Positions 1-64,000 of a stretch of DNA of 64,000 bases are shown piece after piece. The notes under the pieces were generated by a model. The model made no database searches and had not been told where the DNA came from. It was given only the letters and a program-made list of their open reading frames with translations. The position numbers and the translations under genes are program-made. The stretch's first letter is position 1; each line of letters opens with the position of its first letter. The DNA comes from Trueperaceae bacterium (GTDB lineage: Bacteria > Deinococcota > Deinococci > Deinococcales > Trueperaceae). The stretch spans positions 1 through 64,000 of the forward strand of contig DASSXV010000087.1 in assembly GCA_035703635.1 (NCBI GenBank), given 5' to 3'.

Positions 1-2
1 AC

Positions 3-176
3 GTCTACTGCGTCGACATCCTCAAGCAGGTCAAGGCCGTGCAGGGGGCGCTGGCGCGCGTCAGCGACGCCGTGCTCAGGTCGCACATCCGCGACCACGT
101 CGCCACCGCCAGCCAGCGCGGCGACACCGAGCACATCGTCACGGAACTGATGGAAGCCCTCAAGTACCGCACCTGA
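3..176 (+). CDS. csoR: CsoR/RcnR-family copper-sensing repressor (5' end outside window)
   Basis: Manual translation: VYCVDILKQVKAVQGALARVSDAVLRSHIRDHV...ELMEALKYRT*. C-H-H ligand pattern as in Thermus CsoR; directly upstream of copA. Confidence 0.9.
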   Translation, partial: VYCVDILKQVKAVQGALARVSDAVLRSHIRDHVATASQRGDTEHIVTELMEALKYRT

Positions 177-229
177 GCGCCGGGCGACGTGAAAGCGTCG
201 CCCGCCTCGCATAGTGAACAGGAGAAGTC

Positions 230-2731
<2,502 letters not shown>

Positions 2732-2765
2732 CGCCGTGACGGACCCAAGCCCCGAAGGAGACACC

Positions 2766-3173
2766 ATGCAAACCGCACCGCAGACGCTCGGACAACTCGT
2801 TGGCAGCTTCAAGGGCTCCCGCGAGCTCGTGCGCGACCGCCACGCCTTCCTCAAGCGCAGCGCCGGCAAGCACGACGTCCCGCAGCTCGCCGGCCTGCCC
2901 ATGCTGGGCCTGGGCGGGAGCTGCGGCAAGCCCGGCTTCCAGCTCCCCTACGTGGTGCGCTTCGACGACGCGAAGCTCGAGCGGCTCGAGCAGACCGCCG
3001 CGCGCTTCGGCATGTTCGTCGAGTACGGCGCCTACCCCCACCTCAAGCTCGAGGACGGCGGGCAGGAGATCGCCGCCGTGCAGGACTGGACCACGCTGAC
3101 GCTCGTGTTCCTGCGCCCCTCCTACGACCGCAAGGAGGAGCTGCTGACGGCGATCAGCCAGGCGCTCGCCTGA
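2766..3173 (+). CDS. Hypothetical ~135-aa soluble protein inside the copper cluster
   Basis: GAAGGAG RBS 5 nt before ATG 2766; island-like codon usage; motifs GLGGSCGKP and EYGAYPHLK. Confidence 0.8.
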   Translation: MQTAPQTLGQLVGSFKGSRELVRDRHAFLKRSAGKHDVPQLAGLPMLGLGGSCGKPGFQLPYVVRFDDAKLERLEQTAARFGMFVEYGAYPHLKLEDGGQEIAAVQDWTTLTLVFLRPSYDRKEELLTAISQALA

Positions 3174-3210
3174 CTCCCGGCCAGGGCGCGAGCCCGGAAA
3201 GGACGACAAC

Positions 3211-4310
3211 ATGACGACCCAGACAAGAACGCGCGTGGCGGTGAACGGCTACGGCGTGATCGGCAAGCGCATCGCCGACGCGGTGCGCCTGCAGCCCGAC
3301 ATGGAGCTCGTGGGAGTCGCCGACGTGGTCGCCGACTACCGCCTCCAGACCGCCGCCCTCCAGGACGTCCCCGTCTACGCCTCCACGCCTGAAGGCGCGA
3401 AGGCCATGCGCGCCGCCGGCATCCCCGTGGCGGGCGAGCTGGGCGCGCTCCTGGAGCGCGTGGACGTGGTCGCCGACTGCACCCCCAAGGGCGTCGGCGC
3501 CAGCAACCTCAAACTCTACCGGCGCGCGGGCGTGAAGGCAGCGCTGCAGGGCGGCGAGAAGCACGACGTGACGGGCCACTCGTTCGTGGCGCAAGCCAAC
3601 TACGCCAGCGCCGTCGGCCGCGACTTCACCCGCGTCGTCTCCTGCAACACCACCAGCACCGTCCGCACCCTGGGCGCGCTGCACGAAGCCGGCCTGCTCA
3701 AGAAGGCGCGCGGGGTGCTGGTGCGCCGCGCCACCGACCCGTGGGAGTCGGACCACTCCGGCATCATGAACACCGTCGTGCCCGAACGCGTCATCCCCAG
3801 CCACCAGGGGCCCGACGCGCGCACCGTCATGCCCGCGCTCGACGTGGTCACCATCGCCGCCAAGGCGGCGCACACCCAGGGCCACGGCCACTTCTGGATC
3901 GCCGAACTCACCCGCGAAGCGAGCAGGGACGAGGTGCTGGACGCCTTCAGGGCCGCGCCGCGCATCGCGCTCATGCGCATGGGCGACGGCATCGTCGCGC
4001 TCAACAGCACCATCGAGCTGATGCGCGACCTCCACCGCCCGCGCGGCGACATGTGGGAGGTCGCCCTCTGGGAGGACGTCCTCACCGTCGAGGGAAACGA
4101 GCTCTACTACAGCTACCAGGTCGACAACCAGGCCATCGTGGTGCCCGAAACCATCGACGCCCTGCGCGCCCTCACCGCCACCGCCGACGCCGACGAGTCG
4201 ATGCGCCTCACCGACGAGACCCTCGGCCTCACCGACGACTTCCTCAGGCCGCAAGCGCACCCGCACGCGCCCGCCGCCCTTACCCCAGACATCGCCCGCG
4301 AGGAGGCCCC

Positions 4311-4314
<4 letters not shown>
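3211..4314 (+). CDS. Type II (archaeal-type) glyceraldehyde-3-phosphate dehydrogenase
   Basis: VAVNGYGVIGKRIADAV, DCTPKG, QGGEKHD, RVVSCNTT (catalytic Cys), RRATDP, PSHQGPD, PRGDMWE, ETIDALRAL; AAAGGA RBS. Confidence 0.93.
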
Positions 4315-6476
<2,162 letters not shown>

Positions 6477-6485
6477 GGCTCCGCC

Positions 6486-6572
6486 CGCGCGCCTCGAGGC
6501 GGCGCTCCCCGGGCTAGGGCGGCCGAGGTCGGCGAAGAGATTGCCGCTACCGGCCACGATGGCGTTGTCATC
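6486..6572 (-). pseudogene. Relic of the N-terminus of an XRE/HigA-like (HTH_37) antitoxin
   Basis: Minus strand reads DDNAIVAGSGNLFADLGRP, then ERRLEAR after a frameshift; resembles the SGNVFADLG motif; no HTH follows. Confidence 0.5.
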
Positions 6573-6860
6573 GAGGCGCGCGACACGCTTGTCCACGGCA
6601 GCGCCGTCATTATCGACTGCCCCTAGGGCGCGTCGCCCCCGCGGCACATAGCTGATCTACCCGCTGGCTTACGGCTACCTGGCCGGCACGACCGCGGGCG
6701 ACGCTTCCGGCATCAGCGTGCGCTTGGGAAGCGGCGCCCACAAGGCGGCGGCCGCCGCGTTGTGCAAACTCGATCTGTTCAAGTGTGACGCGGCGTTCAA
6801 GTCAAAGCCGGGCTGCGCGGCAGCGATCGTGACCGTAGCGGTTCATGAACATGACGGTCG
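6573..6860 (+). pseudogene. Degraded small inorganic-pyrophosphatase-like gene
   Basis: DTLVHGSAVIIDCP*GASPPRH (TAG 6624-6626), frameshift near 6650, then LIYPLAYGYLAGTTAGDASGISV...LCKLDLFKCDA; resembles IDRPKGS...YPLDYGYLEGTT.GDG.GIDV. Confidence 0.65.
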
Positions 6861-6958
6861 GCCCGCCCGGTTGCACCCTGGACCGCACGTAGCAGCAGGA
6901 GCCGCGAGCCGCATGAGCCGGCGACGTGCGGACGACGGAGTCACCGCTACCATGGGGC

Positions 6959-7378
6959 ATGACGACGATCGGGCAGTTGGCGCGGCGCACGCGCGAGTCG
7001 GTGAAGACCCTAAGGTACTGGACGGACCTGGGCCTGCTGGCGGCCGAGCGCGGCGCCAACGGCTACCGCTACTACGGCGCCGGCGCCGCCGAGCGCGTGG
7101 GGTTCATCCGCGGCGCGCAGGCGCTCGGCCTCACGCTGCGCGAGATAAGGGACGTCCTCGCCGCGCGCGAGCACGAGCACCCGCCCTGCCAGGCGGCGCG
7201 CGCCGTCCTGGCGCGGCACCTGCGCGACGTGCGCGAGCGCCTGGCGCAGTGGGCGCGCCTGGAGGCGGAGCTCGCCGAGCGGCTGGCGTGGGCGGAGGCG
7301 CACCCGCGCCCCGCCTGCGAGGGCGAGGGCTGCGTCTACCTCGCCGACACGCCCGCCCGCCCGGGCGCGGCCGCTTGA
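6959..7378 (+). CDS. MerR-family metal-responsive regulator
   Basis: TIGQLARRT..SVKTLRYW...GYRYY HTH; FIRGAQALGLTLREI; three Cys (PPC, PAC, EGC); TACCAT -10 hexamer 5 nt before ATG. Confidence 0.9.
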   Translation: MTTIGQLARRTRESVKTLRYWTDLGLLAAERGANGYRYYGAGAAERVGFIRGAQALGLTLREIRDVLAAREHEHPPCQAARAVLARHLRDVRERLAQWARLEAELAERLAWAEAHPRPACEGEGCVYLADTPARPGAAA

Positions 7379-7406
7379 CCCTCCCCCTTACGGGAGGGTC
7401 TAGCCT
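7375..7406 (+). promoter_or_regulatory. MerR-type promoter/operator of merA
   Basis: -35 TTGACC (7375-7380), 20-bp spacer, -10 TAGCCT (7401-7406); perfect 9-bp inverted repeat GACCCTCCC/GGGAGGGTC (7377-7385, 7392-7400); ATG 6 nt after the -10. Confidence 0.85.
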
Positions 7407-7412
7407 GCGGGC

Positions 7413-8831
7413 ATGGCCAGAGCCGAGAACTCCGATTACGACCTTTTGATCATCGGCGCGGGCGGGGCGGGCACGGCCGCCGCCATCCGCGGCGCCGAAC
7501 TGGGCGCGCGCGTCGCCATCGCCGAGGGCGCGGCGGTGGGCGGCACCTGCGTCAACGTCGGCTGCATCCCCTCCAAGCTCCTGCTCGAGGCGGCCGCCCA
7601 GTTCCACGCCGCCCGCACCGGCTTCCCGAGCCTCGCCGGCGAGGCGCAGGCCGCCTGGGAAAGGGCGCAGGCGCGCAAGGGCGCCGTGGTCGCGAGGCTC
7701 CGGCAGGAGAAGTACCTCGACGTGCTCGCCGGCTACGAGGGCGTGACGCTCTTGCGCGGGGCGGCCGAACTCCTGGGGGCGGAGCGCGTGCGCGTGGGCG
7801 AGGCGGTGGTGGGCGCGCGCCGGGTGGTGCTCGCCACGGGCGCGGCGCCCGCCCTGCCGCCCGTCCCCGGCCTGGCAGAAGCGGGCGCCCTCACCAGCAC
7901 CAGCGCCATGGAGCTCAAGGCGCTGCCGGCGTCGCTGATCGTGCTCGGCGCCGGCGCCGTCGGCCTGGAGCTGGGCCAGGCGTTCGCGCGCTTCGGCGTC
8001 AGGGTCAGCGTGCTCGAGGCCGAGGCGCGCATCCTGCCCAGCGAGGACCCCGAGCTGACGCGCGCGCTGGCGGACGCCCTCGCCGCCGAGGGGCTGGAGC
8101 TGCGCGCGGGCGCGCGCGTGACGGGCGTGACGCGCGACGAGACCGGTTACCACCTCGACGTCGAGCAGGGCGGCAAGGAAGAGTCGCTGCACGCCGAGCA
8201 GCTCCTGGTGGCCGCCGGCCGCCGGCCCAACACCGCCGGCCTCGGCCTGGAGGGCGCGGGGGTGGAGGTCGACGCGCGCGGCTTCGCGCGCGTCGACGGC
8301 TTCATGCGCACCTCCAACGCGCGCGTCTTCGCCGCCGGCGACGTCACCGGCGCGCCCCAGTTCGTCTACCTCGCCGCCGCGGCGGGCCGGGTCGCGGCGG
8401 AGGCCGCCCTCGCCGACCTCACGGGCGCGCCGGCCGCGCCGCTCGACGCGAGCACCGTGCCGCGCGTCACCTTCACCGACCCGCAGCTCGCCGCCGTGGG
8501 CTTGACGGAAGCGCAGGCGCGGGCGGCGGGGCACGCCGTGCAAGTGGCGACGCTGCCGGCGGCGGCCATCCCGCGCGCGGCCGTCACCGGCTCCGACCGC
8601 GGCCTCATCAAGCTGGTGGCGGAGGCGCCCGGCGGCCGCCTGCTCGGCGCGCACCTCCTGAGCGCCAACGCCGGCGACGTCATCGGCGAGGCCACCCTGG
8701 CGCTGCGCTTCGCCCTCACCAGCGCCGACCTCGCCACCACCCTCCACCCCTACCTGACGTGGGCGGAGGGACTTAAGCTGGCGGCCCAGGCGTTCACCCA
8801 GGACGTGACCAGGCTCTCCTGCTGCGCCTGA
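7413..8831 (+). CDS. merA: Mercuric reductase without NmerA domain
   Basis: GGTCVNVGCIPSK redox-active disulfide, TLHPYLT, C-terminal LSCCA vicinal Cys pair. Confidence 0.93.
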   Translation: MARAENSDYDLLIIGAGGAGTAAAIRGAELGARVAIAEGAAVGGTCVNVGCIPSKLLLEAAAQFHAARTGFPSLAGEAQAAWERAQARKGAVVARLRQEKYLDVLAGYEGVTLLRGAAELLGAERVRVGEAVVGARRVVLATGAAPALPPVPGLAEAGALTSTSAMELKALPASLIVLGAGAVGLELGQAFARFGVRVSVLEAEARILPSEDPELTRALADALAAEGLELRAGARVTGVTRDETGYHLDVEQGGKEESLHAEQLLVAAGRRPNTAGLGLEGAGVEVDARGFARVDGFMRTSNARVFAAGDVTGAPQFVYLAAAAGRVAAEAALADLTGAPAAPLDASTVPRVTFTDPQLAAVGLTEAQARAAGHAVQVATLPAAAIPRAAVTGSDRGLIKLVAEAPGGRLLGAHLLSANAGDVIGEATLALRFALTSADLATTLHPYLTWAEGLKLAAQAFTQDVTRLSCCA

Positions 8832-8913
8832 GGCGCGCGCCGCCCACCGGGCCGGCGCCCGGGCTGGGTAGGATGCCGAGGTCGACCGGTTCACGAGGGA
8901 GGCGCGGGACTTG

Positions 8914-9309
8914 ATGCTGCACGCCATACCGGCCCTGCCGGTGCGCGACCTGAAGCGGAGCGTGGCCTTCTACCGCGACCACCTCGGCTTCGCCCTGCTT
9001 CACGACGAGGCGGCCTTCGCCGTCCTGCGGCGCGACGCCGTCGAGCTGCACCTGTGGACGGCCGCCGACGAGGCCTGGCGCCAGCGCCACGCCCCAGCGC
9101 CGCTGGTGTCGGGCGCCGAGTCGTTCCTGGCCGGCACGGCGAGCTGCCGCATCGCCGTCACGGACGTGGACGCGCTGCACGAGGCGCTGCGGCCGCTGGG
9201 CGTGCTGCACCCCAACGCGCCGCTGCGCGACGAGTGGTACGGCGCGCGCGAGTTCGGGGTGCTCGACCCCGACCGCAACCTCATCACCTTCTACCAGCAA
9301 CGCGCCTGA
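8914..9309 (+). CDS. Bleomycin-binding VOC-family protein (BleO-like)
   Basis: IPALPV.D..RS..FY...LGF, ELHLW, GAESFLAGTASCRI, LHPN, DPDRNLITFYQ. Confidence 0.85.
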   Translation: MLHAIPALPVRDLKRSVAFYRDHLGFALLHDEAAFAVLRRDAVELHLWTAADEAWRQRHAPAPLVSGAESFLAGTASCRIAVTDVDALHEALRPLGVLHPNAPLRDEWYGAREFGVLDPDRNLITFYQQRA

Positions 9310-9535
9310 TCGCCGCCGGCTCACCCCGGCCTCGACAGCCGTCCTGCTTGTCGCCATTGCCTATCCACGCCGCAATGCTCATGAGCAGGACTCCTTTCGA
9401 GTGGGCGCTGGCGTTCCCACCCCCAAGCGCCCTAGGTGCTGTGCGTTCCCGCCAAATGCGCCTCAGGCCGCGGTGGTAGGCGCGGCGCGCGACTGGAGCG
9501 AGGGGCTCGCAGGGCGGATGGTCCGGCGCGTAGGC

Positions 9536-9832
9536 TTAGCGCCCGCTCCCTCCTCCGCGGCGCCCGGCGCCGAGTCCGCGCCGCCGGCCCGTGCCGTCAT
9601 GGTGCGGCGCCGTCCGCGCCTTCCCCGCCGGGGCCTCGGCAGGCTGCCTCTCGGGAAGCCGCTGGTCGGAACCGCGCGCCTCCCTCATCAAAAGCAGCAC
9701 GGCGAGCGGGCAGAGGGCGAGTAGGGCGAGCGGCACCCAGATCGGCAGCGACTCGCGCGTGAAGAGGACGGCCAACAGCGCGACCGTCCCGATAGCCCAA
9801 GCGAGGTGCCGGTGCAGGTGGCGCACGTTCAT
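9536..9832 (-). CDS. Small membrane protein, DUF2933-like (possibly degenerate)
   Basis: AAAGGAG RBS; two hydrophobic helices with LLALCPL motif; usual His-rich tail absent. Confidence 0.55.
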   Translation of the reverse strand: MNVRHLHRHLAWAIGTVALLAVLFTRESLPIWVPLALLALCPLAVLLLMREARGSDQRLPERQPAEAPAGKARTAPHHDGTGRRRGLGAGRRGGGSGR

Positions 9833-10114
9833 AGCAGTTCAGCTCCTTTTCCGTCCCGCTCGTCGATCCGAAGGGTGGGCGGCGACCCCGGGGATAGGCG
9901 TCACGTGGGAGCGTCGCGGGCGCGACCTTCCGGACGCCTCCCCCGGGCGGCCGGGCAAGAGCCCGCCGCCGATGCCCCATGTTCCCCTACGGGTGTTCAG
10001 GCCGTTCAAGGCCAATGCAAAGTTTGTGTTGCCTCGCCCGCACACCAGCCGGCGCCGTCCGGCGCCGCCCAGCGCGGCCAGGGCGTAGCATGATCACCAG
10101 AAGGGCAGGTAAAC

Positions 10115-11065
10115 ATGCACCAGGAAAACGGGGCGGGGAGCGCAACGCACGCAACCGCCAGCGCGCGCACGAGCAAGGCGGGATCTCCCGAAACGTTCAA
10201 GGGCGGCGTCATCATGGACGTGGTGACGCCCGACCAGGCGCGCATCGCCGAGCAGGCGGGCGCCGTGGCGGTGATGGCGCTCGAGCGCGTGCCCGCCGAC
10301 ATCCGCTCCCAAGGCGGCGTGGCGCGCATGTCCGACCCCGGCCTCATCGAAGAGATCATCGAGGCCGTGTCGATCCCGGTGATGGCCAAGGCGCGCATCG
10401 GCCACTTCGTCGAGGCCCAGATCCTGCAGGCCATCGGCGTCGACTTCATCGACGAGTCCGAGGTCCTCACCCCCGCCGACGAGGCCTACCACATCGACAA
10501 GCGCGCCTTCCGCGTGCCGTTCGTGTGCGGCGCCACCAACATCGGCGAGGCCCTGCGGCGCATCGGCGAGGGCGCCGCCATGATCAGGACAAAGGGCGAG
10601 GCCGGCACCGGCAACGTGGTCGAAGCCGTGCGCCACGCCCGCAGCGTGATCGGCGAGATCCGCGCCCTGCAAAGCATGGCCAGCGAGCAACTCATGAGCT
10701 ACGCCAAGGAGCACGGCGCCCCCTACGACCTCGTGCGCTACGTCCACACGCACGGCAAGCTGCCGGTGGCCAACTTCGCGGCAGGCGGCGTGGCCACCCC
10801 GGCCGACGCCGCTCTCATGATGCAGCTCGGCGTCGACGGCGTGTTCGTTGGATCAGGCATCTTCAAGGCGGCCGCTAGCGAGACCGATGAGAGCCGCCGG
10901 CGGGCAGCCTGGGCGCGCCGCGCCGGGGCTATCGTCAAGGCCGTGAAGCACCACGACGACCCCGCCGCGCTCGCCGAACTGTCCAAGAACCTGGGGGAGG
11001 CCATGGTCGGCATCGGCATGGAGTCGCTCGCGGAGGACCAGCTTCTGGCCCGCCGGGGCTGGTGA
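10115..11065 (+). CDS. pdxS: Pyridoxal 5'-phosphate synthase lyase subunit
   Basis: [72 protein letters not shown]-terminal RGW. Confidence 0.95.
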
Positions 11066-11244
11066 GCGCCCGGCACCGCGCGCTGACGGCCAGAACGCGG
11101 CAGCCGCACCCCCGGACCCCATGAAATCGCCACCGCCCCCACAGGGGTGAAGGCGCGCCATGGTCCCTCGCTTAGCCTGTGCCGCTCACCCATCCACCTT
11201 ACGGAACGCCAGCCTAAACCTTGGGCTGAGGCCCGCCATTCAGG

Positions 11245-11324
11245 GTTCTCAGGTCAACTGCCGCCCGTTCTCAGTTCGTTCTCAACTGAACTTCCGTGTT
11301 CTCAGTTCTAACTTCCGCTCTACA
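11245..11324 (-). repeat. Putative transposon end: terminal TGT plus clustered transposase-binding repeats
   Basis: Plus strand: GTTCTCAGGTCAACTGCCG (11245-11263), GTTCTCAGTTC (11267-11277), GTTCTCAACTGAACTTCCG (11278-11296), GTTCTCAGTTCTAACTTCCG (11298-11317), then CTCTACA. Confidence 0.75.
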
Positions 11325-11334
11325 AATCAACAGC

Positions 11335-12564
11335 CTACCCGCTAAGCTGCCCGATAATCGAGAACATCGGCAGGAACATGCCAGCAACGATGAAGCCGAC
11401 GATGACACCGAGGAACACGATGAGCATGGGCTCTAGCGCGGCAGTGAGGCTGTCGACTGCCTCGTCAACCTCCCGCTCGTAGAAGTCGGCGACCTTTTGG
11501 AGCATGCCGTCCACAGCGCCGGTTTCTTCACCGATGGCCACCATGGAGGACACCATTGGCGGGAAAACACGCGGGTACTTCATTAGTGTTTGACTGATCT
11601 GCTCACCGCGTTGGACCGAGTCCTTGGTTTCGTCTAGGATGTCTTCAACTATGGCGTTGCCAGCGGTGCCCTTGGTGATCTCGATCGATTCGATGATGTT
11701 GACGCCCGACCGAAGGAGCAAACCGAAGGTGTTCGAGAAGCTCGCGATTGCGCTCTTCTGCACGAGTGTGCCAACTACAGGCATGCGCAACACGAACCCG
11801 TCAAGCACCCGCCTACCGCTCTTAGTGCGGTAGTAGAAGCCGAGACCAACCACCACGGCCACGATCAGGCCGATCATTATGTACCACTGGTACCGAAGAA
11901 AGTCCGATACAGCGATCAGGGCCTTGGTGATTACGGGTAGGTCGCCACCCAACTGGTCGAGGATGGTCGCGAACTGCGGGACAATGCCCGTGAGCAGGAA
12001 CCAAGTCACCGCAAGCGCGATCACGAGTACGACCGTTGGGTATGTGAGAGCCGTCTTGATCTTGCCGCGTAAGGCCGCCTGCTTCTCCATGTAGGCGGCG
12101 ATGCGGTCGAGGATGCCGTCGAGGTTGCCAGACACCTCACCCGCCTTGACAAGGTAGATGTAGAGCTTGTTGAAGAGTCTAGGGTGTTTGGCTAGACCGT
12201 TCGAGAGCTGCTGGCCGGTCTCGACGTCTTCGCGCACTTGCTTGAGGGCGTCCTTAAGACCTTCCTTCGGCGCCTGTCGCTGCAGGATGGCGAGGCTCTG
12301 CACGACTGGCAAGCCCGCGTTGATGACCGTAGCGAACTGCCTGGAGAAGATGGTGATGTCACGAACGTTCGGGACACTACCGATATCCAACCACTTGGGT
12401 AGCTTTAGGTCGGTCTGCAGGCCCGACTTCGGGGCCTTGATTTCGGTGACAAAATAGCCCTTTTGGCGCAGGGAATTGGCCACGTCGCGCTCGGAAAGCG
12501 CTTCCGTTGTGCCCGTGATGACTTTGCCACTACGGTCACGGACCTTGTACTCGAAAACCGCCAT
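11335..12564 (-). CDS. pilC: Type IV pilus platform protein (T2SS F family)
   Basis: FSRQFATVINAGLP, GEVSGNLD, ALTYP, GEETGAVD, AALEP; GGGAGG RBS. Confidence 0.95.
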   Translation of the reverse strand: MAVFEYKVRDRSGKVITGTTEALSERDVANSLRQKGYFVTEIKAPKSGLQTDLKLPKWLDIGSVPNVRDITIFSRQFATVINAGLPVVQSLAILQRQAPKEGLKDALKQVREDVETGQQLSNGLAKHPRLFNKLYIYLVKAGEVSGNLDGILDRIAAYMEKQAALRGKIKTALTYPTVVLVIALAVTWFLLTGIVPQFATILDQLGGDLPVITKALIAVSDFLRYQWYIMIGLIVAVVVGLGFYYRTKSGRRVLDGFVLRMPVVGTLVQKSAIASFSNTFGLLLRSGVNIIESIEITKGTAGNAIVEDILDETKDSVQRGEQISQTLMKYPRVFPPMVSSMVAIGEETGAVDGMLQKVADFYEREVDEAVDSLTAALEPMLIVFLGVIVGFIVAGMFLPMFSIIGQLSG

Positions 12565-12664
12565 CCTGCCTCCCTAGACGCTAGCGCGGACGCTATCTCG
12601 AACTTAAACGAGAACCACGCGACCCGGCCGCAAGTAGCCTACCCGAGCAGCTGCTTCGAAAGCT

Positions 12665-12687
12665 GGTGGATAGGTCACTTATCCACA
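12665..12687. promoter_or_regulatory. Perfect DnaA-box sequence with an inverted degenerate partner between pilC and nth
   Basis: TTATCCACA at 12679-12687; GGTGGATAG at 12665-12673. Confidence 0.35.
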
Positions 12688-12708
12688 CCCGGGGGTAGCA
12701 TGCGAACC

Positions 12709-13368
12709 ATGGCGGTTCCAACACGGGAATCAATGAAGGCACGTCGTGAACGCGCGCTAAGGGTGTTGACTTCACTAAAGGTCCTCTATCCTGACGCCCG
12801 TACCGAGCTAGACTTCTCCACACCTTTCGAACTCCTCATCGCGACCCTTCTGTCTGCACAGGCCACCGACGTGAGCGTTAATCTCGCTACCCCTGCGTTG
12901 TTCGCGGCATTTCCGACACCTGAGGCGATGGCGGAGGCCACCGCCGAGGCGGTAGAACCCTTCATCAAGTCCATCGGCCTTTACCGCACCAAAGCGAAGA
13001 ACTCTGTGGCGGCCGCTAAACTGCTAGTCGAACGTCACGGTGGCGCCGTACCAGGGACGATGGCGGAGCTAGTGGCCCTGCCGGGCGTTGGCCGCAAGAC
13101 TGCCAACGTGGTGCTCGCAAACGCGTTTGGAATCCCGACAATCGCCGTCGATACCCACGTTGGGCGACTTGCCCGGCGCTTGGGCTTCTCGAAACTCACA
13201 GATCCGGACAAGGTGGAGCTGGACCTGGCCAAGACGTTCCCGGAGAGTGAGTGGGTCTTCCTGCACCACGCACTGATCTTGCATGGGCGGCGCGTGTGCA
13301 CGGCACGCAAGCCCGACTGCACGCACTGCCCTCTGTGCGACGATTGCCCGTCATGCGGTCGATTGTGA
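12709..13368 (+). CDS. nth: Endonuclease III
   Basis: LLSAQATD, HhH motif LPGVGRKTANVV, AVDTHV, C-terminal 4Fe-4S Cys cluster; TAGCAT -10 hexamer 7 nt before ATG. Confidence 0.95.
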   Translation: MAVPTRESMKARRERALRVLTSLKVLYPDARTELDFSTPFELLIATLLSAQATDVSVNLATPALFAAFPTPEAMAEATAEAVEPFIKSIGLYRTKAKNSVAAAKLLVERHGGAVPGTMAELVALPGVGRKTANVVLANAFGIPTIAVDTHVGRLARRLGFSKLTDPDKVELDLAKTFPESEWVFLHHALILHGRRVCTARKPDCTHCPLCDDCPSCGRL

Positions 13369-13499
13369 CGCGTCTCATGGCGGCAGGGTGCCACGTGTTA
13401 AGCAAGCGGCCGCGGCCCGACTTGGCTGTTGCCTAGAGAATGTAGGCGAAAGTACCGCCACGCCCTCCAGGCCCCGCGAACGGCTGGTAGCGTGGACGC

Positions 13500-14573
13500 A
13501 TGATCGACGTAGCGATAATCGGCGCTGGCCCGATCGGCATCGAGGCAGCCATTCTGGCCAAACGGGCAGGGCTCGAGTACCTTGTCTTCGAAAAAGGCGC
13601 GGTGGTAGACGCCATCAGGCGCTACCCAACGAGCATGTTGTTCTTCACCACCTCTGAGCGCCTTGAAGTTGGCGGTCACCCGCTAGTTACTACCGGCGAT
13701 AAGCCTACCCGCAAGGAGGCGCTCGACTACTACCGCAAGGTCGTGGCCAACGAGGCTCTCGAGGTGCAAACGCACAGCCAGGTAACGAGAATCTCACCAA
13801 CTAGGTGTCCTGACGGCAGTAGCGCCTTCGATCTCAACGTCCGCCCGGCCGAAAGCTGGCGCCACGCACCCGCAAGCGCGGGGCGCACTGTTCGGGCGCG
13901 CTACGTCGTGGTGGCAACCGGCTACTTCGATAACCCCAAGTTACTGGGCGTGCCTGGCGAGGGCCTGCCCCACGTTTCGCACTACTACGACGAGGGCCAC
14001 GAGCACTACGGGCGCAACGTAGTCATCGTCGGCGCAGGTTCGAGTGCCGCAGACGCCGCGCTCGATCTTTACCGCGCCGGCGCCAAGGTAACGATCGTTC
14101 ACCGCGGTGATGACTTCCGGCACAGCCTCAAGTACTGGGTTAGGCCCAACCTCGAGAACCGCGTCAAAGAAGGCTCGATCCAGGCGCACTTCGAAGCCGT
14201 CGTCAAGGCCATCACGCCGCACGACGTCGTCGTCGCTCAGGCGGGGCAAGAGTTCCGCCTTCCGGCCGACCGGGTCTTCGCCTTAACCGGCTACTTCGCC
14301 CCACCAGAGTTGCTCACAGCGGCTGGAGTAACGGTCGATCCGAACACGCTCGCCGCCACCTTGAGCCCAGCAACATTCGAAAGCAACATTCCTGGCCTCT
14401 TCGTGGTGGGCTCCGCTGGATCCGGAACTCGCACGTCGGATGTCTTCATAGAGAACGGCCTCGTACACGCCAACATGGCACTCACGACCATCGCCAGCCG
14501 CCTGTCCAAGCTCAGCAGCGCCAAGCTAACGGCACCAGCCGCTAAACGGGCGGCCCTGGCCATCGAAGGCTGA
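13500..14573 (+). CDS. ypdA: YpdA-family putative bacillithiol disulfide reductase
   Basis: GAGPIG, YPTSMLFFTTSERLEVG, KPTRKEALDYY, ATGYFD, KYWVRP, FIENG. Confidence 0.9.
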   Translation: MIDVAIIGAGPIGIEAAILAKRAGLEYLVFEKGAVVDAIRRYPTSMLFFTTSERLEVGGHPLVTTGDKPTRKEALDYYRKVVANEALEVQTHSQVTRISPTRCPDGSSAFDLNVRPAESWRHAPASAGRTVRARYVVVATGYFDNPKLLGVPGEGLPHVSHYYDEGHEHYGRNVVIVGAGSSAADAALDLYRAGAKVTIVHRGDDFRHSLKYWVRPNLENRVKEGSIQAHFEAVVKAITPHDVVVAQAGQEFRLPADRVFALTGYFAPPELLTAAGVTVDPNTLAATLSPATFESNIPGLFVVGSAGSGTRTSDVFIENGLVHANMALTTIASRLSKLSSAKLTAPAAKRAALAIEG

Positions 14574-14631
14574 CGCCTAAGCCTCTCTATTGCCGTTCGG
14601 GGCGCTAGAATCGAGCTAGGAGGTCGGAGCA

Positions 14632-15234
14632 ATGAAGCAACGCGACCTGTTGATCGGACTCGGACTCATCGTGCTCGGCCTGCTATTCCTGGTCGGCCCT
14701 TCACTTGACCTCGCGCAGGTTGGGTGGCCATTCTTCGTGATCGTGCCCGGCGCTGCACTTCTGTTCCTAGCGTTCAGCATGCCTGGCACCAACAGTGGGC
14801 TCGCCATCCCAGGCGCGGTTCTAACTACCATCGGCCTCATCCTGCTGATCTTCTCCCTCAACGGTCATTGGCAGGGCTGGGCGTACGCTTGGGCTCTCAT
14901 CGTCGCGGCTTCAGGCCTCGGCACGTACATCCAAGGAAACCTCTCGGACAACGCCCAACTCCGTAGCAGCGGCATGCGTACCGCAATCTACGGCGTAGCC
15001 GGCTTCGTCATACTCGGCCTGTTCTTCGAGTTCCTGATCTTCGGTAGCCGCAGCAGCTTCGTCAGGTGGCTACTGCCGATCGGGCTGATAATCGCGGGTG
15101 CAATTATGCTCTACCTGAACACACGCAACCGCTCGAGCGGCGCACCGAAAGTCACCGCGCCAACACAGCCAACGACCCGAACCACCAGCACTAGCGTCAC
15201 CCCGCCGCCCAAGCGCGACCAGGAGCACGGCTGA
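14632..15234 (+). CDS. Multi-pass membrane protein (LiaF/DUF5668-like)
   Basis: AGGAGG RBS; several hydrophobic helices; WPFFVIVPG and WAYAWAL motifs. Confidence 0.7.
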   Translation: MKQRDLLIGLGLIVLGLLFLVGPSLDLAQVGWPFFVIVPGAALLFLAFSMPGTNSGLAIPGAVLTTIGLILLIFSLNGHWQGWAYAWALIVAASGLGTYIQGNLSDNAQLRSSGMRTAIYGVAGFVILGLFFEFLIFGSRSSFVRWLLPIGLIIAGAIMLYLNTRNRSSGAPKVTAPTQPTTRTTSTSVTPPPKRDQEHG

Positions 15235-15281
15235 GGCGTGCAGTCGACAAACCAAATGACGGCGCTCCCTGACTACCGAAT

Positions 15282-15310
15282 GGTGCGGCCCAGCACGAAC
15301 GGGCCGCACC
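15282..15310. terminator. Perfect 10-bp-stem hairpin without a U-tract
   Basis: GGTGCGGCCC-N9-GGGCCGCACC in the intergenic region. Confidence 0.35.
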
Positions 15311-15338
15311 CCAGCCACCAGCGGACCGCAGGTCGCAG

Positions 15339-17888
15339 ATGCGCCTGATCGTCACGCACGAACAACCCGACTTCGACGCCCTCGCCAGCCTCGCCCTCGC
15401 GAAGCTCCTCTTCCCCGGCTCTACGGCCACGATCCAGGGCGCACTTAGCCGCCAACTCAGCGCCTTCCTGCGCCTCTACCGGGACGAACTCGACCTCACG
15501 CCAGCCGATCAGCTCGATCAGGCAGCGGTAACTGAGCTCATAGTGGTTGACACCAACGACCCCGCCCGCATCAAGCCTTTCGATGCGCTCCTAGACCGTG
15601 TGCCCGTCACCGTCTACGACCACCATCCCCAAACGCCAGGCAGCATCGCGGCGGCGCGAGGCATCAGCGAACGCATCGGTGCAACGGCCACCCTTCTCAC
15701 CCGCGAACTCATGGCAACCGCCATCACCATCCCACCACCCGTGGCAACCCTCGCTCTACTAGCAATCCACGAGGACACCGGCAACCTGACCTTCGACCAA
15801 ACGAGCGCAGACGACTACCGCGCCGCCGCCCACCTCTGGGCGAGCGGTGCCAATCTCCAAGTCGTAAGGCGCTTCGCCCACACCACGCTCGATACCGACC
15901 AACAAGCCTTCCGCAGCGCCCTCCTCGCCAATACCGAACTGACGACCGTGGCAGGCAGGCAAGTAGCAGTCGCCGCATTCGAGTACCCCACGTACGTCGG
16001 CGGCGTCAGCGGCACAGTTAACGACCTACTAGACCTGTACGGCGCCGACGCGGCCATCGCTGCGGTGCGCATGGACTCACGCACCCTGGTGTTCGCTCGA
16101 AGCAACGAACGCTTCGACTGCGCAGCGGCCCTATCCGAAGCCATCGGCGGGGCCGGCCATCCAGGAGCAGCTTTCGGAAAGTCAGATGACGAGCCGCAAA
16201 CCGTACTCCAGCGCGTGCTGGAGGCCCTAGCGCACCACGCCGCCCCCGCGCTCACGGCACGCGACCTCATGAGCACCCCCGTTCGCAGCGTCCGCCACGA
16301 CACCACCGTCGCGGAAGCCACGGACAGGCTCCTCCTCTTCGGGCACAACGGCATGCCAGTGCTAGACGACAGCGGGCGAGTCCTCGGCGTCGTATCCCGC
16401 CGCGACCTCGACCGCGCCAACCGCCTCGGCCTCACCAACTCGTCAGTAAGCGGCTTCATGACACGAGAAGTCATCAGTGCCTCACCCACGGCCACGCTCC
16501 CAGAACTCGAGGGGTTAGTCCTCGACCACAACATCGGACGCATACCCATCGTGCAGGACGGGCGGCTGACTGGCATCGTCACCCGCACCGACCTCATCGG
16601 CGCACGCCACCAGAGCGCGGGCGCAACGGACCTCGCCAGTCGGCTGCTGCAACGCCTGCCGACCAGCGTGAAGCGCGTGCTCGACCAGGCAGCCGCCACC
16701 GCGGCTGGCAAGCCGCTGTACCTGGTGGGCGGAACGGTCCGCGACCTCATGCTAGGAGCAGGCGTCAAAGACATAGACCTAGTCGTTGAGGGCGAGACGG
16801 CCGAACGCTTCGGCACCCGCCTCCAGGCCAACATCGGTGGCACGCTCGCCTGCCATGTCGACTTCGGCACCTGCACGCTCGCGCTAGAGGACGGCGTCGT
16901 GCTCGACCTTGCCACCGCCCGCGAGGAGACGTACGCCCGTCCAGGGGTGCTACCCGCAGTGACGCCCAGCTCACTACGCAAGGACCTCGCCCGCCGCGAT
17001 TTCAGCGTCAACGCACTTGCGCTCAGGCTCCAGCCCCTCCCCCACCAACTGATCGACCCGTTCGGCGGAGCGGCCGACCTGGAAGCACGGCAGCTGCGCG
17101 TGCTGCACCCGCTCTCGTTCGTAGAAGACCCAACGCGGATTCTGCGCGGTGCGCGCCTAGCGGGCCGACTGGGGTTCCACTTCGAGCGCGGCACGGGCTC
17201 GCAAGCCAACGCAGCTCTCGACCAACGCTTCCTAGGGAACGTCAGCCGCTCACGACTGCGTGCCGAGCTCGAGATAACCCTCGACGAACCGCGAGTCGCC
17301 CCGGCCATTGGGATTCTCACCGAACTGCACGCCTTGGAGGCCATGTTCGGCCTACCACGTGCAACAGGGCAACTCGACCCGCTGACCCTCACCGCTAACC
17401 TAGATGTGTTACGCGAAGCGAACGCCGTGCCAAGCGAGGCGTACCTCCTCGCGCTCTTCATCGGCGTGCCCACACCAGACCTGACCGCCCACCTTCAAGA
17501 GTTCAACTGGCCGCGCCGCCACCACACGAACATCGAGCGCCTCCACAAGATCATCGACCCCGACCTTAGGCCGAGGCATAAAGGGCGGCCGGAGGCGCTA
17601 CGCGACGAAGACCTCGAGGCGCTCGATCCGCCTGCCCGGTGGCTATTACGCGTCATCGACCCCGAGTTGGCGCTGCGCGTCGAACGCCTCGAGACCGCGC
17701 CGCCCCAGCGGAGGCTCCGCGGTAGCGATGTGGTAGCTTTGGGGCTGCTGCCGGGACCTCGCGTCGGCCGCGTGCTGGACGAGGTCGCTCGTGCTCGCGC
17801 CGAGCGCGAGGTGGCCTCCTTCGAAGAAGAACTCGACCTAGCGAAGCGGTTGATAAACGAACAACGCAACGCCGGCGGTCTGGAGTAA
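15339..17888 (+). CDS. tRNA nucleotidyltransferase with DHH-DHHA1-CBS N-terminus (probably A-adding)
   Basis: THEQPDFDA, YDHH, EDTG, CBS pair, VGGTVRD, DIDLVV, AREETY loop, DLARRDFSVNA, EDPTRILR. Confidence 0.9.
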   Translation: MRLIVTHEQPDFDALASLALAKLLFPGSTATIQGALSRQLSAFLRLYRDELDLTPADQLDQAAVTELIVVDTNDPARIKPFDALLDRVPVTVYDHHPQTPGSIAAARGISERIGATATLLTRELMATAITIPPPVATLALLAIHEDTGNLTFDQTSADDYRAAAHLWASGANLQVVRRFAHTTLDTDQQAFRSALLANTELTTVAGRQVAVAAFEYPTYVGGVSGTVNDLLDLYGADAAIAAVRMDSRTLVFARSNERFDCAAALSEAIGGAGHPGAAFGKSDDEPQTVLQRVLEALAHHAAPALTARDLMSTPVRSVRHDTTVAEATDRLLLFGHNGMPVLDDSGRVLGVVSRRDLDRANRLGLTNSSVSGFMTREVISASPTATLPELEGLVLDHNIGRIPIVQDGRLTGIVTRTDLIGARHQSAGATDLASRLLQRLPTSVKRVLDQAAATAAGKPLYLVGGTVRDLMLGAGVKDIDLVVEGETAERFGTRLQANIGGTLACHVDFGTCTLALEDGVVLDLATAREETYARPGVLPAVTPSSLRKDLARRDFSVNALALRLQPLPHQLIDPFGGAADLEARQLRVLHPLSFVEDPTRILRGARLAGRLGFHFERGTGSQANAALDQRFLGNVSRSRLRAELEITLDEPRVAPAIGILTELHALEAMFGLPRATGQLDPLTLTANLDVLREANAVPSEAYLLALFIGVPTPDLTAHLQEFNWPRRHHTNIERLHKIIDPDLRPRHKGRPEALRDEDLEALDPPARWLLRVIDPELALRVERLETAPPQRRLRGSDVVALGLLPGPRVGRVLDEVARARAEREVASFEEELDLAKRLINEQRNAGGLE

Positions 17889-17892
17889 CCCC

Positions 17893-18525
17893 ATGTTCTT
17901 GAGGCTCATCAGCCAACCAACCGCCCTAGTCATCGCCGCCATCGTGATGATCATGGCGCTCATCCTCCACAACATCGTGCAGGCGCTGGTGGCTGACCGC
18001 CTAGGTGACCGCAGCCCGCGCCTAGCGGGCTTCGCTGCCTTCGATCCGCAACGCCAACTCGACCCCTTCGGAGTGCTCTTCCTCCTCCTGCTCGGCTTCG
18101 GCTGGCCGCGAGCAGTACCAGTCAACTCCCGCAACTACCGCGGGCGGGGCCGCGCAGAGGCCTGGGTGTGGCTGTCCGGCATCGGTGCTTACCTCGCCGT
18201 AGCCTTCGTCAGCCTCCTGCTGGGCGCCATCTTCCGCGCACTGAACAGCCCCATCCTCGTGTTCTCGTTCGAGGTTGCGGCCAGTTACGCCGTGCTGCAT
18301 GCCGTGATCAACCTCTTCCCGCTGCTGCCCCTAGACATGGGCCGCGCAGCGCTTGCGTGGGGTCACCCAGACGTGCGCCGCGTGATCATGCAGTTGGCGC
18401 AGTTCGGCGTGCTCGGCTTCATGGTCTTCTTCTTCGTGCTCAACGCAACCGGCGTGGTCGGGCGTTTGATGTTCCTCGTAGAGAGCCTGTTCTCCCGCAT
18501 CATCGGACTCATCCCAGGGCTGTAA
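17893..18525 (+). CDS. Site-2 protease (M50) family membrane protein with degenerate zinc motif
   Basis: ADRLGD, GFGWPRAVPVN, NLFPLLPLD; the HExxH position reads HNIVQ. Confidence 0.8.
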   Translation: MFLRLISQPTALVIAAIVMIMALILHNIVQALVADRLGDRSPRLAGFAAFDPQRQLDPFGVLFLLLLGFGWPRAVPVNSRNYRGRGRAEAWVWLSGIGAYLAVAFVSLLLGAIFRALNSPILVFSFEVAASYAVLHAVINLFPLLPLDMGRAALAWGHPDVRRVIMQLAQFGVLGFMVFFFVLNATGVVGRLMFLVESLFSRIIGLIPGL

Positions 18526-18546
18526 GCGGTAGCCAACCGCCAGAAG

Positions 18547-20598
18547 TCAGGCGTTGGTTTCGGCTGCCACGTGCCGGTCGCGAACGTCAACGATCATCTG
18601 CACTAGCGGCGCATAAGCCTCGAACGTCTCGAGCAAGCGCCCGGCAGGGTCGAACTTACGGATGAGGTGCCCGCCGCGCCGCGCCGCGTAGAGGTAGCCG
18701 GAGTCGTCAACGCCAAGGTCGACGAGCGTATCCGTGGCCTCGCCCTGCCGCGCCTCGAGGGTGAAAGACACCCCGACCTTGCCGTCCGCAGTCACCTTGC
18801 GCACCTTGCCTGCGCTGGCGTCGGAGATGTACACGTTACTAGCGTCATCGACCGCCATGCCGTCAAGCAACCTGAGACCAGGCTGCTCGGCCGAGACCTT
18901 GAAGGCCCAGCGCGTCTGATAATCACCGTCGGCGCTGAGGCGCTGCACTTGCCTGTTCCCGTAATCCAGGACGTACACGTTCCCACGCGGGTCAACGCTC
19001 AAGTCACGCGGGTCGTTGAAGGTGCCGTGGCCCTTGCCGCGCCCGCCGAAGGCAGCGATGTAACGACCGTCGTTGCTGAAGCGCGAGACCATGTGCGTCT
19101 CACTGTCGAGCACGTACACCGTGTCGTCCGGCGCCACGGCCAGGGCCACCGGGTAGAGGAACTCGCCGGGCTGCATGCCGTAAGGCCCGAACGACAACTT
19201 GGTGCTCCCGTCCGGCGCGAGCTTGTGAATCATCTTGTGCGCCTGCTGCCCAACGCGGTACTCGAAGATCGCCGCGAACACGTCCCCGCCGGAATCGACG
19301 CTCACCGATAGCGGCGCAGCCGAGAAGTTGCCTGGTCCGACCCCGATGTCGCCGATGGACGTATGCAAGTTGCCTTCCGGGTCGAGGATGCGGAGCACTC
19401 CCTGGCGGGCGGAGACCGTGATGAGCAGGCGCGTAGGTAGGTTGCCTGACTCGTCGACGTCGAGGTCAACCGTCTGCAGCGTGTCGTAAACCTCGTCGAG
19501 CGTCGGGCGCTCATCCGGGTCCTTGGCGATCATGCGCATGACCAACTGATCGAGCGCCTTCGGCACGCGCAAGTCCACCTGCCTCGGCGGGGGCGGCGTC
19601 TGGAAGATCTGCTGGTGGACGATGGCCTCGTAGCCGCCCTTGAAGGCCGTTTGGCCAGTAAGCATCTCGTAGAACACGAGCCCGAGGGAGTAGATGTCGG
19701 ACCGGTGATCGATCTTTAGACCGCGGGCCTGCTCAGGCGACATGTAGACGGGCGTGCCCACGCGCGCGCCGGTCATGGTCAGGCGTGAGAGGACCTTGCC
19801 ACCCGCGATACCGAAGTCCATGAGCTTGACGGCGTCTGGCTTCAGCCTGCCGCCTGGCGCGCCGTCTGCCGCTTGAATGCCACCGCGCGTGATCATGACG
19901 TTGGCCGGCTTGATGTCGCGGTGGATGATGCCGGAGGAATGAATGTGCTGCAACGCCCGCACGACGAGCTGCATGATCTCCACGGCCAGAGGGGTATCAA
20001 GCTCGTGGCCCTCGATGTAACCCTCTAGTGAGCGCCCATCGACGAACTCCATGACCATGTAGTGCTGCACCCCAACGGCGCCGTGCTCGAACGTGCGAAC
20101 GATGTTCGTGTGGTTGAGGCGCTGCGCCACCTCGGCCTCACGGTGGAACCGCCGGATGAACTTGGCGTCCGCAACGTACTGCTCCATAGGGATCTTGAGC
20201 GCGACGACCTGGCCATCGGACAGTCGCCGGGCGCGGTAAACGCTCGCCATGCCACCGGAACCGACCTTCTCGAGCAGCGAGTAGCCTGGCACGTCTGCCG
20301 CGTCGAACTGCGGTGTCGCGCCGCCAGCTCCACCACCCCTGACCTCAGAGGCGGGGCGCCGCCTACGGCTAGCTGGCGCCACGCGGCTGCTCTTGGCGAC
20401 CTGCACCGTTGCAGGCACGAGCAGCCCGAGGGCGAGCACGGCAAGGATGATGGGGGCCAGCGCCCTGTCTGCGCCGCCGAGCCACAGCACAGCCATGGTG
20501 AGCAGCACGGCAACGGAGAGGAGCGCGCCGAGCAACCAAGCGGGCGCGCGCAGCAGTAGCGCCACCAACACGGCGCCGACGACCCACAAGACGATCAT
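18547..20598 (-). CDS. Membrane-anchored Hanks-type Ser/Thr kinase with C-terminal NHL repeats
   Basis: N-terminal TM helices; GSGGMASVY, VALK, HRDIKPAN, DFG, GTPVYMSPEQ; NHL repeats; ATG overlaps the PP2C stop. Confidence 0.92.
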   Translation of the reverse strand: MIVLWVVGAVLVALLLRAPAWLLGALLSVAVLLTMAVLWLGGADRALAPIILAVLALGLLVPATVQVAKSSRVAPASRRRRPASEVRGGGAGGATPQFDAADVPGYSLLEKVGSGGMASVYRARRLSDGQVVALKIPMEQYVADAKFIRRFHREAEVAQRLNHTNIVRTFEHGAVGVQHYMVMEFVDGRSLEGYIEGHELDTPLAVEIMQLVVRALQHIHSSGIIHRDIKPANVMITRGGIQAADGAPGGRLKPDAVKLMDFGIAGGKVLSRLTMTGARVGTPVYMSPEQARGLKIDHRSDIYSLGLVFYEMLTGQTAFKGGYEAIVHQQIFQTPPPPRQVDLRVPKALDQLVMRMIAKDPDERPTLDEVYDTLQTVDLDVDESGNLPTRLLITVSARQGVLRILDPEGNLHTSIGDIGVGPGNFSAAPLSVSVDSGGDVFAAIFEYRVGQQAHKMIHKLAPDGSTKLSFGPYGMQPGEFLYPVALAVAPDDTVYVLDSETHMVSRFSNDGRYIAAFGGRGKGHGTFNDPRDLSVDPRGNVYVLDYGNRQVQRLSADGDYQTRWAFKVSAEQPGLRLLDGMAVDDASNVYISDASAGKVRKVTADGKVGVSFTLEARQGEATDTLVDLGVDDSGYLYAARRGGHLIRKFDPAGRLLETFEAYAPLVQMIVDVRDRHVAAETNA

Positions 20599-21362
20599 GC
20601 GTCCACCCCGAAAACGATCATGGTGATGTTGTCCGGACCGCCACGCTCGTTGGCCAAAGCGATGAGCACTTCGACGTTCAGCTGCCTGTCCGCGTTGCTC
20701 TGGATCTCTGCGAGGATCTCCTCCGGCTTGACAAGCCCGTGGAGGCCATCCGTCGACAGGACCAGCACGTCGCCGCTTTGGACCTCGAGCTCGATGACGT
20801 CGGGCGCCACTTGTGGGCGCGTGCCGAGCACCCGCGTAATGAGATTGCGCCACTCATGGTTCTCGGCCTCGGCCTCGTTGAGCAGACCCTTCTCGAGTTG
20901 CTCCTCGACCCACGAGTGGTCCTTCGTCAACTGGTAGATCTTGCTGCCACGCACGAGGAAAGCGCGCGAGTCGCCGACGTGCCCCAAGTAGGCGCGGCGC
21001 TTCAGGATGGCAACGCACGTGAGGGTGCTGCCCATGCCGCGCCGGTTCGGCTGCCTTATCGCTGCGGCGTAAACGCGCCGGTTGGCCAAGCGCATCGCCT
21101 TGTCTATCAGGCTGCCGATGCCAACGACTGGTCGGTTGCTGCGCGCCTCCTCCGCGTAACGCGAGAAGGACTCGTCGAGCACCTCGGTGGCTAGCTTGCT
21201 GGCAACTTCTCCTGCTGCCGCACCGCCCATACCGTCCGCCACCGCGAGCAACGTCAAGTCGCCGCCTTCCAGCGGGAACCGCCACACACGGTGAAAATCC
21301 TCGTTGAACGGCCTGACTCGCCCTACGTCGGAGCCGTGGCCTACGTTGTGACCGAGACGCAC
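20595..21362 (-). CDS. PP2C-family Ser/Thr phosphatase
   Basis: GRVRPFNED, VADGMGG, GMGSTLT, HVGDSRA, STDGL, GGPDNIT. Confidence 0.95.
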   Translation of the reverse strand: MRLGHNVGHGSDVGRVRPFNEDFHRVWRFPLEGGDLTLLAVADGMGGAAAGEVASKLATEVLDESFSRYAEEARSNRPVVGIGSLIDKAMRLANRRVYAAAIRQPNRRGMGSTLTCVAILKRRAYLGHVGDSRAFLVRGSKIYQLTKDHSWVEEQLEKGLLNEAEAENHEWRNLITRVLGTRPQVAPDVIELEVQSGDVLVLSTDGLHGLVKPEEILAEIQSNADRQLNVEVLIALANERGGPDNITMIVFGVDA

Positions 21363-21396
21363 GCCCCGAGTCTACATTGTGCAGCCACGCTAGGGT

Positions 21397-22029
21397 TCAG
21401 TTGCCTTTCGTGCGCGGGCGGCGCACGGTCTGCAAGTACGGATAACGCTCGAGCATGCGGCGCACGTCCTGGAACAGGGCGACGCCCTCGGCCACGCCGT
21501 TAGGCACCTCCTGCAGGCGCAAGTATGCGCTCTGGCCACCCGGGAACACGAGCGTCGGCGTTCCGAAGATGTCGTGGGACGCAGCGCGCATGTGGTCTTG
21601 CGCCAACACCGTGCGCCCCTCCGGGTTGGCAAGGTCGTGCTCGAAGCGCGCTAGGTCAAGGCCGACCTCGCGCGCCACACCGGTTACGGTCGCGTAATCG
21701 TACGGCTGGTAACGCGCGTGGTTGGCGCGCTGCAAGGCGAGGCGGAACGCACCATGAGCCTCCGGCCCCTGCTTGCGGGCGGCGGAGGAAGCTAGGAACG
21801 GCAGTAGCCCCTTGCATCCCGACCTATCGGCGTGGTCGAGGGGTTCGTTCCAAAGTTGCCAGTCCTGCCCTCGCCCCGCCGCCGTACTCGCGTGCTCGCT
21901 CTGGAAGAGGGAGAAGTGCTCCCACGACACGTCTAGGTTCAGCGGCTCGCTGATTAGGTCGATGAGTTCCGCGACGCGCCACGAGTATGGGCACACGTAA
22001 TCGAAGTAGACCTGAACCCGCTCGCGCAT
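21397..22029 (-). CDS. DsbA-like thioredoxin-fold protein
   Basis: FDYVCPYSW and IFGTPT. Confidence 0.8.
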   Translation of the reverse strand: MRERVQVYFDYVCPYSWRVAELIDLISEPLNLDVSWEHFSLFQSEHASTAAGRGQDWQLWNEPLDHADRSGCKGLLPFLASSAARKQGPEAHGAFRLALQRANHARYQPYDYATVTGVAREVGLDLARFEHDLANPEGRTVLAQDHMRAASHDIFGTPTLVFPGGQSAYLRLQEVPNGVAEGVALFQDVRRMLERYPYLQTVRRPRTKGN

Positions 22030-22095
22030 GCGGCCATTGCATCATCGAGGCGGGCGCTCTTGGGTAGCCGCGGACACAGCGCCCGGCATTGCGGT

Positions 22096-22401
22096 CTAGT
22101 TCGAGTCGGAGCCATCTTCGTCAGTAGCGAGCCTTGGGAGCGCGTTGTCGTCACGTGCCTGCGGCTCGGCTATCGCGCCGAAACGCGCCTCGTAGCGGCG
22201 GATGTTGTCCTCCAAGCTGCGAAGGAGCGCTTTAGCGTGGCGCGGGCTCGTCACTAGCCGCGCCGTCACGACCGGCTGCTGACCAGGCATGACCAGCACG
22301 AAGTCGAGGAGGAACTCGTCCGGGGTGTGCGCGATAACGGCGCCGTTCGTCGGCCTGCCTCTGGCTGTCTCCTTGTCGATCTCGAACTTCAGGGGGTTCA
22401 T
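22096..22401 (-). CDS. DUF3467-family protein
   Basis: N.AVIAHTPDEFLLDF, RLVTSPRHAKALL..LEDNIRRYEARFGAI. Confidence 0.85.
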   Translation of the reverse strand: MNPLKFEIDKETARGRPTNGAVIAHTPDEFLLDFVLVMPGQQPVVTARLVTSPRHAKALLRSLEDNIRRYEARFGAIAEPQARDDNALPRLATDEDGSDSN

Positions 22402-22440
22402 GCCCCTAGGCTAACCGCGGGTGGCCTGTCGGGTGAGACC

Positions 22441-22836
22441 TCAGGCGCCAGCCGCCAGCTTCTCGAACCGCGAGAGTAGCCCCTTGACGGCCAGGCGCGC
22501 CCTACCTAAATCAGCGTCGCTCGCCACGCCGACCACGACTACGCGGTCGCTGTTGCTCAACGGCACGAACAGCAGCGGGCCAGTGTCGAGGTTGAGCATG
22601 ACCTGCTTCGGTCGCTCCAACTCGGCAACTCCGTCCTCGACAGGCACGAGTTCGCCGAGGGCGGTGGCCGCGGCCAGCGCGCTCGTTAGCACCTTGGCTG
22701 CGCGCTCGAGCATGGCACCATCTCGGCTGCGGCTAGCCACCAAGTCACCAGCGCCATCGACTAGCGCGGCCAACGTAGCGCCCCTGACACCCAGCAGCTC
22801 GTCTAGAGCATTGCCGATCTCGACGCTCTCTGTCAC
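22441..22836 (-). CDS. Roadblock/LC7-like protein
   Basis: About 130 aa; LDELLGVRGATLAALVD, ADLGRARL; GTG start overlaps the upstream stop. Confidence 0.65.
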   Translation of the reverse strand: MTESVEIGNALDELLGVRGATLAALVDGAGDLVASRSRDGAMLERAAKVLTSALAAATALGELVPVEDGVAELERPKQVMLNLDTGPLLFVPLSNSDRVVVVGVASDADLGRARLAVKGLLSRFEKLAAGA

Positions 22837-23225
22837 GCGAACGCGCCCGCCAACTGCCTGCATACTTCGGCCGTCTCGCGCCTGACCGCACCCAGATCTG
22901 CCGAGGCACCGACGACCACGAACACGAACAGCTCGCTATCGATGCGGCGCGCCAAGTAGCCGCCCGCCTCACCGAGCGCTATCAACTCATCTACCCGCCC
23001 GCCAAGCTGGTGACTCAACTCACCGCCGACGAGGGTAAGCACCGACGTGAGGTCCGCCGCGACGTGCTCGAGCTCGTCTGCGTCTGGCGCGGAGCGGAGC
23101 TCGGCCGCTTGGCCATCCACTGGGTGGCGCTCGACGAGGAGCCCGTCCATGCCCACGACGGCCACGACGCGGCAGCCGGGGAGCTGCGCCCAGAGCCGGG
23201 CGAGAATGTCCTCTAGGTCCGTCAT
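22833..23225 (-). CDS. Roadblock/LC7 (MglB-like) protein
   Basis: VVAVVGMDGLLVE, ADLGAVR; TAGAGT -10 hexamer 7 nt before ATG. Confidence 0.75.
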   Translation of the reverse strand: MTDLEDILARLWAQLPGCRVVAVVGMDGLLVERHPVDGQAAELRSAPDADELEHVAADLTSVLTLVGGELSHQLGGRVDELIALGEAGGYLARRIDSELFVFVVVGASADLGAVRRETAEVCRQLAGAFA

Positions 23226-23300
23226 CGGCGGCACTCTAGCACCCGCGTCTGCCCCGTGACGTGCGGCTGTTCATACCCCAGGCTTGCTATCCTTGGGCCA

Positions 23301-24020
23301 ATGACTCAACTACATGTGCGCGCGCCTGCCGGGGTGGTCGCCCCCACCGTGCTACTACCCGGCGACCCCGACCGCGCCACCCTGGTGGCGGAGCGCTTCC
23401 TCGAGGGCGCCGAACTCTACAACTCCTATCGTCACCTCTACGGCTACACGGGCACCTACAAGGGTGTGCGCGTCAGCGTCCAGGCTACCGGCATGGGTTG
23501 CCCCAGCCTCGCCATCGTGGTCGAGGAGCTCGTACGCCTCGGCGCCAAAACGCTCGTGCGCATCGGCACTAGCGGCGTGGTGGCTGACGGCATCGTGCCT
23601 GGCGACCTGATCGTCGCCAGCGGCAGCGTCGCGAACGAAGGAACGACGCGCCAGTACCTCGGCGCGGAGCCCTACACCGCCGTGCCGGACTTCGCTGTAA
23701 CGGCGGCGCTGGTGGCGGCCTCGCGGCGACTGCGCCCCAACACCCACGTGGGCCTCATCCAAACTGAGGACGCGTTCTACGCCTCCTCACCCGCCTCCGT
23801 GCCCGCGCTTGCCGCCAAGGGCGTGCTCGCCCTCGAGATGGAGGCGTCCGCTCTCTTCCTACTCGGCAAACTGCGCCAGGTGCGAACGGGCTGCATGCTC
23901 GTGGCAAGCAACCGCATCGGCGACGCCGCCTTCGTCGAACCGAAAGTCTTGGATGACGCCGTGCTGGACATGATAGAGGCTACCCTCAACGCCAGTGTTA
24001 GCCTCCAGGACGACAACTAG
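23301..24020 (+). CDS. deoD: DeoD-type purine nucleoside phosphorylase
   Basis: LLPGDPDRA, TGMGCPS, RIGTSG, EDAFY, EMEASALF. Confidence 0.88.
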   Translation: MTQLHVRAPAGVVAPTVLLPGDPDRATLVAERFLEGAELYNSYRHLYGYTGTYKGVRVSVQATGMGCPSLAIVVEELVRLGAKTLVRIGTSGVVADGIVPGDLIVASGSVANEGTTRQYLGAEPYTAVPDFAVTAALVAASRRLRPNTHVGLIQTEDAFYASSPASVPALAAKGVLALEMEASALFLLGKLRQVRTGCMLVASNRIGDAAFVEPKVLDDAVLDMIEATLNASVSLQDDN

Positions 24021-24042
24021 TGCAAACCGAGAGGAGACAGCA

Positions 24043-24882
24043 ATGAAGGTAGCGGTCATCGGGGCGGGCACCATGGGGTCCGGCATCGCGCAGACCTGCG
24101 CATTGGCGGGGCACGAGGTCGCGCTCCTCGACACCAGCCACGAGGCACTCAAGCGCGCAGAAGGCGCCATGAGTAACAGCCTCGCGCGGATGGCGAAGAA
24201 GGAGACCATCAGCCAAGAAGCCGCGGAAGAAGCTCTCAAGCGCGTCACCATCCGCCACGGCATCAGTGGCTTGGAGGGCGCAGGAGTTGTCATCGAGGCC
24301 GTCTTCGAGTCGCTCGAGGTCAAGCGCGAGGTTTGGAGTCAACTCGCGGCGGTCACCTCGGATGGAGCACTGCTCGCGTCGAACACCTCCAGCCTCTCAG
24401 TCACCGCCATCGCCGAGTTCAGCGGGCGGCCGGAGCGCTTCTGCGGCATGCACTTCTTCAACCCCGTGCCCGTCATGGCCCTCGTCGAGGTCGTGCGCGG
24501 CCTGCGCTCGAGCGAGGAGACCGTCGAGCAAGCGCGCGCCTTCGCCGAAGGCATCGGCAAGACGCCCATCGTGTGCGAGGACAAGCCGGGCTTCATCGTC
24601 AACCGCCTCCTCGTCCCCTACATCAACGACGCCGTCCACGCCCTCTCAGAGGGAGTAGCGAACGCGGAAGACATCGACAAGGCCATGAAGCTAGGCGCCA
24701 ACATGCCCATCGGGCCGCTCGCGCTTGCTGACCTGGTAGGGCTCGACGTCTGCTTGGCGGCCGCCGAGTCGCTTGTGGCAGAGTTCGGCGACCCGAAGTT
24801 CCGCGTGGCGCCCCTCATCCGCCAACTAGTGCGGGCGGGGAAACTCGGGCGCAAGACGGGCGAGGGCTTCTACAGCTACTGA
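24043..24882 (+). CDS. 3-hydroxybutyryl-CoA dehydrogenase
   Basis: GAGTMGSGIA, ASNTSSL, GMHFFNPVP, PGFIVNR, LGRKTGEGFY; GAGGAG RBS. Confidence 0.93.
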   Translation: MKVAVIGAGTMGSGIAQTCALAGHEVALLDTSHEALKRAEGAMSNSLARMAKKETISQEAAEEALKRVTIRHGISGLEGAGVVIEAVFESLEVKREVWSQLAAVTSDGALLASNTSSLSVTAIAEFSGRPERFCGMHFFNPVPVMALVEVVRGLRSSEETVEQARAFAEGIGKTPIVCEDKPGFIVNRLLVPYINDAVHALSEGVANAEDIDKAMKLGANMPIGPLALADLVGLDVCLAAAESLVAEFGDPKFRVAPLIRQLVRAGKLGRKTGEGFYSY

Positions 24883-24934
24883 CGCTACCCATGCTTTCGC
24901 GAGGCCCTAGCTGCCCGCGGCGGAGAGGCACACC

Positions 24935-25759
24935 ATGACCGACGAGCACGGCAACGACCTGAACGATCAGGAGTTCGAGTTCGACTCATTCACCCACCTG
25001 CGCTACGAGGTAGACGGCGAAGTAGCCATCATCACCGTCGACCGCCAGGAGGCGCTGAACGCCCTCAACCAAGAGGTGCTCTTCGAGTTGGGTTTGGCCT
25101 TCGACCTGGCCTCTTCAGACACCGACGTACGTGCGCTTGTCCTCACGGGTGCCGGCCGGGCGTTCGTGGCTGGCGCGGACATCGCGGCGCTCCGCGACCT
25201 CAGTGACGCCTTCGCCGGCCGCGAAACCGCCCTCGGTGGGCAGGACGTCGCCAACTCGCTCGCCGTTCTCCCGTTCCCGACGGTCGCGGCCATAAACGGC
25301 TTCGCGCTAGGTGGTGGGCTCGAGCTGGCGTTGGCAGCCGACTTGCGCGTCGCCGCCACAGGCGCGCGCATGGGACTACCGGAGGTCGGGCTTGGGTTGA
25401 TACCTGGCTTCGGCGGCACGCAGCGCCTCCCGCGCCTGATCGGGCAGGGGCGCGCGCTCGACCTCATCCTTACTGGCAGGCACGTAACGGCCGAAGAGGC
25501 GCTGCAACTGGGCCTCGTCAACCGCGTGGCGGACGACGCCCTCGCCGAGGCGGTCGCGCTCGCGCGCCTGGCGGCGAAGAACGCCCCGATCGCGCTTGGC
25601 CTCGCGAAGGAGGCCGTCGTGCGCGGCCTCGACGTCACGTTGCAGCAGGGCCTCGAGATCGAGGCGGACCTCTTCGGCCTCGTCTCGACCACGGCTGACA
25701 TGCGCGAGGGCACGACCGCCTTCCTCGAGAAGCGCGCGGCCGAGTGGTCAGACAGCTAG
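24935..25759 (+). CDS. Enoyl-CoA hydratase (crotonase family)
   Basis: AFVAGADI, GFALGGGLELAL, PEVGLGLIPGFGGTQRL. Confidence 0.93.
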   Translation: MTDEHGNDLNDQEFEFDSFTHLRYEVDGEVAIITVDRQEALNALNQEVLFELGLAFDLASSDTDVRALVLTGAGRAFVAGADIAALRDLSDAFAGRETALGGQDVANSLAVLPFPTVAAINGFALGGGLELALAADLRVAATGARMGLPEVGLGLIPGFGGTQRLPRLIGQGRALDLILTGRHVTAEEALQLGLVNRVADDALAEAVALARLAAKNAPIALGLAKEAVVRGLDVTLQQGLEIEADLFGLVSTTADMREGTTAFLEKRAAEWSDS

Positions 25760-25807
25760 GCTTGACCGCGAACGAAGCCTAACGGCATGCCCCGCGTAAC
25801 ATGGGGC

Positions 25808-26821
25808 ATGCCGTTTCGCATAAAAGTCTCGCTCGCCATCATCGCGTTGCTGGTGGCGACGGTAGTGTTCGTGCCGCTCATCGTGCCGATCTCCCCGCCG
25901 CAGGGCACGGTTCCCCTCGCGGAGGCGGTCGCCAAGGTCGCGCGGTCAGATGCGGAGTTGGTCGCCGCGGACGGGGTCGAACTCTACGTCGTGCGCACCC
26001 CATACAGCGGCGAGGGCGACGCGCCGCTAACGTTCCTCCTCCTCCACGGTTACGCCTCCAACGCGTTCTCTTTCGACGCCATCAGGCATGGCCTGGCCGC
26101 GTACGGGGACGTGGTGGCCTTCGACCGGCCAGGCTTCGGCCTCGCCTCGCGACCCGCTCCAGCCGACTTTCATGGGGCAGAGAACCCGTACAGCCAGGAC
26201 GCGCAAGTTGCTCAGACGTTAGCGCTCGCAACTAGGCTCGGGCTGCATGACCTCGTGCTGGTAGGTGAGAACTCTGGCGGCGTGCTGGCGCTTGAACTAG
26301 CGGTCCGTCACCCAGAGCTGTTGTCTGGCCTCGTGCTGATCGGCACCCCCGCCTACCTCCTCAGCCAAGGCGGAGGCGCACCGAAGTGGGTGCTCGCCAC
26401 GCCGCAACTGCAGCGCATTGGGCCCGTCCTCATGCGGCAGTTGGCTGGCCAACCAGGTGAGCAGATGTACACGGGCACTTGGTACGAGCCAGCAGGCATG
26501 ACGGACGCTCAGCGCGCCGCCCGCATGCTCGGCACGACCGTCGACGGCTGGGACCAAGCGTTGTGGCAGGTAACGCTGGCCGGCACTCCGGCCAGCCTCG
26601 AAGGGCGCGTCGCGCAGGTCAGCGCGCCGACGCTCGTGCTGGCGGGTGCGGCCGCAGGCAGCGTTCCACTCACTGAGGCCGAGCGCCTGATGCAGGAACT
26701 TCCGCATGCCACGCTTCAGCAGCTAGCTGCCTGCGGGGACCTGCCGCAAGAGGAGTGCCCTGAACAGTTCTTGGACGCGACGGCTGCTTGGCTCCAGTCA
26801 AGCGGCTTGAGCACGCGGTAG
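25808..26821 (+). CDS. Membrane-anchored alpha/beta-hydrolase-fold protein with altered catalytic residues
   Basis: LLHGY, FDRPGFG; nucleophile elbow reads GENSGG; His motif reads CGDLPQEE; TAACAT -10 hexamer before ATG. Confidence 0.8.
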   Translation: MPFRIKVSLAIIALLVATVVFVPLIVPISPPQGTVPLAEAVAKVARSDAELVAADGVELYVVRTPYSGEGDAPLTFLLLHGYASNAFSFDAIRHGLAAYGDVVAFDRPGFGLASRPAPADFHGAENPYSQDAQVAQTLALATRLGLHDLVLVGENSGGVLALELAVRHPELLSGLVLIGTPAYLLSQGGGAPKWVLATPQLQRIGPVLMRQLAGQPGEQMYTGTWYEPAGMTDAQRAARMLGTTVDGWDQALWQVTLAGTPASLEGRVAQVSAPTLVLAGAAAGSVPLTEAERLMQELPHATLQQLAACGDLPQEECPEQFLDATAAWLQSSGLSTR

Positions 26822-26831
26822 ACTCCTCGTC

Positions 26832-27887
26832 ATGGAGCTACTAAAACGACTTTCAGAGGCGCACGGCGTACCGGGGCGCGAGGAGCAGATCCGTGCCATC
26901 ATCAGGGCCGAGCTGGCTGGCCTAGTCGACGAAGTGTCCGTCGACGCCCTCGGCAACCTGACGGCCATCAAGCGCAGCGGCAAGGCGAACGCACCGAAGG
27001 TCATGGTCGCGGCCCACATGGACGAGATCGGTTTCCTCGTGCGGCACATCGACGACAAGGGCTTCCTTCGCGTGCAGCAACTCGGAGGTTTCGACCCGCG
27101 CAACCTGTTCGCTCGCCAAGTCATCGTGCACGCTTCCAAGGCGGACGGGCAGCTCCTCGGCGTCATGAACCCAGCGGGCAAGCCCATCCACATCAGCACG
27201 GCGGAAGAGCGCACCAAAGTGCCGACCCTCGACCAGTTCTACGTCGACCTCGGCATGACCGGTGAGCAGGTCAAGGCCAAGGTGCGCGTAGGTGACATGG
27301 TCACGCTGCGGCAGGAGTTCCTTGACCTTGGTGACGTCGTCACCGGCAAGGCCCTCGACGACCGCACGGGCTGCTGGATCCTCATCCAGGCCATCAAGCG
27401 CCTGCAGGGCACGAGCATGAACACCGACCTCTACGCCGTCTTCACCACGCAGGAGGAGGTCGGCCTTCGCGGTGCGCAGACCGGCGCCTTCAGCGTCGAG
27501 CCGGACGTCGGCATCGCGCTCGACACGACGCTGGCAGTCGACACCCCCGAGATCGGCGAGCACCTACGAGTAACGCAGCTCGGCAACGGCACGGCCCTCA
27601 AGGTGATGGACTCGAGCATCATCAGCACGCGCTGGTTGCTCGATCACTTCATCGACTTGGCGGAGCGCCACGGTATCGTCTACCAACTTGAGGTCCTACC
27701 CCTCGGCGGCAACGACGCCGCCGCGCTCCAGAAGAGCGGTGCTGGCGCGCCGTCGTTCACCATCTCGACGCCGTCGCGTTACGTGCACACGGTCACCGAG
27801 ATGGTCTCCAAGTCAGACCTTGAGGGGGCGGTCAAGCTCCTCACCGCCTTCGTGCAAGAGGGCGTCGAGCTCGGTGGCCGCGACTGA
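26832..27887 (+). CDS. M42-family aminopeptidase
   Basis: AAHMDEIG, KALDDR, QEEVGLRGA, RYVHT. Confidence 0.93.
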   Translation: MELLKRLSEAHGVPGREEQIRAIIRAELAGLVDEVSVDALGNLTAIKRSGKANAPKVMVAAHMDEIGFLVRHIDDKGFLRVQQLGGFDPRNLFARQVIVHASKADGQLLGVMNPAGKPIHISTAEERTKVPTLDQFYVDLGMTGEQVKAKVRVGDMVTLRQEFLDLGDVVTGKALDDRTGCWILIQAIKRLQGTSMNTDLYAVFTTQEEVGLRGAQTGAFSVEPDVGIALDTTLAVDTPEIGEHLRVTQLGNGTALKVMDSSIISTRWLLDHFIDLAERHGIVYQLEVLPLGGNDAAALQKSGAGAPSFTISTPSRYVHTVTEMVSKSDLEGAVKLLTAFVQEGVELGGRD

Positions 27888-27903
27888 CCACCGCTCGTCA
27901 AGT

Positions 27904-27949
27904 GTCGCCCTGACGCGCTCGCGCGTGTCGGGGCGACGCGCGAGCGCGT
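27904..27949. repeat. Overlapping inverted repeats (14-bp perfect stem and alternative 11-bp stem)
   Basis: ACGCGCTCGCGCGT/ACGCGCGAGCGCGT (27913-27926, 27936-27949); GTCGCCCTGAC/GTCGGGGCGAC (27904-27914, 27927-27937). Confidence 0.6.
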
Positions 27950-27977
27950 GCCGACCCACTTCTGGGGCGTCGGCGCG

Positions 27978-28724
27978 GTGAACATCGGCCTCATCAGCGA
28001 CGTTCACGCGAACGTCATCGCCCTGGAGGCCGCCATAGCGGCCATGAAGCGGCGCAACGTAGACACTATCGTCTGCCTCGGCGATCTCGTCGGTTACGGT
28101 CCCGCACCTAACGAAGCCATCGACCTCGTCAGGTCAGAGGGTGTCATCTGCACACTCGGAGCATCCGACGAGCGCCTTGCTTACGGCTTCGTTTCTAGCG
28201 GTGAGCGGCGGCGCGGCGTTGCCGACGAGATCCTCGCCTGGACCAAGGGCGTTCTAGAACCTACCCACCTGCGGTTCCTTCAGAGCCTGCCAGTGCAGCG
28301 GCGCCTTAACACGCCGGCAGGCTGGCTGCGCTTCTTCCACGGCACGGTGAGCAACACGGCGGAACGACTGACCCTCAACCAGGACCCGCACTCGCTTGCG
28401 CGCATGCTCGAGCGGCACCGTTGCGCCATCCTCGCTTCGGGCGCAACGCACGTGCCGTTCTTCCGCCGCGTCGGCCCGAGCGGCGTGGTTATCAACCCAG
28501 GCTCAGTAGGGTTATCGCTCAACGGCGAGCCGGGCGCCGACTACGCGCTCCTGAACATCAGCGACGGTGGGATAGACATCGAGATGGACAAAGTCGAGTA
28601 CGACTTCGCGGCCGTTGCCTTCGACATCGTTGCGTGGGGCATCTCGCCGATGGTCGCTGAAGCCGTTCAGATGGGCCGCCTGCCCGAGAAGCTAGCCAAC
28701 GGTTTGGGAGACGGTCCAGCCTAA
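27978..28724 (+). CDS. Metallophosphoesterase family protein with degenerate motifs
   Basis: ISDVHAN, CLGDLVGYG, FHG, INPGSVG present; GNHD reads GASD and GHTH reads GATH. Confidence 0.85.
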   Translation: MNIGLISDVHANVIALEAAIAAMKRRNVDTIVCLGDLVGYGPAPNEAIDLVRSEGVICTLGASDERLAYGFVSSGERRRGVADEILAWTKGVLEPTHLRFLQSLPVQRRLNTPAGWLRFFHGTVSNTAERLTLNQDPHSLARMLERHRCAILASGATHVPFFRRVGPSGVVINPGSVGLSLNGEPGADYALLNISDGGIDIEMDKVEYDFAAVAFDIVAWGISPMVAEAVQMGRLPEKLANGLGDGPA

Positions 28725-28732
28725 ACGGCTTC

Positions 28733-29905
28733 TCACACTAGCTCCAAGCCCAAGGCCAACCCCTCGCCGCCGCCGATGCAGATGCTGGCAACGCCCCGCT
28801 TCTTGCCCTTCAGCTTGAGGGCGTTGAGGAGCGTTACGAGGATGCGCGCGCCTGACGCTCCGATCGGGTGCCCTAGCGCCACGGCGCCACCATGCACGTT
28901 CATCACGTCTGGGGAGATGCCGAACTCGTGCATCACGGCCATGGGCACGACGCTGAACGCCTCGTTAACCTCGTAAAGGTCGACGCTTTCGGGAGTCCAC
29001 CCCAAGCGAGCGTAGAGCTTGCGCATGGCTGCTACGGGCGCCACCGTGAACCACTCAGGTTCTAGCGCTGCCCCGGCCCAGCCGTGCAGGTGAGCAAGCA
29101 CGGGCATGTCGCGCGCGGCGGCGGTCTCCTCGGAGGTGATCACGAGCGCGGCGGCACCGTCGTTGATGGTGCTCGCGTTCGCCGCGGTTATCGTCCCGCT
29201 GCCCTCGAACGCGGGTCTCAGCTTGATCATCTTCTCGAAGTCGACTTGGCTAGGGCCCTCGTCGCGTTCGACGGTGACGCTACCGCGGCGCCCAGCTACT
29301 TCGACAGGCACGATCTCGGCCGCGAACGTGCCGTCCTCGCTCGCGACTTGCGCGCGCAGGTAGGAGCGCTTGGCGTACTCGTCCTGCGCCTCGCGGCTGA
29401 AGGAGTACTTGGTGGCGCACAGCTCGGCGCACGACCCCATGTGCTTGTCGCCGTAGGCGTCCCACAGGCCGTCGTGCACCATGGAATCCACGAACTTCGC
29501 GTCTCCGAGGCGTAAGCCTGCGCGGGCGCCAGGGGCGAGGTAGGGGGCGTTCGTCATGGACTCCATGCCGCCAGCCACGACGACTTCCGCGTCGCCTGCC
29601 AAGATGGCGCGGCCGGCCTGGATGACGGCCTCGAGCCCCGACCCGCACATCTTATTGAGGGTAACGGCCTCGGTGGCGTGGGCGAGGCCAGCGTAGAGCG
29701 CGGCTTGCCGCCCCGGCGCTTGACCCTGACCTGCTTGCAGTACGTTGCCGACGAGTGCGAGGTCGACGCCGTCCTGGGCAACGCCCGCGCGCGCGACGGC
29801 CTCGCGGATGGCGGCGCCTCCGAGGCGCGCGGCAGGCACGTTAGCGAAGGCGCCCTGGAACGCGCCGATCGGCGTACGCACTGCACTCGAGATGACCAGC
29901 TTCAT
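28733..29905 (-). CDS. Acetyl-CoA C-acetyltransferase (thiolase)
   Basis: NKMCGSGL, GGMESM, NEAF, GHPIGASG, CIGGGEG. Confidence 0.95.
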   Translation of the reverse strand: MKLVISSAVRTPIGAFQGAFANVPAARLGGAAIREAVARAGVAQDGVDLALVGNVLQAGQGQAPGRQAALYAGLAHATEAVTLNKMCGSGLEAVIQAGRAILAGDAEVVVAGGMESMTNAPYLAPGARAGLRLGDAKFVDSMVHDGLWDAYGDKHMGSCAELCATKYSFSREAQDEYAKRSYLRAQVASEDGTFAAEIVPVEVAGRRGSVTVERDEGPSQVDFEKMIKLRPAFEGSGTITAANASTINDGAAALVITSEETAAARDMPVLAHLHGWAGAALEPEWFTVAPVAAMRKLYARLGWTPESVDLYEVNEAFSVVPMAVMHEFGISPDVMNVHGGAVALGHPIGASGARILVTLLNALKLKGKKRGVASICIGGGEGLALGLELV

Positions 29906-29979
29906 GGTGTTACCTCCGGCGGGCTAACCCGAAGCGGGCGCCCCAACTGATGCATAGGGTACAGGGCGCAACGTCTCGT

Positions 29980-30864
29980 TCACCGCCTGAACGAGACTTG
30001 GGCGGATACTCCGCCCCACTCGACACCGAGCGGGCTGTAGAGGTCGAAACCGGCAGGCAGCAGGATCACCCCAGCTACGGGTGAGTCCGGCGCCACGCTG
30101 TCGGCGGTACCCTCCTGCAGCAGTAGGCGGTACGGGTAGCGCACCTCGAGTTCACGGCTGCCTTGGGAGAAGCGCAGCGTGGCTTCCCAGGTGGTCGCCT
30201 CCGCCGCCACGAGCTGGAGCAGCAGCACGTTGTCGCTTGCTGCGCCGCTTAGCCAGGCCGCGTCAAGCGCGGCGTCGACCGCTGTCGTCAACTCGGGCCG
30301 CGCGAGCGGCAGTAGTGCAAGGTCGAGCAGGGTGAGGGCCACGGCGCCATCGTAGAAGCGCAATGCCGTCACCCCCGCGCCCAGCTCCGTTACCTCCCAA
30401 GCCGCGTCCGCGCTGGCGGCCAGGGCGGGTGGGGGCGCCCCTGGGAACGCCTCGTTGGCGAGCGCGACCTCGCTGCCGTTGGCTAGCCACAGCGCAGCGC
30501 CTGAGGCGCTCGGTTCCACGCCAAGGTACTCGAGGGCGTCGAGCGGCGCCCACCACTCGGCCCCGTACTGAATGACGGGAGCCGAGAACGAAACGTCGAT
30601 CGGTCCGCCTCCAGTTGGGCGCTGCATGAGTCCGGCGGTCGAACCTGCGAAGAACGTGACGACACCGAGCGCGCCGCGGAAAGTGAGCACGCCGTCCACT
30701 GCCGTTGCCACCGCGCCAGCTGCACGCGCCAAGTCGGTAAGTTCGGCATAGGCTGCGCCTGCGTGCCGCGCCGCTCGCACGCTCCTACCGCCTTGCGCCA
30801 CCACGCTTGCCGCTGGCAGCGCAAGGAGCAGCAAGGCAGCGATAATGCGGCGCTTGGATGGCAT
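29980..30864 (-). CDS. Hypothetical exported protein
   Basis: Signal-peptide-like N-terminus (KRRIIAALLLLALPAASVVAQ); TAGGCT -10 hexamer 7 nt upstream. Confidence 0.65.
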   Translation of the reverse strand: MPSKRRIIAALLLLALPAASVVAQGGRSVRAARHAGAAYAELTDLARAAGAVATAVDGVLTFRGALGVVTFFAGSTAGLMQRPTGGGPIDVSFSAPVIQYGAEWWAPLDALEYLGVEPSASGAALWLANGSEVALANEAFPGAPPPALAASADAAWEVTELGAGVTALRFYDGAVALTLLDLALLPLARPELTTAVDAALDAAWLSGAASDNVLLLQLVAAEATTWEATLRFSQGSRELEVRYPYRLLLQEGTADSVAPDSPVAGVILLPAGFDLYSPLGVEWGGVSAQVSFRR

Positions 30865-30966
30865 CGTGGCGAGCCTAGCATGTGGCGGCAAGGCGCTAGA
30901 ATGCCGTTATTCACGTCCGCTGCAGCATCTGTTGCACAGGAGCACCTGCGAGAGGAGCCCTAAACC

Positions 30967-32688
30967 ATAGAGAAGGTTCACGGCCGCACATCGGGCCTCA
31001 AGAGCAACCAACTGAAGCGCCTAAGCAACTTGTACCGCAGACGCGTGCCGCCAGAAGCGGCGGTAACGGTCGACTTGGCGCGTGCGCTTGGCGAGCTTAC
31101 CGATGAGTTCGGGCGCGGCGTCAGCCTGCTCATCGACCGCCGCGGCCGCGTAGTCACGGTCGCCGTCGGCGACGCGGCGGACACCCCCCTCCCGCCGATG
31201 CACGGCGAGGCTGAATCGCGCTTGTACGGCCTGCGCCTTGTACACACGCACGTCAAGCCAAGCGGCTTATCTGGCAGCGACCTCACTACCCTCTTCGTGA
31301 ACCGGCTAGACGCCATGGTGGCGCTCGAAGTCGGAGCCGCACGCGGCGCGGCCGCCGGCTTCACGGTCGGGCCCGCCCACCTGGCGTTCGTCGCGCCGGC
31401 GGGCAGCGACGAGGAGGACTGGTTGGTGGAGGCGCCGATGACGGTGCGGGAGTTGGAGGACCTCAACTTCCTCGAGCGCTTGCATGCCCTCGAAGAGGAG
31501 TTAGCGCGGGGCGCCGCCGTGCGCGAGGTTCACCGCACCAGCACGGAGCGCGCCGTACTCGTAGGCTTGGCTGGGCGCGAGGTGGCCGCCGAGACGGAAT
31601 CGCGGATGGCCGAACTAGCTGAGCTGGTCAGGAGCGCTGGCGCAGACGCGGTCGCCACCACCTTGCAACCCCGCGATAAGCCCGACACCCGCACGTTCGT
31701 CGGTGAAGGCAAGCTGCAGGAGATCATCGCTTTGGCTTTCCACGAGGACGCCGACTTGCTCGTGTTCGACCGCGAGCTTTCCCCCGCCCAGGCGCGCGAG
31801 ATCGAGGCGTTCACGAAGCTGAAGGTCCTCGACCGCACGCAGGTGATCCTCGACATCTTCGCGCAGAACGCTCGTGGCCGCGAGGCGCAGGTCCAAGTCG
31901 AGCTCGCGCAACTGCACTACCAACTACCGCGCCTGGCTGGGCGCGGCGTCGCCATGAGCCGACTGGGTGGCGGCATCGGCACGCGCGGCCCAGGCGAAAC
32001 GAAGCTCGAGGTCGACCGGCGCAAGATCCGCGACAGCATCACCAGCCTGGAGTTGGCGGTCGACGCCATCAGCCGGCGCCGCAGTGAAACGCGTAAGCAG
32101 CGCGTGCGAGGCACCACCCCGACCATCGCTCTGGTCGGCTACACGAACGCGGGAAAGTCGACGCTGTTCAACGCCCTCGCCAAGTCGGACGTGCTGGCGC
32201 GCGACAAGCTCTTCGCCACCCTGCGCCCGACGAGCCGCGAAGGCTGGCTACCCGACCTGGGGCCGCATGGCGGCAAGGTCGTGTTCACCGACACGGTCGG
32301 TTTCATCCGCGACCTCCCTGAGGAACTCATCAACGCCTTCCGCGCCACCCTTGAAGAGCTGCACGACGCCGACTTGCTACTGCACGTCGTCGACGGCGCC
32401 AGCCCCGGGGCGCCGGACCGCGTCGACGCCGTGACGCGCGTGCTCGAGGAACTCAAGCTGGAAGTGCCAAGTCAGGTCGTGCTCAACAAGCTCGACGCCG
32501 CCGACCCGCAAGTCGTCGAGGAGTTGGAGCGGCGCTACTCGGCAACAGCGGTGTCGGCCGTTACGGGCGCAGGGCTAACCGAGTTGCGCTCGAAGCTGGC
32601 CGCCACGCTGCTGGCTTCCGGCACCGTGGTTACGAGCCAGCCGTGGCAGCTGGAAGGAGCCAATGCCGACGGTAGCTGGGGTGACTAG
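30967..32688 (+). CDS. hflX: Ribosome-splitting GTPase HflX, long form, probable ATA start
   Basis: [35 protein letters not shown]-terminus [12 protein letters not shown] follows an in-frame TAA; AGGAG lies 9 nt before ATA 30967. Confidence 0.9.
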
Positions 32689-32699
32689 TAGCATGAGGC

Positions 32700-34535
32700 A
32701 TGAGTTTCACCGACCTTAGAAGTTTCGTGACGCTGCTAGAGGAGCGCGGGCAACTCGTGCGCGTTACCAAGCCGGTTGCCATCTACCTCGAGATGTCAGA
32801 GATCGCCGACCGGCTGGTCAAGGCCGCGGGGCCAGCAGTGCTCTTCGAACGCCCCCTTGCCGCGGACGGCAAGGTGCTAAGCATGCCAGTGGTCATGAAC
32901 CTCTTCGGCACCAGGCAGCGCATGGCGTGGGCGCTTGGCCTCGAGCAGCTCGACGAGGTAGGCGACCGCATCAGGGCGCTCCTCGACGTTAAGCTCGGCG
33001 GCGGCCTCCTCGGACTGATGTCGAACCTCCCGAAACTGCGCGAGGTGAAGACGCTGCCGCCTAAGCGCGTGCGCAACGCGCCCGCCCAGCAGCGGGTGCT
33101 GCGCGGTGCGGAAGTCGATCTGCGCCAGTTGCCGATCCTCACGACTTGGCCGCAGGACGGTGGGCCGTTCGTGACTTTGCCGCTGGTGGTCACGCGTGAC
33201 CCTGAACGCGGCGACCTGAACATCGGGATGTACCGCATGCAGGTGCTCGACGAGCGCAGCACGGCCATGCACTGGCAGCGTCATAAGACAGGGGCACGCC
33301 ACCTCGAAAGCGCGCGGCGGCTAGGGCAACGCCTGGAGGTGGCCGTCGCCATCGGCGGCGACCCAGCGCTCATCTACGGCTCCACCGCGCCGCTGCCGCC
33401 CATCCCAGGCCTCAACGAGTACTCGCTGACGGGTTTCCTCCGCGGCAAGGCGCTCGAGGTCGTGAAGGGCGTGACGGTCGACCTCGACGTGCCTGCGCAC
33501 GCCGAGCTGGTGCTCGAGGGCTACGTCGACCCGCAAGAGGAGCTGGTGGTCGAGGGGCCGTTCGGCGACCACACCGGCTTCTACACGCTGCCCGACCTCT
33601 ACCCGCGTTTTCACGTCACCGCCATCACCATGCGCGACGAGCCGATCTACCCAGCCACGGTCGTCGGGCGGCCGCCGATGGAGGACGCGTACCTCATCGA
33701 GGCGAGCGAGCGCATCTTCCTAGAACCAGCGCGCTTCATCCTCCCCGAGATCAGCGACTATCACATGCCGCCAGCTGGCATCGCACACAACCTCGTCAAC
33801 GTGACCATCCACAAGAGCTTCCCAGGCCACGCTTACAAGGTCGCCAACGGCCTGCTCGGCCTCGGGCAGATGATGTTCGCCAAGGTCATCTTGGTCGCGG
33901 ACGACGGGGCGGCCGATCCGAAGAACCATATCGGCTTCTGGCGTCACGTCCTCGCGAACGCCCTGCCTGGCCGCGACAGCCAGTTCGCCAAGGGCCCAAG
34001 CGACGTGCTCGATCACTCAAGCCGCGCGTTCAGCTACGGCTCCAAGCTCCTGATCGACGGCACCCGCAAGTCCCCAGAGGAGGGCGGCGACGCGCCTTTC
34101 ACCCCGAACCAAGAGCGGACGGCCGCGCAACTCCCTAGTCACGCCGAGATCGTCGACCAGCACCAGGTAGCGGGCGGGTTCTGGTTCATCACCACCCGCA
34201 AGGAGCGGCCTGGGCAAGGGCGGCACTTGGGTGAGTGGGCCGCGCGCCAACCAGCCGCTCAAGGCGTCCGCCTGATCGCCGTGCTCGACGACGAGTGCGA
34301 CCCGCGCGACTTCGAGGACTGCATGTGGACCCTCCTGAACAACATGGACCCAGAGCGCGACGCGCAGATCATCTCCGACCCGGCCGGTGTCGGGCCGCTG
34401 TTCGCCATCGACGCCACCCCGAAACTGCGCTCGGAAGGTTTCGATCGCGACTGGCCCGAGAAGCTCACCATGCCTAGCGCCGTCAAGGCGCGGGTCGACG
34501 AGTTATGGCCGGAGATCAGCGGGCGAGGGGTGTGA
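32700..34535 (+). CDS. mqnL: UbiD-family menaquinone biosynthesis decarboxylase
   Basis: TWPQDGGPF, NIGMYRMQ, MHWQRHK, EGPFGDHTGFY, GRPPMED, GLGQMMFAK. Confidence 0.88.
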   Translation: MSFTDLRSFVTLLEERGQLVRVTKPVAIYLEMSEIADRLVKAAGPAVLFERPLAADGKVLSMPVVMNLFGTRQRMAWALGLEQLDEVGDRIRALLDVKLGGGLLGLMSNLPKLREVKTLPPKRVRNAPAQQRVLRGAEVDLRQLPILTTWPQDGGPFVTLPLVVTRDPERGDLNIGMYRMQVLDERSTAMHWQRHKTGARHLESARRLGQRLEVAVAIGGDPALIYGSTAPLPPIPGLNEYSLTGFLRGKALEVVKGVTVDLDVPAHAELVLEGYVDPQEELVVEGPFGDHTGFYTLPDLYPRFHVTAITMRDEPIYPATVVGRPPMEDAYLIEASERIFLEPARFILPEISDYHMPPAGIAHNLVNVTIHKSFPGHAYKVANGLLGLGQMMFAKVILVADDGAADPKNHIGFWRHVLANALPGRDSQFAKGPSDVLDHSSRAFSYGSKLLIDGTRKSPEEGGDAPFTPNQERTAAQLPSHAEIVDQHQVAGGFWFITTRKERPGQGRHLGEWAARQPAAQGVRLIAVLDDECDPRDFEDCMWTLLNNMDPERDAQIISDPAGVGPLFAIDATPKLRSEGFDRDWPEKLTMPSAVKARVDELWPEISGRGV

Positions 34536-34576
34536 CGCCAGCGCGAGTGGAGCTTGAGTCCGGCCCCGTCTGCGCT

Positions 34577-35431
34577 TCAGCGTCGGTGGCCGAAGAGGGC
34601 GGCTGGCACGAACAGGGCCGCCTGGGTGAGAACGATGGTGGCGCCGCTCGGCACGTCTAGGTAGAAGGAGAGCGCCAAGCCGGCCACGGTGCTCGTCACA
34701 CCGAGCGCCACGCTGAGTAGCGTCATGCGCGCGAGGGTCGGCGCCAACAACCTTGCCGCCGCTGCCGGTATCACGAGGTAGGCGGCCATGAGCACGATGC
34801 CGACCACGCTGGCGCTCACTGCGATAACTACCGCTGCCAGCAAGAAGAGCGCCAGCTCGAGGGCGCCTGTGCGCACGCCGTCGCTGCGGGCGAGTTCGTC
34901 GTCGAAGGTCGCGTAACTCAAGCGCCCCCAGGCGGCGAGCAGCGCGGCGACCGCCAAGGCCGCCACGATCGAGATGGCGAGCAGGTCGCCTCGCCGCACG
35001 CCGAGGATGGAGCCGAAGAGCAGGTCGAGGACCGACACGCCGAGGTTCACGTCCGGCGGTATGAGCGAGAAGAACATGACGCCGAGCGCGACGCTCACCG
35101 CGAAGGACACCCCGATGGCCGTGTCGGAGCTGAGACGCGTGCGCTTGCGCAGCGCCGCGATGACGAGGGCAGCTAGCAGACTGAACGGCAACGCTATCCA
35201 GAGCGGGTGCTGCAGCAGGGCGACGCTCGAGCCGATCAGCCCGCTCGTGACGATCACGTACGCCCCGATGCCCATGCCGCCGAACGCCGCGTGCGCCAGC
35301 CCATCGCCGAGGAACGCCAGGCGCCGCTGCACGACGAACACGCCAAGCACGCCTGACATGACGGCGATGAGTATCCCCGCGATCACGGCGCGCTGAAAGA
35401 ACGGTAGCGTCAGTGCTTCGAGGAGGCTCAT
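34577..35431 (-). CDS. Zn/Mn ABC transporter permease (ZnuB-like)
   Basis: FLGDGLAHAAFGG, SSDTAIG, LFGSIL, DVPSGATIV. Confidence 0.92.
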   Translation of the reverse strand: MSLLEALTLPFFQRAVIAGILIAVMSGVLGVFVVQRRLAFLGDGLAHAAFGGMGIGAYVIVTSGLIGSSVALLQHPLWIALPFSLLAALVIAALRKRTRLSSDTAIGVSFAVSVALGVMFFSLIPPDVNLGVSVLDLLFGSILGVRRGDLLAISIVAALAVAALLAAWGRLSYATFDDELARSDGVRTGALELALFLLAAVVIAVSASVVGIVLMAAYLVIPAAAARLLAPTLARMTLLSVALGVTSTVAGLALSFYLDVPSGATIVLTQAALFVPAALFGHRR

Positions 35432-36189
35432 AGCGTGATGCCGTGCTCGTGGCGCCTGTGACCGAACGCGTCCTGCAGGCACTCCTCCCGCATGACCTCT
35501 TCGGGCCCACCGTAGCCGCGCACGGTGCGGTTGAGGACGAGGACCTTGTCGGAGTGGTAGCGGGCGGCGGTGAGGTCGTGCGTGACCATGACGACGGTGG
35601 CGCCACTATCCGCCTGGTACTCCTCTAGCAGGTCGTAGATGTCGCGCTCGGCGAGGAAGTCCACGCCGGTAGCTGGCTCATCTAGCAACACCAACTCGGG
35701 CTCGCGTACGAAGGCGCGGGCTAGGAAAGCGCGCTGCAGCTCGCCACCAGATAGCCGTGATAGGGGCCGCATCGCCAACTGCTCCGCCCCGACACGGTGA
35801 AGCGCGGCCGTGGCGCGCTCGCGCTCGGTGGGCGGCACGCGCCACGGCCATGACCGCCGCAACCCGGTGACGACGAGCTCGAGCGCGGTGGCGGGAAACG
35901 TGCGATCGAAGGTCTTGAGTTGCGGCACGTACCCGATGCGTCCCGGGCTGCTCCCTGGGCGCTCACCGAACACGCTGGCGCTCCCTCTCAGCGGTTGGGT
36001 AAGGCCTAGTGCCACCTTGACGAGCGTCGACTTGCCGGCGCCGTTCGGCCCTACGATGGCCAACGACTCGCCCCGTTCCAACGCGAAGGTCACGTCCCTC
36101 AGGGCTACGAAGTCGCCGAAGCGCACCGTCACGCCGTCGAACTGCAGCAAGACGGCGCCGCCCACAGGGAGCGGCGCCGCAACCGACAT
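35428..36189 (-). CDS. Zn/Mn ABC transporter ATP-binding protein (ZnuC-like)
   Basis: GPNGAGKST, IGYVPQ, LSGGELQR, LLDEP, VTHDL, His-rich tail. Confidence 0.92.
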   Translation of the reverse strand: MSVAAPLPVGGAVLLQFDGVTVRFGDFVALRDVTFALERGESLAIVGPNGAGKSTLVKVALGLTQPLRGSASVFGERPGSSPGRIGYVPQLKTFDRTFPATALELVVTGLRRSWPWRVPPTERERATAALHRVGAEQLAMRPLSRLSGGELQRAFLARAFVREPELVLLDEPATGVDFLAERDIYDLLEEYQADSGATVVMVTHDLTAARYHSDKVLVLNRTVRGYGGPEEVMREECLQDAFGHRRHEHGITL

Positions 36190-36200
36190 TTTTTGCTCGC

Positions 36201-36449
36201 TCAGGCGGGCTTGTTCGGGTTTACGAACACCGTTGGGTCGAGCTGGCGGATGGCCTTGGCGCTCAACCACACGCGCGACGGACGACCGTCGAGCCACACG
36301 GTGCGCTTCTGCAAGTTCGGCTTGAGGGTGCGCTTGTGCACGCCAACTTGCTTGAGACCCACGCCGCCCTTGCGCTTGGCGGAACCCTTGCGGGTGCTGG
36401 TGGTGGTGCTGCGGGTGCGCTTCCCGGTTAAGGCACAGACGCGCGGCAT
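36201..36449 (-). CDS. rpmB: 50S ribosomal protein L28
   Basis: MPRVCALTGK...GGVG...KRTLKPNLQK...VWLSAKAIR; GGAGG RBS. Confidence 0.92.
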   Translation of the reverse strand: MPRVCALTGKRTRSTTTSTRKGSAKRKGGVGLKQVGVHKRTLKPNLQKRTVWLDGRPSRVWLSAKAIRQLDPTVFVNPNKPA

Positions 36450-36630
36450 GACTTCCTCCATTACTACGGGGCGCTAGGCTGCCCCTCATCACTCTTAGGT
36501 TAAGTAGCGGCGCGCATTGGTGGCTCCGCTCGTAAGCGCTTGAGTTTAGCACACCGCCCCGAGACTGCAAGGCGCCAGGCGTTCCGGGTTCGGGCTCGGG
36601 CGCTTCGGGTGCCCGGTGTACCATCGCCCC

Positions 36631-37152
36631 ATGCAACGCCAAGACCTAGCCCGCACCATCACCTCGCGCTCGCTCCTCCACGGCGAGTTCCTCCTCCGTT
36701 CGGGCGCGACGAGCAGCGAGTACTTCGACAAGTACATGTTCGAGTCAGACCCCACGCTGCTGCGCGCCATCGCGGAGGCCATGGCCCCACTCGTGCCAGC
36801 CAACCTTGACGCGCTCGCTGGCCTCGAACTCGGCGGCGTGCCGCTGGCCGTGATGCTCTCGCAGGTCACCGGCATACCCAGCCTGTTCGTGAGGAAGAAG
36901 GCGAAGGAGTACGGCACGCGGCGCTTCGCAGAGGGCGGCGACGTCGCTGGCAAGAGGATCCTCGTCGTCGAGGACGTGGTCACGTCAGGCGGTCAGGTCG
37001 TGCTGTCGACCCGCGACCTGCGTGAAGCCGGCGCAGTCGTCGAACAGGCCGTGTGCGTCATCGACCGTCAAGCTGGCGGGGTCGAGGCCCTCGCCGCCGC
37101 CGGCGTCAAGCTCTCTGCGCTCTTCACGATGACCGAGCTCAAGGCCGCCTGA
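36631..37152 (+). CDS. pyrE: Orotate phosphoribosyltransferase
   Basis: FLLRSG, YFDKY, VRKKAKEYGT, VVEDVVTSGG. Confidence 0.93.
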   Translation: MQRQDLARTITSRSLLHGEFLLRSGATSSEYFDKYMFESDPTLLRAIAEAMAPLVPANLDALAGLELGGVPLAVMLSQVTGIPSLFVRKKAKEYGTRRFAEGGDVAGKRILVVEDVVTSGGQVVLSTRDLREAGAVVEQAVCVIDRQAGGVEALAAAGVKLSALFTMTELKAA

Positions 37153-37173
37153 GCGCCTGCACTAGACTGTGGC

Positions 37174-37530
37174 ATGACCCAAGACACGCTCTTCGCCAAG
37201 ATCGTGCGGCGCGAGATCCCTGCCGATATCGTCTACCAGGACGACCTGGTGACGGCCTTCCGCGACCTCCACCCACAGGCCCCCGTTCACATACTGATCG
37301 TGCCTAACGCCATCGTGCCAACGGCTGACGATGTCGAACCGGAGCACGAGGCGGCGCTAGGGCGCATGTTCACCGTCGCGCGCAAGGTGGCCGAACAAGA
37401 AGGCCTCACCCACGGCTACCGCCTGATAGTCAACTGCAAAGAGCACGCTCACCAGGAAGTCTTCCACCTGCACATGCACCTGTTGGGCGGGCGGCCGCTA
37501 GGACCGCTCCTCGATCACAGTCACCGCTAG
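37174..37530 (+). CDS. hinT: HIT-family nucleotide hydrolase
   Basis: [35 protein letters not shown]. Confidence 0.92.
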
Positions 37531-37548
37531 CGCGCGAGCGGGGCGGCC

Positions 37549-39102
37549 TCAGCCGTGGTACTCGCCCCACGCTTCGCGCAGCACGCCGCACACCTCGCCA
37601 AGGGTAGCGTGGCGCGCCAAGGCGGCCTGCACGAGCACGAACAAGGTGGTTCCGCCTGGCGCCCCGCCGCCCTCCCCCTCCGCCCCGCGCCGTAAGGCAA
37701 GGAGCGAGTCGGAGACGCTCACTCCGTCACGCGCTGCGCGGAACGCGGCCAGGTCGGCCGTGCGCCTGCGCTCGAGTTCCGGGTCGATTACTTGAATGGG
37801 CACGTCTGCCCCGCCCGCCTCAGCGAAGCGGTTGACGCCGACCACTACGCGCTCGCCTGACTCGATGGCCTGCTGGAAGCGGTAGGCGGACTCCTCGATC
37901 TCACGCTGAACGAAGCCTGCCTCGATGGCCTGCACCGCCCCGCCGAGGTCCTCTACCTGCCCCATGAGCGCGAGGGCCTCGGCCTCGAGCTCGTCGCACA
38001 GCTGCTCGATGTAGTAGCTGCCTGCGAGCGGGTCGATGGCGTCAGGCACGCCCGTCTCGTAAGCCAGGATCTGCTGCGTGCGCAGCGCCAGGCTCGCGCT
38101 CTCTGGCGTCGGCAGTCCAAGGGCCTCGTCGAGGGCGTTCGTGTGCAGGCTCTGCGTGCCCCCGAGCACGGCGGCCAGCGCTTGGTAAGCGGTGCGCACG
38201 ACGTTGTTGTTCGGCTGTTGCGCCGTGAGGGTGCTGCCGCCAGTCTGGGTGTGGAAGCGCAGCATCTGCGACTTGGGCTCCTTGGCGCCGAACTCGTCTC
38301 GCATGAGGCGCGCCCACATGCGCCGCGCAACGCGGAACTTCGCCACCTCCTCGAGGAGGCGGTTGTGGCAGGCGAAGAAGAACGACAACCGCGGTGCGAA
38401 CTCGTCAACCGCCAGGCCAGCGTCGCGCGCGGCGCGCACGTACGCGCGCGCGTTCGAGAGGGTGAAGGCTAGTTCCTGAGCGGCCGTGGCTCCCGCCTCG
38501 CGGATGTGATAACCGGAGATGCTGATGGTGTTGAAGTTAGGGAGTTCGCGCGCGCAATGCGCGAACATGTCCGTAACAAGGCGCATGCTCGGGCCAGCCG
38601 GGAAGATGTAAGTGCCGCGCGCAACGTACTCCTTGAGGATGTCGTTCTGAACGGTGCCGCCGAGGCGCGACGGCGCAACGCCCTGCTCCTCACCCACTAG
38701 GACGTAGAGGGCGAGGAGCATCATGGCTGGCGCGTTGATGGTCATGGAGGTCGTGACTTGGTCAAGAGGGATGCCCGCGAACAGCTCGCGCATGTCGTCG
38801 ATGGTCGCGATGCTCACCCCAACGCGCCCAACTTCGCCCTTGGCCAGGGGGTCGTCTGGGTCGAGGCCAAGTTGCGTCGGTAAGTCGAACGCCACGGACA
38901 ACCCCGTCACGCCCTGGCTCAACAGGTAGCGGTAGCGCTCGTTCGACTCCCGCGCCGAGCCGAAGCCGGCGTACTGGCGCATGGTCCAGAGCTTGCCGCC
39001 CGAGTACATCGCCGGATAAACGCCGCGGGTGAACGGGAACTCGCCTGGCCGACCGAGGCGCTCAGTGAGGCGCGGCGGCGGAGCGTCGTAGATAGGCTCC
39101 AT
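37549..39102 (-). CDS. Methylmalonyl-CoA mutase, substrate-binding subunit
   Basis: [48 protein letters not shown]; no B12-binding domain. Confidence 0.92.
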
Positions 39103-39170
39103 TGGCCAATCATACGTGCGGGGCGCGCTCAGGCCGCCGCGTGTGGCGTCGAGGGGGTAGCCTAGACCGT

Positions 39171-40130
39171 ATGGACAGCACCAAGATGACCTATCGCAGG
39201 GTTGGCAACAGTGGCCTCAAGGTGAGCAGCGTCAGCCTCGGAGGTTGGACGACCTTCGGTCAGACCGTGGAGGAGCAGAACACGGTGCGGCGCATCATCG
39301 ACCGCGCCCTAGAACTAGGGGTCAACTTCTTCGACACCGCCGACGTTTACGCGAAGGGCAAGTGCGAGGAGATGATGGGCGAAGCGCTCGGCGAGGCCGG
39401 CCAGCGTCACCACCTCGTCGTGAGCAGCAAGGTCTACTGGCCGATGTCCGACAACGTGAACGACCGCGGCCTCAGCCGCAAGCACATCCTCGAGTCGATC
39501 GATAACTCGCTAGATCGCCTTGGCTTCGACTACCTCGACATCTACTTCTCTCACCGTTACGACCATGAGACGCCACTCGAGGAGACCGTCGAGGCATTCT
39601 CCGACGTCGTTCGTTCAGGCCGCGCTCACTACTGGGGCACGAGTATGTGGACGGCGGCGCAGATCACGGAGGCCGTCACTTACGCCAAATCGAACGGGCT
39701 CGTTGCGCCCATCGTCGAGCAACCCGAGTACTCCATGCTGCGCAGCGAACGCGTCGAGACCGAGATTATGCCGGTAACGAAGGCGAAGGGCGTTGGCCTG
39801 GTCGCCTTCAGCCCTCTCGCGCAAGGCATGTTGACCGGCAAGTACGACGCCGGCGTCCCTAGCGATTCGCGCTTCGCGCACTTCGAGACGTTCAAGGAGC
39901 GCTTTCTCACCGAGGAGAACGTCGCCCGCGTGCGTGCGCTCAAGGAGATAGCCGACGACTTGGGCGTCACTCGCAGCCAGCTCGCACTGGCTTGGGTGCT
40001 GCGCAACGCGAACGTTTCCTCCGTCATCACGGGAGCGACGCGCGTCGCGCAGCTCGAGGAGAACGTTGGCGCGGCGACGGTAACCCTCGACGAAGAACTG
40101 CTCGGCCGCATCGAGAAGGCGCTCGGCTAG
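39171..40130 (+). CDS. Aldo/keto reductase (Kv-beta-like)
   Basis: [38 protein letters not shown]. Confidence 0.92.
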
Positions 40131-40160
40131 GCGGCCCCTGACCGTGTTCGCGGCGGCGTC

Positions 40161-41672
40161 GTGAAGCTTTACCGCGCAGCCGAGCTGCGAGCGGCCGACA
40201 GCGCGGCCGCGGCTGCTGGCATCAGTACCTGGCGCCTCATGGAAGCCGCCGGCGGCGCCGTTGCCCGGCTCGTGGCGGCGCGTTACCCGGACGCCGGGCG
40301 CGCCACGGTGCTGTGCGGGAAGGGCAACAACGGTGGCGACGGTTACGTCTGCGCTCGCCAACTAGCCGCGAGCGGGTGGGACGTGAAGGTGCTCGAGCTG
40401 ACGGCAGAGCCCGGAACGCCCGACGCGCGCCGCGCACGCGCCGATCTCGTTGGCGCCGGATCGGCTGCGCCGCTCGACGCCGGCACCAACCTCGGCGAGG
40501 CCGGGGTGATCGTCGACGCCCTCTTCGGTAGTGGCCTCAACCGCCCGGTGGAAGGGTGGTTAGGCGAGCTGCTCGCGCGCCTCCACGAGCATGACGCTCC
40601 CGTCGTGGCCGTCGACGTGCCCAGCGGAGTGCCAAGCGACGTCCCACAACTGTTCGGCCCCCACGTGAGGGCCACGCTGACGGTCGAACTGGCCGGACAC
40701 AAGGTCGCGGGCGCCTTCTACCCGACGCGGGCCGCTTACGGGGAACGCGTCCTCGCGCCGATCGGCATTCCGCCTGCCGTGCTGGCCGAATGCGGCACGG
40801 TGCAGGTCGTCACGGGTGAGGAGGTGGCGGCCTGGTTACCGCGGCGCGCGCCTGACGCGCACAAGTACTCGGCGGGCACGGTGACCGTGGTGGGCGGTTC
40901 GGCGCGCTACTCAGGCGCCGCAGAACTCGCTAGCCGCGGCGCGTGGCGCGCGGGCGCCGGGCTGGTGACCATCATCGGACCCACCCGCCACCCCGCAGCG
41001 TGGCCGGAGACGATCTTCGAACTCTGGACTCCGTCGGAGGGCAGCGCCGCCCAGTTGCGCGGCGCGTTCGTGCCCAAGCGCGCCGCCGCGACCGTCATCG
41101 GGCCCGGGCTCGACGAGCGCGCGCTCGCGTACTTGCCTGAACTCCTCCGTTTGGCCCCCGGCCCGGTCGTCATCGACGCGGCCGCTCTCACCCCACGCGT
41201 GTGGCCGCGGGCGGAACGCTCGGCGTTGCGCACCAAGGGCGGGGCCACCATGACTCCGCATGCGGGGGAGGCGGCCCAACTCTTGGGTACCACCGCGGCG
41301 GCGGTTACCGGAGACCCGCTTGGGGCGGCGGCGGCGTTGGCGGCCGAGTTCGGGGCCGTCGTCGTGCTCAAGGGGCCGACAACTGTCGTCGCGGCGCCAG
41401 ACGGACGCGCCGCCATCTCGGAACGTGGCCACCCAGGCATGGCGAGCGGCGGAACGGGCGACGTGCTCGCCGGAGTGCTCGGGGCGCTCCTCGCGCCCGC
41501 TGGCGGCGGCGAAGAGCAGTTCACGCGCGTCTGCGCCGGCGTGTGGCTACACGGGGTGGCGGGCGAGCTGGCGGCGACCACGGCCGGGCTTGGCCTCGTC
41601 GCCAGCGACTTGGCGGCGGCGTTACCACTGGCGGCCGCCAGGGCCGCTGCCACTGACATGGCGTCCGAGTAG
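40161..41672 (+). CDS. nnr: Bifunctional NAD(P)HX epimerase/dehydratase
   Basis: LMEAAG, CGKGNNGGDG, DALFGSG, AVDVPSG, TPHAGEA, GGTGDVLAG. Confidence 0.92.
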   Translation: MKLYRAAELRAADSAAAAAGISTWRLMEAAGGAVARLVAARYPDAGRATVLCGKGNNGGDGYVCARQLAASGWDVKVLELTAEPGTPDARRARADLVGAGSAAPLDAGTNLGEAGVIVDALFGSGLNRPVEGWLGELLARLHEHDAPVVAVDVPSGVPSDVPQLFGPHVRATLTVELAGHKVAGAFYPTRAAYGERVLAPIGIPPAVLAECGTVQVVTGEEVAAWLPRRAPDAHKYSAGTVTVVGGSARYSGAAELASRGAWRAGAGLVTIIGPTRHPAAWPETIFELWTPSEGSAAQLRGAFVPKRAAATVIGPGLDERALAYLPELLRLAPGPVVIDAAALTPRVWPRAERSALRTKGGATMTPHAGEAAQLLGTTAAAVTGDPLGAAAALAAEFGAVVVLKGPTTVVAAPDGRAAISERGHPGMASGGTGDVLAGVLGALLAPAGGGEEQFTRVCAGVWLHGVAGELAATTAGLGLVASDLAAALPLAAARAAATDMASE

Positions 41673-41716
41673 GCGGCAGACGCAGCGCCAATCGGCCGGA
41701 TGGTAGCGTGCCACAC

Positions 41717-42601
41717 ATGTTCCGCGCACGCGTTCCGGCCAGCAGCGCCAACCTCGGGCCGGGTTTCGACGCCCTCGGGCTCGCCCTCGACCTTCAACTC
41801 GAAGTCACGTTAGAAGAAGCCGCTAGCGATTCGTTCAGTTACCGCGGCCGCGATAGCGTGCCAGAGACACCAGACAACCTCGTGCACCGCGGCTTCCGCG
41901 CCGCCTACCAACGATTAGGACTGACTGCCCCGACGGTAGCGCTAAGCGTCGTGAACCCCATCCCACTCGCGCGCGGTCTCGGCTCATCGTCCGCTGCGCT
42001 AGTCGCCGGCGCGGCCCTCGCCGACGCCATGACGAACGGTGCGCTTGGCAGGCGCGGCGTTTTCGAGCTCACTGCCGCCCTCGAAGGTCACCCCGACAAC
42101 GTCGGGCCTTGCGTGTTCGGCGGCTTTACCGTTGCGGCAAGTGACGAGACGGGCGCCTTCCTCGAGGCCGCCCTGCCCGTGCCCGCCGGTTGGCGCTTCC
42201 TGTTCGGCGTGCCAGCCTTCGAGCTGTCTACGGCGGAAGCGCGGGCCGCATTGCCAGACAGTTACAGCCGCCGCGACGTCGTCCTGACCGCCTCTCGCGC
42301 GGCCCTGTGGGTGGCGGCCGTTGCCCTCGAGCGTCCGGAACTGCTGCGCACGGCAGCCCTCGACGTCATTCACCAACCGTACAGGGCAAGCCTCGTCCCA
42401 GGGTTCACCGCGGCCATCACGGCGTTGCGTGAGGCCGGCGCTTACGCTGCCTTCCTCTCCGGCGCTGGTCCGACGGTTGGGGCGGTCGTCGACGCCGCTG
42501 TGCTGCCGTCCTGCCGCGCCAACCTCGAGGCGTTCGTTGGGGCGGGTGGCGAGGTGCTCGAGCTAGGCGCCGCGGCCGGTTACGTAACGGAGCGTTACTG
42601 A
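41717..42601 (+). CDS. thrB: Homoserine kinase
   Basis: PASSANLGPGFD, IPLARGLGSS, EGHPDN, HQPYR, LSGAGPT. Confidence 0.95.
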   Translation: MFRARVPASSANLGPGFDALGLALDLQLEVTLEEAASDSFSYRGRDSVPETPDNLVHRGFRAAYQRLGLTAPTVALSVVNPIPLARGLGSSSAALVAGAALADAMTNGALGRRGVFELTAALEGHPDNVGPCVFGGFTVAASDETGAFLEAALPVPAGWRFLFGVPAFELSTAEARAALPDSYSRRDVVLTASRAALWVAAVALERPELLRTAALDVIHQPYRASLVPGFTAAITALREAGAYAAFLSGAGPTVGAVVDAAVLPSCRANLEAFVGAGGEVLELGAAAGYVTERY

Positions 42602-43611
42602 TGCCCGGCCCCGCCGAGTCCAAGGGCGGCGCCCCCCTCGTCCTCGGCATCGACACCTCGTGCGACGACACCGGCGTTGGGGTGGCAAGAGGCCCAGTTG
42701 TCCTCGCGAACGTGGTCGAGTCGCAGACGGCGCTGCACGCGCGTTTCGGCGGCGTCATGCCGGAACTCGCGAGCCGCGAGCACCTCGAGGTGATCGCTGA
42801 CGTCGCGCAGCGTGCCTTGGCCGAGGCAGGCGTGACACTGGCAGACTTAGGCGCGGTGGCGGCCACGCGCGGGCCAGGCCTCGTCGGCGCGCTCCTCGTT
42901 GGGCTCAGTTACGGCAAGGCCCTCGCTTGGGGCCTCGGGGTGCCGTTCGTACCCGTTCACCACCTAGAGGGGCACCTGGCGGCGGCAGGCGGCGCAGAGC
43001 CTCCGTTCATCGCGCTCCTAGCGTCCGGCGGGCACACGGCGCTGTTCGCTGTCCACGCCTGGGGCCAGGTGGAGGAGCTCGGCCGCAGTCGTGACGACGC
43101 TGCTGGCGAGGCGTTCGACAAGGTGGCGCGGCTGCTCGACCTCGGTTATCCGGGTGGCGCGGCCCTAGCGCAGCTAGCCGCCACTGGCGACGACCAGGCA
43201 CTATCTCTGCCGCAGCCGATGCAGGGCCACAAGGGGCTCGACTTCTCGTTCAGCGGCCTCAAGACGGCCGTTGCCCAGTTGCTTGAACGCCAACCAGACG
43301 CGCGGCCAGCAGACGTTGCCGCCAGCTTCGAACGCGTGGTGGTCACCTCGCTAGTCAACGGCGCGGCGCGCGCCCTCAGCCAGACGGGCATGCAGCGACT
43401 CGTCGTGGCAGGTGGCGTGGCGGCCAACGCTAGGTTGCGACGCGAGTTCGCGGCCGCGGGCATCGACGTTGCCTTCCCCCCGCCGGCGCTAGCCACCGAT
43501 AACGGCGCGATGATCGCGCTGGCCGGTGGGCAGAGGCTAGCAAGTGGCCGCTTGCCGCCCGCGCCCTTCACCGCTGACGCGGAACCGTACCTGCCACTCG
43601 TTGGCGCCTAA
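42601..43611 (+). CDS. tsaD: tRNA threonylcarbamoyltransferase
   Basis: GIDTSCDDT, HHLEGH, SGGHT, DDAAGEAFDK, FSFSGLKT, TDNGAMI. Confidence 0.95.
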   Translation: MPGPAESKGGAPLVLGIDTSCDDTGVGVARGPVVLANVVESQTALHARFGGVMPELASREHLEVIADVAQRALAEAGVTLADLGAVAATRGPGLVGALLVGLSYGKALAWGLGVPFVPVHHLEGHLAAAGGAEPPFIALLASGGHTALFAVHAWGQVEELGRSRDDAAGEAFDKVARLLDLGYPGGAALAQLAATGDDQALSLPQPMQGHKGLDFSFSGLKTAVAQLLERQPDARPADVAASFERVVVTSLVNGAARALSQTGMQRLVVAGGVAANARLRREFAAAGIDVAFPPPALATDNGAMIALAGGQRLASGRLPPAPFTADAEPYLPLVGA

Positions 43612-44168
43612 CGCACGCTGCCCCACAGGCCAGCCAAGTACATCTCCTGGGTGACTATCCCCTGCACCTGATTGCCGTCTAGCACGACGACGAGTTGCTC
43701 GTGCGCCAGGAGTCGCCGCAGGTCGGTGACGGCCATGTCAGCCTCGACCTTCACGAGTTCCTCCCATGAGGTAATGCGGTCGTGGTGGAGGCCCGTAACG
43801 CCGACAGGCACGCCGCCGTCCTGCACGATGACGATGCGGTTAGCCATCATCGTCTGCGCCACTTGAGCGGCGTCGACCACCGGCACTTTGGCGGCCGCGC
43901 GGCCCGTCGTTGGCGGCAAGAGCAACCCGAAGCTGAGGAGCGTGGGGCTCGGCAGGCGCAGGGCGCTGCGCACGTAGATGAGCGCGCCAGAGTAGGCGAG
44001 CAGGAAGACGATGCCTTCGAGGATGCCGGCAGCGTTGAAGTCGCCGAAACCGAGGCGACCGCCGCGGCCCAGTGCCCAGAAGAGTAGCAGTGCGATGAGG
44101 AGTGCGAAGGCGGCTGCAGCTGAAGCGCCTAGCAAGGCAGCTACGCGGAGCTGGGCTGGTCGTCTCAC
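43608..44168 (-). CDS. Membrane protein with degenerate CBS-like C-terminus
   Basis: Two TM helices, then VVLDGNQVQGIVT-type CBS motifs; overlaps the upstream stop. Confidence 0.6.
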   Translation of the reverse strand: MRRPAQLRVAALLGASAAAAFALLIALLLFWALGRGGRLGFGDFNAAGILEGIVFLLAYSGALIYVRSALRLPSPTLLSFGLLLPPTTGRAAAKVPVVDAAQVAQTMMANRIVIVQDGGVPVGVTGLHHDRITSWEELVKVEADMAVTDLRRLLAHEQLVVVLDGNQVQGIVTQEMYLAGLWGSVR

Positions 44169-44977
44169 GGGTCCCTCCTGAGGGCAAGTACCGGCATCTC
44201 GGGCGAGATCGTGCCCGGCAAGTGAGCGGGATCGTCGACGTCTGCTGCAACGCAGGCGTCCGACGTCGGCAAGGCGCGGGCGGGGGCGGCGAGAAGCGCG
44301 CTGACGCGGGCTTCGAGTCGGGCTATGCGCGCCTGGCCGCTAAGCAGCTGAAGGAGAGTGCCGAGCCCCACGATGTTGGCCAGGGCGAACGGGTTCTTGC
44401 GGCCACGGAAGAGCCGGTCGATGAACGGGAGCAGCGCTGGCACGACGTCGCGGCGCAGCAAGACGATGTTGCCCCCTGTGAAGCGCCCGTCCGCCAGGTT
44501 GGCGTAGGTGCGCTTCTGCTGCGGGAACTGGGCCGTGGCGTCCGCCTCGCTCACCACCGGGTAGACGACTTGCGCCTTCCGCCCATCGGCGCCGACCAAC
44601 TCGCTGGCAGCGCCGACGAAGCGCGCGACGGCCGCGCTCGTCAGCCACGGGATGTCAGCGGTAACGAGCAGCACGTCGTCCGTGGCGTCCGGCTCCGCCA
44701 AGGCGGCGCCGAGTCCGAGCGCCAACGAGTCGACCAACCTGTTACCAGCTGGTACGTTCACGTCGTACAACCCCTCGAACTGGCCGTGAGTTTCCCCGAC
44801 GAACACGACGCGGTCTATCACGCCAGACTCACGTAGCGCGGCGAGGACGTACTCGCCGAGCGCCCTGCCACCGAGTGGCACTAGTGCCTTGCTTGGCACG
44901 CCGAGCGTCCGCGCCAGGCGGTCGCTACTGCCGCCACCTGCGAGCACGATGGCGACCCGCTTGCCTGGTTCTTGCAT
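44165..44977 (-). CDS. MobA-like nucleotidyltransferase
   Basis: AIVLAGG, SKALVP, TADIP, FTGGN, DVDDP. Confidence 0.85.
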   Translation of the reverse strand: MQEPGKRVAIVLAGGGSSDRLARTLGVPSKALVPLGGRALGEYVLAALRESGVIDRVVFVGETHGQFEGLYDVNVPAGNRLVDSLALGLGAALAEPDATDDVLLVTADIPWLTSAAVARFVGAASELVGADGRKAQVVYPVVSEADATAQFPQQKRTYANLADGRFTGGNIVLLRRDVVPALLPFIDRLFRGRKNPFALANIVGLGTLLQLLSGQARIARLEARVSALLAAPARALPTSDACVAADVDDPAHLPGTISPEMPVLALRRDP

Positions 44978-45004
44978 GGGCGGATTCTACCGCGCCGCCA
45001 CGAA

Positions 45005-45038
45005 CGTGGCCCGCCGCGCAGTTGCGCAGCGGGCCACG
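45005..45038 (-). terminator. GC-rich hairpin downstream of the PEGA gene
   Basis: CGTGGCCCGC-c-GCGCA/TGCGC-a-GCGGGCCACG. Confidence 0.45.
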
Positions 45039-45059
45039 ACGCTTACCTGCAGCTTGGCG

Positions 45060-46289
45060 TTAGAAGCGTGACTGGCGGACGTTCAGTTCCGCGTCGCGGC
45101 CAGCGCTGACGTTGAAGGTCGTCACGTAGGTGGCGTAGCCGGGGGCAACGACGACGAGCTCGTGCCTGCCTGGCGCAACGTCGGTGACCTGCAGGCGGCC
45201 GCTGCCGTTGGGCAGCATGCCGACTTGGCGGCCGTCGATGAACACCACTGCGCCACCGATGTTGCCTTGGATGGTCACGGAGGCGTTCTGAGCGCGGAGC
45301 TGGGCGTTGACGCTGCGGTTCTCACCACTGCGGGCGTCGAAGCTCACGGAAGTCGACTGGTAGCCGGCCAAGTCGAAGCGCGCCGTGTAGCTGCCAGCCT
45401 CGAAGCGGACCTGCCCTGTCGGCGTGGTGCCGACGTAGTTGCCGTTCACGTAAACGTCCGCGCCGCTAGGGGAGCTGGTGAACGAGACGGTGCCCGCTCG
45501 CCGCTGTTGTGAGAGGCGGGCGCTGACGCTCTGCGTCTGGCCGGCGCGCACGTCGACCGTGGTGGTGAACGTGTCGTAACCGTCGCGCTCGATGCTCACG
45601 TTGTGCCGGCCGATGGCCGCGCCGAAGCTCAGTGGGGTGTAGCCGATGAAGGTCCCGTCAAGGTAGACGGACGCACGGCTAGGGTTGGACTGGAAGTCGA
45701 TGTTGCCGAACTGCGGTTGGGACGGTTGGGTGCCGACGTTGTAAAGCACCGTGTCCGTGACCCAGTCGTTCTGCGTGACGGGGCGCACGACGATGGCGAA
45801 GCTCTGGATGAAACCCTGCTCGCCGATGGTGCTCTGCGCGAACAAGTCACCTTCGCGCTGGAAACGGGCGAGGGTGGACGTGTCGAGCTGCGACTTGCTG
45901 GCGATGGCGATGACCTTCGAGAGGCCGAGCGGCGGCGCGATGTTGAAGACGTAGCGTGCGCCAGCTGGTGGGAAGGTGCGGGTCTCGTTGGCGTTCACGT
46001 AGTTGGAGTTGTCGTAGCTGTTCGGGAAGATCTGGGTGATCTCGCCGTTAGGCCGCACATCGAAGACGTAGATCCACGAGGACGCGTCGGGGCGGACGCT
46101 GATCTTTATCTCCTCGCCGACCTGGTAGGTGGGCGTTCCTTGCCCTGATGTGTCGCGGTCCAACCAGACCTGCACCCCGAAGGATGGCGCTGGGTTGACG
46201 ACGATTGCCTGAGGGCTCACTACGAAGCCTTGCGCGAATACCGTTGATGCTAGCCCGAGTAGCAGGATGGCTCCGAAGAGTCTCTTCAT
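45060..46289 (-). CDS. Exported DUF4384 + PEGA-domain (S-layer-like) protein
   Basis: Signal peptide; SPQAIVVNP, YQVGEEI, IFPN; repeated SxPxGAxVYxxG PEGA units. Confidence 0.85.
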   Translation of the reverse strand: MKRLFGAILLLGLASTVFAQGFVVSPQAIVVNPAPSFGVQVWLDRDTSGQGTPTYQVGEEIKISVRPDASSWIYVFDVRPNGEITQIFPNSYDNSNYVNANETRTFPPAGARYVFNIAPPLGLSKVIAIASKSQLDTSTLARFQREGDLFAQSTIGEQGFIQSFAIVVRPVTQNDWVTDTVLYNVGTQPSQPQFGNIDFQSNPSRASVYLDGTFIGYTPLSFGAAIGRHNVSIERDGYDTFTTTVDVRAGQTQSVSARLSQQRRAGTVSFTSSPSGADVYVNGNYVGTTPTGQVRFEAGSYTARFDLAGYQSTSVSFDARSGENRSVNAQLRAQNASVTIQGNIGGAVVFIDGRQVGMLPNGSGRLQVTDVAPGRHELVVVAPGYATYVTTFNVSAGRDAELNVRQSRF

Positions 46290-46398
46290 GACCTGCCCCC
46301 TTTCTCGCTGAAGCCTAGCACCGTGCTCCTGACTGGCATGATGGGGGCCTTAAAGCCTTCTTCATGGAATGAGGGCCGCCTCCGGATAACATCGGCTC

Positions 46399-47139
46399 AT
46401 GCAGACACCCACTCGTGAACCCGCTTGGCGAGCCCGCTTCATGCGCCGCGCCGCTGCAATGGTGGCAGTTCTTGCGTTGGCGGCGTCGCCGGCGCTAGCG
46501 CAGGCCCTCGACGTCGACACCGTCTTGGCCAACGTAACGGCCGCGGCACGCGCACTCAAGGACGCCTCGTTCCTGCTCACGGGCAAGCTAGTAGACACCG
46601 ACGGCACTACCATCACCCTCGAGATCGAGATCGAGGTCGTCCCGCCGGAGAGCCTGGCGCGGGCGTACATCGTGCAGCCGGACGCCCTCGCGGACAACGA
46701 GATAGTCCTGGACGGCCCCGCCGTATACAACTACACGTTCCTGACGAACCAGGTGATGGTCTTCGACGCCGACGATCCGGACGCCCTCGGTGGGCTGTTA
46801 CCCAAGGGCGAGGACGGTGCCAGCGCCGAGATCTCGCTCGACCTTGGCACCATCTTCGCGGGTTACGACGCCAGCCTCGACTCAGTTGAGAAGGGCGCGA
46901 ACGGCGACGTCTACGTCGTGAAGTTCGCCAACAAGGACCCGAGTGCCCTGGTGCTCGACGTCACGGCGCGGATCGACGCCTCAGACTGGCTGCCGCGCCA
47001 ACTGGTGTTCATGCAGGCCGACGGCCACGTGCTGGCGGAACTCAACGCCGAGAACCTCGAGATCGACACTGGCCTCGACCCGGCCAAGGTGAGGCAACTC
47101 CCGGCGGACGCCGAAGTCATAGACAATCGCCACCGCTGA
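46399..47139 (+). CDS. LolA-like lipoprotein carrier-fold protein
   Basis: Signal peptide; QPDALADN, YNYTFLTNQV, C-terminal LPADAEVI. Confidence 0.7.
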   Translation: MQTPTREPAWRARFMRRAAAMVAVLALAASPALAQALDVDTVLANVTAAARALKDASFLLTGKLVDTDGTTITLEIEIEVVPPESLARAYIVQPDALADNEIVLDGPAVYNYTFLTNQVMVFDADDPDALGGLLPKGEDGASAEISLDLGTIFAGYDASLDSVEKGANGDVYVVKFANKDPSALVLDVTARIDASDWLPRQLVFMQADGHVLAELNAENLEIDTGLDPAKVRQLPADAEVIDNRHR

Positions 47140-47163
47140 CCGACCCCTGGGCCGGCCGCCGGC

Positions 47164-48546
<1,383 letters not shown>

Positions 48547-48691
48547 CGGTCTTGCCTCCATATGGACGCGGTGAGCGCTTGCGGCCACCGCGGGCTGCTC
48601 CCATGCTACCTACTACCGCCCAAGCGCCTCCCCCAGTGAGAACCGCGCGCGAGGAACCGCGCCTGCGCCCCCGCGACTCGGAAGCTTGGAG

Positions 48692-49672
48692 CTAGGGCTT
48701 GAGCGCGAAGCGGAGTGCCGGCGCCATGCCGTTACGCCAGTTGGTCCAGTTATGTCCGGCGTGGCGCTCGACCATGGCCGTTTCGACCCCGCGCGCCTCG
48801 AGCGCAGCGTGAACGCTGCGGTTGATGTCGGTCAGCCACTCGATGGTGCCGACCTCGAGGTACCAACGCGCAGGCAGTTCCGTCTGCCGATCGCGGAGGC
48901 GCTCGAGCAGCCGCGAGTTACGGGTCGCGTAGTACTCCTTGTGCTCCGGCTCGCCGAGGAACGCGCCGGAGAACGTAACGACGCTGGCGGCCAGATCCGG
49001 TCGTGCCAGCGCGGCGTTGGCCGATGCCAACCCGCCTAAGCTCGCCCCGAGCCACACGTTCTCACCCGTGCCTGGCCCAACGGCCTCGACCGCAGGTAGC
49101 AGCTCAGCCAACAAGAACTCCAGGTAGGCGTCCGAGTAGCCGTACTCCTCGCGCCTGTCGACGGGTTCCACGAACGCGTACCGCGCTGGTCGCGCTTCGC
49201 CGCGGGCTACCAGCGCCTCGCCGACGAGGTGGATGCCGGCCAGGCGGTCGAAGGCCACGCCGTCTTGCACGACCACGAGCGGTAGTGGCGCGCCCTCATG
49301 CCCTCTCGGGGTGTAGACGTTAACGCGGCGCAACTGGCCGCCAAGCGCGGCGCTCGTTAGCCGCAAGCGGTCGCGCTGCCCGCGCTCGAGCTCTCTGTCT
49401 GGCGTCGAGAACGGATCGGGTCGGTAATCGGGGCCGCTCAGCGCGCTGGCGCTCGGGTACCAAGGGTTGTCCGCCTTGACACCGTTGCTAGGGTCGGCGC
49501 GCAGCTTGCCTTGGGCATCAACGAAGCCGTACTCGAAGTAACCGTCGTCTGGCACCTCGAAGTCAACGGTCGGCGTTTCGCTCGGTTCTAGCGGTACTGG
49601 TGCGCGCTCCATGTCCGTGTCGTCTGAAGCTAGTTGCTGCGCCCAATCGGGGACGGCGACAGTCACTCTCAT
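48692..49672 (-). CDS. Esterase (enterochelin-esterase-like alpha/beta hydrolase)
   Basis: VYTP, VVQDG, GASLGG, GHNWTNWR. Confidence 0.85.
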   Translation of the reverse strand: MRVTVAVPDWAQQLASDDTDMERAPVPLEPSETPTVDFEVPDDGYFEYGFVDAQGKLRADPSNGVKADNPWYPSASALSGPDYRPDPFSTPDRELERGQRDRLRLTSAALGGQLRRVNVYTPRGHEGAPLPLVVVQDGVAFDRLAGIHLVGEALVARGEARPARYAFVEPVDRREEYGYSDAYLEFLLAELLPAVEAVGPGTGENVWLGASLGGLASANAALARPDLAASVVTFSGAFLGEPEHKEYYATRNSRLLERLRDRQTELPARWYLEVGTIEWLTDINRSVHAALEARGVETAMVERHAGHNWTNWRNGMAPALRFALKP

Positions 49673-49734
49673 GCGGGGAGTCTAGCTCGGGGCGCCTCCT
49701 GGCCGGGGTAGCGCGGCGGGGTTAGACTCGGCGA

Positions 49735-50901
49735 ATGACGCATGACCGCTACGATGACCTCTCGCTATCTGCGCTCCAGGCCAGGCCTGGCGCCAAGTGG
49801 CGTCACTTCCCACCCGACGTGTTGCCCCTGTGGGTCGCAGAGATGGACTTCCCCCTCGCTGACGCCGTCAAGGACGCCATCACGGCTAGCTTGCAGGCGG
49901 ATGACCTCTGTTACCCAGTCGCCAAGGGCGTCCCTGACCTGCGCGAGGCGGTAGCTGAGCGGCTCACAGCCAAGCACGGCCTCAAGCTGCAGGCGGATAA
50001 CGTCGAGCCGCTCGCGACTACCGGCACCGGCCTCAACTTGGCGACACGCGCCTTCGCAGGGCCTGGCGACGAGGTGCTGCTCCTCACGCCCCTCTACCCG
50101 CCGTTCAAGAACGCCGTCGAGACGGCGGGCCGCGTACCAGTAGAGGTCGAGTTGCGCCGCGAGGACCAAGGTTACGTCATCGACTTCGACGCGCTCGAAG
50201 CCGCAGTCACGCCAGCCACGCGCATGCTCATGCTGTGCAGCCCTCACAACCCCATCGGGAAGGTGTTCACGCGCGCCGAACTCGAGGGCCTCGCTGACTT
50301 CGCGCTGCGCCACAACCTGTGGATCGTGAGTGACGACCTGCACGCCGACCTGCTGTTCGACGGCAAGCACGTGCCCATCGCGAGCCTCGCGCCCGCGGTA
50401 GCGGCACGCACCGTCACGCTGTACGGGCCAACCAAGGCCTTCAACATCCCCGGCCTGAAGATCTCGTTCGCCGTATCGAACAACCCGGCGCTGCTCAAGC
50501 GCCTCACGGCCGTCGGCCGCGGCCTCGTGCCGGGCCCCAACGTCCTCGCCCAGGTCGCCACGGTCGGCGCTTACCGGCACGGCGACGCGTGGCTGGCGGA
50601 CACTCTCGCGTACCTACGCGGCAACCGCGATCTGCTCATCGATTACGTCAGGGAGCACCTACCGCAGGTCGCCGTTCACGTTCCGGCCGCCACCTACCTC
50701 GGTTGGCTCGACATGCGCGGCACCGACCTTGGCGCCAAGCCTGGTGCGGCACTTGCCGAGCGGGCCAAGGTCGGCCTGAACGAGGGCGCAGACTTCGGCG
50801 CTGGCGGGGAAGGCTTCGTGCGGCTCAACTTCGCCACCTCGCGCGCCATCTTGCAAGAGGCGCTCGAGCGCATGGCCGCCACCATCAACCAGCGGGCCTG
50901 A
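49735..50901 (+). CDS. MalY/PatB-family PLP-dependent C-S lyase
   Basis: LPLWVAEMDF, CSPHNPIG, SDDLHADL, TKAFNIPG, TYLGWLD, RLNFA. Confidence 0.92.
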   Translation: MTHDRYDDLSLSALQARPGAKWRHFPPDVLPLWVAEMDFPLADAVKDAITASLQADDLCYPVAKGVPDLREAVAERLTAKHGLKLQADNVEPLATTGTGLNLATRAFAGPGDEVLLLTPLYPPFKNAVETAGRVPVEVELRREDQGYVIDFDALEAAVTPATRMLMLCSPHNPIGKVFTRAELEGLADFALRHNLWIVSDDLHADLLFDGKHVPIASLAPAVAARTVTLYGPTKAFNIPGLKISFAVSNNPALLKRLTAVGRGLVPGPNVLAQVATVGAYRHGDAWLADTLAYLRGNRDLLIDYVREHLPQVAVHVPAATYLGWLDMRGTDLGAKPGAALAERAKVGLNEGADFGAGGEGFVRLNFATSRAILQEALERMAATINQRA

Positions 50902-50944
50902 CCACGAAGACCAGCGGCCGCATTCACCTTCGGAGGCGAGGCAC

Positions 50945-52138
50945 GTGAGCACCGTCCCTACACTGCGCCTCGCTCCTGGGCTGGAATCTGCGCTGCGCTC
51001 CGGGCACCCTTGGGTGTACAGGAATCACCTCCCGGACCACGCGCTGCGGGGCAGCGAATGGGTGCGGGTCGAGGCAGGCAGGGCGGCGGCCTACGGTGTT
51101 TACGACGCCAACGGCGCCATCGGCGTCAGGCTCTTCGGGTCAGAACTGCCGACGGCAGCCACCATCGCGAGGCGCGTTGCAGACGCCATCTTATTGCGCG
51201 CGCACCTGCCGGCGGCAGGCAACGACGCTTACCGCGTGCTGCACGGCGAAGGCGACTACCTTCCTGGCATCGTGTGCGACCGTTACGGGCGCTACGCCGT
51301 TATGAAACGCTACGCCTCGTCCCTAGACAGGCTCCTCCCCCAAGTCGCCAAGGAGGTGGGCACGCGGCTCAAGCTCAAGGGCGTCGTCTTGCGCGGCGAG
51401 TTGGCCGACGAGGAAGAAGCGCAAGCGGGCGAAGCAGGCAGGCAGAGCGAGGGACTGACGGCCCTGTGGGGCGAGCTACCGCCACCCGAGCTGACGGTCA
51501 CCGAGAACCACCTGCGCTTCGTCGCGGACCCGTGGCGCGGCCAGAAGACGGGCATGTTCCTCGATCAGCGCGATAACCGCCAGCTCGTGCGGCAGTTGGC
51601 AGCGGGCAAGCGCGTGCTCAACCTCTTCGCCTATCAAGGCGGGTTCAGCGTCTACGCGCTCGCGGGCGGCGCGCAGTCCGTCGTCAGCGTCGATCAGGCG
51701 CGCGCCGCCCTCGAGGCGGCGGAGGAGAACGTCAGCCTCAACGGTCCGTTCGCGGGCAGTCACAGCGCGTTGGCTACCGACATCTTCGCGTCCCTGCCGG
51801 TATGGGCGGAAGCGGAACCGCGTTATGACCTCGTCATCCTCGATCCGCCATCGTTGGCTAACAGCGCGCTGCAGCGTAGGCGCGCGCAACGCGCGTACCT
51901 CAAGCTGAACCGCGACGCCTTCCGCCTCGTCAGCCCGGGCGGGCTGCTGGTAACGGCCTCGTGCACGGCTCAAGTGGCACCGGACGCCTTCAAGGAAGTC
52001 GTGGCGGAGGCGGCGCTGGCCGCCAACGTGCGGGCGCAGGTCGTGGCCGAGAACGGTCACGCAAGCGATCACCCGGTGCCGCTCTCGTTCCCTGAGGGGC
52101 GTTACTTGAAGTTCATGGTGCTGCGCGTGTTGGCCTGA
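50945..52138 (+). CDS. RlmI-like SAM-dependent rRNA methyltransferase
   Basis: GHPWVY, HGEGD.LPG, GQKTGMFLDQR, LDPP, ASC, PEGRYLK. Confidence 0.9.
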   Translation: MSTVPTLRLAPGLESALRSGHPWVYRNHLPDHALRGSEWVRVEAGRAAAYGVYDANGAIGVRLFGSELPTAATIARRVADAILLRAHLPAAGNDAYRVLHGEGDYLPGIVCDRYGRYAVMKRYASSLDRLLPQVAKEVGTRLKLKGVVLRGELADEEEAQAGEAGRQSEGLTALWGELPPPELTVTENHLRFVADPWRGQKTGMFLDQRDNRQLVRQLAAGKRVLNLFAYQGGFSVYALAGGAQSVVSVDQARAALEAAEENVSLNGPFAGSHSALATDIFASLPVWAEAEPRYDLVILDPPSLANSALQRRRAQRAYLKLNRDAFRLVSPGGLLVTASCTAQVAPDAFKEVVAEAALAANVRAQVVAENGHASDHPVPLSFPEGRYLKFMVLRVLA

Positions 52139-52962
52139 AGCCACTCGACCAGCAGGCGCTTGAACTCTTGCGGCGTGCCCGTGGCGGGGTCGTCGTGGTG
52201 CAACTCGTGATAACCGCCGGGAAGCTCTGCGAGGTGGACGAGCGGGTTGGCCGCCGCCAGCTCGCGGGCGCCGGCAGGGTCGGCGATACCGTCAGCGCTA
52301 CCCACGATCACGAGCGTTGGGGTGCTGAGATCGGCCGCGCGGCCGCGTAAGTGACTGCCCTGCTCGAGCATGGTGTGCCCGGCGTTGGCGCGCACGCCCC
52401 CATGGTAGACGAGGGGGTCGTTGCGGTAACGCTCTACCTCCGCCTGCTCGCGCGAGATGAGCGCGGGATCGAGGGCCGCGACGGGCAGGTTGGGGGCCAG
52501 TCGAGAGATCACGCCGGCCAGGCGGTTAAGGAGCGCGGAGCGCTGCACTGCGTCCTTGAGGAACGGCGAGGACAACGCTAGCGCCGTCACGTCGTTCGGG
52601 TGCTCAAGCGTGTAACGCAACGCGATGGCGCCCCCCATCGAGTGACCGAAGAGCAGTGCGGGCAGCTCTGGATCGGTGGCGCGCGCCAGCCTGAAGAGCT
52701 CGTGAAGGTCGGAGATCAGCGGCGCGAAGCTTGGCACGCTGCCGCGCACGCCAGGGCTCTCGCCGTGACCGCGCAAGTCGAGAGCGAACACGTCACAGCC
52801 GGCTTCCTGCGCGGCGCGCGCCAGGCCAGCGTGGCGCGTGGCGTGTTCCCCGTAGCCGTGAACGATGATCAACGCGCCGACCGGATGCTCAACCGGCCAA
52901 CGGTAGAGCGCGAGCTTGACGCCGTCGCTGGCCGTGAGGGTCGTCCGGGTCGGCATCGTCAT
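52102..52962 (-). CDS. Lysophospholipase / monoacylglycerol lipase
   Basis: VHGYGEH, DLRGHG, GHSMGG, YHELH; 3' end overlaps the convergent methyltransferase gene by 37 bp. Confidence 0.88.
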   Translation of the reverse strand: MTMPTRTTLTASDGVKLALYRWPVEHPVGALIIVHGYGEHATRHAGLARAAQEAGCDVFALDLRGHGESPGVRGSVPSFAPLISDLHELFRLARATDPELPALLFGHSMGGAIALRYTLEHPNDVTALALSSPFLKDAVQRSALLNRLAGVISRLAPNLPVAALDPALISREQAEVERYRNDPLVYHGGVRANAGHTMLEQGSHLRGRAADLSTPTLVIVGSADGIADPAGARELAAANPLVHLAELPGGYHELHHDDPATGTPQEFKRLLVEWLQANTRSTMNFK

Positions 52963-52964
52963 CG

Positions 52965-54047
52965 TCAGTCTTCGTCCGCGAGGAGCACTACGTTCACGTC
53001 CTCCATGACGGGGTTGGAGAGCAGGTCGGCGGCTAGCTCCTTCACCTGTCGCATGACCGCGTTCGGCGCGCCCGTGACGTCTAGGAGGATGCGCTTGCCG
53101 ACGCGCACGTTCTTCACGTTCTCGTGACCCAAGCGGTTGAGGGTCGCCTCCACCGCGCGGCCCTGCGGGTCGAGGATGGAGCGCTTGAGCATGACGTCGA
53201 CCTCGGCACGTAACGCGGCGGGGCCAGCGTGGTCGTGATCGTGGTCGTGGTCGTGGTCCACGGTCTGCCACGCCCCCTGCTCGTGCGCGGCGGCCTCGAG
53301 GTGGCCGCTCACGATGGCGTCGTCTTGCTCCGTCAGTTGCGTGACGCGCCTAGCGACCTCCTGGTACGCCTCCTCCACCCCGCCGAGGTCGCGCCGGAAA
53401 CGGTCCTTGTCTAGCTTCTCACCGGTAACTAAGTCCCACAGGCGGCAAGTGTCGGGGCTAATCTCGTCAGCCAATAGGACGTTGCCGTCCTCGTCGATGC
53501 CGAACTCGAGCTTGAAGTCGACGAGGTCGAGGCCGCGCGCCGCGAAGAACGGCTTGAGGAGCTCGTTGATCTCGGCGGTCAACTCGAACATCTCCTCTAG
53601 TACCTCCGGCGCGACCACGCCAAGCGCGACGGCCGCCGCGTCATTGATGGGTGGGTCGCCAAGGGCGTCGTTCTTGAGGCACCACTCCACCACGACGGGC
53701 ATGAGCTCGCCGCCCTCTGGCACGCCGTAGCGTTGCGCGAACGAGCCGGCAGCGCGGTTGCGCACGACGACCTCGAGAGGCACGATGGCCACGGCCGTCA
53801 CCAACTGCTCGCCAGGCGCAACCAACGACACGAGGTGAGTTGGAATGCCTGCCTTGGCTAGGAACGCGAAGATGTGCGCCGACACCTCGGCGTTGATCAC
53901 GCCCTTGCCAGCCACGGTCCCGCGCTTCTGGGCGTTGAAAGCCGTGGCGTCGTCCTTGTACTCGACGAGGTAGAGGCTCGGGTCGGTGGTGGCGAAGACC
54001 TTCTTGGCCTTGCCCTCGTAGCGCAGTTCAGTGCGTTGTGGGCTCAC
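52965..54047 (-). CDS. purC: SAICAR synthetase fused to FGAM synthase subunit PurS
   Basis: Pur[38 protein letters not shown]. Pur[20 protein letters not shown]. His/Asp-rich linker between. Confidence 0.92.
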
Positions 54048-54067
54048 GCCAGGATGATATCAGGCGC

Positions 54068-55372
54068 TCACAGGCCGTTGCGGGCGAAGATGTCATCCAC
54101 GAAGCGTAGGTACCAGTCGGGGCTGAACGCCTTGCTCAGCTCGGCGGCGCTTAACGGCATGTCTGGTTCGGCGGCGAGCAGGGCTTGCAGGTGCTCGCCA
54201 GACTCCCAGCAGCGCAAGCTGGCGCGCTGCACGACACCGTACGCCGCCTCGCGGCTCATGCCTGCCTCGATGAGGAGGTGAAGCACTCGCTGCGAGTAAA
54301 CGAGGCCATTGAGGGCGTCAAGGTTCTCGGCCATGCGCTCCTCGTAGACCACGAGTCCGTCCAGCACACCGCTCAAGCGTCTCAGGGCGTAAACGGCCAG
54401 CGTGGTCGTGTCTGGGAGGATCACGCGTTCTGCTGCCGAGTGACTGATGTCGCGCTCGTGCCATAAAGCCACGTTCTCGAGCGCCGCCTGCAAGTTGGAG
54501 CGCATGATCCGCGCGACGCCAGTAAGGTTCTCGCTGGCGATGGGGTTCTTCTTGTGAGGCATCGAAGACGAACCCGTCTGCCCGACCGTGAAGCCTTCTT
54601 GCGCTTCGCGCACCTCAGTGCGCTGCAAGTGCCTGATCTCGATGGCAACGCGTTCGATGCTCGTGCCAAGGATAGCGAGGGCCGCCATGACCTCGGCGTG
54701 CCTGTCGCGCGCCACCGTCTGGTTCGTGATGGGGTCTGGCGTGAGGCCGAGCGCCTCCGCGACCGCGATCTCGACTGCCGGCGGGACGTGCGCGTATGTT
54801 CCAACCGAGCCGGAGAGCATCACCACGCTCACCGCTTCCTTGGCGCGCTCGAGCCTCGCCTCGTCGCGCTCGAAGGCCGCCGCGAAGTTGAGGAACTTGA
54901 GCCCGAACGTCATCGGCTCAGCGTGAATGCCGTGGGTGCGACCGATGCACGGCAAGTGGCGGTAGCGCTGCGCGAGTGCCCGCAGCTTGTGCTTGACCTC
55001 ACTAGTGGCCTCGAGGATGGTGGACAGCGCCTTGGTAAGCACGATGTTCTGCGCCGTGTCGACCACGTCCGTGCTCGTCAACCCGTAGTGGACGTAACGC
55101 GCGCCGTCACCGAGCCGCTCGCTTAGGGCGCGGGTGAACGCCACGATGTCGTGGCGCGTCTCCGCCTCGATGGTCGCCACGCGCTCGGCGAACGCGTCGT
55201 CGAGCGGGTTGGCTTCCGCCGCACGGCGCAACGCGGCCGCGGTCCCGGCAGGCACCTCGCCTAGGTCCTCCCACGCTGCGGTCGCGGCGAGCTCCACTTC
55301 CAACCAGGTCCGGTAGCGCTCCGCCTCGCTCCACAGGCGCCGCATGTCTGGGGTGCTGTAGCGTTCTAGCAT
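54068..55372 (-). CDS. purB: Adenylosuccinate lyase
   Basis: TRHDIVAF, HYGLTSTD, GRTHGIHAEP, GSSSMPHKKNP, WHERDISHS. Confidence 0.96.
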   Translation of the reverse strand: MLERYSTPDMRRLWSEAERYRTWLEVELAATAAWEDLGEVPAGTAAALRRAAEANPLDDAFAERVATIEAETRHDIVAFTRALSERLGDGARYVHYGLTSTDVVDTAQNIVLTKALSTILEATSEVKHKLRALAQRYRHLPCIGRTHGIHAEPMTFGLKFLNFAAAFERDEARLERAKEAVSVVMLSGSVGTYAHVPPAVEIAVAEALGLTPDPITNQTVARDRHAEVMAALAILGTSIERVAIEIRHLQRTEVREAQEGFTVGQTGSSSMPHKKNPIASENLTGVARIMRSNLQAALENVALWHERDISHSAAERVILPDTTTLAVYALRRLSGVLDGLVVYEERMAENLDALNGLVYSQRVLHLLIEAGMSREAAYGVVQRASLRCWESGEHLQALLAAEPDMPLSAAELSKAFSPDWYLRFVDDIFARNGL

Positions 55373-55585
55373 CTCGTAGCAAACTAACACGGGCCCAGCA
55401 GCGGACCTGACCGCCGTCCGCTTCGTCGTTCGGGTCGGCGCAAGTGGTAGAATCGTCTGTCAGGCCGCCTACCGGCGCGCGGCCCCAAGTAACCTCCTAC
55501 CGCAACTCTGCTGGCCCAAGCTCACCCTGGTCAGTACGCGCGTTGGACGTGCCGTGGGGCCAGCCAGCAGGCAACGGAGGTCACG

Positions 55586-58030
<2,445 letters not shown>

Positions 58031-58105
58031 GCAGCCGGCGCGCCGTTGGCCACCACGGCAACGGCGCATGCCGCTAGCAGACGGACACCTTGGTAGTATG
58101 CCGGG

Positions 58106-59032
58106 GTGTCCGTTCCCATCTGGCTGGACTGCGATCCTGGTCACGACGACGCCTTGGCCATCTTCCTGGCGGCGCAACGCTCGAACCTCGTCGGCATCAG
58201 CGTCGTTAGCGGCAACGCCCCCCTCACCTCGACGCTACGCAACGGCCTGGTTACGTGCCAGGTAGCCGACCTACCGACCCCGCTATACGTCGGCGCGGCC
58301 AAGCCCCTGCTGCGGGCTGCGAAGCACGCTGAGTACATCCACGGCAAGACCGGGCTGGACGGGCCCGTCATCCCGCCACTCACCCGCACCGCAGAGAAGC
58401 TACCCGCCGTTCAGGCGCTGTTGCAGGCCGCTGAGAAGCACGACGACCTGTGGCTGGTGGCTATCGGACCCCTCACCAACGTCGCCACCGCGCTACTCCT
58501 CGAACCGCAACTAGCTAAGCGCCTCAAGGGCATCAGCATCATGGGTGGCGCATTCGGGCCCGGCAACGTCACCGCCGCCGCCGAGTTCAACATCTGGGCC
58601 GACCCGGAGGCAGCAGCGATCGTGTTCGAGTCGGGCGCCAACATCGTGCTTGCCGGCCTGGACCTCACGCATCAGTTCATGATGGAGCGCCAGCGCATAG
58701 CGCAGATCAGGGCGTTGGGCACGCGCACGGCCAGGTTCTCGGCTGACCTGCTCGACCACTTCGCTTCCGCTTACGCCCAGGCGTACGGCGGCGCGCCGCA
58801 GGGACCGTTGCACGACCCGTGCTCCGTGTTGGCCGTCACCGACCCTCACCTGTTCAAGTCTGAGCGGCGGCACGTGGCAGTCGAGTGCGCCGGCGAGCTC
58901 ACGCGCGGCATGACCGTGATCGACTGCCGCACGGGCGGCCGCGTTCAGCCACCGAACACGACGCTCCTCACGACCATCGACGACGGGGCCGCCTTCCAGG
59001 TTTTGATGGACGCGTTGGGGGCCTCGCAGTGA
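58106..59032 (+). CDS. Inosine-uridine-preferring nucleoside hydrolase
   Basis: DCDPGHDD, HGKTGLDG, GPLTN, AEFNIWADPEA, LHDP. Confidence 0.93.
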   Translation: MSVPIWLDCDPGHDDALAIFLAAQRSNLVGISVVSGNAPLTSTLRNGLVTCQVADLPTPLYVGAAKPLLRAAKHAEYIHGKTGLDGPVIPPLTRTAEKLPAVQALLQAAEKHDDLWLVAIGPLTNVATALLLEPQLAKRLKGISIMGGAFGPGNVTAAAEFNIWADPEAAAIVFESGANIVLAGLDLTHQFMMERQRIAQIRALGTRTARFSADLLDHFASAYAQAYGGAPQGPLHDPCSVLAVTDPHLFKSERRHVAVECAGELTRGMTVIDCRTGGRVQPPNTTLLTTIDDGAAFQVLMDALGASQ

Positions 59033-59085
59033 GGTCGGCTCCTGGCGAGCGGCAGCGGACTGCGGCGCAACCGCAGCGCTCGGCC

Positions 59086-59766
59086 ATGATCGAGTTCCGT
59101 CACGTCACCAAGACCTACCCCCGCACCCATACGCACGCCCTCAAGGACGTCGACTTCCACATCGCCAAGGGCGAGTTCGTCTACGTGACGGGGCATTCCG
59201 GTGCTGGAAAGTCGACGCTGCTCTCGCTCATGCTGAGGCGCATCGTGGCGACCGAAGGCAGCGTGTCCGTCGGCGGGCAGGACGTGGCGCGCCTCCCGGA
59301 GTCGCGCTTGCCTCACCTCAGGCGCAGCATCGGCATGATCTTCCAGGACCACCGCCTGCTCGGCAGACTCTCCGCGCTCGAGAACCTAACGTTCGCGCTA
59401 CGGGCCGTTGCCGCTCGGGGCAACCACGAGCAGCGCGCCATGAACGTACTGCGGCAGGTCGGGCTGGCTCACAAGCGCAAGGCCTACCCGATCGAGTTGA
59501 GCTTGGGTGAGCAGCAGCGCGTGGCCATAGCGCGGGCCATGGTAACGGACGCGCCCCTGTTGCTGGCGGACGAACCTACCGGCAACCTCGACCCTGACAC
59601 GGCTCTCGAGATCATGGAGTTGCTCGACGACATCAACCTGCGCGGCACGACCATCTTGCTCGCCACCCACGCGCGCGACCTCGTCGATAGTTACAAGCAC
59701 CGCACGCTCGTGCTGCGCAACGGTGAACTAGTACGCGACGATGCACGCGGCGGCTACTCCCTGTGA
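59086..59766 (+). CDS. ftsE: Cell-division ATP-binding protein
   Basis: GHSGAGKST, LRRSIGMIFQD, GEQQRVAIARA, ADEPTGNLDP, INLRGTTILLATH. Confidence 0.88.
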   Translation: MIEFRHVTKTYPRTHTHALKDVDFHIAKGEFVYVTGHSGAGKSTLLSLMLRRIVATEGSVSVGGQDVARLPESRLPHLRRSIGMIFQDHRLLGRLSALENLTFALRAVAARGNHEQRAMNVLRQVGLAHKRKAYPIELSLGEQQRVAIARAMVTDAPLLLADEPTGNLDPDTALEIMELLDDINLRGTTILLATHARDLVDSYKHRTLVLRNGELVRDDARGGYSL

Positions 59767-59773
59767 CTGCTGC

Positions 59774-60523
59774 CTAGAGCTGCATGACGCTTAGGTCGAG
59801 GCGATCGTCGTCGAGCAGCAGTTCTAGGAACTGCAACTTACCGAGAGCGTCTATCATCGCGAAACAGTTGTCGCGGTCGACGTAGACGCCCTCCTTCATG
59901 ACGGTGTGACCGTAGACCCCGAAGCGGTGCCCTGCCTGTATGACGAGTTCGGGCTTGTTGTACCACCACGTTTTCGTGTCTGGATCGTGATAGAAGAAAT
60001 CGTCGAAGACCTGCATGCCTGGTAGTGGGCCAGCGTGAGCGAACTGCACCCCGTGGTAAACGACCTCGCGGGGCATGCTCGCGAACCACTCGCGCAGGTC
60101 GTCAGGCAGCTCGACGCCGCCCTTCGTCGGGTCGAACTCCACGTGACGCATGCCTCCACGCGTCGTCAACTCGTAGCGGTGATCGCTTGCTGCCTCGTCG
60201 TGGTTACCTAGGATCACCGTCACGTTGCCGTTGCTCTGGTCGACGTAGCGCTTGAAGCGGTACAGCTCCCTGATCTGCGCCTTGGCCGCGCGCCGCAAGT
60301 GATCTACGTCGTTGGTGTCGTAAGGTTCCGCCCCTACGGCGTTGGCGTAGTCCCGCGGTTCCTTGAAGTGCACGAGGTCGCCTACACACACGACGCGGTA
60401 GCGCCCGTCCACCACCGCCTGCGTTGGTTCGAGCGTGGCGGTGGCCGCGGCGGCGGCCTTGAGGACGCGCCACAACTCCGGCCACTGGCCGTGCACGTCT
60501 CCAACGGCGATCACCTTGATCAC
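59774..60523 (-). CDS. Calcineurin-like metallophosphoesterase
   Basis: GDVHG, GDLVH, GNHD, FAHAG, YGHT. Confidence 0.85.
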   Translation of the reverse strand: MIKVIAVGDVHGQWPELWRVLKAAAAATATLEPTQAVVDGRYRVVCVGDLVHFKEPRDYANAVGAEPYDTNDVDHLRRAAKAQIRELYRFKRYVDQSNGNVTVILGNHDEAASDHRYELTTRGGMRHVEFDPTKGGVELPDDLREWFASMPREVVYHGVQFAHAGPLPGMQVFDDFFYHDPDTKTWWYNKPELVIQAGHRFGVYGHTVMKEGVYVDRDNCFAMIDALGKLQFLELLLDDDRLDLSVMQL

Positions 60524-60545
60524 GCGGCCCTCCGGTCGCCGTGCA

Positions 60546-61271
60546 TCACGTTGACTCTGCGCCGCTATTCATCAGTAACGACCGCAAGCGGCCGTACAGT
60601 TCGCGAGACTCCTCCGCCGTGCGGCCGTAGCCGTTGTACCTGACAACTAACCGTGCGGCCTCCTTGCCCATGCCCTCGTCCTTGAGGCGCTCGAGCAAGC
60701 GCTCGATGACCTCATGTCCGGCGTTCGTGGCCGTGACGGCAGGAGTTGCCACTGCGACGTCGTTCATCGGGGCAACGGGCGCCGCTAGGGCGGGCGCGCC
60801 TTGCGTGCTTGGCGCCCTCGTCACAGGCCGCATGGCTGGCTCAGGCGCCTCTGCCTCTCGCGCGACTGGCTCCGGTAAGTAGAGCGGCTCGCCCGCTTCG
60901 GGGTCGAACTCGACCCAGTAACTCTCGTCCTCCGCGGCGAACGGCAAGCCTAGGCCGAACATGGCGGCGCAGTTGGCGAGCGCGAGGTCCGCGGCTTGCG
61001 GCGCCGGCGCAGGACCGACCTTGACGACGGCGGCGCGCGTGGTGCCGAGCAGGCTCAAGTTGGCCACGAGCGCGTCGCTACCCAGTGGCGCCAGATCGAA
61101 CGACCAACCGCCCTTGCCGCACACGGAGTCGAAGCGCAGCATGAGCGCCTCCGGGGCCGCATACGGGCGCATGCGTACTCTGCCGCCTCCAGGCTCGGCC
61201 TCAACGGCGCACCACCTCAAGGCAGCGGGGGCCAGCACCTCGATAAGTCTGGCGGCGTCTTCGACCTGCAC
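60546..61271 (-). CDS. Rad52/Rad22-like ssDNA-annealing protein (DdrA-like)
   Basis: RFDSVCGKGGWSF, LSLLGTTR, ALANCAAMFGLG and WVEFD parallel DdrA motifs; C-terminal RELYGRLR helix. Confidence 0.65.
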   Translation of the reverse strand: MQVEDAARLIEVLAPAALRWCAVEAEPGGGRVRMRPYAAPEALMLRFDSVCGKGGWSFDLAPLGSDALVANLSLLGTTRAAVVKVGPAPAPQAADLALANCAAMFGLGLPFAAEDESYWVEFDPEAGEPLYLPEPVAREAEAPEPAMRPVTRAPSTQGAPALAAPVAPMNDVAVATPAVTATNAGHEVIERLLERLKDEGMGKEAARLVVRYNGYGRTAEESRELYGRLRSLLMNSGAEST

Positions 61272-61369
61272 GCCGACACTATAGCAGCGTCCCTAGCGCG
61301 GGCAAGGCGAAGGAAACCACGCCCGACAAGCGCCTGGGGAACGCGCACGGCGTGCGGTAATGTGAGCGC

Positions 61370-64000
61370 ATGTCCAATTCTCGCGCCGCCCAGATCCGTG
61401 CAGGCGTGCTCTATGCCAAGGGGCCGCACGCTAGAGCCGCAGTTAGGTTTGTGGGCGCCGCCCTCGCCCTAGTGGCGCTCCTCGGGGGGCTCGCGAGCGC
61501 ACAGAGCGCGCCCGTCGTCGGCGTGGACGCCTACGAGTACAAGGTCGGTGACGTCCTCCACTTAACTGGTGACGGGCTCACGCCGGGCGCCAGTTACCGC
61601 GTTTCGGTGACGCCAGCAGGCAGCGTGCCGCTCGTTGCCATGGAGATCGCCAACGGCCTCGGGGCCATCCGCTTCAGCGCCCCTCTCACCGAAGCGGGCG
61701 ACCACAGCGTCAACGTCGCCGGTCCCGACATCAACGCAACGTTCACCGTGGCGGTGACGGCCGCACCAACGGCGCCTGCGGGGGCGGCGCCCGGCGCCGT
61801 CGAGGGTGAACCTCAAGGCGCCGCACCGCAAGAGGCCGCCCCCGCCCCGCCTGCGGTTGAGCGGCCGCCGGCCGCACAGCCAGAGCCCACGCAGCCCGCG
61901 CCAACTGAGCCCGCTCCTGCACAGTCCGCGCCCACGGAGCCCGCTCCCACGCAACCGCAGAGCGGCGCAACGCCGCCGGCCGCCACTCAGACGCCGCAGG
62001 AGGCGACCCCGGCGTCCCCGCCGGCCGTCTTGGGCTACCCCGTGGTGCAGAGCGTTGACGGCGCAGTCAAGGGCATGCAGAACGGCCAGGCACTGTGGAC
62101 GTTGGCGTTTCCCGTAGGAAGCGGCGAGACGGCGGGGCTATTCCAGGCGGGAACAGACGCCTACGTTGGTCACGGCAACAGCGTGCTAGTCGTCGACGCC
62201 CGCACCGGCGTGGTCCAGAAGCGCTACCGCTTGCCTGCGCAGGTAACCTCCATCACCAACTCTGCTGGCGTGCCGCTGGCCGCCATCACCTACTCGAACG
62301 GCGCAGAGGGCCGCATCGCCATCCTCTCCTCTGGCCCTGAGGCCAGCGAGCCGTTCGACGTCGATCCGAAGCTCTACGGTTGGCTGCGCACGGAAGCGCT
62401 TGGCGAGAACCCAACCGAGCGCCTGCGGCAGGACCCGACTAACCCGTGGCTCTACCTGGAGGCCGCCAGGGCCGCCCAACCAGGCAGCAACGACGAGGCG
62501 CGCTACATCGACGGCGCGCTCGCGAACGCCGCCACGTTCTACGAGCGGGCGCAGCTCGCGCGTGAACTCATGCGCTTCTCGCCGCCGCAGCGCGAGGCGG
62601 CAGCCAGCGCCATGTACGGCGCCCTTTCAGACTTCGTGGCGCGCGGTTACCGCGCCGAGCTCCTCTTCGATGAGACGTTGGCGGAGACATACGGCTTCCC
62701 GCTCGGCGCGCTGCAGGCCGCCTTGGGTCGCGGAGACATCCAGGCCGCCGGCTTCTGGGCAGACTGGGTCTACCCTCTCTCCACGCCGGCCGTGCCCGCG
62801 ACACAAGCCGCACTGCGCGATTACGCCGATTACCTCCGCGCGGACGGTCAACGTGAGGCCGCGAGCCAGTGGCTCGAGCGTTCACGCGAGGGCGCAGGAT
62901 TCGACCTGGCCGCCGCCATCAGGCAGGCAGCGCTGGACGTTGGCCGCACGGGTTGGTACGGCGTAGCTGCGCTGCTCGTCGCCCTCATCGCGCTGTACGT
63001 CACCCTAGCCGCCAAGTACTGGCGGGCGCAGAGCCTGAACCTGCGCCGCAACTCCGGCAAGGGCGGCGGGGCGCGGCTCTTCTTCTTGCGCTACGCCACC
63101 TTCACCGAGCGGCTAGTCGCCGTCCTACTCTTGGCAGCGGCGATGGCCCTCACCGGCTTGCAAGGCTGGGCGCGTGACGGCGACGCGTTGCCAGCCGCTT
63201 GGGGTTCTGGCTCGCTTGCGTCCGTGCCGTCACTCGACGCCTTGGCCCGCACCAGCGGTAGCGGCCCAGACATCGGCTTCGTGAGGGGCTACGCGGAGCA
63301 GACCGCTGGCCTGACAGATCCGGCAGCGGAGGCGTACCGCACGGCGCCGAACGATGCAGACGCCGTCAACAACCTTGGCGTACTCACTAACGATCCGGCC
63401 CTCTACCAGCGTGCACTCGACCTCAAGCCAGGCCTGCCGGCCGCGAACTTCAATCTTGGTCAGGGCAGCAACCCTTCGCGGCTCATGGCGGCGTTCGCTC
63501 CGGACGACAAGGCGCTCGTCGTGCCGGACGAGACGCGGTTGCGCAGCGCCGTGACTGGCACTTTCCTAGAGGCGCTAGCCAACGTCTTCACCAACCCGTG
63601 GGCAGCCCTAACCGGCGTTGCTGGCGTTGGCGTCGCGCAGTGGGTGTGGCTCGTCATCGTCGTGGCGTTCCTCATCGTCGTGCTCTTCAACCTCATCCAG
63701 CTCGTCCTGCCGCGGCCGCGTCTAGCGCGCAACGCGCCGCGCACACCCCTTTATCACGTGCTCGCCGTGCTCCTACCCGGCACCGGTCAGGCTGACGAGT
63801 TCTGGGGCTTGCTGCTCGCCGTGCCGTGGGCCATCTTCGGCGTCGACCTCCTGCTTCACTACGTGCCAATGGGCGTCGGACCCGCCATCAGTTACATGAC
63901 GGACCTCATCGCGTTAGGCGTCATCTACCTCATCAACCTCGTGACGTTCTTCGTGGAGTTGGCCTCGTACAACAGGCGCATGCAGGCCCTCAAGGTCAAC
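61370..64000 (+). CDS. Large exported/multi-pass membrane protein with Pro/Ala/Gln linker and TPR-like region (3' end outside window)
   Basis: Absent from the ORF track, presumably because it has no stop in the window. TAATGT -10 hexamer, ATG 61370, signal peptide ...LLGGLASAQ; frame matches at the window end; AVNNLGVL and AANFNLG motifs. Confidence 0.8.
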   Translation, partial: MSNSRAAQIRAGVLYAKGPHARAAVRFVGAALALVALLGGLASAQSAPVVGVDAYEYKVGDVLHLTGDGLTPGASYRVSVTPAGSVPLVAMEIANGLGAIRFSAPLTEAGDHSVNVAGPDINATFTVAVTAAPTAPAGAAPGAVEGEPQGAAPQEAAPAPPAVERPPAAQPEPTQPAPTEPAPAQSAPTEPAPTQPQSGATPPAATQTPQEATPASPPAVLGYPVVQSVDGAVKGMQNGQALWTLAFPVGSGETAGLFQAGTDAYVGHGNSVLVVDARTGVVQKRYRLPAQVTSITNSAGVPLAAITYSNGAEGRIAILSSGPEASEPFDVDPKLYGWLRTEALGENPTERLRQDPTNPWLYLEAARAAQPGSNDEARYIDGALANAATFYERAQLARELMRFSPPQREAAASAMYGALSDFVARGYRAELLFDETLAETYGFPLGALQAALGRGDIQAAGFWADWVYPLSTPAVPATQAALRDYADYLRADGQREAASQWLERSREGAGFDLAAAIRQAALDVGRTGWYGVAALLVALIALYVTLAAKYWRAQSLNLRRNSGKGGGARLFFLRYATFTERLVAVLLLAAAMALTGLQGWARDGDALPAAWGSGSLASVPSLDALARTSGSGPDIGFVRGYAEQTAGLTDPAAEAYRTAPNDADAVNNLGVLTNDPALYQRALDLKPGLPAANFNLGQGSNPSRLMAAFAPDDKALVVPDETRLRSAVTGTFLEALANVFTNPWAALTGVAGVGVAQWVWLVIVVAFLIVVLFNLIQLVLPRPRLARNAPRTPLYHVLAVLLPGTGQADEFWGLLLAVPWAIFGVDLLLHYVPMGVGPAISYMTDLIALGVIYLINLVTFFVELASYNRRMQALKVN

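Follow-up and report, generated by a model that had tools for sequence, protein, structure and literature searches.

We conclude with high confidence that positions 11245–11324 of the window (the whole 64,000-nucleotide stretch of DNA that was analysed) are the right end of a Tn7-like element of ∼27.4 kb, which encodes TnsA and TnsB, TnsC, and a TnsD/TniQ protein and would be guided to pilC by TnsD, and that the copy found here is probably a recombinant. Read directly from the sequence, the end lies on the − strand, with 11324 as the outermost base of the element, and opens with the tip TGTAGAG (11324–11318). An alignment of nine ends is conserved from (T)GTAGAG inward and divergent in the flanks beyond it. 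Inward from the tip follow repeat 1, CGGAAGTTAGAACTGAGAAC (20 bp, 11317–11298), a single A (11297), repeat 2, CGGAAGTTCAGTTGAGAAC (19 bp, 11296–11278), the partial repeat 3, GAACTGAGAAC (11 bp, 11277–11267), the trinucleotide GGG (11266–11264), and the innermost repeat 4, CGGCAGTTGACCTGAGAAC (19 bp, 11263–11245), all on the − strand. Repeats 1, 2, and 4 are putative TnsB-binding sites, as judged by direct reading, a site pattern, and the alignment; the partial repeat was delimited by reading, word count, and alignment, and all four repeats terminate in TGAGAAC.

Outside the tip lies AATCA (11325–11329), the 5 bp that abut it in the position expected for a target duplication, followed by ACAGC (11330–11334) and the stop codon of pilC (CTA/TAG, 11335–11337, − strand). 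The spacer between the tip and the stop codon is thus 10 bp long (11325–11334), compared with 8–10 bp in relatives. The pilC gene (11335–12564, − strand) is an intact ORF encoding a type IV pilus platform protein of the T2SSF family (409 amino acids; Pfam T2SSF, E = 1e-63), which was the single PilC match returned by a homology search of this genome, and its 3′ end is, by analogy with Tn7, the presumed recognition site. The G+C content is 0.70–0.77 over window positions 1–11000 and goes down to 0.59–0.60 at 11001–13000 (elsewhere in the window, positions 40001–43000 have a G+C content of 0.71–0.73 compared with ∼0.66 around them). The initial annotation had described a TGT tip with three full and one partial repeat of 19–20 bp, with AATCA and then the pilC stop codon outside it, where metal cargo borders on core genes; on re-reading, the sequence proved to be as stated, and metal-resistance cargo does lie on one side of the end and pilC on the other.

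The clustering of the repeats at the right end exceeds chance. The word CTGAGAAC occurs four times in the 64-kb window, compared with 1.56 expected occurrences, and three of the four fall within the 61 bp of 11245–11305. Across the 2.9-Mb assembly, runs of at least three TGAGAAC motifs spaced less than 60 bp apart were present at the right end only; one unrelated TGAGAAC pair lies on contig C31. A looser site pattern matched the genome 16 times, compared with 3–5 times in five shuffles, and in the whole genome the matches formed clusters only at C53:11245–11315 (− strand, three matches), C53 being the contig of the window, and at C11:8625–8666 (+ strand, two matches). The latter cluster is the left end of the element, on the strand opposite to that of the right-end cluster.

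An element probably divided between two contigs

Because the first base of the window is also the first base of contig C53, the island is interrupted by the assembly, and its left end and tns genes are on another contig, C11. To establish contiguity, we relied on an alignment of 80 kb of G003, a complete relative from the same genus that carries the same end beside its pilC, to this assembly. C11:8477–23955 matched G003 with 99.8% identity (plus/plus), and window positions 1–6492 matched the adjoining stretch of G003 with 97.5% identity (plus/plus). From this synteny we infer that C11 runs into the first base of the window across an unassembled gap of ∼0.7 kb. The 15,395 bp of C11:8561–23955, the gap of ∼725 bp, and the 11,324 bp of the window then add up to an element of ∼27.4 kb.

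All four tns genes lie on the − strand of C11: tnsA (C11:14781–15515, 245 amino acids), with a PF08722 match of 29.4 bits (cut-off 26.5) and a weak PF08721 match; tnsB (C11:12574–14781, 736 amino acids), with Mu-transpos_C and rve domains; tnsC (C11:11368–12537, 390 amino acids), with TniB (PF05621, E = 1.2e-12) and AAA_22 matches; and tnsD (C11:8828–11368, equivalent to L021:4828–7368, 847 amino acids), with a PF06527 match of 70 bits. Their products are full-length and 99–100% identical to their G003 counterparts. TnsB matched solved TnsB chains with an E value of 1.8e-08 when searched as a single protein and 1.4e-26 when searched as a profile, and the residues D265/D270, D378, and E414, invariant in all six aligned homologues, are read from the alignment as the probable catalytic triad. 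In TnsD, Cys/His columns are invariant in all eight homologues. When the TnsD model (mean pLDDT 68) was compared with known folds, TnsD and TniQ chains came out on top, none of them at E ≤0.001; the best match, the TnsD-TnsC-DNA complex 8v32, had a probability of 0.96 but an E value of 0.016, and a search of the PDB with the TnsD sequence returned no match. Residues 642–825 of TnsD match residues 416–599 (35% identity, E = 1e-30), indicating that a tandem duplication of the C-terminal region accounts for its length of 847 amino acids; homologues of ∼600–630 amino acids have one copy of this region. The duplicated C-terminal DNA-binding region may alter how the site is read.

Because TnsA is present, the element belongs to the Tn7 type and not to the Tn5053/Tn402 type. 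The end had been called Tn7/Tn5053-like before, and the first half of that name is retained; the second half is dropped, as TnsA is encoded on C11.

The left end starts at C11:8561 with the tip TGTAGACATGACGCTAGAACTTAGAAC (TGTAGAC...), 267 bp past the tnsD stop codon, as determined by end alignment and the site pattern. It is inverted with respect to the right end and identical to the left ends of G003 and G013; its sites are spaced, and those of the right end are packed as direct repeats. Between the right end and tnsA lie ∼20 kb of mostly cargo, the same as in G003, G008, and G272, and no second end adjoining tnsA was found in G003 or in this genome. A generic search for inverted repeats near the first tns operon in G003 yielded nothing useful, and position C52:22680, considered as a partner end, was treated as a chance occurrence, being within a coding sequence and having no repeats. 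The matching end and tns genes for which the initial annotation had suggested a search upstream of the window do exist, as the inverted left end and tnsA/B/C/D, but on contig C11 and with ∼20 kb separating the tns genes from the right end. Neither TnsE nor a CRISPR module was seen.

On the evidence of Pfam matches and G+C content, the right-hand cargo (window positions 1–11244) is a metal-resistance island, which is 90.8–97.5% identical to that of G003. The Pfam matches on its + strand comprise an HMA P-type ATPase (230–2731), a second P-type ATPase (within 3741–6476), a MerA-like oxidoreductase (7413–8831), a glyoxalase (8911–9309), and a second copy of pdxS (10115–11065). Further cargo identified by Pfam includes DUF305, DUF326, and DUF411 proteins, a two-component system, and cytochrome c, and the cargo is, by its predicted products, of the copper/mercury/heavy-metal resistance type. 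The island copy of pdxS is 80% identical at the DNA level to a further copy in the genome (C70:38595–39464).

How such an element would reach its site can be outlined from the TnsABC+D pathway of Tn7, from which the following steps are drawn as it is presented in the available sections of PMC11406308. TnsD would bind the conserved last codons of pilC (...PMFSIIGQLS), a position within the 3′ coding sequence that is suggested by the fixed offset of the element to the stop codon, and would bring in TnsC, and TnsA and TnsB, acting on the repeats of both ends, would excise the element. Insertion would then take place in one orientation, with the right end toward pilC and 8–10 bp past its stop codon, and would produce a 5-bp duplication and leave pilC intact.

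Insertions in relatives and the probable history of this copy

We read the sequence after the pilC stop codon in 17 genomes of the genus besides this one. The same type of end follows pilC in six of them (G003, G008, G009, G011, G012, and G013), and a variant end follows it in G007; in G001 and G006, another tip, TGTTG, stands directly after the stop codon, G015 has no repeats there, and in the other genomes of the genus either the contig breaks off at pilC or no more than a few bases from it, or pilC was not found. The sequence of the 8–10-bp spacer varies between species, and variable spacers next to near-identical ends speak for separate insertions. The repeats are absent after pilC in G015, G271, G311, G310, and G284. 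Of these, G015 was tried as an empty site and proved only partly usable, the first 1.2 kb after its pilC having no match in G008. Where the contig of a relative extends inward past the repeats, as it does in four (G003, G008, G013, and G272), the island follows every time. Several draft contigs end ∼5–45 bases past the pilC stop codon, namely those of G002, G276, G277, G016, G006, and G025 (L035, L038, L039, L009, L012, and L069), and such breaks are expected if repeated element ends start there.

Both flanks of the element were read, in pilC-sense orientation, in five genomes. The right and left flanks agree exactly in G008 (GCTGG/GCTGG), in G003 (GTTGT/GTTGT), and, across two contigs, in G013 (CGAGG/CGAGG); in G272 (GAACG/AACGT), four to five of five bases match with a one-base shift, and in the present genome, G000 (TGATT/GTTGG), there is no agreement. 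The 5-bp duplication is thus exact in three of five copies, nearly matched in a fourth, and absent from the window's own copy. The suggestion that AATCA is one half of a target duplication did not survive this comparison, the left flank in this genome being CCAAC (+ strand) and AATCA not being repeated there. The idea that relatives would have empty sites as well as independent insertions fared better: repeat-free sites were seen, and the 5-bp duplications differ between genomes at nearly the same offset.

G008, G009, G013, and G272 share one and the same right-end sequence, yet the bases outside it differ, as independent insertions would leave them. The right end in the window departs from that sequence in several places and is similar to that of G012, whereas the left end and the tns genes of this genome belong with those of G003. 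Toward the right end, identity to G003 declines (99.8%, 97.5%, 94.3%, and 90.8%), the gene order differs from that of G003, and ∼8.7 kb beside the end in G003 is missing here. With a right end of one sequence lineage and a left end and genes of another, the copy looks chimeric, and it is probably a recombinant of two related elements that once occupied the same site. Recombination between two elements would leave a right flank and a left flank that stem from different insertions, and the copy as it stands may never have transposed as a whole.

The site also holds an element of a second type. This outer Tn7-like element, with tips TGTTG.T..CCA.T.ATGG, extends in G003 from L015:10766 to ∼L017:1890, where it encodes its own tnsA?-tnsB-tnsC-tniQ and is bounded on either side by AGGTA, which overlaps the pilC stop codon; it is also present in this genome, without tns genes, from C11:3964 to ∼8477 (L019). 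The window-type element is inserted 1 bp inside the right tip of the outer element, with tip bases 2–6 duplicated. We lean toward the view that a second, unrelated Tn7-like lineage targets pilC at a different offset, with TGTTG tips and a duplication that overlaps the stop codon. Two lineages at the 3′ end of pilC would let elements stack and nest into large islands. Stacked and solo ends are common at the site. A tip 6–8 bp further out (TGTTG...), taken from the TACCT that flanks a 65.8-kb block of G003, was rejected for the window element because the left-end alignment and the duplications of G008 and G013 assign the TGTTG signal to the outer element and make TGTAGAG the correct tip. A third right-type end, at C11:2580–2650 (L019), has the same design built from other words (CGTAGAGCGGAAC..., ...TGATAGC); it faces away from the tns genes, has a GNAT gene after it, and is probably an older stacked element.

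The same observations that make the copy look chimeric can be read in another way, namely that the end is what remains of an earlier member of this family, that the island and the tns genes were joined to it later by recombination or deletion, and that the resulting structure no longer transposes. The lack of a target duplication in this genome, the different lineages of the right end and of the left end with its genes, the fall in identity to G003 from 99.8% to 90.8%, the rearranged gene order with ∼8.7 kb of G003 missing, and the frequency of stacked and solo ends all suit such a history. However, the tip and all four repeats are intact and conserved, tnsABCD are full-length and 99–100% identical to those of G003, and G003 and G013 have the same left end, and we regard a fossil end as possible but rather unlikely. 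It would in any case bear only on whether the element is active at present and not on what the sequence is.

The two readings in which the sequence is not a transposon end at all are both highly improbable. Were the repeats arm-type sites (attR) of an integrase-type island in the 3′ end of pilC, their location at the 3′ end of a conserved gene would be natural, and G003 does have a similar repeat block 66 kb away, in direct orientation and with a similar 12-bp flank; however, that direct copy is explained as belonging to another stacked element, as its right end, the ends of the element itself are inverted and not direct, and differing 5-bp duplications surround it in relatives. Pfam scans of 30 ORFs on the two sides of the unassembled ∼0.7-kb gap, in the window and on C11, contained no Phage_integrase. 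Host regulatory DNA, in the form of an operator array or a terminator of pilC or of the metal genes, would be at home in an intergenic position between convergent genes, but a host sequence of this kind is hard to reconcile with the absence of the repeats after pilC in the five genomes listed above (G015, G271, G311, G310, and G284), with the island that follows them in G003, G008, G013, and G272, or with the related inverted block beside tnsD. The right end of a Tn7-like element is the reading that we adopt in what follows.

pilC as a probable attachment site

Among 364 genomes of the phylum, 27 have a TnsD homologue (E ≤1e-10) and 336 have pilC, the latter tally taking in one unpublished genome, G326, which enters into no other result. 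In every one of the 15 genomes with both genes on one contig, tnsD is found on the pilC strand, 4.2–33.6 kb downstream of the 3′ end of pilC. Six of these 15 have the compact order pilC, end, tnsA-B-C-D, with a TnsB 31–48% identical to that of the window element, and in one compact genome, G020, tnsA starts ∼170 bp past pilC. The genes are on separate contigs in 11 of the 27 genomes, and the contig ends of G013, G011, G025, G056, G090, and G121 fit a break inside the element; a homology search for pilC in G278 found no match. The exception is G061, where two complete tnsABCD sets are arranged head to head in the middle of a contig, their right ends meeting without an intervening gene (L066:4349–4600) and with no pilC within the 38 kb read; pilC of this genome is on another contig, which ends 140 bp past the stop codon inside a similar end. 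An additional partial tnsD, in the opposite orientation, is present in G086. In G156 (L072), two right ends with the tips TGTAGGCGG and TGTAGGCAG lie ∼200 bp apart after pilC, the first of which is probably a solo remnant.

A search of a species collection with a TnsB profile returned 19 loci, some of which probably duplicate phylum genomes already counted. Related records bear titles naming Deinococcota, Trueperaceae, and Deinococcus, in line with the Deinococcota host proposed in the initial annotation. A pilC gene is found upstream, on the same strand, at 10 of the 19, and four of these 10 are in records titled beta-proteobacterial, Rhodoferax, or Pseudomonadota. At these four betaproteobacterial loci, their own pilC (38% identical to that of the window) is directly upstream of tnsA-tnsB, and a TGTAGGGA tip lies 8–9 bp past its stop codon. 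As to the other loci, two have more than 10 kb of cargo between tnsA and the right end, with pilC beyond the fetched flank, four have little or no sequence upstream of the tns genes, and one is a partial match of 44 residues; no pilC was present in the 9.3 kb of upstream sequence of one actinomycetotal locus or in the 9.3-kb island upstream of tnsA at one TnsB-profile locus. At the betaproteobacterial loci L050, L053, and L054, tnsC and tnsD are on the opposite strand and converge on tnsA-tnsB. L046, a 26-kb contig from a metagenome bin titled Rubrivivax, carries a tnsA-tnsB and an island 98.6–99.6% identical to those of this genome and is either a recent transfer or a mis-binned contig.

The initial annotation had also raised the possibility that the element is targeted to pilC, and this proposal gained support from the same-contig linkage in 15 of 15 genomes of the phylum and from the four betaproteobacterial loci, with G061 as the exception, although the counts are not independent because the genomes are related to one another and the loci probably overlap in part. 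On balance, we favor the broader reading that the 3′ end of pilC has long served as an attachment site for a whole TnsD-guided clade of Tn7-like elements found in Deinococcota (Trueperaceae and Deinococcus) and Betaproteobacteria, that a second lineage also uses the site, hence the stacking and nesting, and that the duplicated TnsD may change how the site is read.

Tn7 uses the TnsABC+TnsD pathway to insert at attTn7, at the 3′ end of glmS, in one orientation and with glmS left intact, and it has TGT...ACA termini and a 5-bp target duplication. The element described here resembles it in having TnsA, TnsB, TnsC, and a TniQ-domain TnsD, in its TGT...ACA termini, in its single orientation with the right end by the stop codon of an intact conserved gene, and in the 5-bp duplication, which is seen in relatives of this element and not in this copy. 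It differs from Tn7 in its target, which is pilC instead of glmS, in the ∼20 kb of cargo that this lineage has between its right end and tnsA, in the tandem C-terminal duplication of its 847-residue TnsD, and in that no second targeting module was seen, the left end following 267 bp past tnsD. Elements of the Tn5053/Tn402 group encode TniA, TniB, TniQ, and TniR, target res sites, and have TGT termini and a 5-bp duplication. A DDE transposase, a TniB-type ATPase, TniQ, TGT termini, and the 5-bp duplication are shared with that group, whereas TnsA is found here and insertion is at the end of a chromosomal gene, not at a res site. The four packed sites at the right end and the spaced sites at the left end are a further likeness to Tn7, for which the available sections of PMC11406308 describe four overlapping right-end sites and spaced left-end sites. 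Tn6022/AbaR-type and other Tn7-like elements have their own sites at comM, tRNA genes, and parE, according to the available sections of PMC11406308 and PMC10293859. The present element is like the Tn6022/AbaR type in its Tn7-like core machinery, its dedicated conserved chromosomal site, and its formation of islands by stacking, and differs in that pilC is not named for those elements in the same sections of PMC11406308 and PMC10293859.

The name pilC has no occurrences in the available main texts of PMC8649781, PMC10293859, and PMC11406308, and full-text searches of the literature returned no paper linking pilC with Tn7-like elements. We thus did not find pilC described in print as a Tn7-like attachment site, and supplementary tables, which list thousands of elements, may already catalogue these. 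With the tns genes 20 kb from the right end and copies stacked at the site, surveys that are anchored on genes may misplace the borders of such elements.

If the reading favored here is right, pilC would join the short list of named Tn7-like sites (glmS, tRNA genes, comM, and parE) as one that is used in two phyla. It would also account for the building up of metal-resistance and defence islands at one spot in Deinococcota, and the element and its site would amount to a natural "safe site" system with a fixed orientation, which might be tried as a means of gene insertion in Deinococcus-type bacteria.
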